Of a DNA stretch of 64,000 nucleotides, positions 1 to 64,000 are shown piece after piece. Source of the stretch: Hemiscyllium ocellatum. Lineage: Eukaryota. A model generated the notes under the pieces. That model searched no databases. It was not told where the DNA came from and worked only from the letters and a program-made list of their open reading frames with translations. Each line of letters opens with the position of its first letter. The stretch's first letter is position 1. Location: positions 124,001 to 188,000 of the forward strand of contig NW_026867501.1 of the NCBI RefSeq assembly GCF_020745735.1, given 5' to 3'. Both the position numbers and the translations under genes were made by a program.

Positions 1-260
1 TGGCAGCACATTTATCAGCCTTTCCAGATCCTGGGTTCCCCAAGGAATGTTTTGCAGCTGTCTCCCTCCTTTTATAAGCAACGGCAGCAGCTTCCCCTCT
101 TGGAACTTCTTGCCCACACTAAACTTGCTACTTTGTGATTCCGCATCAGACTCCAAATCTCACCTTATTTGTATTTCCTCACTCTACCACTCGCAATCGT
201 CCCTTACTCATCCATCGGTTCTTAAGATTCTTCAGTTTCAACTAATTAATAAAAACAATT
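1..260 (-). mobile_element. Decayed CR1-type LINE 3' fragment
   Basis: The reverse complement resembles the CR1 3' ORF2/UTR region seen in the other CR1 copies in this window. No intact ORF. Confidence 0.4.
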
Positions 261-894
261 TATTCTAATTCGTTTTGCCTAAATTATTCCAGGACTGCAT
301 CTGCAGAATGCACTCATCATTGATGGTTTCTTGAAAGAACATGATAAACACCCAGTGCTGATCTCAAACGTCGAACATGACATTCATGGTCCTGCACTGA
401 TAGTGAACAGCCTGAAGTTGTGACACCGCATGTCTCAATGACAAGCCCTAACGAACGGTTGACGTCTTTGCTGCTGGAGTGCAATGGTCAACAGAGTGCA
501 TGCGCACTAATCCTGAATGCGGAAAAGAAAGCTGTGAGTAGCTCTTCAAAATTCACAGGGATGGAGTTGGTAAAATCGTTTAGCAGGGGATTTATCCACG
601 GGCAATTTAAACCAAGAGGAAAAGTGAAGTAAGGCTGGAATTGCGAAGTAACGCATGTCTGGCAGCATCTTTGGAGGCAAATCAGCGTTTCGTTTCCAAT
701 AATGCATAAGAGTGGTTGAACTTGAAATGTTAATTGTAATTTACTCTACTAAGGTACTGCTGGACCTGTTAAGCTACTCGTTCGTTTCAGATCTCCAGTC
801 TTTGCATTGTTGTACATTTATTCGAGAGAATATTCACTCCTGCACGTCCATTCTGATCTGGTGTTGAAGGCTTTAATTACGTTTTATTTCTGCA

Positions 895-1990
895 GTGCAT
901 TTGAAACAGATACTTGGTAGCTGTGAAACTGAGCTCATCTGTCTCATCAAAATCTGACGTAGTCATTAAAGTCATCAAGATCTGAACATCATGTATTTTG
1001 AAGTTGGAACACCAACGTTTGTTCCTTCCGCCTACAGGCAAAGAATGCAGCAAAGAATCAGAGTCATTAGGAGATAAACAAACTTCAATGGGTACAAATG
1101 TATCGGAGCCAGATAAATTGCAATCAAAATCACGGGTGAACATTGAACTGCTTTCAAGCAGAAGTATTTCCGACACGATTAAGGTTTATTCCCATCAACG
1201 GTGCAGACAGTGGTCGCAAAACCAATGCCATTTTGAAGACAACATGCAAAAGCAAAATTAAGATTCTCAGGGGAAAAGCACTTGTGACAAATATGAGGTT
1301 GATAGTTCAATGACAACCGGGAATAAGTGAATAAATAAATGTCAGACCAGACATTGAAAAGATGACCGAGGCTCAGATAGATTTGAAGCAAATCTCTTCA
1401 ATAATCATTTCACCAATAAATGTACAATTAAAAGAACACGTATTGAGTGTAAAGAAGACTTCAAAAGATCATCCAGACTCGAGAGATTCAATTTCACCTA
1501 CGCAATGGATTGTGGGAAAGAGTTCAGATACCCATATGAGTTAAAAATTCATCGACACAGTTACACTAATTAGAAGCCATTGATTTGTTCGAAGTATGGA
1601 AAGGAATTCATCGGGCCATCACGTATGCTCTTACATCACTGCATTCACACTAATAGAAAAGAGACCTTTTAAATGTCCAAACTGCCAGAAATTCGAAAGT
1701 CACTCTGGTAAACGTATTCTTCATCAACGTGTTCATAACGATGATAGATTGTTCTTCTCATCTCACGATAGTAGTAGGTTCAAGAGATCGCCGCAACTCA
1801 CTGTACATCCGCGAATTCAGGTCCCGCGACGCCATTCTCCCGCCATGAGTGGGAAAATATTTACCACATCATCCTTACATCTAACTCAACAACGATTCGT
1901 CTTCTCAGTACAACGCACTCCTCTTTTGAGTGGGGGAAGTGATTTACTAATTTATCTGAGCTGCTGATACACACCGGCGTCTTCACACAG
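895..1990 (+). pseudogene. Degenerate C2H2 (Kruppel-type) zinc-finger gene
   Basis: ORF 1596-1967 contains EKRPFKCPNCQKF...RILHQRVH. Upstream TGTGGGAAAGAGTTC (CGKEF) and further broken C-x2-C/H-x3-H repeats with TGEKP-like linkers are interrupted by stops and frameshifts. Confidence 0.6.
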
Positions 1991-2899
1991 AACGACGCTG
2001 TTCATCAGCGCTGAATATGGGGAAACAAAGTCATTGTAATCCAATCAGGTCATACAGCAACAAAATCACAAATGCGATCTCATTCATATTTTACAACACA
2101 TTCTTGCAGGTCTTGGGGTAGATAATGAATCAAAACATTTTGCAAAATACCTTAACAAGTCTATTTTCGATTAGTCACTGAGAAAGTGACCATACAGACA
2201 TCCAAACTGTCAGAAAAATCACGCAGTTTCTAGTCGTGGAGACCACGATTCCCAAGGGCGTCATGAGAAAGAGCTTTCCACTGATCTGATTTGATTTGGT
2301 TTGATTTGTTTTTGTACTGGAGGCATCGATGACCTGCTGGTATATTTTAATGGTAGTTGGTTCTGGTGGAATTGAGGGGCAAATCATTAACCAGCGACCT
2401 ATGCAGTGCCTCAAAGGTTGGCAGAGTAGAAAATAAAAAAAAATTAAGAAAAGTTGAGAAGTTCACTTACAATGTCCACAAATGTCGACAATGTCAGTGA
2501 TTCTGAAAATAATTGCATTTGTTTTAACTTACTTTACATAATGTATTAATGTCTTCCCGAAACTATAAAGGTTTTGGAGTTGGATGCCACACAACAGTTT
2601 AAGATTCACATCGTCATTTTGGTCTAGGGTTAGAACTCCTCCTGTCAGTGTAATCTCCTGCAGAAGCAAACCCTTTCAAAACGTCTTCACTCATCTCATT
2701 CATGTCTGTTGTGCATTCTTGATTTCACTTGCTTCATGACTGGAGACCATCTTTTTCAGTTGCACATGACAGAAGCTCTAAAATTTCCACCATCAATTAT
2801 TCCGATTCTATAAATCCCTTTGCTCCTTAAATACACGACTGAACCAATTCCTTCATGATCAATCTATCTGTCATATGTTCTAGTACTACCTAGTCAAAA

Positions 2900-3510
2900 C
2901 AAACAAAACATTGTGGAACTGCAGATCTGATACAAAAACAGAAAGTGCTGTAGAAGCTCAGCTTGTCTGGCAGTATCTGTGAAAGAGAAACATTTCTTAT
3001 TCAAAATTACTGTTCTCCAGTACGGACAAGACGTGGAAAATTGCTGGAGTTTAGAATTAGAGAAGGGTGTGCAATCAGTTTTTCCACAGTGTGAACTTGA
3101 TGATGCTTCAACAGGGTGGATGACTGAGAAAATCACTTCCACAGTTCCAACAAGTGAAATGCGTATTCTCTGTTTGCTACTAGCAATGTGTTTTCTGAAC
3201 AGAATGGCAATTGAGCCGGTCGCTACATACTGCAGTATATCCTCCACGTTAGGAATGCCGTTCAGAATAGAACATTCATTCCTGTCTGTTCCGCTGGATC
3301 AGATGTTTGGCGTCAGCTTTGTCCATCCAAGCAACACAGTTACAGTTTCTCTGCACTGTAAATAAGGCTTTTTCATTCAATCTTCCAAAACAGATAATAT
3401 TCAATTAATGATCAATTCAACGACTTCACCCGGTTCTGATAAAATGGATTGTTCAATTTTCCATCCATCCGTCAATTTTCCTCTCCTTTCCATTGCCTGT
3501 GAAATTGATA
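2900..3510 (-). pseudogene. Degenerate C2H2 zinc-finger gene, convergent with the previous one
   Basis: The minus strand reads FTCWNCGSDF-(frameshift)-QSSTLLKHHQVHTVEK, a frameshifted C2H2 finger with linker. A splice-acceptor-like TTTCACAG lies near 3510. Confidence 0.55.
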
Positions 3511-4446
3511 CTTAATGGAAAAGAGTCAGAGAGAGAACATTCAAAAGCACAAAGGGAGGTTGTGAAATTGATTTGAACGGACCTGATAAATTCTTGGGAA
3601 ATTTCCCAGAAAATTTGAGTAAGAACAGCCGTTGGATTGTCATTGATTCATGACTTCTTATCTCATAATCTTCACAATAATCTGGCCTCTATTGAAGGAG
3701 ATACGGGCAGGGAAGGTAGAAGGACAAGAAGTGGGCTCCTATGTTCCTACTGGAATGTTGATATAATCTCTCGAACCATCCACCTCCGTCAACCGGAAGA
3801 AACAGGGCAGAAGATCTCACACTTTCCGCTTCAAATCACCCAATGTCCTGTCTTGTGTAGCATCCTGTACTGGAGGTATCGATTACCAGTCATATCAAGT
3901 AGTTCTTTCCAGCACGGAAAGAATGTCTTCGGCCCAGAATCAATGCATCAGCTTGAGTGCCTCTACTCAAGAACTGGATCCAAAGCCTCTCTGTGAGACG
4001 GAACACCTTCATTACTTGGTCATGTTTGTAAGATTCAAACAAAGTGCAGTGGTATTCGGATAAAACTACAGCCTGGTTCCAGCAAAGAAAGGATGCCTTC
4101 AACCACTCCTCTGTCCGTGTTACATTCCCATTCTTTACACTTCACTCTTCAATTTATACTGCCTCACGTCGTTCTTCAACAAACATATTGTTACAGAATT
4201 TTGACACCAGGGATAATAAAATGAAACCAGAACCTCTTAGCTCTGTAATAAAAGCTCTGACAAAGTACAGTGACCTGATCCAGTAAACGGATAATACAGC
4301 CACTTAGTTCCAGCTCTATTGTAACAATCTGTGTCTTTGGACTTACATTGGTACAGCTTATTGCATTCAATCAGTGATCTGGTCTCAATCAATAACAACT
4401 TGAAGACTGAGCTTTCACGTAACAAAATGGCTCGGAGTTTCACAGG

Positions 4447-4856
4447 TTTTCGTCATGTCATTTAGATTAGACTTACAGTGTGGAAACAGGCCCTTCGGCC
4501 CAACAAGTCCACACCGACCCGCCGAAGCATGGGCGGCACGGTGGCACAGTGGTTAGCACTGCTGCCTCACAGCGCCTGTAGACCCGGGTTCAATTCCCGA
4601 CTCAGGCGACCGTCTGTGTGGAGTTTGCACGTTCTCCCCGTGTCTGCGTGGGTTTCCTCCGGGTGCTCCGGTTTCCTCCCACAGTCACAAAGATGTGCGG
4701 GTCAGGTGAATTGGCCATGCTAAATTGCCCGTAGAGGTAGGTAAGGGGTAAATGTAGGGGTATGGGTGGGTTGCGCTTCGGCGGGTCGGTGTGGACTTGT
4801 TGGGCCGAAGGGCCTGTTTCCACACTGTAAGTCTAATCTAAATGACATGACGAAAA
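4447..4856. repeat. Perfect 82-bp inverted repeat (4447-4528 / 4775-4856) enclosing the SINE
   Basis: By manual base-by-base comparison, 4447-4528 is the exact reverse complement of 4775-4856, including about 16 bp beyond the SINE tail (AATGACATGACGAAAA). Confidence 0.9.
4531..4841 (+). mobile_element. Full-length tRNA-derived shark SINE (HE1/V-SINE-like)
   Basis: tRNA-like head GGCGGCACGGTGGCACAGTGGTTAGCACTGCTGCCTCACAGC...GGGTTCAATTCCC (A/B boxes), central TCTCCCCGTGTCTGCGTGGGTTTCCTCCGGGTGCTCCGGTTTCCTCCCACAGTC, and a LINE-like 3' tail ending GTCTAATCTAA. Nearly identical to the copies at 10814 and 18382. Confidence 0.9.
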
Positions 4857-6409
4857 TCTTGGCCAAAGTGATCAGTTGGAATGAGTGTTTGCAAGTAGGA
4901 CAATGAAAGAAAACGTTTTCAAATATTTCAGGAGAGAATTCCAGATTTAATGATCCAAACAGTTCAAGGCATGGTCAGCAACAGTAGGATATTCAAAATC
5001 ACTGACGGAGTTTCCGGAAACGGTGTTTCTATGCACGTGGGCACATAGCCCAAAATATGCGGATACTGGCGATCTGAACTAATGACATTCAAGTTTTAGA
5101 GAAATTCATCAGGTCTGGCAGCAACTATAGATCACGTTGCAAAAGTCAATCCTTTGAATCGGAACATAAAATATTACTGTCTCTGTGAATGCTGCCAACC
5201 CTAATGAGTTTCTCAAACACTTCCTCTTTTAATAAAAGTCTTATACTATTCTTGTTCATTGACGTGTTATAAACTGAGTGCCACCCTGTGTAGTGAGTAG
5301 GTATTCACTTTAACAGACTTAAACTCCTCTGAATCTCAATGTTACACTCAGAACAGGTTTTAGTAGAGGTTTGAGGGGAAAACAAACAAAAAGCATCAAC
5401 ACTTAAACCTGGAAAGAACAGAAATGATGGCAGTCACAACAGATCACACATCATCAGTTTTTGGAGAAGTCTGAGATGAAATTCCTTTAGAATGGTCACC
5501 TCCCACCACGAGCACTAAACCCTGGTCCAGAGAGGGAGAGTAATGAGGCTTCGTCAGATTAATTATTGGAACAGTCGGATTGTACCGACGTGAAGCTCAG
5601 ACAGCATTCTCCACAGTTCAGAAGAATGCGTGGTAATCTTGTTAAAACTTGGGACATCTTTCTGAGTTAAATTTGAACAGCAGTCACAAAGGACTGTTGC
5701 AGAAACTGCCTGTTTAAGTTTCTGAGAATGTTTGTTCGTCTTGTAAATTATCTATGTTCAACATAACTTTCTCACTGGATGATATCATTTTGTATTCCGA
5801 GCCTTAATTGCAAGACCGAGTGAAGCCATAAGGTTTCAGGTTTAGTTTTCCTGATCAGATGTTTCACCTGGGTCCCACTGAGGTGTTCAGTATTAAATCA
5901 TCTCCAGAAATGTTGAATTAACATGAGATCGGGGCGAGGCAGGGAGTTATAAGAAAGTGATGCTGGGAACGATCGAGTAGTGAATATTGTTCTTGGTTTC
6001 TCCCAGCATCATCGCTCGATATTCTTTGCTCAACACACAAGACTAAATAAAAACACAGACTGAGTACCCAGCTAATTGACGCGTGGCCAGGAAGGGCTGC
6101 AGTGATCACTGGCAGAAAATGTCCCTACCATCATCCCCACACCACCCCTTGGGCTTTGAGCGAACATGGGAGGTGATTACTACGTCGCTTACAGAGCTGG
6201 TGAAGTGACGTAAAACTATAGGCTACCTCTTCAAACCTGTCTCAAGTACAGAGATCTTGAAGTAGCTCGGCCGATCAAATACATCATGGACACTGCAGCT
6301 AGCAAATCGACTCCATCAATCTGAATAACTTCCGTCCAGGTCCCCATACAGGCTTCTGGAGTAATCTTCCCTTTCCCATCATCAAACTACCAGATCCAAA
6401 CACAGGAAC

Positions 6410-6790
6410 GCGGGTACACTTCTTCGTTTGATCCTCTGTGTCTGTTTACCTTGTGAGTATCGATCGCAGAAACCAACTTTGCGTGAAATCAAAACTTCAC
6501 TGCTGTCGATTTCGCCCGCATTCCAGCAGAGTCTGCAATTTTAACCATGTTGTGTGTATCAGTTCTAAAGTCCACTCACTTCCCTCTGTTTAAATTCCAG
6601 GTTATTTCAGTCAGTCCGTGACACAGAGCCTAGTAGTGGTGAATAGGAAGGAGTGCCAGTCTCTCACCATCAACTGTGTTTTTAAAAATCATAATTCTTG
6701 TCATTACTTTGAGAGTGAACAATTCTTTCGTCAAACGCAGGCAGCGCAGGGAATGCGAGCGGACAACAAGCGATGGAAGATGTGTTGTGT
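6410..6790 (+). pseudogene. NAR-TCR (IgNAR-like) V: leader exon 6410-6452 plus first, truncated V exon copy 6601-6790
   Basis: Leader reads (A)GTLLRLILCVCLP with a phase-1 GTGAGT donor at 6453 and no ATG (GCG at the expected start). Acceptor TTCCAG at 6600, then YFSQSVTQSLVVVNRKECQSLTINCVFKNHNSCHYFESEQFFRQTQAA. The SLTINCV motif is IgNAR-type. A 1-nt insertion follows and the exon stops after the GGR-equivalent region. Confidence 0.8.
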
Positions 6791-6875
6791 TCAGTCATTC
6801 CAGCAGAATCTGCAATTTTAACCATGTTGTGTTAATGTCCTAATGTCCGCTCACTTCTCTCTGTTTAAATTTCAG

Positions 6876-7193
6876 TCAGTCCGTGACACAGAGCCTAGTA
6901 GTGGTCAACAGGAAGGAGTGCCAGTCTCTCACCATCAACTGTGTTTTGAAAGTCATAATTCTTATCACTATTTTGAGAGTGAATAATTCTTTAGTCAAAC
7001 GCAGGCAGCGACGGAATGGAAGCGGATCACAAGCGGTGGGAGATGTGTTGTGCCCCTGAATAAAGCAAAAAATACATTTTCGTTGTAAATTTGGGATATC
7101 AGAGCTGAAGACACCTCCACCGATTACTGTAATGCTCGATACTGGTCCGGTATATACATTGATGGGCCTCGGCTTCCCGTCGCTCCAAGACTC
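6876..7193 (+). pseudogene. NAR-TCR V, second (complete) exon copy with 23-RSS
   Basis: VTQSLVVVNRKECQSLTINCVL-(frameshift)-FESE*FFSQTQAATEWKRITSGGRCVVPLNKAKNTFSL*IWDIRAEDTSTDYCNARYWSGI. Stops at 6984 and 7086. RSS is TACATTG (7155-7161), a 23-bp spacer, then CCAAGACTC (7185-7193); the heptamer has lost its first C. Confidence 0.85.
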
Positions 7194-7483
7194 TGACGGG
7201 AGACTATTATAGAAAGAAATTGAAAACGGAGGCAATCTATCCAGAAATTCCCACATTGCTGCCTCGCAGCTTCTGTCCCAACGTCTGAGTCATTTTAAAA
7301 AAACATTCTGTGTTTCACAGATGCCAAGTGTGTTCGAATGGTGATCCCGCTGTCAAGACTTGTGTGGATGAATGGAACTGATCACAGTTAAAGGATACTG
7401 ACGTGGGTGGATATCCTGTTCTAACAACTGGAATTGGGAATTTCAGTTCAGCTGTAATGTCCCAAATCTCAACTAGTCTTGGG

Positions 7484-7555
7484 AAGTTTTACACAGATTT
7501 ATGGCACTGTGCCAATTTGGAAGAAAGCACAGTGAAAGGAGCCCGAACAAATAAC
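7484..7555 (+). other. NAR-TCR D segment (core 7512-7527) flanked by 12-bp-spacer RSSs
   Basis: 5' side: degenerate nonamer AAGTTTTAC, 12 bp, CACTGTG (7505-7511). Core CCAATTTGGAAGAAAG. 3' side: CACAGTG (7528-7534), 12 bp, ACAAATAAC (7547-7555). It lies between a 23-RSS V and a 23-RSS J. Confidence 0.8.
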
Positions 7556-7862
7556 TCTGCACAATTAAAATATAAATTCGCCAGCACCAATATCGATTGT
7601 TAGCTTGAAGTTCACTTCGCTGTAATGTCGGCTGATACCTTAACACTCCCTTGCAAGCACATATTTCTTTTTTCGATTCTTCTCATCTGATATGATGTGA
7701 ACATCCACCTTCTGTATTCCAGTGCCATTTGACAGAAGATCAGGTGACCTGAGACAAAGGAAACTTGACCACAGAGAATATTGCCTATCTATCCAAATCT
7801 CATGAAACAATAGTTTGGTCAAGCATCGTGTTAATGATTTTTCGATCGTTTGAGGTACAACT

Positions 7863-7951
7863 GGTCCTTGTATATTGGAGGCTGAGAGGAGCATGATTGT
7901 GTCATTATGATTAAGTAGATGGATCAGGAATGGCCGTGACTGTCACAGCTG
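7863..7951 (+). pseudogene. NAR-TCR J segment (coding 7902-7951) with 23-RSS
   Basis: GGTCCTTGT (7863-7871), 23 bp, GATTGTG (7895-7901), then HYD*VDGSGMAVTVTA (IgNAR-type DGxG instead of F/WGxG), ending in a phase-1 GTAAGT donor at 7952. One in-frame TAA. Confidence 0.85.
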
Positions 7952-8659
7952 GTAAGTGACTCTGCATTCCATCTTGCTCTGATTTATGTTGCTGAACGAT
8001 CGATTTATTGTTATTATCAAAGTAACTAAAGCAAATACTTTAGAAGGAACGGATTCTGTTACAGTGTCCAAGTTGAGAGCAGAATATTCGAGTCAGGTCC
8101 TGATTTCCACAAGCAAAAGAATGAATGACACCTGGCCCTAGGTCGGTGGTTTCACTGCACCTCGGGCATCTCTGGTCTAACAGGTCAATAGAGGGTGACC
8201 ATCAATATGGCGAGCAGGTGCTTAAATGAATGATGAGTACCGACCGTCTGGACTCCATTCCCGGAGTTATCTGTGATCGATGTTGCTCCTTCTGTTGCTT
8301 AGATCACAAGAGAAGGCTCACTGAGCTTTGTACCAGGCAGAACGTCAATCCCAAATTCGAAAAGTTCAACAAAAAACATTGTCCCACCAGAAAATCAGAA
8401 GATTATTCAACGAATTTCAGATACAAGAGACCTGGGTGTAAGTCAAGATGAAGACGTATATTTGAAGAATCGTTGTCAGGAATGATCGACTTGCTATTTA
8501 TTTTCAGTTCATTTCATATGTGCATTCATCTAACCAATCAAGTTCCCATTTTTCCAGCCTCAGGAATGCATGTGAAACTAGAAAGAATGTTTGCTTATTT
8601 AATTTGGTCTTTTGAGACATCGGTTTGCTGTAAACCAAATCTTAAACAAGGAATAAAGC

Positions 8660-10540
8660 GGGATAAAAGGGTTATGAAATAGCTTTAGCAAGCAGAATTA
8701 ATGAGAATGCCAAAGTGCTTTGTTCTTATATAAGAAGCAAGCGAGTAACTAGGGAAAGGATTGGTCCACTAAAGGATAATGAAGTAAGGCTGTGTGCCGA
8801 ACCTGAGAGAATGGCTGAGATTCTGAATGGTTACTTTGCATCAGTGTTCACTGAGGAGAGGAACATGATGCGTCTTGAGATTAGAGATAATTTTTTTATT
8901 AGTCTGGATCACGTTGACATAAGCAGGGAAGATGTGTTGGGTCAGCGAGAGGTTATCAAAGTAGACAAATCCCTAGCACTGGATGGGATCTATCGCAGGT
9001 TGCTGAGGGAGGCGAGAGAGGAAATAGCTGGGGACCTGACATATATCTTTGTGGCATCCTGAAATACAAGTGAGGTACTGGAGGACTGGAAGGTTGATCA
9101 TGCTGTCCCCTTGTACAAGAAGGGTAGTTGGGATATTCTGGTTAACTACAGACCAATGAGCCTGACGTTGGTGGTGGGAAAGTTGCTGCAGAGGATAGTG
9201 AAGGATAGGATCTATTTATATTTAGAAAAGAATGGGCTAATCAGTGACAGGCAACGGGGTTTTGTGCGGGGAGATCGTGCATTACCAAATTAATAGAGTT
9301 CTTCGAGGAAGTGAACAAGTTGATGGATGAACGAACGGCTGTTCATGTCATATACATGGACTTTATTAAGGCGTTTGATAGGGTACGCCATGGTAAACTA
9401 ATAGAGAAAGTGAAGTCACATGGTGTGCATGTGCTCTCGCTAGTTGGATAAAGAACTGGTTGAGCAAAAGGAGACAGAGAGTAGTCGTTGAAGGGAGTTT
9501 CTCGAAATGTAGAAAGCTGACCAATGGAGTTCCACAGGGGTCAGTGTTGAGGTCACTGTTGTTTGTGATGTACATAAATGATCTGGAAGAGGGCACTGTT
9601 GGCATGATCAACAAACTTGCAGATGACACGACGATTTCAGAAGTAGCAGAAAGCATAATGGACTGTCAGAGAATACAGGGGGATACAGATAGGCTGGAGA
9701 GTTGGGCGGAAAGGTGGCAGATGGTGTTCAATGCAAATAAATGTGAGGCGATGAATTTAGGCAAGACTAATTCTCGAGCGAATTCTACAATGAATGGAAG
9801 AGCCTTGGGAAAAGTTGATGAGCAGAGAGATCTGGGAGTGCAGGTCCATTGTACCCTGAAGGTTGCTGCACATGTGGGTAGGGTGGTCAAGAAGGCATAT
9901 AGTATTTTTGCCTTCATTGGACGGGATATTGAGTATAAGAGCTGGCAAGTCATGTTAAAATTGTATAAGATATTGGTTCGGCCGCATTTACAATACTGTG
10001 TACAATTCTGGTCTACACATTAGAAAAGAATGTGGACGCTTTGGCGAGGTTGCAGAGATGGTTTACGAGGATGTTGCCTGGTATGCAAAGTGCTAGCAAT
10101 GAAGAGAGGTTAGGTTTATTTTCATTAGAAAAAAAAAAGATTGAGGGGGGACCTGATAGAGGATTACAAAATCATGAAGGGTATAGACAGGGTGGATAGA
10201 GACAAGCGTTTTCCCAGGCTGAAGGATTCAATAACGAGAGGTCACGCGTTCAAGGTGAGAGGTGGAAAGTTTAAGGGGGTTACACGCGGCAAGTACTTCA
10301 CATAAAGGGTGGTGGGTTTCTGGTACGCGTTGCCAGCAGAAGTAGTAGAGGCAGGCACGGCATATTCATTTAAGATGCGACTGGACAGATGCGTGAGTAG
10401 GTGGGGAGCAAAGGGATACAGATTTTCAGGAATTGACCTTCAGGTTTGGGCAGTACATTTTGAGAGGCTGAGGCTTGAAGGGCGGAAAGACCTGTTTCTA
10501 AGCTGTAAATTTTCTTTGTTCTTGGATTATTTGTCTTCAT
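8660..10540 (+). mobile_element. 5'-truncated, frameshifted CR1 LINE (ORF2 RT region) in the NAR-J to supporting-V intron
   Basis: ORFs 8715-9062, 9111-9293 and 9460-10023 give CR1 RT motifs (NYRPMSLT, GVPQGSVL, YINDL, LADDT, RDLGVQVH, RPHLQYCVQFWS). Confidence 0.92.
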
Positions 10541-10813
10541 AGACTGTCTCCTCAACTGACAGCGCAGCAGTTGTCTCACGAGCTCTGCCTGCCAGTTTGG
10601 TCTGAAAAAGCATTACCCATAAAAGCTGGGACCACTCCATCTGCCTAGCCAATTATTCCAATGGAATAAAGAACGCGTCAACATCATTCTCATCAAAGGG
10701 TTTTGATATGCTGATAACACATTAAAACATCACTGTTGAATCAGTTTCCAAGACATGTTTTGGCACATCATAAGAAGAAAATATGTAAAACAAAACGTCA
10801 CCTCATCACCTCG

Positions 10814-11115
10814 TTAGATTAGATTTAGATTAGACTTACAGTGTGGAAACAGGCCCTTCGGCCCAACAAGTCCACACCGACCCGCCGAAGCGCAACCCAC
10901 CCATACCCCTACATTTACCCCTTACCTAACTCTACGGGCAATTTAGCATGGCCAATTCAACTGACCCGCACATCTTTGGACTGTGGGAGGAAACCGGAGC
11001 ACCTGGAGGAAACCCACGCTGACACGGGGAGAACGTGCAAACTCCACACAGTCAGTGGCCTGAGTCGGGAATTGAACCCAGGTCTCTGGCGCTGTGAGGC
11101 AGCAGTGCTAACCAC
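10814..11115 (-). mobile_element. tRNA-derived shark SINE, head slightly truncated
   Basis: Reverse complement of the 4531-4841 element, with a TTAGA-repeat tail at 10814-10835. Confidence 0.9.
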
Positions 11116-11194
11116 AAGAGAGAACATATCAAAGTATAGCATCAAGAAAATAAACAGAAACATTCCTGTGTTTTGCATTTTCTCCTTTCAACAG

Positions 11195-11581
11195 AGGATG
11201 AATAAGTGATGATGCTGAATGTCATCCTAAATATTCCTGTTCCCTGGTTTCTCGGGGTCGATCCCTACAAATATCTCCTGCCGGTGACACGGTTACTTTA
11301 AGCTGTGATTATTCAGGGATCTGCCCGTATGCAGTTTACTGGTACTGTCAGTCCCTAGGACACTCTCCCAAATACACGATTCAAAGACAGACGTCAGGAG
11401 AGCAGAATAAAGAAAATGGTGAAGGCATACGAATTTCTGCATCCATTGATCCTGCAGTGAAAATCGGTTGGTCAATGATCTCACAAAAACAAGCAAATGA
11501 CTCCTCTATGTATTATTATATACAGAGTCAGCACTCAGCACAGACAGTTGTATGCAGTACGGAGAGAGCTGCACAAAAACC
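11195..11581 (+). pseudogene. Supporting TCR-delta V (STCRdV-like) of the NAR-TCR cassette, leaderless
   Basis: A polypyrimidine acceptor ends 11194/11196. The frame is open from 11202: ISDDAECHPKYSCSLVSRGRSLQISPAGDTVTLSCDYSGICPYAVYWYCQSLGHSPKYTIQRQTSGEQNKENGEGIRISASIDPAVKIGWSMISQKQANDSSMYYYIQSQ. Non-canonical CDR1 Cys at 11322. Second canonical Cys lost (TAT, 11517). RSS is GACAGTT, 23 bp, then a perfect ACAAAAACC (11573-11581). The phase-compatible acceptor gives an immediate TGA at 11199. Confidence 0.82.
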
Positions 11582-13379
11582 TGAACACGCTGGGAATTAC
11601 ACATGGAGTTCACAGATCACTGAGAGAGCTCTCAGATAACCGATAAATTCGATGTCATTCAGTAAAATGGAGCCAAGTGGATGAGCACTGCCTCCACAAA
11701 ACATCTCTCCCTGTGTCATACATGCTCAGTAACGGAATCTACACAATGCACTGCAGAAACATAGAACTTTGGAACATGAGTGAGCTTCGTGGACACTGTG
11801 AATAGATTTTGAATATGACCGAATAATCTTAAATTATTTGAATTATAGATGCGACTCCATCTTTATTCGTGAGTTACCAGACCTCATTATTATCTTGCTG
11901 ATGCCTGTCAACTTAAATGCCATTCTGGCTATGACTCCATTATTACTTCCCCAGGTACTAAATATTACCTTACTCGCTCTATCTCATTCATCATTGTTTT
12001 TTTTTAATTGAAACTAATGTTTATGCCAGTGTCACACGCTTATCGGATTCACACATTCAAAATGTTCTCTCTGGCATATTTTGGTTCTAAGTACGCTCTG
12101 ATATGCTCACTGTTTCAACAGACTCTGGTTGTAATGTATCTAGAACGTGCCTCCTTGATGAACATACTGAGAACACAATTATTAAATGCACGAGATCCTA
12201 CCATTGGTTGTGCAATTGCAATGTTTAAGGAATCAGTTTCTGTCTCTAATTATTTTATAATTTCTGTCATTCCACAGTTATTTTACAAACAGTTCATTTA
12301 TTTATTTCCATGAGACTAGATGGTGAATGAACTAATAGTATGTGTTAATGTTTATGCTTAGTTTCACTGCTTAATTTCTATCATTTTTGCTCACATTATG
12401 TCGCAACTGGTCTCTGTTTGTAATAAGCTACACCACATCTCTGTTTCTATTAAACCAGGCCCTATTTTAGTTGTTCTTTCTCTGCAGCGTGTTGATGGCA
12501 CCATATATTCACATACTATTTATTGGTTTCGATCGTGTGTGAAATCGTTTGGAACCTGGATAAAATGATACGCCATTCTTTTAATATTACAAGACCTCTG
12601 TCCCTCTGAAAACTGTAAATGGTTTAATCTCATTTGCTCATGCACAACGATACGACGCTTCCTGCAATAAATTAACCATGCCTGTGTAGTCGATGAACTT
12701 GGCACTATACTTTGAAGCAAACTTCCAATCACTCCTTAACCTGATGTTTCTCTCGTTACATTAAGTATTGAAAATGGTCAACTGTTTTTGCAGCAGAAAC
12801 GCTCGACAGAACCTTCAGCATTTGAACGCCTTCTTGCATTTGTGATTCATCGGACCAAATGAAGAATTTTTCAGATTCAACGTTACTTAAATTTGCATTT
12901 GATGGTCGGCACAATGTTGAGGTGGTTTGTTTGTTGAATGTGATTTTCCAAACCTTCAACTGTAAATTTATGGAAACGTTGAAAAAATGTTAAAATATTA
13001 GGCACTAAAACACATATAAGTGAAGCCAACGATGAAGTAAATTGACGCTTAAAATGAAGAAAAATCTGGGAAATGGCAGAAATGGGAAGAAGAAAGAGGC
13101 TCAACTAAGTATTTACCAGCAGCGGAATCAGTACTGAAAGACTCAACAACATATTTTGTGCATTGTGAGCCTGTCCCCGAAGGGAAATACAGTTATTCGC
13201 CTTGTTGGAAGGCATGAGCAGTGACGTAATCTCTTTGTTCAAAGAAATGTAAGTAAGCTGTGTGCTGTACCTTAATTGTCCCTCTTGCGACTATCACTCT
13301 GAATAAATGAGGGGCCATTTGAATATGTCGCAGAGCAACCCTCCACAGCGACAACAACTCCTGCAGTTTCTGAACGAAG

Positions 13380-15550
13380 ATGCATGAGGCAGTCATTGCC
13401 CCCTTCTTTGTAATTTGCTATTCAATTCTCGCTGCTGTTGGTGGCCCTGGTAAGTCACTGATTCTCGAAAAAATCGATTACCTTATCATGTATTTCCAGT
13501 TTATTTCCTTTCCTTCCAGGATTTGGTAGAATCTTTCCAATATGCAACTGTTAATTTTAAGGACCTTCAGTGGGTCTCTAATCTATATAATAAATTAGGA
13601 AATAACATCTGTGCTCTGAAAAATAATCGTAAATTACTTCCAATTTCATTATAACGAAGGGAATTGTGCTCTTCAATTTTGCATGCTGTGCAGTTATAGA
13701 AAAAAGTAACTATGAGACGCTGAACTGAAATTTGTGGTGAATGACAATGCATGAACGTTAATGTGTAATATTGTCACAGACTAAGGTCCAGCCCAATTCG
13801 GTGAAATGCAATTTAGTTGATTGTAGGATGAATTGTTTATCACCGTGTCAGAATTTATACTATGTGCTCTGGAATGATGTAATCGGGTATTGAGTTCCCA
13901 ATGGACGATAACATTGTTTTGTTCAAATGAACGTCATAAGAAAAGAGCAGAAACCGAGCTGCTCAGGAGAATGTTCCATCAATTTGGGGACGGTGGGGTG
14001 GGGTTTACTCAATACACCTATAATCAACACAATTCGCGATATTAATTTGAGGAAGGAACAGAAGATAAAATAAGTTAACATGAGATTTCAGACAGATGTA
14101 TGATGTTACGGGAATGACCAGATGCTGGTGCTTCAGAAAAATTGAAGCATGTGATTGTGAAGGGTGAGACACCACTGGTGAGCAGCCGAAGTCGGTCAAT
14201 ATTTATGGATTAAAGGTTGGCTATGCTTGCTATGAATAATTTCATGACAACCACATTATGCTGTTTATCCCGAATTGAACAATAGCTCCTGGCCTTAACT
14301 CAGTGACAGGAGAGCGATGTTTATTCCTGAGCTGATCACACTGACAGTTGATGTGGAGATGCGGTGTTGGGTTGGAGTGGAGAAAGACAAAACTGACATG
14401 ACCCCAGGTTATAGCCCAATGGGTTTACTTGAAATAACAAGAATTTGAAGTGCTATTCCTTCGTCAGGTGCATTGACAGATATTTGATGCTGCATGTGTT
14501 GAACAACACTTGACAGTTATTTCAAAACAGGCAGAGACTCGGGTTGGCAGGTTTATGTTCAAAGACTGTTTCATAAAAAAAAATGCATATGTCAACAGCC
14601 GGTGCTTTGACTAATTCATTACTGTCACTCTCTTTTGATTTATCACAGCCAACTTGCTGGCGATCATAATTCTATCTCATGGAAGATGCGGTCTCTCCCG
14701 ATGCATCACCTACTACCTGGTGGCAATTGCGGTGAGTGACTTCCTTGTCATCACCAACGCAGTTATCCTCAATCGAATCAGCCGCTTCTATTTTCGGCAA
14801 AGTGTCTTGTCCACCACTCCTGTGTGCACTCTCAGTGTCATATTGGTCTATGCTACACTCGACTGTTCGGTCTGGCTGACAGTCGCCTTTACCATCGACC
14901 GTTTTGTGGCCATCTGCTATCAGAGACTGAAGACAAGATACTGCACCAAGAAAACTGCATCGCTCGTTATTGGAATGATCTGTGTCCTGAGTTGCATCAA
15001 GAACGCTCCTTTCTACCTTGCATTCCAGCCCTTGTTCATTTTGGACGGGATACCCTGGTTTTGTAACGTCAAAGCAAACTTCTATACCTGGCCAGTCTGG
15101 CAGTTTCATGATTGGTTGTTTCGGGTCTTGAACCCTTTTCTCCCGTTCTCCCTCATTCTGTTGCTCAACGTCCTGACCATAAGACACATCCTAGCGGCCA
15201 ACAGGGCCCGCAGGAGGCTCTGTGGTGCTGCTAAGGGACAAGATCCAGAGATGGCTAATCGCCAGAGGTCCATTGCCTTACTTTTTGCCATCTCTTTAAG
15301 CTTCCTACTCATGTGGTCTCCTCTTCTCGTACATTTTATATATGTGCGGATTAAAGATGAGAGTTACTTTAGTGGGCTGGATTTCAGTGATCCGTTGTAT
15401 ACCTTTGAAGAGACGACCAACACACTCCAGATACTTAGTTCTTGCAACAACGTCTTCATCTATATGGTCTCTCAGAACTTGTTTCGAAAGCAGATGAAGA
15501 AAATTCTAATATACCCCTTTGTCACCCTCGCCAGGTCCTTTAAACGATGA
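13380..15550 (+). CDS. Intact two-exon class A orphan GPCR (GPR139-like family expanded in cartilaginous fish), about 323 aa; exons 13380-13449 and 14649-15550
   Basis: Exon 1 reads MHEAVIAPFFVICYSILAAVGGP with a phase-1 GTAAGT donor at 13450. Acceptor CACAG at 14648, then (A)NLLAIIILSHGRCGLSRC... with seven hydrophobic segments, TM2 LVAIAVSDF, TM3 TIDRFVAIC, TM7 SCNNVFIY, and TGA at 15548. ATTAAA lies near 15585. Confidence 0.88.
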
Positions 15551-16929
15551 GGGATTTGGAAATCACTTCATTTTATTCTTTCTCATTAAAGTTGCCCAGC
15601 GTGCACAGCTCCCTCATGCATCCTGAAACAGCAATTTAATGGACAGAAACAAGATTCGTAACGTTATATAAAGCCCATTCCCCTGCTTAACAGACATCGA
15701 AGGCAAAGCCTGAGGGAATGCACAGCTATTGGAAATGATTTACTACTGGGCAAGAAGCGAACTTTTGATTTAGAACCACTCTCACTTCTCCCAATCTTCA
15801 TTCGTCTACTCCAAGGCAGTATTTGTTTATTCATTATTTTCCCATACTGTTTTCTTATTTCTTTCATTTCCCCATCTCATCATTCCTTGTTCACAAACTT
15901 GCTTCCAGCCTTCCTTCATCATTGTCTGCCTGCTTGCTGTTCTTTCCTTTCATGGGGATATCTTATCTGCCCATCCCATTTTTCACATTTCGACAACCTG
16001 CGGAGTAATGTGATCGTCAAGAAGACACATAACCCAGTACATCTGTTTGAACTGTGTCCTTAGGAATGGTGTGTGCTGTTTATTGTTTAGTCTGCATCTT
16101 TTACGTTTACTCTCCTGTTGATAAACCTCGGATTCTTGAACACAGTAACAACATAATCAGGTTCTTCTGCAGTGTCTGCATCAGAATTCTTTCTGCATGC
16201 TTATTCAAATAATCAGGAATAAATTCTCAAAACTGCAAATTTCTGGAGAAACTCAACACATTTGTGGGCATTTTGGAGAAAAAGATATTTTGACATAGAC
16301 AGTCCAGTGACTGGGATTCAGAATATCACATTAAACATTCATTTATTTCTATTATCTGTTAGTGTTATATGCTTGTTTTTTTTTAATTTTCTTTTTGAGG
16401 AAGGCAGAAACTATGCATTTGGCCAAAGTTTTGCTGTTCAATTCATTTGTGCATTCATGGTCTCTGATTGTCATTTCGCTCTTTTTAATGAGTGAATGAC
16501 CTAATGGTGCAGGTACGCCACCCATTGGCGTATTGGGGTATATTATTATTATTCGTATTGACAAACACGGTTTTCAGTACGAGAAATATTGTAGTACTTC
16601 AACTTAATTCAGCTGCGTGAGGAAATAACTCAAGGGAGGAATTCACCGTTTCTGACAGGGGCTAGTTTATAGTACAACTTGAAAAGAAATGTGAAATATA
16701 TTTCCTCCATTGTTGCCTGTTCAAAGTACTCCCCAAACAAACCAGACCCCAATTTGTGACATGGTTGAAGTCCTCTGTGTAGCAGAGGATTCCAGACATT
16801 TGAAGACACATATTGCAAAATCGTACCTTCCCTAAGCTTACATCTTATCTCTGGTGCTTCCATCTCACTGTAAGGTACCATCAGTAATTTCCTGCGAGTG
16901 CAAGAAGAAGATTTGGCTCTCATAGACTT

Positions 16930-17590
16930 AGCGAGTTACTCTCCCCTACATCAAAGACATCTCTGAAGTGAGTGACAGACTATTCAGACGTGTTGGCGTC
17001 ATGGTAGCCCACAGACACACAACATACTAAAACGACAGCTAATGAACTTGGAAGACACATTACGGACAACAAGCAAAACTGATGTCATTTACAAAATACC
17101 TGACACGAACTGTAACAAACACTGCAATGGACAAACAGGCAGAAAATTAGCCATCAGGGCACATGAGCATCAACTAGCCACAAAAATCATGACCAACTCT
17201 CACGAGTATCCTTTCATACAGATTGGGAAGAACACCGCTTCGGGGGGATCAATACATCCATCCTAGGACAAGCCAAAAGAGATGTGAAAGAGAATGTCAA
17301 GAAGCATAACATTCCAACTGGAAAGCTGTCAACAAACACATTGACTTGGACACCATTTACCACATTCTGAGAAGAAAGAACAGGAAATGACATCAACACA
17401 GCAAATGGCATCACTGCCTGAAATTACATCATCAACCCACAGAAAACTAAACACACAAATAGAAAGCAGGTCCCAAACATCCGTGCCCCAGGTAAGGCTC
17501 ACTGATTATGTTATCGAGCATGGTGACGAAACGTCTGAAAACGAATCTTCCAGCTCAGCGTGCAAATTTACATGCAGAATCTCAAAGACT
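16930..17590 (+). mobile_element. Decayed Penelope-like element 3' part (GIY-YIG endonuclease plus terminal repeat)
   Basis: ORF 17042-17266 DVIYKIPDTNCNKHCNGQTGRKLAIRAHEHQLATK matches the PLE GIY-YIG pattern. A hammerhead-like CTGATTA...GAAAC lies at 17502-17532. Confidence 0.75.
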
Positions 17591-18049
17591 TGATAGACAC
17601 TGAGGTAGTTACTGTCACTAAACTCCCATCCATGATAAGCATTTTCACAAATTCCCAATTTTCTTACTCTCAAGACTCTTCATTCAATGCTTCACTCTTT
17701 CATTTTGTGATAGTTTATCGTATTCCATGTCAACGTGTGCCACCATAATATCCACGTACACCAACCCCGATTATTGGCCCCGAATAGCAAAGTCTTGTGT
17801 ACCAACAAACTGTTCAATTCAAAATACAGACCCTCAAACCACATTCCCCACATGAGGGTCAGGTACCATGTTGGAAATTACACTTTCCAAACTACGATCT
17901 CTCAAATCAAAGTGATGCTGATTACACGGACAAAGAGAGAATGTGCTGGAAAAATGGAATGAAAGTGAAGCACCGATAAATATATATCAGAGTTTAATAA
18001 GAACTGAGTAGTATAGAGAGAATATAACAGAAGACTGATAGATATGAAA

Positions 18050-19760
18050 TGGTAGTCACTATTCCAGCTAAATTCCAGGAGAGGAAGTCACACACGGCTA
18101 GAGATGCACATGGACAACAGGGCACCACGTTATGGCCGAAGTAGGACATGGATAAAGAAGGCATTGATTCGGAAAGTGCAGACCAGCTAAACTCACTGAT
18201 GGATAAAATCTATAATGCAATTCTGAGAGATTCGAGTAATGCGCACTTGCACAGGTAGGGATTATTTAAGAACAGACAGCATTGTGCTCTGAAGGGAAAC
18301 ACGTGACTGACCAACATGATTGAGGTTTTCGAATAGGTGACCGGGAGTGCTGATGAGGAGAATGCATTTGACAGACACTACTTAGATTACTTACAGTGTG
18401 GAAACAGGCCCTTCGGCCCAACAAGTCCACACCGACCCGCCGAAGCGCAACCCACCCATACATTTACCCCTTACCTAACATTACGGGCAATTTAGCATGG
18501 CCAATTCACCTGACCCGCACATCTTTGGACTGTGAGGAGGAAACCGGAGCACCCGGAGGAAATCCACGCAGACACGGGGAGAATGTGCAAACTCCACACA
18601 GTCAGTCGCCTGAGGCGGGAATTGAACCCGGGTCTCTGACGCTGTGAGGCAGCAGTGCTAACCACTGTGCCACCGTGCTGCCCAAATGGAATGAAACTTA
18701 CACCGAAGCATGGCTTTCAACAAGTTCCCTCGTGAGAGATTGATAGAAAGAAAAAAATCCCAGGGGAGGCAAAGATAAAAGCCAATGGAATATAGGGAAA
18801 TTGAAGTATTTGTTTTCCGAGTCCGGAGAAAAATAAGAAGAATACACTAATGGTTTGGAGCTGATTTTTTCTTTTCTGACCAGAAACCTGTGTTCAGTTG
18901 AATTCCACAGTGTTGTAGACCTTTCTCTTGTGGTTTATATTTTAAAACTTCAAACAGAAACTTTGGCCGTGTTGTTTAGTAAGTTCGTGGATGATATGAA
19001 GATCTAAATTTTGATGAATAGTGAAGAAGCTCGTCTTCGATTCCAGGAGGAGATCGACGGGTACATCAGGTTAGCTGATCATAGGCAAATTGAATTATGT
19101 CCAACAACTATGAAATTATCGATGTAACAGGACAAACAAGCAAAGGAACACATGACGAACTATAGAACATTAAGAAGCTCTGCCTACCACAAGGGTTTAA
19201 GAGTGTATATCCAATGGTCCCTCAAGGTAGTAGGACAAGGTACAATGGCAACTGAGAATCTTGACTTCAGTAGATGAATCATCGCGTTTACAGTGGGGAA
19301 GTAATGGTGGAACTGTGTAAGATTGTGTTCGAATGCAACTATATTATTGTGTCCAGGTCTTTAATCCAAGTTTTAAGAGAGATTGTCTTGCACTCCAGAG
19401 GATTGAGAGGAGACCTGCATATGTGAATTGAGTTCAAGTATTTTAGTCATGAAAAGAGCATGGAAAGACTAAGCTTGTTTTCCGTGCAGCAAAGGAGACT
19501 GGTGGGAAGGAGTAATTGAAAATTTAAAAATTTTGAAAGGCATAGATTTAGATAAGGAGCAGGATGTTCAGAGGAGATAAGAGTAATTTTAGGTCAGCCA
19601 GAGGGTTTGCGAATCTGCAAGTCACTGTCTTAAGTTTGGTAGAGATACAAAACAAAATGACAATATTTGAGATTTTCTCAGATGTGGAATTGCGATGCCA
19701 AGCCATAGAAGGCAATTGGTAAAGAGTTCAAAGATGAGATTAGATTAATTAAATTCTACT
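18050..19760 (+). mobile_element. Old, highly decayed CR1 LINE interrupted by a SINE
   Basis: Nucleotide similarity to the CR1 RT region at 9200-10400 runs on both sides of the SINE at 18382-18683. Many stops. Confidence 0.6.
18382..18683 (-). mobile_element. Full-length tRNA-derived shark SINE
   Basis: Reverse complement of the 4531-4841 element, including the full head (CCACTGTGCCACCGTGCTGCCC). Confidence 0.9.
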
Positions 19761-19879
19761 TATTGATGCTCCAAATGACATTTTCCTCTGCCATAAAAAA
19801 CTTTCATTCTCCAACACGATGGATAAATGTTCATTTGTCGATGTCTAAATGCCTGTTTATGCACGCTTCTGTGTTTCAG

Positions 19880-19902
19880 TCCGTTTGTGTGTGTGTGTTT
19901 GT

Positions 19903-19934
<32 letters not shown>

Positions 19935-19945
19935 GAGTGAGTGTG
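19880..19945. repeat. (GT)n microsatellite with degenerate flanks
   Basis: Direct inspection. Confidence 0.9.
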
Positions 19946-21320
19946 TCCACACGTGCATACAAACATGTTCACGTGTATGTATGTGGGGTTGTAACTGTGG
20001 TTTTGCGTCCATATTCGTTTTGGTGTCTCTTTGAATATGCGTTCATATGTGTGTATTTCGCTGTGCATTGTTGGCCGGTCTGTCTCTGTGTCCGCATTGG
20101 TAGAATTTCAAAACATTGCAAATGTTCATCTGGAGCGTCTATGGATTTGTCTGAAATCTTTCTCAGAAGGTGTTGGCAGCAGTGGTGGGAGAGAAACTGT
20201 GCGGAGGAATAATTATTCATTCACAATGTTACGGTTTCATTCCTGGTTTCTTTGTCTTTTTATTTTTCATGGCACAGTGCCACCATCGGCTGGAGTATAA
20301 TCGCTTCAACATTAAAACACGTTGAAGCTCACTCGGAGGACAGTGACACATAGCACCATTTAAACTGACAACAGCATCAATTCATCTCCAGGGTCATTTT
20401 GTAGGAGGTGCCATTGATGTGGTTCATATTGTATCAAACTCAAATAGGTACAGTGCGTGCAGATGATCACAGTGAGTAACAGGGACATTGAGTAGAACTT
20501 TGGCCTATATCAAAAAGGGAATGAAGTCTGGAGTTAAATTTCTGAGTTGTCTCAGAAGCATTTCGCTAACAGAATGAACCAAGCTCAATGTAATGTCCTC
20601 GCTGTCGGTGCTTGAGGGCTTTGCAGCACACTGTTCTTCGTGTTTGCTTAGGTTATTTCTTGGTCCCCGATTTTATGCGAGACAAATTGTGTTAAACGAT
20701 AAGAAAATAAAATCAATTGGGACAGTTCTGAGAAACATTATTATCTGCAGTTCACTGGAATGAGAACAATTTCAGGTCGTTCCCGTTCCTTGTCCAGTCG
20801 TCACGAATTGTGGTACAAGGCGCTGAAATCTGATTGGACGACATCAACTGACGCTGGCAGCCACGAAACAAAATCGGGTCCCATCTAACGTCTCAGGTGC
20901 AACATTTTATCGTCAGCGCCCTCTATTCAAATGCGCCATTATCGCTGCAATAAAACAATCCACCTTCAGTTCTCTCTGTTCTAAACCACCATTCGCTCTG
21001 AAAACATTTCGACTATTATTAATTCCTCATTCTGCTGCATCTCTCTTAACAGGTACATTATCCACTCTGTAATAATTCTCACTTGTCTGCGACACTGACG
21101 ACTTGCTATTTAATCGTGCTCTCCCTTCACTTCCATTGTGTTCCGTTACATTGATTCTAAAATGTAACGCTACAAAATGTTTTTCAAATCTAAATTTATG
21201 CAGTTTTGGTCGTGTGTGCACGAGTAAAGTACAGAGACTCAGATTAAAGAAAACTTAGTAAGAGTTAACATTAGTTATTAGTTTTCTGCTACCTCCTACT
21301 TTTTTTGTAACTGTGTTGTC

Positions 21321-21527
21321 AGGGCCCTGCAGAGTTACCTCCATCCCACCACATGGTAACCGTTTCAAAGCAGACGGCGTTGGCGATCGATTTTCTGCAT
21401 TTCTGCATGTTTTGAACCGTGAGGGGGATGTCACCATCAGCGAACTGTGGCTGTCCGACTGGTCGGTGTATTTCTGCAGGCTGTGAGACACAATGACAGG
21501 AGCCAGAATGATCCTTGTGCCAAACAT
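21321..21527 (+). pseudogene. 5'-truncated TCR alpha/delta V relic (FR2 end to RSS)
   Basis: RALQSYLHPTT-(frameshift)-GNRFKADGVGDRFSAFLHVLNREGDVTISELWLSDWSVYFCRL*, then heptamer CACAATG (21489-21495), 23 bp, and a degenerate nonamer GCCAAACAT. No FR1 or leader found upstream. Confidence 0.75.
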
Positions 21528-21827
21528 TTTTTGTGATGGAGAATGTTGAATGTACTGGGGGCAGATTGAAAAGAAGCCTGCATTTACTAAACCTGGCACC
21601 AATTCGTGCTGCTTTAGAATAGAAAACTGGTTTATGTGTAGGCCACTTGGCCCCTCGGAACTAAAGTAAATTCAGTATGGTCATGACTGGTCATGCAATT
21701 TTAGTGCACTACTCTCATTTCTCTCCATGCCCCTTGAACCATATATCAGCAAGGGCCATGTCCAGCTCCACAATGAAAATTGATAATTAACAGACCCAAC
21801 AGCTGTCTGTGATACAGAATTCCCCAC

Positions 21828-22278
21828 AGGTTCAGAACAGTGGCGTCAGTCAGCTGTGGTTCAAAAAGTTGTAGCCGCACAGTCCAATCAGATTTATTGC
21901 TTGTCACTGAGAAACGATTCGGTGGAGATTTTCTGCATTGCCACTAAAGCTATTCTCATGTACCAAATACTCAATGGATCCACTTGAATATTGAAGATCC
22001 CAGAACACGTAAGGCAATTGTTGCTTGTCACTGTGTAATTACGGAATAATTGAACATCATGTCCTTCATTTACTGAGGTTTCCGCCGGTGTCTGTTAAAC
22101 TGAGTCAGCTTGACAATGCCCTGTTAAAGAAAAGACACATAAGAAGTCAAAGAATTATATATCACTGTGATTTCTCCCCAGAAACAATTGAACAAATGCG
22201 ACACTTACTTGTCAAATAATGTACAAGCACATATAGAAACATATGAAGGACGACATGTTCTCCAACGAATAATTTCAT
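21828..22278 (-). pseudogene. TCR alpha/delta V pseudogene, minus strand, 3' end lost
   Basis: Leader MKLFVGEHVVLHMFLYVLVHYLT (22278-22209) with a GTAAGT donor. Acceptor TTTAACAG at 22121, then HCQADSV*QTPAETSVNEGHDVQLFRNYTVTSNN-(fs)-PYVFWDLQYSSGSIEYLVHENSFSGNAENL-(fs)-NRFSVTSNKSDWTVRLQLFEPQLTDATV. YYC and RSS are replaced by a LINE-tail relic. Homologous to the V at 44784-45199. Confidence 0.8.
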
Positions 22279-22920
22279 CTGCTTTAGTGCACTTTTGGTG
22301 CCATCTTTGATGTCCTTTACTCCACCTGCGTTGTAAAGCAAAATTAATATACACCTGGTGTTTATCATATGTAACATATAGTTCCCTGTGATGAGCCTGA
22401 TCCATGAACGATTCAGCAAAAACTTGCAGCTGGCGTATGCAATTTACTTTAGAGACGAATTGAGGAAGGTTCCAACTCTTTTCTTTTTAGATCAATACGT
22501 GGAGATTTCTGTGCTCTGATTAATTGTCATAACTGCGACATTTGTGAAATGAAGTCATGAACAAATTCTCAACTTACCATCTAAGACAGCTGTAGCAGAA
22601 ACATTAAAATAAAAATAAACTCCTAATATGTTTCGAGAGAAATGATGGAAGATTTGAACACAAATGAGTTATTTCTGAATTGATTATTCGTCATGAGATA
22701 AGATGGCATATCGATATTGTGCTCTCTACTGATTGGTTTCTTATGCCAGAGACAGAAGGTAACGTCCAATCAGGTTGGAAATCCATTGTTTTGCAAAAAA
22801 AAACCAATGAGCTCTTCGGTTTTACTGCTGCATTTCTCTTTGTGCGAAATTGTATCACGTGGTGCGGCAGAAGGACATTGCCTCCTATCCAGAGAAAACC
22901 CGAGATATGCATTTTCTCTC

Positions 22921-25900
22921 TGAAATGAGGACTGCAGATGCTGTAGATCAAAGTCAAGTTTAGAGTGGTGCTGAAAAGCACAGCAGGTCAGGCAGCAAAA
23001 TCAACATTTTGGGCATAAGCCCTTCATCAGGTAAAAGGCTAGGAGCCTCCAGAGTGGAGAGATAAATGGGAGGGGGCGGGGGTGAGGAGAATGCACCTAA
23101 GAGTACAATAGTTGGACGGAGGTGGGGATGAAGATGATATGTCGGAGAAGAGGGTGGAGCAGATAAGTGTGAAGGAAGATTCGCAGGTAGGAAAGGTCAT
23201 GAGGATGGTGAAGAGATGTGAAGTTGGAATTGGGTACGGTGGGGGAAGGGAAATGAGGAAACTGGTGAAGTCCACAATGATGCCCTGAGGTCGAAGTGTT
23301 CTGTGGTGGAAAATGAGGCGTTCTTCCTCCAGGCGCCAAGCAGTGAGGGAGTGGCGGTGGAAGAGGCCCAGGATCTGCATGTCCACGGCAGAGTCGTGGA
23401 GGGGCGTAGAAATTTTCGGCCACGGGGCCGTCGGGCTGATTGGTGCCAGTGTTCCGGAGATGTTCCCTTCAGTGCACTGCAACAAGGCGTCCAGTCTCTC
23501 CAATGTAAAGGAGCCCACACCTTTGGAGCCTTGGATGGAGGTGAGGGGACCGTGTGGGCGCAGGTTTTGCAATTCCTGCGGTGGCAGCGGAAGATACCAG
23601 GAGGGGAGGGTGCCTTACGTGGGGCACGAACCTGACCAGGTTGTCACAGAGGCAATGGTCCTTGCGAAAGGTGGATAGAAATGGCGAGGGAAATGTATCC
23701 CTGGCGGTGAGGTCTATTTGTAGGTGGCAGAAATGTCGGCGAATGATGCGGGTAATGCGGAGATTGGTGGAGTGGACGTTGAGGACCTGGGGGTTCAGTC
23801 CTTGTTGCGGTTTGAGGGATGGGCTTTGAAGGCGGAGGTGCAAAACGTTGATGAGATGCGTTAGAGGGTATCTTAGACCATGTCGGAGGAGAACTTACAG
23901 TCTTTAAAGAAGGAGGCCATCTGGTGTTCTCTGTGGTGGAACGGATACAGAGAAGGCAGAGGAATTGGGAACACGAGTTAGCATGGGAAGAGGTGAAATC
24001 CAGTTAGCTGTGGGAGTCGATGGGTTTGTAAAAATATGTCACTTTTGAATTGATCGTCATTAATGGAGTGGTCGAGGTCTAGGAAGGGGAGGGAGGTGTA
24101 CAGATTGTGCACGTTAATTTAAAGTCGAGGTGGAATGTGTTGGTGAAGTTGATGAAATGCTGAACCCTCTCACGGGAGCACGAAGTGGCACTGATGCAGC
24201 CATCAATGTAGTAGAGGAAGAGGTGGGGAGTGGTGCCAGTGTAACTACGGCTGATGGACTGTTCTACATAACCAACAAAGAGACAAGCATAGTTGGGGTC
24301 CAGGCGGGTGTCCACTGATACCTCTTTCATCTAGAGGAAGTGGGAGCATTCGATTGAGAAAATGTTAAGTGGGAGGGCCAATTCAGCCAAACGAATGAGA
24401 GTGTCAGCGGAAGGGAACTGGTGGGTACCTCTGGAGAGGAAGAAACGGAGGGCTTGGATGCCTACTCATGGCGGGTGGATGTCCATAGTGACGATGAGGC
24501 GTTGGGAGCTGGGAAAATGGAAGTCTTGGTGGAAGTGGTGGGCTTGGGTGTTGTATCGAACGTACGTGGGGAGTTCCTGGACTAGGGAGATAGGACAGTA
24601 TTGAGGTAGGTGGAGAAGAGTTCGGTGGGGCAGGAGTAGGCTGAGACGATTGGTCGGCTGGGGTGGTCAGGCTGGTGGATATTCGGAAGGAGGTAGAATT
24701 GCTCACTGCGAGGTTTCCAAAATCTGAGTTTGGAAGCTGTGGGTGGGAGACCTCCTGATGTGATGAGGTTATGTATGGTCTGGGAGATGATGGTTTGAAG
24801 TTGGGGGGTGAGGTCTTGATCGAGGGAGCAGCAGGAGGAGGTGCCTTTGAGTTGGGGCCTGGCTTCATTGGTGTAGTTGTCAGTGCACCCCCTTTATCAG
24901 CTGGTTTGATGATGAGATTGGGATTGCAGCAGAGGGAGTCGAGACTTTGCGTTGGGAGGGCGTGAGTTTCGAGTGAGGGAGGAGGCAGATAGGTTGAGAC
25001 GGTAAATGTCTCGGTGGCAGATGGAAAGGAAAAGATCGAGTGTAGGTAATAGGCCAGTATGGCGCGTCCAGTGGATGGTCTGTGTTGGACGTGAATGAAG
25101 GGGTCCTCGGAAGGTGGGCAGGCATCCTGATTGAAAACATAAGCACGGAGGCGGAGGCAGTGGAAGAAGTGTTTGACGTTCCAACGAGGATTGAATTCGT
25201 TGATGGAAGGACAGAAGGGGATGAAGGTAAGGCCTTTGCTCTGGACTTATCGCTCATCCTCAGTGAGCGGGAGATCTGAATGGATAGTAAAAAGTCGGCA
25301 GGGCTCGGAGCTAGGACCTGGTATAGGTATGGCACAGGGAGTGGGGTCAGAGACTGTAAATGGAGTGGGAGAGGTGGTGGGGAGATGGGGGTATCATTAC
25401 CAAAGATGATCTTTCCCTCATGCTTCTTGGATGCGGAGATTGTGACAGTGGGATATGTAGGGGGCGTGTCGGCAGTATGCAAGTGAATGGCGTTGGTGAG
25501 GGCACAAGTGTTAGCAACGACTGAAGTTGGGGGCAGAAGTAGCGGAACGTGTGACGTCAGCGTAGAATGGAGGGACGGAAGTGATGTCACGCATGTTGTA
25601 TTTGGAATGTTTGGGGGCAGAAGTGACTCCAGAAGCGGCCGCGTTTGGGGCGGAAGTGACGTCATCGATCACCGTGGGTTGGGTGCCTCGTGGGTAATGG
25701 AGGGCAACCATGTCAGGAGGTCGAGTGAAGCTGCTGGAAAGTTTGAGGAATGCTGGTTATGGAGGTGGGTATATAAAGGTTGGCTGTGCTTACAGTTTTA
25801 TTGATATTTGAGATGTTGCAGAAAATCTGATTGTTGAGAGTATGCCTTATTCTTAGGATATGTTCCAGAAGGGGCCCTTTGCAGTTCTGACAGTGTGGCC

Positions 25901-26705
25901 CTCAGTGGAGGCACAGCTCACTGTACAGAGGTTAGGTGGTGGCACATGGTTGCGAGTGTTGAGTGGAGAATCCTGAAGGAAAACCATTGTTGATATTTTC
26001 AGTCTGTACTGGTTGTCCTGTTGGGATCTAAACTGTGCTGGTTTGAATGTAGTTCGGTTTTCATGTGGGATCCGTTGGTTCTGGAGGCAAACACTGAGGA
26101 GACCGATGTAGCTGTGGTCTCGAGTCTGTTTCAGGACATGGTTGAAGAGCTTCAGGGCAGAGGAAATGATCTGGGGGTTGAAGTAAGAGAGAGACTCACT
26201 GAGATCTTTGTAGAGAGAGGGGAACTTCTTCAAGGACGGCATCCTTGCAAGAGGATTCGCACTAAGATTAAAATCAACTTGGCGAAAGTGAGGACTGCAG
26301 ATGCTGGAGATCAGAGTCAAGATTAGATTGGTGCTGGAAAAGCACAGCAGGTCAGGCAGCATCCGTGGAGCAGGAAAACCGGCGTTTTGGGCAAAAGCTC
26401 TTCAGCAGGAATGAGGCTGGAAGCGTTTGGTGTGGAGAAATAGATGTGAGGGGGTTGGGGTTGAGGAGAAGGTAACTAACAGTCCAATACGTGGATGGAG
26501 GTGAGGATGAAGGTGATAGGTCGGAGAGGAGGGTGGAACAGATCAATTGGAAGGAAGATTAGCAGGTAGGGCAGGTCATGAGGATAATGCTGAGTTGGAA
26601 GGTTGGAACTCAGGTAAGGTGGGGGAGGGGAAATAAGGAATCTGGTAAAGTCCACATTGATGGTCTGGGTTTGAGGCCTTCAAAACTGGAAGATGAGCCG
26701 TCTTC
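22921..26705 (-). mobile_element. Near full-length decayed Penelope-like retroelement with direct pseudo-LTR repeats
   Basis: Minus-strand RT motifs (PNYACLFVGYVEQS...LFLYYIDGC...FINFTNTFH) and GIY-YIG (LLYIGETGR). About 400-bp diverged direct repeats at 22921-23330 and 26285-26705 (GAGGACTGCAGATGCTG...AGCACAGCAGGTCAGGCAGC). Confidence 0.85.
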
Positions 26706-28091
26706 TGTCAACTACAAAGCCTTTCATTTTTAATCAGTGTTGTTACTGTATAGTAAGAGATTAATTATTGACAGTTACATGGTCAACGTAAACACTCCCA
26801 TCATGCAAAAGAATAATTTGCATTATCTTTCGAAATGTGGAGATTTCTGGAAGTGTCAAACAACATTGAACAGACGTGTTCTGTTTCCGTTACAGCTCTT
26901 CATTGCTGCATATATAAAATGGCGACTTTAGAGAGGAAATCACAGTTAAACCTGTACCTGATGGGTTGAAGTCCACAATAAGTTCGAGAGAACGACAGAT
27001 TTTGCTTCCAGCACGATTTTTTTTGAAATAAATGGATTTTAATCCAAACCAGTACTCCCTTCAAATACTAGCACGAATTCCAGATGTTTGTTTGATTAAC
27101 TAAATTCAAGTTACCACGTTGCATGAGCAGAATTCAGATCATGAAATGACATTGTTATTCCAGAACGAGAGAATTTGTGATCCGGTGCACAACATTGATG
27201 TTAACAAAGCTGGACTTCGGCAATGACGAGTTTGGAGCTTCCTTTTCTCAAAATATTAGTGCAATAGTCTTGCCTACAAAACCTCTAAATGCACAAGTTG
27301 CCACAACATTTTGCTCCATAATTGTGCCTCATTATTATTGTTATTATTCCTGTCATGAAATACTTCACTCCACACTTGTAAAAAAGCGGAATTTATATCG
27401 AGTTCAAATTGAAGCCTTTCTTCCCTTCTTTGAATTTAAACTTTCAGACACACTTGTCAATTTATGTCGGTTTTAAGCAAGTTAAATCACCGAAGAAGCG
27501 ATGATAATCCGACCTTCATTGACTGTGAAATTAAAATACAGATAAGAACCTGATTCACACTCTTTGTGCATACTAATAATTTTGGTGCAAAGGTTTTCAT
27601 TTCCATTTTGCATCATAGTGAGAATTGCGTTTTGTCCATTGTAACTTACGCAGTTCATAGAGCAGTTACTCGTGTTACTGCTGAAATGGGACCATTCAAT
27701 GAATTGGATTTCCTACACATTGTATTTAGAGAGACACGAGAAAAGGGCATTTGTGTTCAGACACAGTATATAATTGTGATGTAGAGAGCTCTGACGATTG
27801 GGAGAGTCAGACAGGTTCTCGGGGGACTGCAAATACATAGATGCAGACAAAGACAGTATATGGAAACAGGAAAACAACCGGAAAACGTAATATTCTCTGA
27901 ACAACAGTGATTGGTGTTCTACTTTCGTCAGCTCTGAGCGGTCAAGCAATCCTGTTTCATCCGAAACGCATCCTCTCTTTTTCGCCAGGACAAAGTGTGC
28001 ACCTGATCTGACTTCACTGTTCCACATCGGATTGGAGTTCTTATCTTATTTCATAGACTCCGTTATTACTGTGCAAATGTGGAGAAAGAAA

Positions 28092-28523
28092 ATGTTCCTC
28101 CCGTACTCCTTACTAATAATAGTGGTGGTGCTGCGTGGTAAGTCTATGTTTAAGCATGCAATATCTCCTACACGAGTGATGTTCCCTCCGAGACATTCGA
28201 TATATTTGTCTTTTTGCAGGAACTAATGGCGAAGATGCAGTTTTCCAAGATCCACACGAAGTAATGGTCCTGGAGCGAGAGAATATAACATTGAATTGCA
28301 GCTACTCGACATCTTCTTTTAAAGCTCTGTTCTGGTACATTCAGCATCCTGGGGATGAACCGAGATATTTCGTGAAAATATACAGCACGGGGAAGGTAGA
28401 AAGGTCTAAAGAATTTCAAGACAGATTCTCTGCTGTTTTGAACAGGCAAAGCCAGACGTTTTCTTTAAAAGTCTCTCCAGTTCTTCTCACCGATAGCGTC
28501 ATGTATTTCTGTGCCATGGAGCC
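28092..28523 (+). CDS. Apparently functional TCR alpha/delta V segment (leader 28092-28137, V exon 28220-28523)
   Basis: MFLPYSLLIIVVVLR|G with a GTAAGT donor, an 82-bp intron and a TTGCAG acceptor, then TNGEDAVFQDPHEVMVLERENITLNCSYSTSSFKALFWYIQHPGDEPRYFVKIYSTGKVERSKEFQDRFSAVLNRQSQTFSLKVSPVLLTDSVMYFCAME. Both Cys and Trp intact. Confidence 0.93.
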
Positions 28524-28561
28524 CACACTGCTGCAGATATCGTCGTCCCTGCACAAAAACC
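28524..28561 (+). promoter_or_regulatory. V RSS (22-bp spacer)
   Basis: CACACTG, 22 bp, ACAAAAACC. Confidence 0.9.
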
Positions 28562-30639
28562 CACACTGAGAGTTCCAATTTATGTCCAGTTGAGGGTGCT
28601 GTCACAACGATAAACCAAAACTATAATCCAGCCTCAAGAACATTAGACACAGAATCATTCATGAAATATGAAAACAAAGCACAACACTTCTTCTCAAATT
28701 TCGCTTGCAATCGCCGGAACATGAAGTTTATAAATTGTGATGTTGTACACTGAAGATGTTGCTCGTTGATGAGGTTATGTTGGCCTTTTTTTATATATAT
28801 TTCTTTTTAGACGTGTCGTAAAGGAAGAGATTCGAACTGTTCTGAAGGCATCTCATTGAAAAGGCATTTCAACTTTGTTTCAAGAAAAATCTATCTTGTG
28901 CAATAAAAGTCAGTAGGCCATTATCCCACTTCAGGTTTTGGTTTGGTTGGAGCAAGCAATCAATTTGAGGCTGCTGGTCAAATAAACAGCTTCATGATGA
29001 TCCTTTCTCTTTCTCTTGACATCTCTTCTGTACGAACTTCCGTTTTATTTTACCTTTTTTTTCAAGGGGAAATTTATGGGGATGCTCCACGTATTTGGAA
29101 TAGCATCACTAAGTTGCAATAGTGTCCATTGGGTTTTCAGATAGTTTAAGATACTCTCAATTCTGTTCTCTTTTGTTTGCGTTTCGTTCTTTAGTCTGCA
29201 AATAAATTCTATTTTGTTTAAAAATGAGTGATTGGACCAGTTGCATCACACCTAAAATATTCACTTACAGCTGTTGAAAGCAACCAGAAAAGTTAGGATC
29301 TGGGCTGCATTCCTGTAATGATTTGTTGGGTTATGGTCTGGTCCAGAAAAAGATTCATGTATATTTAGACATCTTTCAAATGTATTTTCCTGTATACTTT
29401 ACTTGCATCTCTTTCTTCCTGTCTACTGTCTGTTTGTTAATCCCGTTGAAAGCTGTTGCTATTCAAGATTATCTGATCAGAACCACACTGCTTCATGAAT
29501 ATTTACATAAAATGAGCACATTTTACAAGTTAAGTTTGAAATTTTCACTCTCGAGAGCAGACTCCCCACAATTCTGATTGTTTTCTCCGATATCCGTTCA
29601 TTGCTTTCTGACGATAATCATGAAATAATACTCACCTCTAAATTGACCGCACAATTGCTACAAGCCCATCTCGACAATATAAGCATTATGCAGGCATTAA
29701 TGGCGATTGGGATTGGTCTAGTTCATTGAGAGCTAGTCTCCGTCAGGCAAGCTTCAAAACATTACCTTGTACACAATAATGTGAGCTTTCAGCATCGTGT
29801 AATATGACAGAAGGTTCTTCAGGGTTGATTTAAAATGTGTTTCTTCCAACCTCATATCTCTTACTGAACAATAGTCATTGCAGTCCTCGAGTATTTCCAT
29901 TACGTGGCGCGAAGAGATGATGAAGGGGATGTGTGCAGTGCAATTTGGAATAAAAAATAATTTCATCTCATTTCCAAATTGTGATATTCGTCTGAATTGC
30001 AAACACTGGTCTTATGTTAATTCTCTTTCATATTTGTTTGAAATCTGTTCTCTGCCTCAACTTAAGATGTATTCAACTGTTAACACAGGAGGAGGACTGA
30101 GTGTTTTGAGCTTTGCTGATGACATTACATGGACTATCTCTATATCTTCTATGAGGGAATGATTCCAGTCAAGCGATGCTTACGGAGCTGATGTTACTTG
30201 TGCTGGCAGGTAATTGGAGCAGTGATCGACAAAAACAACAGCGTTCGGGTAGTCAGACATCGTTTTGAAGTGCAGAAAGCGGACTTTGAAGAGTAGCTCG
30301 CCAGCATGTTTCAGAGCAACTATTTAAGATGGATATCAGTCTCACTCATGATTCACCTGTTTTGGTTGAGCGTGATCTACTGGAGGATTCTATTCAATCT
30401 GTTTCAGAATGGTGATATTAATCGAGTTGGGATTTAATCCTTTATAAGCAATAACAAGAATATTGCACCTTCCCCAAAACTTTGATTGGAACTTATCTGA
30501 CTCAAACTCATGTTGGTGTTGGTGGTAATTGTAATTATTGTTCAGCCTTACTGCATCACTTTTCAAAATTCAGGTAACTGCAGTTTCGAAAGAATAGCAA
30601 GGCATTGGAGTTCATAAAATCGATATATATTACGTATTA

Positions 30640-30810
30640 GCTTGTAGTACGAACTGAACAAAGACGCTGAGTTTGTTTTCAGCACTCCTGATGAAGGGCT
30701 TATACCTAAAACGTCGATTCTCCTGCTTATCGGATGATGCCTGACCCGTTGCGTTTTTGCAGCACGACCTTCTCGACTCTCATGTCCAATATCGGCAGTC
30801 CTCACTTTTT
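30640..30810 (+). mobile_element. Solo Penelope-type terminal-repeat fragment
   Basis: Reverse-complement similarity to the pseudo-LTR at 22921-23030. Contains CTGATGAAGGGCTTATACCTAAAACG. Confidence 0.7.
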
Positions 30811-33800
30811 CCTGAATTGGTTTTTACATCAACAAGGAGGCTAAAGTAATTCAGTTATTTCAAATGATAAGTATGTTATGTAACAGAAGATGCTTAATTG
30901 TTTCCAGGAGACGAACGTTCTATAATCGGAACGACGAAGGAAAATTGTGTTAATTTAAAGAATTGATGTACATTAAAATCTGAAATGTGTATATTTATTT
31001 GACAGTGAAGTTTCTAACAGAAACATAACAAGTAAACTGCATAAACGTTGCGTCTGGGTCTGTGCAATTGCGTCGCTCTGCGTGTCTTTCTCAGTGTTTG
31101 TCAAGCTCTATGTGTTTCTATACATATGACTGCGTGTTGGTATGTCAATGGTTTTATCTGTGTGGGCATCTCTACGTTTATATAATACCTGTGAATCTAT
31201 GTGCAATTTTCTGTATATGTGTGTGCGCGCGCGCTTCACTGTGTGGCTATCTTTATGAGTGTTTGTAACTATTTGCAAAGAAGTGCATCCTTTCGTGTGC
31301 ATCTGTGCATGCACATCTGTGTGCAATAATTGATAAACTTCATCTCAGAGGCTGCATGAATGAAAAAGTATCAATGACTCTCCATCTAGTGATTAAAATT
31401 ATATTATGCAGAAATCTGCTGCCAATCCAATGCAACAGCAAAGCAGAGTTTGCAGTGAACAGCTCTCAAAAAAATATTGGACTCAAAACTTTAAATATGT
31501 TTCTCTCTCCATAGATGCAATCAGACCGACTCAATATCCAAAACATTTAAAGGTTCTTATTTCCGATTTCCAGCACTTTCATTGTTTTATTTTTATTACA
31601 GTTCCTCCACCGCTCTGGAATGAGACAGAATGATAATTTGTAGAATGCCCCATTTAATTTAAAAGATGGGAGAAATTCTCCCACTGAATTGGAATTGAAT
31701 AATTTGCCTTGTCAATCGGTCAGTGGAATAAATAGATCTGATGACTATCGTCAGCCAAGAGACGATGAATGTTTCCAGGAGTGAAACAGTCAGACTGTGT
31801 TTCAGCTGAGATGAGCAATTTGTTAGCATTGTCCTGTTGGTGCCTTGCCTCTGGAACTTTTATGTGAAGAGTAGTAATGTACCAGTCACATCCGTACGTG
31901 AAATTACCGAACTTTTTAACATTTCTCAAATTAAATGAAAAATGTTTGATTAGTAAACCAAAGAGGATGAAGATCTGACATGGAAGTATTCGTCATGTAA
32001 GGTGCCCAAATAGTGGCATTGGTATTCTCTAACAAACAAATTCCCACGCATTGGTCTTACAGGAGAACGAAAAACACACGATAATTGGTGGAAAGCATCC
32101 AAAGAAATAACACCACATTATTCATTGTGAAGTTTCGAAGGGAATTCTTCATATCCCACCCTCCTCATTTACATAGCAGGCAATGATAGTTTTGTAAATC
32201 AGCATTTGTTTTAAGTGAGAAGCATTCTTGATAGATAATAATTTAAAATACACAATTTCCAAATTCGTATAAATCGTAATTTGTTGTTCTCCTCAGATGT
32301 TGATTTTGAAGGAGAAGTGGTGTCTCAAAATTTTAGCTATAATGATTGGCTATATTTTATGCTAATTTTATGCTAATGTTGGCAACAGCCAGAGTCAGTA
32401 TACGTGAACACAACAGTGACGAAGGCAAAACAGATAAACCTCCAAACCTTGACTGGAATAATTAGTTTATCTATTTCTCAATGGCAACTCTTGTCTGTTA
32501 CAAATTTCTGAAACAATAAAAACAGCCCTATCAGTCGATAAAATCTGGTCAAGGCTGGGAGAGCTCCTGTTTTAGGTGTGCATTGTAGAATCGTGGATAG
32601 ATGTAGCAATAATATGTGATGCCCTCTCAGTTGGTCAAGGACATTCAATGTCATATCCAAGCTAACGCAATTTCAAACAATCACACGGTTGTTTCCCAGA
32701 GCAAGTGTGAAAATGACCTGCAACGTTCACTCAGACTGAATGACCCAAAACAGAATCGGATTTTTGGGAAGTGCCTTTCGTTTCCACGGTGAATAATTTG
32801 CTGTCATGCCTCTGGATGTTTCCGTTTCAACAAGTATGCCTCTCCGGATCTGCGAAAGCTTTCAGTGGCGAGCTGTCTGCGCTTGAATGCTGACATGATA
32901 ATTAGATGTCCTGATACCAGAGAACCGGATGAAGCTGAGTTGTGTGGAAATCCTTTTTTGTTAATCGTGATTAGCAAACTCCGGATTGTTAACCATGAAA
33001 TAGAACGATCCAGTAATATGAGAAGATTACTGAAGATCAATGATTATTCAAAATAATTTGCATTTGGATTTTGTTTTCGACATCACGGTCACTCTTTGAC
33101 AAAATCTGCTCGTAGCATATAAACTGTTCCTTATGTGGCAACAATCTCTGATCAACTAAACACAATGAAAATGATGGTGTCAAATTGGCCGCAAAATTGT
33201 CGGGGGAGATAAGCGATACTGCATAATATAATCGGGAGGCAAAGATCATGAACAAAAATGTAAATGTCATTGAAAGTGATCCAATAAATTTATGAAAAGC
33301 TTTGAATAGTAAGTAATAAATTATATAAACGAGTATACATTTGCAAGTGATCCTCGCCTACTCTTGATGTGGCTTGTTCTTTACTATGATTTTTCAGACA
33401 ATTCCCTGATACTCAAAGAAGAGGTTAAATAATTGCCCAGCTTACAGCGTGATGGATCCCTCTAGGAGACACTACTTGGAACTCTGAGCGTGCGCTTTTA
33501 TACAGAATAAGCGGTAACTCTGTAGCAGAGTAAGGGTTTCAAAACAATCAAATAAACAGCACTTTCGTAAGGAAAATTCCCAGAGATGCATAAAGGGACA
33601 GGTTTATTTTCTTTGTGAAAAAGTCTTGTAATTTTGGACACGTCTATTCATCCTCCACATTACATATCTTCAGGAAATATCTCAGAATTCCCAGGTGATG
33701 TTGAATGCATCAGCATATAATTTGGCAATGTGAACATCGGTAAGTGCAGTCCAGTTTTATGTTCTCTCCCTCCTGGACGTTAATTCAGATTGCAACATTG

Positions 33801-34907
33801 AGTCATTATCACGCGTTCCTGAGAGGTGCATGCAAAGTTCCTCTGCAGTCACACTGTAAAAATAATCCCTAGAAGACACGCCAGCTACTTAAAGCACATT
33901 TAACAATTAACAACATCATTTCTATCAGTAAATAATATACACAGCCTGTCATGCCTGTTTAACCACGAGCATCTCCCTTCGGCAGAATTCGGTTCTCTGT
34001 AAGAACAAAACCCCAATCAACAAAAGCTGAAAATTTTAACAAGCGCTGATTAATTCTTTGAATTTATCAGCGCCTCTTTGTCACCATCTTTTTGCTCGAT
34101 ATCTGTTTCTCTGTTAGGTGAATGTCCTACTGAAATATGCATTATGTCTGCCATAAAATGTTTGGCAATATATGCGATATTTGGAGAGAACAAAGAGCGA
34201 GACAGATTTGACCAACGACACCAGCAGGTGGCGAAAATTACGTTGTGGTGTTTACACTTCAATTTGGCGCTCAAACTGCATCAATAAATGTTCTTTCCCC
34301 TTCCTTAAATCCAGTGAAAGAATAATAATCAAAGACCAGAAGGAAAGTAAACCAAATATTGACTGAAGAAGGAAGAAAGAGGAAAATTGAGAGACGCACA
34401 ATTAAAAGTGAAGCAGTGAAGGTGTTCAGTGATGCTCTGACAGCACTTGAGGGAAAAAGCAAGAAATTATGTCAGGTTCTATAATTTCAAAACTACAATG
34501 ACTATTTCATATGGAAGTGTGACGGAAATCGCTTCTTTATGTAGTATTGAATCAGTTGCGATGTAGTAAAATGGAAGCGACTGTGAGAGAAGGAGGGAGA
34601 GAAATCAACAGAAAGGGGGTGGAGACACAGAAGAGGGAGAGAGATAATTTTCACTTGTACTTTCAAAAGGACATTATTTGAAGCAAACCAATCACAGAGT
34701 CTGACGTAGAATTACGTCTCGTGACGATGACACACAATAATCTGTTGTGCAGCAGGTCGGCAGTCAGACTGTCTCGCGACCAGGAGATTTGAAAGGTCTC
34801 CCCTCTCACCCACATACTCACATAGCTACCATTGACATTCTTGGTCCGAGGACTCAGTTTTAGTCTGGAAACCAACGCTTCATTGTGTCGCCTCTGTTTT
34901 CATCATA

Positions 34908-35335
34908 ATGAACATAAAGACCTGCAATGATCTTTTTCCAGTTGGTGCTCTGATGTTCTTGATATTTTGTGAGTTTGTTTTTCTAATCAGATGCCGTGTT
35001 TTATCAATATTATAATACCTCCTGATTTTTGATTGACATTTCTTCCATTACAGCATCCCAGTGTGCGGATCAGATCTCACATGTATATGAGGTAGTGTCA
35101 AAGGAAGGGGAGCAGGTTGAATTGGACTGTCAGCTTGCCGTTAGTTCGACAGAAAGAGTAGCCTGGTACAGACAAACACTGATAGGGGCTCCGACATTTA
35201 TCGGGTCCATATATCAGGGCAATGAATCTAAAGGTCGCTACATGCTGTCCTTAGACCGAGTGAAGAAGTTCAACATCATCTCAATTGATGATACCGTGGT
35301 CGAGGACGCCGTAATATATTACTGTGCGATGTAAG
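34908..35335 (+). CDS. Probably functional TCR alpha/delta V segment (leader 34908-34968, V exon 35054-35335)
   Basis: MNIKTCNDLFPVGALMFLIF with a phase-1 GTGAGT donor and a TTACAG acceptor, then SSQCADQISHVYEVVSKEGEQVELDCQLAVSSTERVAWYRQTLIGAPTFIGSIYQGNESKGRYMLSLDRVKKFNIISIDDTVVEDAVIYYCAM followed by TAA G. RSS is CACAGTT (35336-35342), 23 bp, ACAATATCT (35366-35374). Confidence 0.88.
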
Positions 35336-35603
35336 CACAGTTAGACAATGTGTGAATCCCATTGCACAATATCTTGGCGGTTCCATGTCTCTGCTGCCAT
35401 GTTTAACTTTATACTTGTGTTGAGTATTACGCATGATAAAGCTATTTCAGAACGTTTTTTCCTGTTACTGTAGGGTGAAGCTACAAAATCTTATTAACTA
35501 TTACTCCAGACAAGTATGGGAAGGGCCATCAATCGATGTTCTCTCTTCTGTTGTGTTATATTTAAAGTTGAATGGCAGACAGAAAAACAGCTTTGCCTTT
35601 AAT

Positions 35604-36024
35604 ATGCCACGACAGAGAGAAATGCTTATTTCACTGACACTTTATTTAGTTCTCGTTAAAGAAACGTTAAGTTGACTTTGTAAACTTCTGATCTTGTTTT
35701 GCAGCTATTCCTTGCCAGTCAGAAGGAGTCCTGATATCTATTTATCAGGGAATAGTCGGACAAAACATTTCACTCCAACACACCGTTACTATTTCCACGA
35801 ATGACTTTGTGGTCTGGTACAGACAGCTCTCCAAACAAGCTCCCGAGTACCTCGTCTCAACATTCAGGGATGAAAGAATTGAAGGAAGATTTAAAGTATC
35901 TGTGGACAGTGAGAAAGGCTCCACCACTCTGGCTGTTAACACAGTTGAGCTGTCAGACACCGCGGTCTATTACAGTGCAGTCAGACACAGTGAAACAAAA
36001 AGAGCATGAGGCTGTACAACAACC
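35604..36024 (+). pseudogene. TCR alpha/delta V with open V exon but both canonical cysteines lost and no usable leader intron
   Basis: The V exon from 35705 reads IPCQSEGVLISIYQGIVGQNISLQHTVTISTNDFVVWYRQLSKQAPEYLVSTFRDERIEGRFKVSVDSEKGSTTLAVNTVELSDTAVYYSAVR (first Cys now H, second now S). RSS is CACAGTG (35986-35992), 23 bp, ACAACAACC. For leader MLISLTLYLVLVKETL the only phase-1 GT leaves a 34-bp intron. Confidence 0.85.
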
Positions 36025-39000
36025 TATCCGGCCTGAGGATTGAGGTGATCACAAGAGAGCAGTCTGCTGAAATAAAAGCAAAGCAAGAAAAAACTTTCAA
36101 ATTAGTTTAAAGAAAATTAAATCGCAACAATAGCCAGTTCAGTTTTTATTTTCATTATTTTATACATAATCAGATCAGACCAGAATAAAATATCTCTGTA
36201 TTTTATCGGAGCTGTGTTTCTTTGTAAATCTTTGCTGCAGAAGTCATCCTAGAGTTTCTCCTGTAGCTGTTTCCTATTCCACGTTCCCAAACTCTTTTGC
36301 TTGGGACAGCACAGGGAAAGATGTATTTTCTTCTTCATCAATCCATGTTGACTGTGGAAAAAAACAATTCAGAAGGGAGATTTGTTTTTATTCATTCTCT
36401 ATTGTACATAAAAGTTTCTGATAGGACAGTGAAGATGGACATTTTCTCAGTTCCAAACCTAACATGTTGTTGCTTGATACGATCCAGCTTTGTTGATTTT
36501 CGAAATTATAGAAAGTAAATTTATGAGGATTATCAATATACAAACAAAAATATACAGCACCTTGAATCATGGAATTGTTGAATTTTCATTGTGGTCCTCA
36601 TAATTATAACTTGACAAATTTCAAGCTTTCGTTTCTAAATCAATATTCAGTAACTATGCAGGGCACATTATTGGTCTGAAGCTAATCTGTTTCACTTAAA
36701 AGAGCAGTCTTCGTGATCTAATTCAGCAATTCAGGAACTCAGACAAGTCATCGCAGAATTAAATGCAAATTACATAAACAAAACATATGATAGGAATAAA
36801 TCACGTCAATTATATAAGTCATCGTTGCAATAGCAATATGAATGATTTGATGAAATAATAACCAATCGAAGCCATACAGCAATATTTGAGAAAAAAAAAT
36901 AGAATCAATGCTAAAACATCAGAAATCCACTTAATGACAGTGCAGTAGATTTGCTGTGAACATAATTTACAGAACTGTCAGTTTACCCGTGCCCCAGCTG
37001 ACACCTGGGCATTACAGGAAATACATTTATGCCATCCTTCACTTTGTACGATGCTTTAGTTTGGTGCAGGAACTTTGCACAACATATTCGTGTGTAGGAC
37101 ATAAGAGGGTAACGAAGAAAGGAACTTTTTTGAATAAATGCATGTGTGTGCAAATAGACAGCTGCTGTGAAAAAAAAGAATTAACATCTTCTTCATCAGC
37201 ATTCGCTCCCCGAGATGTCATAAGCATGTGCCAATCATTTTATAGACAGACGTAATTGGCCAATAAAGTGAATTATTTTCAATATACCCAGGCTACCACA
37301 ACCCTTTAGTGTGACACTGATAGGTCATTCAATTTCTGGGCGTGATCCAAAGACGTGCAGAAGGAAACGAAACAGTGTTGACAATTTATTCCGATCTGAT
37401 AATAAGTGTAACTGAACCAAATACAGTTAAAACAAAAACGTATCTAACTTCATCAAGACAGACTTATTAACAGATAGTTGAATGCAGGAAGAGAAATGAA
37501 CCAAAGTAACTCAAATCGAGAACATCTAATGTAATATAATGAGTGTCAAAGTCAAGTCATATATAAACATTGACTCTATCTGGTATAGTATTAACGTTAT
37601 TAGTAAGTTTACATAATGTAATGGAAGTAATTATGCGATCCCATATTGCAATAACTTTATGACTCAGTGACCCGATGAACAGAAAGGGAGATAGATCCTT
37701 GTGTGATCATCATTGAGGCCAAACGAGTAGAATTCTGCTGACGAGATACAGAACCTGAAGAGCCATCGCAATATCTGCACCATCTAAGGTTAATCTGGCG
37801 ATTAAAGAGATACAAACAATTGAAAATACAATCTGTTCCTTAAATAATAAAATACGATGCAAGGACATCTGTCTTTAATGCACGAAGGTGTGGGTGCATG
37901 GATTATTCAGGTTTAAACAAAAAGCAGTGTTTGTTGATACACCAACACTGAACGAAGCTAACTTGAAAGTTGAGGAGACAGAGAATTGTTAAACACTTAT
38001 CAGGGCCTGACTGGCAAGGGCAAAATCATGCCGACAAATCATGAAGGCAAGCATAGGTTCAATGCTGATTGGAACCTGGTAAGACTCTGATACAGTTAAT
38101 AAATTCTGAAATTATTATGGCGCCAATATCACCACGGGCAGTTAAAAGACAGAACACCCTCTGTAACTGTTGGAGACGAGCGATTGCACAATAATAGTCA
38201 GGGCCTGGTGAAAACTAATGCAGGCAGAGTCCAGAGAATTCATGTATTAAATCAGGCCTGTCTCACTATTAATGAGGGTGCATATTTCATTGACAACTTA
38301 ACACACACGAGTTTCGCAGCAAATCCGAGTCAAAAGGCATCATTTTTCAGTATACTCCATATGCAACTCTGAATCTGCCAGATGGAGATAAGTTGTTCAA
38401 CATGTAAAATGTGCCCTCTTTTTTCATACAGGCATATAGCAATGCTTAAGAACGCTTAATCCGGTGCATATTACGAAAGTGAAGGAATGATCACGATGAT
38501 GAAACATTAAAGAGCGCAGAAAATCGATGCAGGAGGCAAGTGCGAACTGATTGTCTTCATCCTTACCCGGAATTTTGAATCGACAATCATCTTGGCCTTC
38601 TCCGAAATCCCAGCATTACACCAAGGTTTTATGCAAATCCAGCAAGATTCCTTTGCTGTTGCATTCAATCCATTATGTAATGAAGTTCCAACTACTGACC
38701 CACTTGCATCCTTCACCAGCACGCTGGCTTATTGTGAGGCCTAAAGCAGGAGTCTCGCATGGCTATATTCATCGCACTTCTGATACTTCATATTTTGAAA
38801 AATATTCTGCTGTTTGTGTTTCTGACCAATGTGGATAACATCACAATTAATCGAATGATATATCATCTGCAATGCTCATTCCGATATAGAGAGGAGGTGA
38901 TCGTGCTGGCCTTGGTGGACAAAGTTCAAAACCACACAACTCCAAGTTATAGTCCAACAAATTTATCAGGATGTATAAATTCTCCCCTTCGTCTGGTAGC

Positions 39001-39149
39001 CAGTGGTGCAACATCATCAAATTCAGAATTAATTGTAAAAGGGCAAAGTGTCATCCAACGAATGTGATTTATTGAACACACATAGTTTGTCTTTAAGTCT
39101 TTAATCACTTAGAATAGGGATTTCAGTTGCTTAATATCGAGAAGTGTCC

Positions 39150-41450
39150 TTGAGAAACACTTTCCTGATGAAGGGATTATGCCCAATACGTTGGTTCTAC
39201 TGTTTATCGGCAGCTGCTTGACCTGCTGTGCTTTTCAAGCGTCAAACGTTTTGAATCTGCTTTCCAACATCTGTAGTCCTCACTTTCTCCTTGTCGATTT
39301 TGGAATATGTAAACCCAAGAACTATTTTCAAGTCACAGTCCCGAGATAATTCAAGTTTTTGAAAAAAAAATGATATTTCAGCTTTGACAATGCATTAACA
39401 GTGTGAGGTTAGAGTCTGCCTGTATGCCAAAAATGAGTCAGTATGGTTCTATTTCCAAAGTAGGAATTTAGAAAATATTACATGGCTGCATATTGCGTGC
39501 TTTTTGAAAAAAAATAGAACGCGTCTTCAAATGCAGGTCGGCAAATGCAAATTCACACCATATACTTAAACGCGTGTGTGCTTACATTTTGTTTGTGCTG
39601 GTGAGCGAGAGAGTGTGTGGGGGAGGGGGAGGGTGAGAGGGAGAGTGTGTTTGAGTACCTGAGATAGTGTCTGCGTGCGTGCTTGATACAGTGTGTGGGC
39701 GAGTTTGATGGAGTGTTTGCCTGTCAGTGGATGTGTGTGTGAATATGTGGGTGTAGATGCAAGTGTATGTGTGCGTCTGAGAGACAACATGTGTCTGAGA
39801 GAAAACATGTTTGTAAGAGAGAGTGTGTGTGTGTGCATGTGAGTGTGTGTGTGAAGATGTACAGTGCAGTGTAATACCCTGTAGTGTGATATGAACCCAA
39901 AATCTCGATTCAGGTCATCCTCATGGATACTGAACTTGATGATCAACCTCTGCTCGTCTCCTCTGTCTTGTTTGGATCTAAAGTCCGCCTTGGAGGATGT
40001 TCACCCGAAGATCCAAAGCCGAATATACTTCACGGCTGAAGTGTTCCCCGACATGCTTGGCTGGCGATTACTACATTGTGTTCATTTATCCACTGTCTTA
40101 GCATCCGCGTGGTCTCGCCAATATACTATGCCTGAGAGCAGCATAGACTGCAATCTATGAGATAGAAAACGTTGGCTGAATCACGTGAGGCTGCCACACA
40201 CGTTGAGGGTAGTGGCCCAACGTTTAATTGTACTGTCCATGTCGATGGTCTGACATGTCTTGCAATGGTTGGGATGCTTGGTCTTGAGTTCAATGTCGTC
40301 TTGAAGGCTGGGAGTTTTGCTGCGAACAATGGTCTGTTTATGCAACTCTGTCATGACAACCGTTGCAAGACATGATAGAATATCATAACAACTGGGGACG
40401 CCATCCACCTGGTGAGTGGCAGATATTCATGTGACTCAGCCAAAATTGTCGACCTCAAATGTTGCAAGTAAGGTTGCCCTGAGGCATAGTATATTGGCGA
40501 GACCAAGAGGAAGCTACAACAATGGATGAATGGACATCACGCAAAAATCTCTAAAAGGGGATGCTCCCTCCCAGACGGGGAACACTTCGTGAGTCAAGAA
40601 GGATCGGCCTCGGATCTTCAGGTGACCATCCACCAAGAAGAGCTTTGGGATCCACAACAATGCAGAGACTGATAGCCAATTTCGGTATTCATGAGGGCAG
40701 CTTCAAAAGGATGTGGTTCATGTCACACTTCAAGGTCCTCCACTACACTATACACCCTGACACACACCTTCACACACAGCACATAACCATACACATACAC
40801 ATACTCTTGGGCACACGATCACTCTCAGACCCTTCATCATATGTATACTGTCTCTCAGACACACTCACACGCACACACTCACACTCACATGCACACCCTC
40901 CCACAGGCATATACTCCAAAACACTCATGCGCACACTTTCTCAAGCACACATTCACACACATTCTCCCTTTCCCAAACACATATATTTTCTCTCTCCCTC
41001 ACACTCATGCACACGTCTGCAGATTTTGTTCAAAAACTGTAGGCAGTCAGTTCATATGATATTTGAAACTTCCCACTTTGGAAACAGAACCAGTATGACT
41101 AAAGGTTGGGATATACTAACCACACACCATTAATGTCTGAACTGAGGCGTCACTTTTTTTAATAAATCCTTAAGTTATCTTTGGACAGACTTGAGAGCTG
41201 TTCTGGGATTTACATATTAATCAATCGAACACTGCATCTGCATTGCAAGTGATTAAAGACTGAACAGCAATCGAGTTTTGTTAAGTGCATTGCATGATTG
41301 GTATGACACTTTAACCTTCATCAGAAGTGCTGCGTGCTATGATCCGGCCACACTGGCTACCTGACGAAGAAGAGGCTCACCCACAGCTTGTACATACAGA
41401 TACATTCGTTGGAAAATCACCTGCTGTTGTGCAATTTTTAACATTCTGTT
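39150..41450. mobile_element. Two decayed Penelope-like 3' fragments in inverted orientation (about 39260-40400 minus, 40410-41450 plus) with CA/GT-rich tails
   Basis: YIGET-coding GTATATTGGCGAGACCA occurs on + near 40490 and on - near 40120. 39890-39950 mirrors 40660-40730 and 39300-39560 mirrors 41030-41290. Confidence 0.65.
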
Positions 41451-41559
41451 TTAATTATCCTGTCTGCGCTCGACAGGAGCATCCCAATAGCTTACACGAA
41501 TTAAGCTATCACATAGCTTAATGACATCAAGAAGTTTGGGATAACGATGAATCATACAA

Positions 41560-42310
41560 TCGTTTTATAGATTGTCACGTGATGTATCCCTGATTCTTGA
41601 GGCGCGTCAACTATGATTCGTCCACCATCTTTGAATACTCTTTCCCTTTCCACTCTTTGATTTCTCCTCATTAGTTCATCACAGCAACTTAACGTAATCT
41701 AGCATTCTCAAATCTATCTACCAATTTCCTGTGTGGTATATTATCTAAAACTTTCAAATATCTGAAAATACGCCACATCCGCTGGTTGTCCCTTCCTGTT
41801 GCTACAATTTAAATCCACAAAACGAATTCCCAGTGGATTTGTCAAATATTCCTTTCCTTTATAACGTCATATTGAATCATCTCAAACGTATCATTATTTC
41901 GAAATGTCTACTTATGGTCGGCTTCATTATATGACCTGATGTTTTCCCTGCAACTGGCATTTAACAGGTCATTGGTTCCTATTTTCTTCTCCCGCCCTTC
42001 TTAAGTAGTTCGGCCATTTTCCCTTCTTTCTAAACGTCACGAAACATGCCAGAAATTCTTGAATTTCCAACGATAACCAATAGTGCTTGCATTGTCTCTC
42101 CTCACACCTCATTCAAGATTTTGGAATGGACCCGATTTGGTCCAGGGATTTTAGCCAACTTTATTACAAGAGGTTTTCTGTTCTCACTTGCCAAAGGCTT
42201 TGCAAGTGTCGGCCTCCTCCTCAGACATCATCCATTACTGGTGAATCATTATTTCAAATTATTGAGATTTAAATATAGACCAGTTTAGACATATTGTAAA
42301 ATGCTCTTGG
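41560..42310 (-). mobile_element. Decayed CR1 LINE fragment
   Basis: Reverse-complement similarity to the CR1 RT N-terminal region at 8700-9300. Confidence 0.5.
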
Positions 42311-43429
42311 ACAAGCGGGAGTGGCACCAATATCTTGCTGGTTAGCAGTCAGGTGCGCTATCCATTGCATCGCTCACCCAGGACATAGTTTTGACATATT
42401 CATTGCAGAGTTGAGATGTTAACAGAATCACAAGTGGGAATGGTAACAACCGAATGAAAAGCAAAGATAATAACTGCCAATGCTTTGATTGAGCCTTTAC
42501 TGTAAAACAAACCATTTTTGTCTTCATGTCTCTGGTTCATGATCAAATATTTTCCTGCTGGACCTTTCTCTTATTTCAGTCACAGTCATTCCTCAATTTT
42601 GTCATCCAATCGCGTGCAATGTTCTTTCATGCTTAGCGTAAGGTCTATTGAAATCAAGACCACGAATAAATTCAATGAGAATCTTCTGGTAATTTCTACC
42701 AAAGGTTCTGGAATCAGACGAGTTGAACAACACGTTTTATTGGTGCTTCACATTCGCTGCAGTTCAGTACTTCAAAACAGGCCTCTGTCAGTATCAACTG
42801 TTTTGTACTTTCGTTCAGTTTGCCTGCTGGACAACATCAAATTATCATAACTTCACTTTCTTCAGAATGACATCCAAGACGACAATATGAACTGTTTCAA
42901 TGTTTCACGTTGTGCACCCGATTGGAAGGAGATTGTTACTGGGAATTCTGATACCGCATATTCCTACAATCAGCATATGGGACAATCAGGTTAATGAGAT
43001 CCTGTTGTCTCTTTAAGCAGTCGTGCAAAAGCATATCAAATCTAAATACCGTTAACCTTAAACTCTGTGGCTTGAGCAATATCCTTGTAAATCTTTTGCC
43101 AATATGTTCTGCTTTAATGCAGACAAACCTATTGCCGTCATTCAGTATGTGAACATGTATTTCATAAATATTTGTTTTTTAATGCCTTCGTATGTGTTTG
43201 GCATTCCAAATGACTTCACTGAAGGTTAATGCACGAACTTGAGAGAGAACCTGCAGGAGGATTTAGCATTATGCATTTACGAAGAACATTTTCATCATCA
43301 CTTGGTGAGCGCAGACATGATGGGCCAAATGGTCTGTTTTTGTGCTGTATGGTTCTATGATTGATTATGACTGCTAGTTCACCCTCTTGACTAAATTAAC
43401 AGGAAGTTATGACATTGTTGGTAAATAAA

Positions 43430-43650
43430 AACCGAAAGATTTGCAGATGCTGTAAATCAGGAACAGAAGCCAATGTTGCTTGAAAAGATCAGCAGGTCAG
43501 GTAACATCTGTGAAGAAATGTCAGAGTTAATGTTTCGGGTGGTGCCTCTTCCATTCTGTGGAAGGATCGCAGGATCCGAAACAGTAACTGATTTTTCTTC
43601 AGAGATGCTCCGAGGCCTCTTTAGCTTTTCCAGCAACTTCTGGTTTTGTT
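43430..43650. repeat. Short palindromic element made of two inverted Penelope-type terminal repeats
   Basis: GTTGCTTGAAAAGATCAGCAGGTCAGG...GTTTCGG versus CCGAAAC...CTTTTCCAGCAAC form imperfect inverted arms. Similar relics occur near 650-810 and 46020-46140. Confidence 0.6.
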
Positions 43651-43715
43651 CATGGCATTATTGCTGTTGGTAGTACTGAGATGAAAGACACTGAAGTGTA
43701 TCATTGTGCAATGGC
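43651..43715 (+). pseudogene. Short V FR3 relic
   Basis: HGIIAVGSTEMKDTEVYHCAM aligns with NIISIDDTVVEDAVIYYCAM of the V at 35054. No recognisable RSS; the upstream part is disrupted by repeats. Confidence 0.4.
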
Positions 43716-44745
43716 ATCCTGGAACAAAGACTGAACACTCCCAGAAACTATCTGTGCAACTGCCTCAAGAGAACTCGCATGGCTGCCCACTTCGCAATAT
43801 GCCATCTAACGTGTAATCCAATCAATAGGTTTCACCATTTCGATTACAAATGTTTCATTCCGACCGTGCAGAATAAACCAACTCCTGAAAGATGCTGAGC
43901 ACCACGTGCATCCTATTTTCTGCAGAAACAGACTTCGCTTCATTCGAGCACCCAGAGTCAGAAATGTCTCTTTTGTGACTGACTATGAAAATAGGATTTT
44001 CTTTCTCTTAATTACTGCCAGATAGAGAAGAGGAACCCGCTAGTCTTGACAAAACTTAAATGTCCTGATGTGAATTGCTGACAAAGAATCAACACACTTG
44101 CACAGAGGATGAAAAATGTTTATTTCAGTGCAGCTTAACAGCAGAAGGTTGCAGCGACTGATTTGTTTTACTGATGGTTTTGACTCAATAATCAGCCACT
44201 ATGAAATGGTTTCAATTGGTTTGTGTTGTTCAGATGCCAGTTGCATCCAAACTCCTTCTGATATTTTAAAGGAAGTCTGCATTATGCTGGATCTGTGAAT
44301 CTATAACTTCGCATTTTTTGAATTGTAAACGTGAAGGGTCAGAGGCAGTATTCAATATCCCAAAATGCGTTTGAAGTTGTTCAGATTGTTCCAGTGTTTT
44401 TGCATTAGAGACCTGTGACAAGTCATTGTCTGTGAAACCGAATGCTGCAATTCAATATTACTGGAGGATTTTGTGGCATCAGAACAAATTGCCTAACTTT
44501 CCTTAGAGTTCATCGCTGGAACAATGAAGAATTTTGCATCATCATGATAGATTCAAAATAAATTATTTGTTTTACGTTCACGAAACTAGCTGCCTTAGTT
44601 TATGTCAGTAATAGATTTACAATGATTAACGTTTTGTGACCAAATGATAAGTATGTCATATCACCGTAAAATCGGAAACCAGTTCAGATACACTCCTGAT
44701 CTTACTGTTTGCCTAATACACTCCTTTGTTCAGTGACGCTCTTAG

Positions 44746-45199
44746 AGTTTTTGTACAGGGTCAGCCGCCTCTGAGTCTCCGTGGGTCTCAGTGCACAGTA
44801 ATACATTGCGGAGTCTGTTAGTTCTGCTTTCAACATTTTCAGCTCGATAGTATGGTTTCCATGATCAAAATTCGAGGAGAGCCGGTCCCGGAGAAAATTC
44901 GCCGTTTTCTCGCTATATTTGCTTTTCAGGAGCAGAAACTCCATCAACCCATTGGAAGATTGGCGGTACCAGAATAGTTTAGGATCGCTGCCTATTGTAG
45001 CGTAATCACAGAACAACTGGACATCATCCCCCTCATTCACTGTGAATGCAGCCGGTGTTTGTGAGACAGAATCACCACGACAAAGTCCTGTAAGAGACAG
45101 AAGTTATGGAAAATTAAATAAGGCACTATTATATTCTTATCGACCTGAATCAATAACCCGAGAAATAAATCAGGGAAGCTTCACTAGAATCCATTTCAT
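44746..45199 (-). pseudogene. TCR alpha/delta V with intact V exon (45087-44784) and RSS but a nonsense codon in the only leader candidate
   Basis: GLCRGDSVSQTPAAFTVNEGDDVQLFCDYATIGSDPKLFWYRQSSNGLMEFLLLKSKYSEKTANFLRDRLSSNFDHGNHTIELKMLKAELTDSAMYYCALR. RSS is CACGGAG, 22 bp, ACAAAAACT. Leader 45199-45145 reads MKWILVKLP*FISRVIDS with a GTCGAT donor and a 57-bp intron. Confidence 0.8.
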
Positions 45200-45716
45200 G
45201 TGAGAAGATCATTTTCTATTTCACCTTCCGAAACTTGACGAGCAAACTGAAAACTCTTGGTGGATATAAAACTCTCTCTTCTATTGAATCATCGCAATGA
45301 CTTCAGTCCTGTCTGGATTTCCAGCCTAAATCTTCAATTGTCATTCACTCATGTACTTCCTTTAACTTCTCCCAAAAGTACTTGGGAGACAGCATTGTTG
45401 CTTCTATTTTGCTAAAACTATTTGAGTAAACGTAATCCCATCAAAGGGCTGAAGCACATGCATAGACAAGTTTTCAACCTACTAGTGAGAAGTGCTGCAG
45501 CTGTGAGCTGTAAACAAAGAGTTCCAGGCGACATGTTTGCACATTCACATGCGCAGCGTGAATGTGAGCAGAACTAGCTAAAGCCAAAATGGTTTTTGTC
45601 AAGAGTTCGGAAGAGGTTGAGTAATTTCCGGATCTCTGCTCATTGGTTCATTATTGACAACCGCATTAGGTACAGCCAATGAGCTTGAAGCTCCTTTGTT
45701 CTTATATTGAACCAAT

Positions 45717-45965
45717 TCACAGGCCACTCGGGTGTTTTCCTACATTTTCTGGTGGTGGAAATTGAATAAAGATTTGTACACCTTGTCTCTCACTGTGTCT
45801 CACAGCTGCATACACACACCATGGGTGCTGGGGATAAAAATAATAAGCACTACCGCAGTTAGGCGGTAGTGTGGGGGTTAAAAAAAAAAGAAAAAAAAGA
45901 AAAAAATTAACAGGGAATAAAGGCACTGCTTGTCACTGAAGAAAAGAAAAAAAAAGAAAAAAAAT
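45717..45965 (+). mobile_element. Young poly(A)-tailed retroposed fragment with 3' hairpin and near-perfect target-site duplication
   Basis: AATAAA near 45764; 9-bp perfect stem CACTACCGC/GCGGTAGTG (45848-45871); A-rich tracts at 45880-45964; flanked by ATATTGAACCAAT and ATACTGAACCAAT. Confidence 0.55.
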
Positions 45966-46999
45966 ATACTGAACCAATCAGCTTCAAGTTCCTTTGGACT
46001 CCACTTCATATTATGGCTAAAGTGAGAAAAGATCAACGTTCTGATGAAGGGTTAGTGGCGCCGAAAAGTTAACTAATGTTTCTCTTCCCAGTTGCTGCCA
46101 GACCTACTGAGTTTCTCCAGTTAATTCTGTTTCTGTTTAAGATTTTGAACAAACTCAGTTCTTCCTTATTTTCGTTTAATGATCTTCGGGTTTAGAATGA
46201 GGTGGCTCTCATTGCCTATGAGGTCCTGCATTGGGGTTGTTAACTTGGGCCAGTCGGGTAACCCTGGGCACCAGGCATAAAAAGCAGAATTTGAGTCTCC
46301 TCACTTCATGGACTGACTCCGAGATGGCTGGCCAGAGCCATAATTCTCTGCTCATGTAAATGGATGGTGCTTTCGTGACGGCATATCTGTGTCTGTGCGT
46401 GTTTCTTGTCTGTGTTTAGAAAGTAAGTTTGTTCAAGTACATACTAGGTTTTAGACAGAGGTTAAACCAAATGTTTTCCCTTAACGGTTATTATTTCTCT
46501 AAACAAAGCCAAAGAAGGAAATTAGCACATGCTGTTCGAGTATCAGAAGTGAGGTTCCCCAGTTAACAAGACTGCTTTCAGATTTTGGCAGCCGCTTCAG
46601 CTGATGCTGAGGACTGCTGGATCTAAGGGATTTTGATGCAATAATGACGTTTAAAAAATAAATAAGAAACGACATTTACCATCAACGCAAAAAAGCATCA
46701 AATGTTGCCATTATTTACATGATCCATTGCAACTGAATTTGCTTAATTTTACTGTGTGCCTTCGTCAGCGTAGCTCCTGCATTGATATCAGATGCCCTGC
46801 AGCGTATCAAACACATGGTCCACTGCCACATTGTCTCAGACTATTAGAGATGGACATCAGTGGCTCCCATACAAGGCTAACGGGTTGTTAACGGGAATAA
46901 ATTACATTGTGTCATGGTCTCCTTCATCTGCATGAGAATAGTGAGAGAGAAGAGGCACACTACCAGACAGCTATGTTCATTTCAACTTAAGGTGATTCT

Positions 47000-47200
47000 C
47001 TGAGTAGAGTTTGCATATGCGCTCTGTCACTGCGTGGGTTTCCTATGGGCGCTCGGGGTTCCTCCCACAGTTGAAAGATGAGTAGATACGTGAATTAGCT
47101 ATAAGAGGTGCAGGGTTACTGGAATTGGCTGGGATGTTCTTCTAAGGTTCGGAATGGAGTTGGTGGGCTGAATGTTTGCTTTCAACCTGCTTTCAAGTTT
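47000..47200 (+). mobile_element. Old degenerate SINE fragment
   Basis: CTGCGTGGGTTTCCTATGGGCGCTCGGGTTCCTCCCACAGT matches the central domain of the young SINEs. Confidence 0.6.
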
Positions 47201-48274
47201 GCGTACGATTGATTGTTGTCTTTATATGTTCATTTTGTGGAATCTGGGCGTCGCTAGATGGCTAGCATTTATTGCCTGCCTCTCGTTCCTCTTGAGAAGG
47301 TGATGGCAAGTTACCTTCTTGAACCACTCCAGTCCACCTGCTGCGTCCAAAATATTAACAGGAAAGAAATTTCCAGATATTGAACAAGTGACAGTCAAGG
47401 AACACCAATATATTTCCAAGACAGAATGGTGAATGGCTTTGAGGTGTCCTCGAAGTTGAGTGTACTCCCAAAAAGCATACGTCCCTTATCCTTCGGGATG
47501 GAAGGAGTCCTGCATTTTGAAGTTGCTGTCTGAGGTTCTTTGGTAAAATTTTGCAGTGAATTTTATCGATAACAAAAACTGAGAGTCATTCGTGGATGCA
47601 ACATATGCTTGTGGATGCAATACCAATCAAGCCGGCTGCTTTGTCCTGGATGGTGTCAAGATTCTTGAGTATTTTTGGGACTGAACTCAGCGAGAAAAGT
47701 AGAGTGTATTCCAAAACACTCTTGTTTTGCATCTTTTAGAAGGTGGGCAGACATTGGAGAGTCAGGAGAAACTGTACAGACAGCTATATTTTATCCTCTG
47801 ACGTGCTTTTTTGGTGAATCCCGGTTGGGTTTCTGCTCAACGAATTTCCCGGCATGTTGAGAGTTGAGGATTCAGTGTTGATGATGACATCTTAAAAGAA
47901 AGACACCCTGTTATTTTCATGTATCCTTCAATTGTTATTTAGCCTGATCTTTAATCAATGTGCATCATGATCGTTATATTTCTATTTCTCCCATTTATTC
48001 TTCAACAGGTTATCACCATTCTGTCCTCTGAAAGTATTATTAATATATATCTCCACTTTCCCTTTTCTCCATTAATGTTTCTCGGTTGCAAATGTATCTT
48101 TCCTTTACCGCCCTCCACATATCCAATTGTCCTCACTTATGACCATGTTTAACAATTACTGTTCATTATTTACCCTGATATTTTGCCTTCATTTTCCTTA
48201 TTTTGGATTTTGATGCCCACAGTTACGAATGAACATACTTCAAAATCAGCAGAGCAGAACTCTCATTCTGTGCA

Positions 48275-48647
48275 CGTTTTAGTACGGACTCTCCATCTGT
48301 TTGTGACACTGTGCCCTCACTGCACAGAGGTAGATGGCGGTGTCATTAAGTCTGGCATCTTTCAAAGTCAAGGTACTGAGTTTGTAATCTTCACTGATTG
48401 AAGCAACGATTCTCTCTGGCTGATCGTCTTCTCTTTTGGCCATCATCACATGCTGGGGTGGCTGATTTGGCAGCTGTCTGTACCAACGCACTATGCTAAA
48501 TTTAGTTGCAATGGAGCAATTCATGGACACAATTCCCCCTTCACTAACAACCATCCACACAGGTTGTTGCAGCACTTCACCTTCTCCAATCACCTCCGTG
48601 AAGATCAGAGTGGAAAACAACAGGAGGACTCTGCCGATTTGAAACAT
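48275..48647 (-). CDS. Apparently functional single-exon (intronless leader+V) TCR alpha/delta V segment, coding 48647-48314, with 23-RSS
   Basis: One continuous frame: MFQIGRVLLLFSTLIFTEVIGEGEVLQQPVWMVVSEGGIVSMNCSIATKFSIVRWYRQLPNQPPQHVMMAKREDDQPERIVASISEDYKLSTLTLKDARLNDTAIYLCAVR. RSS is CACAGTG (48313-48307), 23 bp, ACTAAAACG. Confidence 0.92.
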
Positions 48648-49149
48648 TATCAGACTATATGAAAAGTGGTGAAAGCAATTATCCGAGGTGCTCTTTGACG
48701 AACGGGAGATAAATATGATATTTATAAGATTAATCAAATAGAATATGCACACGTCACATCTAACTCTGAAATGCCACGCTGTTGAAGTTGCACAAAATGC
48801 GAAGTCTTGGCGTTTGTTTCTGTCACAAAGCATTCACACTGACAGTTGCTCGCACTGTCTGGAAGGTCACTCCTCCTCAAGCCCTCATCTTCAAGGTTTA
48901 TAACTGAATCGCGCTGCCATCTTGTGACGTGTACAATATGTTGCGCTGTTCACATTCTGAGAGTAATTGCAGTTCGCTGATAACTGCTCAATGGAAACAC
49001 TTATGTCATCCTTCCTGGTGGAATATAGGTGAGACTCTGCATTTCAACTTCATTTGCTGCCTCTCAGTCTTTCACACCACTCTCCTCTAACAAAGTAACC
49101 AAACATTTGTTCCACGAGGAAATGTTTAATAAGTGAGGCAGTAGAATCC

Positions 49150-61600: not shown

Positions 61601-62989
61601 TTCTGGACAGGGCTGGCCAATTTCCCTGACAGAGACACCCACATCTTGTGAATGCATTAAAGAAAAGTAGAGGATTAAATTATCAGGGATTCACTCACAG
61701 GAAGGACAACAGTACTGTCCAAACTGGCAGAAGGATCACCTCTTGAAGCAACAAGACACCGCTTACTTTATTTTAGTGTCACGTTATTATCGATTAGTCC
61801 CCTGCTGTAAACGTGGAAGAAATGACAGGTGGTGACTGACGAATATGAAGAAGGGCATAACACACCATCCCGCGCAGGAGCACTTGAACAGCCTCCAAGA
61901 GGCAATGGCTGCTTCGGTCACAACCAATTGTGGTTGCAGAAGGGTCGAACAATTCTCAACTTTAAGTTAATAAGATGCTCTTGTGTAGAAATCACCAAGA
62001 TCTCAGATATTGAGGCTGTATTTTGAGGGTTTCTTGGCCAAAGCACCAGTGAGCAATGCAAGCGCATACAGGAATGATGGAGGAATTCTTCTAGGTTCAG
62101 GCTGGTCTCCAGAAAAAACAATATGGCACGGCAGACAATCGTTCCTTGAAGTCCAATCGTCGTGTCCATAAAACTAATTAAAGACAAGTTTTTCTTGCAT
62201 GTTTCACCGACTATTAATAACAGCTGATAGAGGCTTCCAAAGTCCTAAAGACTTATGAAAACAAACCAGACCTGAACCACCACCGGTCAGAACACTGGAA
62301 CCTTACTAAGGTGGTTGACAAAATGGAATTGTGTCAGAATGGACCCCGACGAACGGAGATTGCTAAGTTTTTGTGCTCGCTATGAATGCAGAAGCAGCTA
62401 TATTGAAAACCTGAACATGTGCTAGGTGAATTAAATAAACAGGCGAACTCTATTGCACATGCTGGAATGTCTTACGTTAGCCTTTGAATAATGGAAGAAA
62501 TCGTCTCATTACATACTTTATCCCAGTTCATAATTTGACTCTGAATTAATTCTGCGTGCCAGCATATTTAAATCAACTAATACAGGAATACAAAAATGCT
62601 AAATGAATAAATGATGATACATTGAAATCGCAACTTCCAAAATAAGCGACAGTTTGAATGTGGCAGAAGCATCTTTTCATCAAATAGAACAGGATAGAAG
62701 TATGCTTTTTTTAAATTTCTGGTTCACTTTGATTATGGTCATTTTTGATGTGCCGTTGTCCCCTAAATGATTTGAAAACCAATGGAATTTATCTGACACA
62801 AAAACAGTGCCAACTAAAATCAATGTTAATGGGAGACCAACCATGAAATGATATGGAACCAATAGAGATGACATATGAATGTTACGAACATAGCATTCGT
62901 CGAACCAGTGCTCTTTATTGTGCATAAATTGGTTACATTTTTTGATGCGTTTCAATGTGGCTACGACTGTGTCAACTGGGGGTATTATA

Positions 62990-63605
62990 AATTCTGGTAA
63001 TTGTGAAAATAGACAAGTTCCCTGGGCCGCATGGGATTTATCCCAAGATTGTCTGGGAAGCCAGGGAGGAGATCACAGAGCCATTGGTTTTGATCTTTAT
63101 GTCGTCATTGTTTACACGTATACTGCCAGAAGACTGGAGGATAGCAAATGTTGCCCCTTTTTTCAAGAAGAGAAGTCAACCCTGGTAATTATAGACCAGT
63201 AAGTCTTATGCCGGTTGTAGATAACGTGTTTAATAACGTTGTTGACAGATGGAATTTATAATCATCAAGAGAGGAATAAATTGATTAGGGATAGTCAACA
63301 CGGTTTTCTGAAGGGTACATCGCACCTCTCAAATCGTATTGAGTTCTTTGAGATGGTGAACAATCAAGTGGATTAGGGTAAAGCAGGTGATATCGTGTGT
63401 ATGTATTTCACTAAGGCGTTCGACAAGGTGCCTCATGGAGGCTATGGGAGCATGGGTTTGTGGGTTATTTAGCGGTTAGGTCAGAAATTGGCTAGCTGAA
63501 AGAAGGCAAAGGGTGGTGGTTGATGGGAAAAGTTCATCCTTCATTTCAGTTATTAGTGGTGTACATTCAGGATCTGTTTTGTGGTCACTGCTATTTGCCA
63601 ATTTT
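62990..63605 (+). mobile_element. Decayed CR1 RT fragment
   Basis: ORF 63003-63188 DKFPGPHGIYPKIVWEAREEITEPL...PEDWRIANVAP, with downstream AFDKVPHG. Confidence 0.85.
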
Positions 63606-63609
63606 TATA

Positions 63610-64000
63610 TAAGACCTCTATGCTTCTGTGAGCAAAGGAGAGATAATGCAGCAGGTCAGCATTTAAACTTGCTGGAGAAACCATCAGAAACTATACAGAT
63701 GACAAGAATTTTATTGCAAATGAAGCAGCTTAAGTGGGAGGCGAGAGATAAGGAAAGGGCAGCAGAAATGAAGCAGCTTGAGTTACGATTAAAAGCAGAA
63801 GAGTGGAGAAAAGTGAGAACAAAGAACGTAAGAAGAGTGTTTAAACTTCAAAATCTGACACTTAAAAAAATCAGCTTAAAAGGCTGGAGATAAAGGCTGA
63901 GGGTCGGCTTTGTGAGGAAGAGAGTGACGTTGAGCAAGCCCCTGGTAGTCAGAAGCCAAGTGAGAAGCTGTTTAAGTATGTTCAAGAATTGCCTAAATTT
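63610..64000 (+). mobile_element. Probable gypsy-type LTR retrotransposon gag relic (runs off the window)
   Basis: A coiled-coil-like stretch LLQMKQLKWEARDKERAAEMKQLELRLKAEE is followed by KLFKYVQELPKF, resembling vertebrate gypsy gag N-termini. Recognised by eye only. Confidence 0.45.

Follow-up and report, generated by a model that had tools for sequence, protein, structure and literature searches.

Which gene, if any, lies between positions 6410 and 11581 (+ strand) of the 64-kb piece of DNA that was analysed (hereafter the window), and how was it inactivated? The candidate is a NAR-TcR, the doubly rearranging TCR delta of cartilaginous fish (Criscitiello, Saltis and Flajnik 2006, as related in passages of PMC1845163, PMC12227049 and PMC3457774). 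According to PMC1845163, the NAR V has a typical leader, which the supporting V lacks, and the diagnostic residues are a Cys in the a-b loop, the absence of Trp in the FR2 motif WYRK and a Cys within CDR1 of the supporting V. The working of the intact unit, as inferred from literature that cites the original description, would be as follows. RAG would join the NAR V (23-spacer signal) to a private D (12/12) and J (23), whereas the leaderless V-delta (23) would be joined separately to the D-delta and J-delta segments of the locus. Transcription would start at the NAR leader, and the donor of the NAR J would be spliced in phase 1 to the supporting V at its acceptor, and the supporting V in turn to C-delta. 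The predicted product is a three-domain chain, in which the a-b loop Cys of the NAR V is thought to be bonded to the CDR1 Cys of the supporting V.

Homology and anatomy of the cassette

We conclude with high confidence that the region represents a pseudogene of a NAR-TcR cassette, located in the TCR alpha/delta V array of the shark. A leader comes first, then an NAR-type V, a single D and a single J with its splice donor; 3.3 kb of intron separate these from a supporting V-delta that has no leader. The features and the evidence for each are given below; lesions were read against intact references on short germline contigs (L001-L004).

6410..6452, + strand: remnant of the leader exon of the NAR-TcR V (aligned at the DNA level with L002 and L004; matches residues 2-29 of protein P0003)
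6519..7058, + strand: tandem duplication composed of units 1 (6519-6795) and 2 (6796-7058) (self-BLAST, MAFFT)
6601..6795, + strand: NAR V exon copy 1, FR1 to start of FR3 (tblastn E 2e-14 to 9e-07 versus NAR-TcR models)
6871..7154, + strand: second copy of the NAR V exon, full length (tblastn E values as low as 9e-24)
7155..7193, + strand: remnant of the recombination signal (23-nt spacer) that follows the NAR V (collinear alignment with L003)
7484..7555, + strand: D segment (7512-7527, 16 nt) with 12-spacer signals on either side (unique in the window)
7863..7951, + strand: J segment (signal and coding part compared with L003)
7952..11232, + strand: intron between NAR J and supporting V, 3281 nt (L003 homology, RVT_1, SINE copies)
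11233..11538, + strand: leaderless supporting V-delta exon (Pfam V-set E 6.6e-08; tblastn E 1e-25 to 5e-37 versus the second V domain)
11539..11700, + strand: remnants of the signals that follow the supporting V (aligned with the array of five units in L001)

When proteins were searched exhaustively with the supporting V as query, the matches were shark proteins that aligned from around 130 residues inward, with a NAR-type V ahead at the N-terminus. The best 13 shark matches, all two-V proteins (E 3.6e-30 to 4.7e-19), belong to the RefSeq models of six species of shark. No match was obtained in a word-indexed search of proteins with the same query, probably because of length limits, and the short NAR V pieces gave no Pfam match. 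Comparison of one such model (P0006) with solved structures showed that residues 19-126 are VNAR-like and that residues 144-383 correspond to a TCR-delta V-C. Intact NAR-TcR proteins carry the label 'uncharacterized protein' in RefSeq, and gene predictors fuse or miss such units.

With tblastn, each V exon of the cassette falls on the proper domain of the two-V shark proteins: the NAR V pieces are 44-68% identical to the first domain of P0001-P0013 (52-83 bits) and the downstream V is 48-59% identical to the second domain, versus 21-41% at most for the other V segments in the window. No C-delta was found in the 64-kb window when searched with the NAR-TcR models. The gene order, the 23-spacer signal on the leaderless supporting V-delta and the setting among TCR alpha/delta V segments are as in NAR-TcR, and so are the a-b loop Cys, the missing FR2 Trp and the CDR1 Cys of the supporting V, which means that all diagnostic residues of PMC1845163 are present.

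At the DNA level the cassette can be compared with L003, which is an intact NAR-TcR V-D-J in germline configuration from the bamboo shark Chiloscyllium punctatum (contig BEZZ01070165.1; protein P0154). The two are collinear over 1.78 kb (window 6848-8603), with V, signal, D, J, donor and intron in the same order, and share D length, spacer lengths and donor. The V exon is 82% identical, D and J including signals 82-83%, spacers and intron 75-77%; these values are too low for a confident ortholog, and L003 is therefore probably a paralogous cassette. In L003, unlike in the sequence studied here, the V is open, the heptamer is a perfect CACAGTG and the J is free of stops. The initial annotation had proposed a complete L-V(23)-(12)D(12)-(23)J unit, followed by an intron and a leaderless V-delta(23); this layout is borne out by the homology to the NAR-TcR models, the collinearity with L003 and the identical spacers, the pattern in the window being V(23)-(12)D(12)-(23)J and V-delta(23).

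An IgNAR cluster could leave a similar trace, namely as a V-D-J relic without constant exons that by chance came to be followed by a TCR V pseudogene unrelated to it. IgNAR V domains possess the FR2 Trp and lack the a-b loop Cys, and their clusters contain three D segments and their own constant exons. The solved structures closest to the V pieces are indeed IgNAR V domains, although the similarity is weak: NAR V copy 1 alone gave E ~1 and 13 bits, with VNARs as the top five of six matches. The first domain of NAR-TcR, too, has IgNAR V domains as its nearest solved structures, and the cassette shares with solved VNARs (e.g. 8hgi_C, 7fbj_B, 2i26_N) the short V fold without a conventional CDR2 and the SLTINC sequence in FR1. 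Set against these 13 bits are the 52-83 bits of the V pieces versus NAR-TcR first domains. Moreover, the cassette deviates from IgNAR in having the a-b loop Cys, FF in place of WY in FR2 and a single D-like element. It has no constant exons either: the interval from the J (7.95 kb) to 17.6 kb was sampled at its ten longest open stretches, none of which was an Ig constant-type ORF, and a V-set exon was found there instead. The downstream V, besides its identity to NAR-TcR supporting V domains, shares with these the CDR1 Cys, the acceptor position and the signal array. An IgNAR origin is thus very improbable, and we likewise rejected a chance pairing of an orphan NAR V and an ordinary V-delta. 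The best matches being NAR-TcR models rather than IgNAR clusters with C exons, the comparisons support the identification as a NAR-TcR cassette.

The leader, NAR V, D and J

The leader exon encodes GTLLRLILCVCLP, which is homologous to the NAR-TcR leader, and retains an intact GT donor (6453-54). However, GCG replaces the ATG of the intact copies, so that the start codon is lost, and there is no in-frame ATG upstream before the stop at 6362.

The NAR V was affected by an internal tandem duplication of its 5' half, which sets it apart from the known NAR-TcRs and which the initial annotation had overlooked. In each unit, the 3' part of the leader intron is followed by ~190 nt from the start of the V exon (identity 86% with gaps in self-BLAST, 89.4% over 263 aligned nt in MAFFT). 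The two copies of the 277-bp duplication are now 10.6% diverged, and the duplication is old. Unequal crossing-over between neighbouring cassettes was rejected as its origin, as this predicts a hybrid single V and not a head-to-tail repeat. Copy 1 has kept its AG acceptor (6599-6600) and carries a +1 frameshift near 6747-6750. In copy 2, the acceptor was removed by a 10-bp deletion just 5' of the exon, a T is missing from the run at 6944-47 (-1 frameshift) and TAA stops are found at 6984-86 and 7086-88; the Cys104 codon (7128-30) is present. Two motifs of copy 2 are altered, GRF to GRC and YYC to DYC.

The initial annotation had read an IgNAR-type V from the motifs SLTINCV, ITSGGR, NTFSL and DYC. 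These are all present, as is RKECQ, but they do not belong to one exon: RKECQ had been cited from copy 1 and ITSGGR, NTFSL and DYC from copy 2. The non-canonical Cys in FR1 that it had pointed out was recovered within RKECQ at 6645-6659 (Cys codon 6654-56), and the motif recurs in copy 2 (Cys codon 6919-21). The Trp of WYRK is missing from FR2 in both copies, which read FFRQ and FFSQ, respectively; 12 of the 13 references have FF[RK]Q/R at this position and P0012 has LLKE. At the level of conserved columns, copy 2 is broken in 6 of 33, versus 0-9 in the reference sequences.

The signal behind the NAR V reads TACATTG-23-CCAAGACTC, as compared to CACAGTG-23-CAAAAACTC in the intact L003, with 20 of the 23 spacer bases identical in a single unbroken run. 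The D segment, on the other hand, is flanked by two perfect heptamers (CACTGTG at 7505-11 and CACAGTG at 7528-34). Its 3' signal is CACAGTG-12-ACAAATAAC, and its 5' nonamer is weak, to the same degree as in L003. The D signal pattern occurs once in the window and in 0 of 100 shuffles. The J signal consists of the nonamer GGTCCTTGT (7863-71), a 23-nt spacer and the heptamer GATTGTG (7895-7901; CACAATC on the other strand) and is no worse than in L003. The coding part (7902-7951) encodes VDGSGMAVTVTA; it contains a TAA stop at 7912-14, where L003 has CAT, and is followed by a GT donor at 7952-53 in phase 1. The D and the J with splice donor that had been annotated were thus recovered, in the layout of L003.

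The first ~650 nt of the intron are homologous to the L003 intron. Unlike in the known NAR-TcRs, the intron has been enlarged by a LINE reverse-transcriptase fragment at ~8650-10540 (RVT_1, E 3e-10 and 5e-04) and a SINE at 10823-11115, two further copies of which, 96% and 93% identical, occur elsewhere in the window.

The supporting V-delta and its signals

The supporting V (306 nt) contains no stop codon or frameshift and its frame is fully open. The Cys23 codon lies at 11304-06. The CDR1 Cys, which had been noted within GICPY, is encoded at 11322-24 in the sequence SGICPY and aligns with the references, which have SG[FLI]CQY. Cys104 has been lost through a change of TGT to TAT (Tyr, 11517-19). 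The number of broken conserved columns is 14 out of 49, core positions included, versus 4-15 in the references. As had been claimed, there is no leader adjacent to the exon, nor one in front of it that could be spliced onto it.

The acceptor had been placed at 11195/11197. These positions are not homologous to the acceptor and are not conserved in L001, and reading onward from them one meets a TAA or TGA at once; we therefore rejected them. The true acceptor is 11231-32, where the window has AT in place of the AG of the intact copy, as follows from the alignment of CCTAAAT/ATTCC in the window with CCTGCAG/ATTCC in L001 (the slash marks the exon boundary). The AG dinucleotides further upstream lead into stops or the wrong frame.

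In the first signal unit behind the exon (11539-81) the heptamer is split by a 4-bp ACAG duplication, and may be read either as CACAGAC with a 27-nt spacer or as GACAGTT with a 23-nt spacer; the unit ends with the perfect nonamer ACAAAAACC (11573-81). It is followed at its 3' side by one to two more decayed units of ~60 nt. Tandem Repeats Finder did not detect the decayed array, and the repeat search yielded a single 12-nt pair with 60-nt spacing.

Extent and course of the inactivation

The cassette contains two frameshifts and three stop codons and has lost its start codon and the Cys104 of the supporting V; together with the lost acceptors and the broken V heptamers, this makes it non-functional, unlike the known NAR-TcRs. 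Neither V heptamer retains an intact CAC in the correct register, which agrees with the earlier observation that both are broken (TACATTG at the NAR V, the ACAG duplication at the supporting V). In contrast, the description of the cassette as 'fully decayed', with 'every coding part' broken, is overstated, because the supporting V (11233-11538) is open and the D with its heptamers and the J signal are as in the intact cassette. The inactivation is due to discrete lesions rather than to full decay, and missense decay, judged from the conserved columns, is only moderate.

It is extremely improbable that the cassette is functional and that errors of assembly or sequencing account for its lesions. 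Each frameshift is a change of a single base and one is located in a T run (6944-47), a typical site of error, but there are at least 10 independent lesions of varied kinds. These include substitutions (ATG to GCG, the two TAA stops in V, the TAA in J, TGT to TAT) as well as changes in length (the 10-bp deletion, the 4-bp duplication and the 277-bp duplication), and collapsed or erroneous assemblies do not yield diverged copies such as those of the 277-bp unit.

The cassette can reasonably be taken to have died as a unit. Its decay would have followed a loss of selection on the whole, because neither half makes protein without the other. Alternatively, the halves may have died apart, the NAR V-D-J first, while the supporting V stayed under selection for some time, for instance because a rearranged NAR VDJ from a cassette further upstream was spliced to it; the loss of its acceptor, Cys104 and signal would have come only afterwards. 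We consider this unlikely, even though the distribution of lesions is uneven: the ~461 nt of NAR V coding sequence in copies 1 and 2 have suffered five lesions that destroy the frame, versus none in the 306 nt of the supporting V, where the NAR V rate predicts ~3.3 (Poisson P(0) ~0.04, or ~0.07 without the acceptor deletion, calculated by hand), in a test that is post hoc and based on very small counts. The broken core positions of the supporting V argue against prolonged selection, and we found no documentation of long-range splicing between cassettes in the literature examined.

Although the gene is dead, residual sterile transcription or D-J joining may occur. Since the D keeps two perfect heptamers and the J signal is as good as in the intact cassette, we tentatively suggest that D-to-J joining might persist, as a non-productive RAG substrate in thymocytes. 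Together with the open supporting V, the lesion pattern could also show that the NAR V and supporting V halves decay at different times and not strictly as one.

The known working of NAR-TcR is unchanged by this cassette, which is real, an ordinary pseudogene and one more member of a known family. It adds one annotated pseudogene to the NAR-TcR cassettes of a hemiscylliid shark, together with a catalogue, base by base, of the ways in which such a unit breaks down. This is useful for the annotation of the locus, given that predictors fuse or miss these units and that RefSeq leaves the intact ones uncharacterized, and it bears on the birth-and-death evolution of the cassettes as blocks.

Identity of the cassette

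Window 6200-8200 and 11000-11800 were read base by base and translated in all frames, and the motifs SLTINCV, ITSGGR, NTFSL and DYC, as well as RKECQ (6645-59), were found where the initial annotation had placed them. Pfam assigns the downstream V to the V-set domains (E 6.6e-08), and many antibody and TCR V chains in the PDB match it. Searched exhaustively against 1.84 billion representative proteins, it gave 31 matches at E <=1e-10, the best of which start around 130 residues into the protein, another V domain preceding. The matched two-V proteins are RefSeq models of Mustelus asterias, Hemiscyllium ocellatum, Heterodontus francisci, Rhincodon typus, Chiloscyllium plagiosum and Cetorhinus maximus, most of them named 'uncharacterized protein'. 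In a comparison with solved structures, residues 19-126 of one such shark reference, P0006 (385 aa), matched VNAR structures and residues 144-383 matched TCR delta chains, which makes it a full NAR-TcR delta chain. In tblastn, the first domain of the reference proteins maps to 6594-6758 and 6847-7169 (44-68% identity, E down to 9e-24) and the second to 11223-11630 (48-59% identity over the V exon, E down to 5e-37), and the remaining V segments of the window reach 21-41% identity at most. Self-comparison revealed no second NAR-TcR cassette at the DNA level within the 64-kb window.

The NAR V of reference protein P0003, run as a word-indexed query, retrieved short germline contigs:

L003, Chiloscyllium punctatum contig BEZZ01070165.1 (1785 bp): intact V exon, signal, D, J, donor and 650 intronic nt
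L002 and L004, metagenome contigs with shark DNA: leader exon
L001, metagenome contig: germline supporting V, acceptor and a five-unit signal array

Window 6848-8603 is collinear with L003, with identities of 82% (V exon), 77% (V-D spacer), 82% (D and its signals), 77% (D-J spacer), 83% (J and its signal) and 75% (intron). Together with the two-V protein matches and the diagnostic residues, this bears out the assignment to NAR-TcR. The NAR-TcR V is marked by a leader, an a-b loop Cys and absence of Trp from the WYRK motif, and the associated V-delta by a missing leader and a conserved CDR1 Cys (Venkatesh et al. 2007, PMC1845163). Alignment to the references places all four states in the V exons of the window, including the SGICPY of the downstream exon (CDR1 Cys codon 11322-24). 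The PDB alignment to IgNAR V domains, a weak one, pairs E-C of the window with G-E of the VNARs, and its F-F with their W-Y; the V thus bears NAR-TcR and not IgNAR states. A relic of an IgNAR cluster is excluded by these residues, by the presence of only one D, by the downstream V being specifically homologous to the NAR-TcR supporting V, and by the absence of Ig constant exons from the ten longest open stretches sampled between the J and 17.6 kb.

The intron and the surrounding sequence

The intron between J and the supporting V measures 3281 nt, of which the first ~650 nt are homologous to L003, followed by a LINE fragment (RVT_1 E 3e-10 and 5e-04) and a SINE. Two further copies in the window share 96% and 93% identity with this SINE. 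The copies of this young family (93-96% identical) are:

10823-11115 (+), intronic SINE
4549-4843 (-), SINE
18382-18665 (+), SINE
4460-4528 (+), SINE

The two at 4460-4843 form an inverted pair, which yields matches to the RSS consensus at 4482 and 4821, which are probably spurious.

Other V-set segments lie at:

~21355-21525 (+)
28204-28536 (+)
34963-35385 (+)
35725-36027 (+)
45100-44720 (-)
48614-48300 (-)

Several are followed by signals with 22/23-nt spacers (CACACTG-22-ACAAAAACC at 28524-61; CACAGTG-23-ACAACAACC at 35986-36024). Segments in both orientations with such signals fit what would be a TCR alpha/delta V array. An open frame of 303 residues (14639-15547, +) with a rhodopsin-family 7tm_1 match (E 1.3e-22) also lies between TCR V segments. 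Between 22000 and 26000 the G+C content is raised (up to 0.51), with a strong G-over-C skew (up to 0.45); TRF detected no tandem repeat there at score >=80.

Lesions along the cassette

Compared with intact references, the leader reads GCG instead of ATG at 6410-12, and no in-frame ATG occurs upstream before the stop at 6362. The initial annotation described a single NAR V, overlooking a 277-bp repeat: 6519-6795 recurs as 6796-7058 (86% identity with gaps; 89.4% over 263 aligned bases), each unit comprising the 3' part of the leader intron, followed by V exon sequence from FR1 to where FR3 begins. Copy 1 has a +1 insertion near 6747-50. Copy 2 has lost its acceptor to a 10-bp deletion, misses one T at 6944-47 and carries two stops (TAA at 6984-86, CAA in copy 1; TAA at 7086-88, GAA in L003). 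Every frame-destroying lesion is confined to a single copy, and three derived states (FR1 Pro to Leu, pre-FR2 Gly to Glu, GRF to GRC) distinguish both copies from all references and are therefore older than the duplication. The latter need not have been lethal by itself, because a leader spliced onto the second acceptor would yield a normal V. That the lesions are assembly errors is excluded by their number and variety and by the divergence of the copies, which indicates an old repeat and not an artefact. The NAR V signal reads TACATTG-23-CCAAGACTC, against CACAGTG-23-CAAAAACTC in L003.

The D is flanked by inverted perfect heptamers; the 64-kb window has a single instance of CACTGTG-N16-CACAGTG, and 0/100 shuffles have one, and the L003 D likewise measures 16 nt with a perfect heptamer on each side. 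The D and both heptamers are intact; its 5' nonamer is weak, but L003, itself intact, has one just as weak. The J encodes VDGSGMAVTVTA and ends G|GTAAGT at 7951/7952, as annotated, and contains a stop (TAA at 7912-14, CAT in L003). Its heptamer CACAATC and nonamer compare well with L003, where the heptamer is CACAGCA. Both splice donors of the cassette are intact.

The supporting V is indeed leaderless, no leader being present between the intronic SINE and the V. Its acceptor had been placed at 11195/11197, but the CAG at 11192-94 lacks a counterpart in L001, and phase 1 from either position runs straight into TAA or TGA. An AG at 11203-04 gives the wrong frame. Where L001 reads CCTGCAG|ATTCC, the window reads CCTAAAT|ATTCC. 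J (..VT.TA or similar) directly abuts the supporting V start in 10/10 aligned references, with D-S-x-S in 8/10, which fits an exon start at 11233. The frame is open from there to past the signal, and Cys104 is replaced by Tyr (11517-19). The nonamer (11573-81) is perfect, and the heptamer is disrupted by a 4-bp ACAG duplication, leaving either CACAGAC and a 27-nt spacer or GACAGTT and a 23-nt one. Beyond it lie one to two decayed ~60-nt units, matching the tandem signal array that comprises five units in L001. In L001 (~560-860) these units come after the supporting V and are arranged head-to-tail, ~61 nt each, and every unit is a heptamer-23-nonamer signal.

Extent and timing of the decay

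An intact unit undergoes V(D)J joining twice, each time independently, and is spliced twice to give a three-domain delta chain (PMC12227049, PMC5931798, PMC3457774). In this cassette the translation start and the frame have failed, as have both of the V signals and the splice between the two V exons. The claim that it is fully decayed, with every coding part and both V heptamers broken, holds for the heptamers, the NAR V and the J, and fails for the D, the supporting V frame and the J signal. Missense decay is moderate (copy 2 breaks 6/33 conserved columns and the supporting V 14/49, both in the span covered by the more divergent references); with the D and donors intact, the J signal comparable to that of L003 and the supporting V open, 'fully decayed' is overstated.

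Joint loss of constraint is expected, because each half needs the other for its expression. A weak hint against strictly simultaneous decay lies in the frame-destroying lesions, which number 5 in ~461 nt of NAR V and 0 in 306 nt of supporting V (Poisson P ~0.04-0.07, calculated by hand in a post hoc test).

In the supporting V domains of reference proteins P0008 and P0013, NWEYSG replaces the SCEYSG of other references, so that Cys23 is lost, and the V of P0008 ends in YYA and not YYC. These two sequences suggest that NAR-TcR pseudogenes are probably present among the gene models of other sharks too; the cassette described here is an ordinary pseudogene of the known NAR-TcR system.
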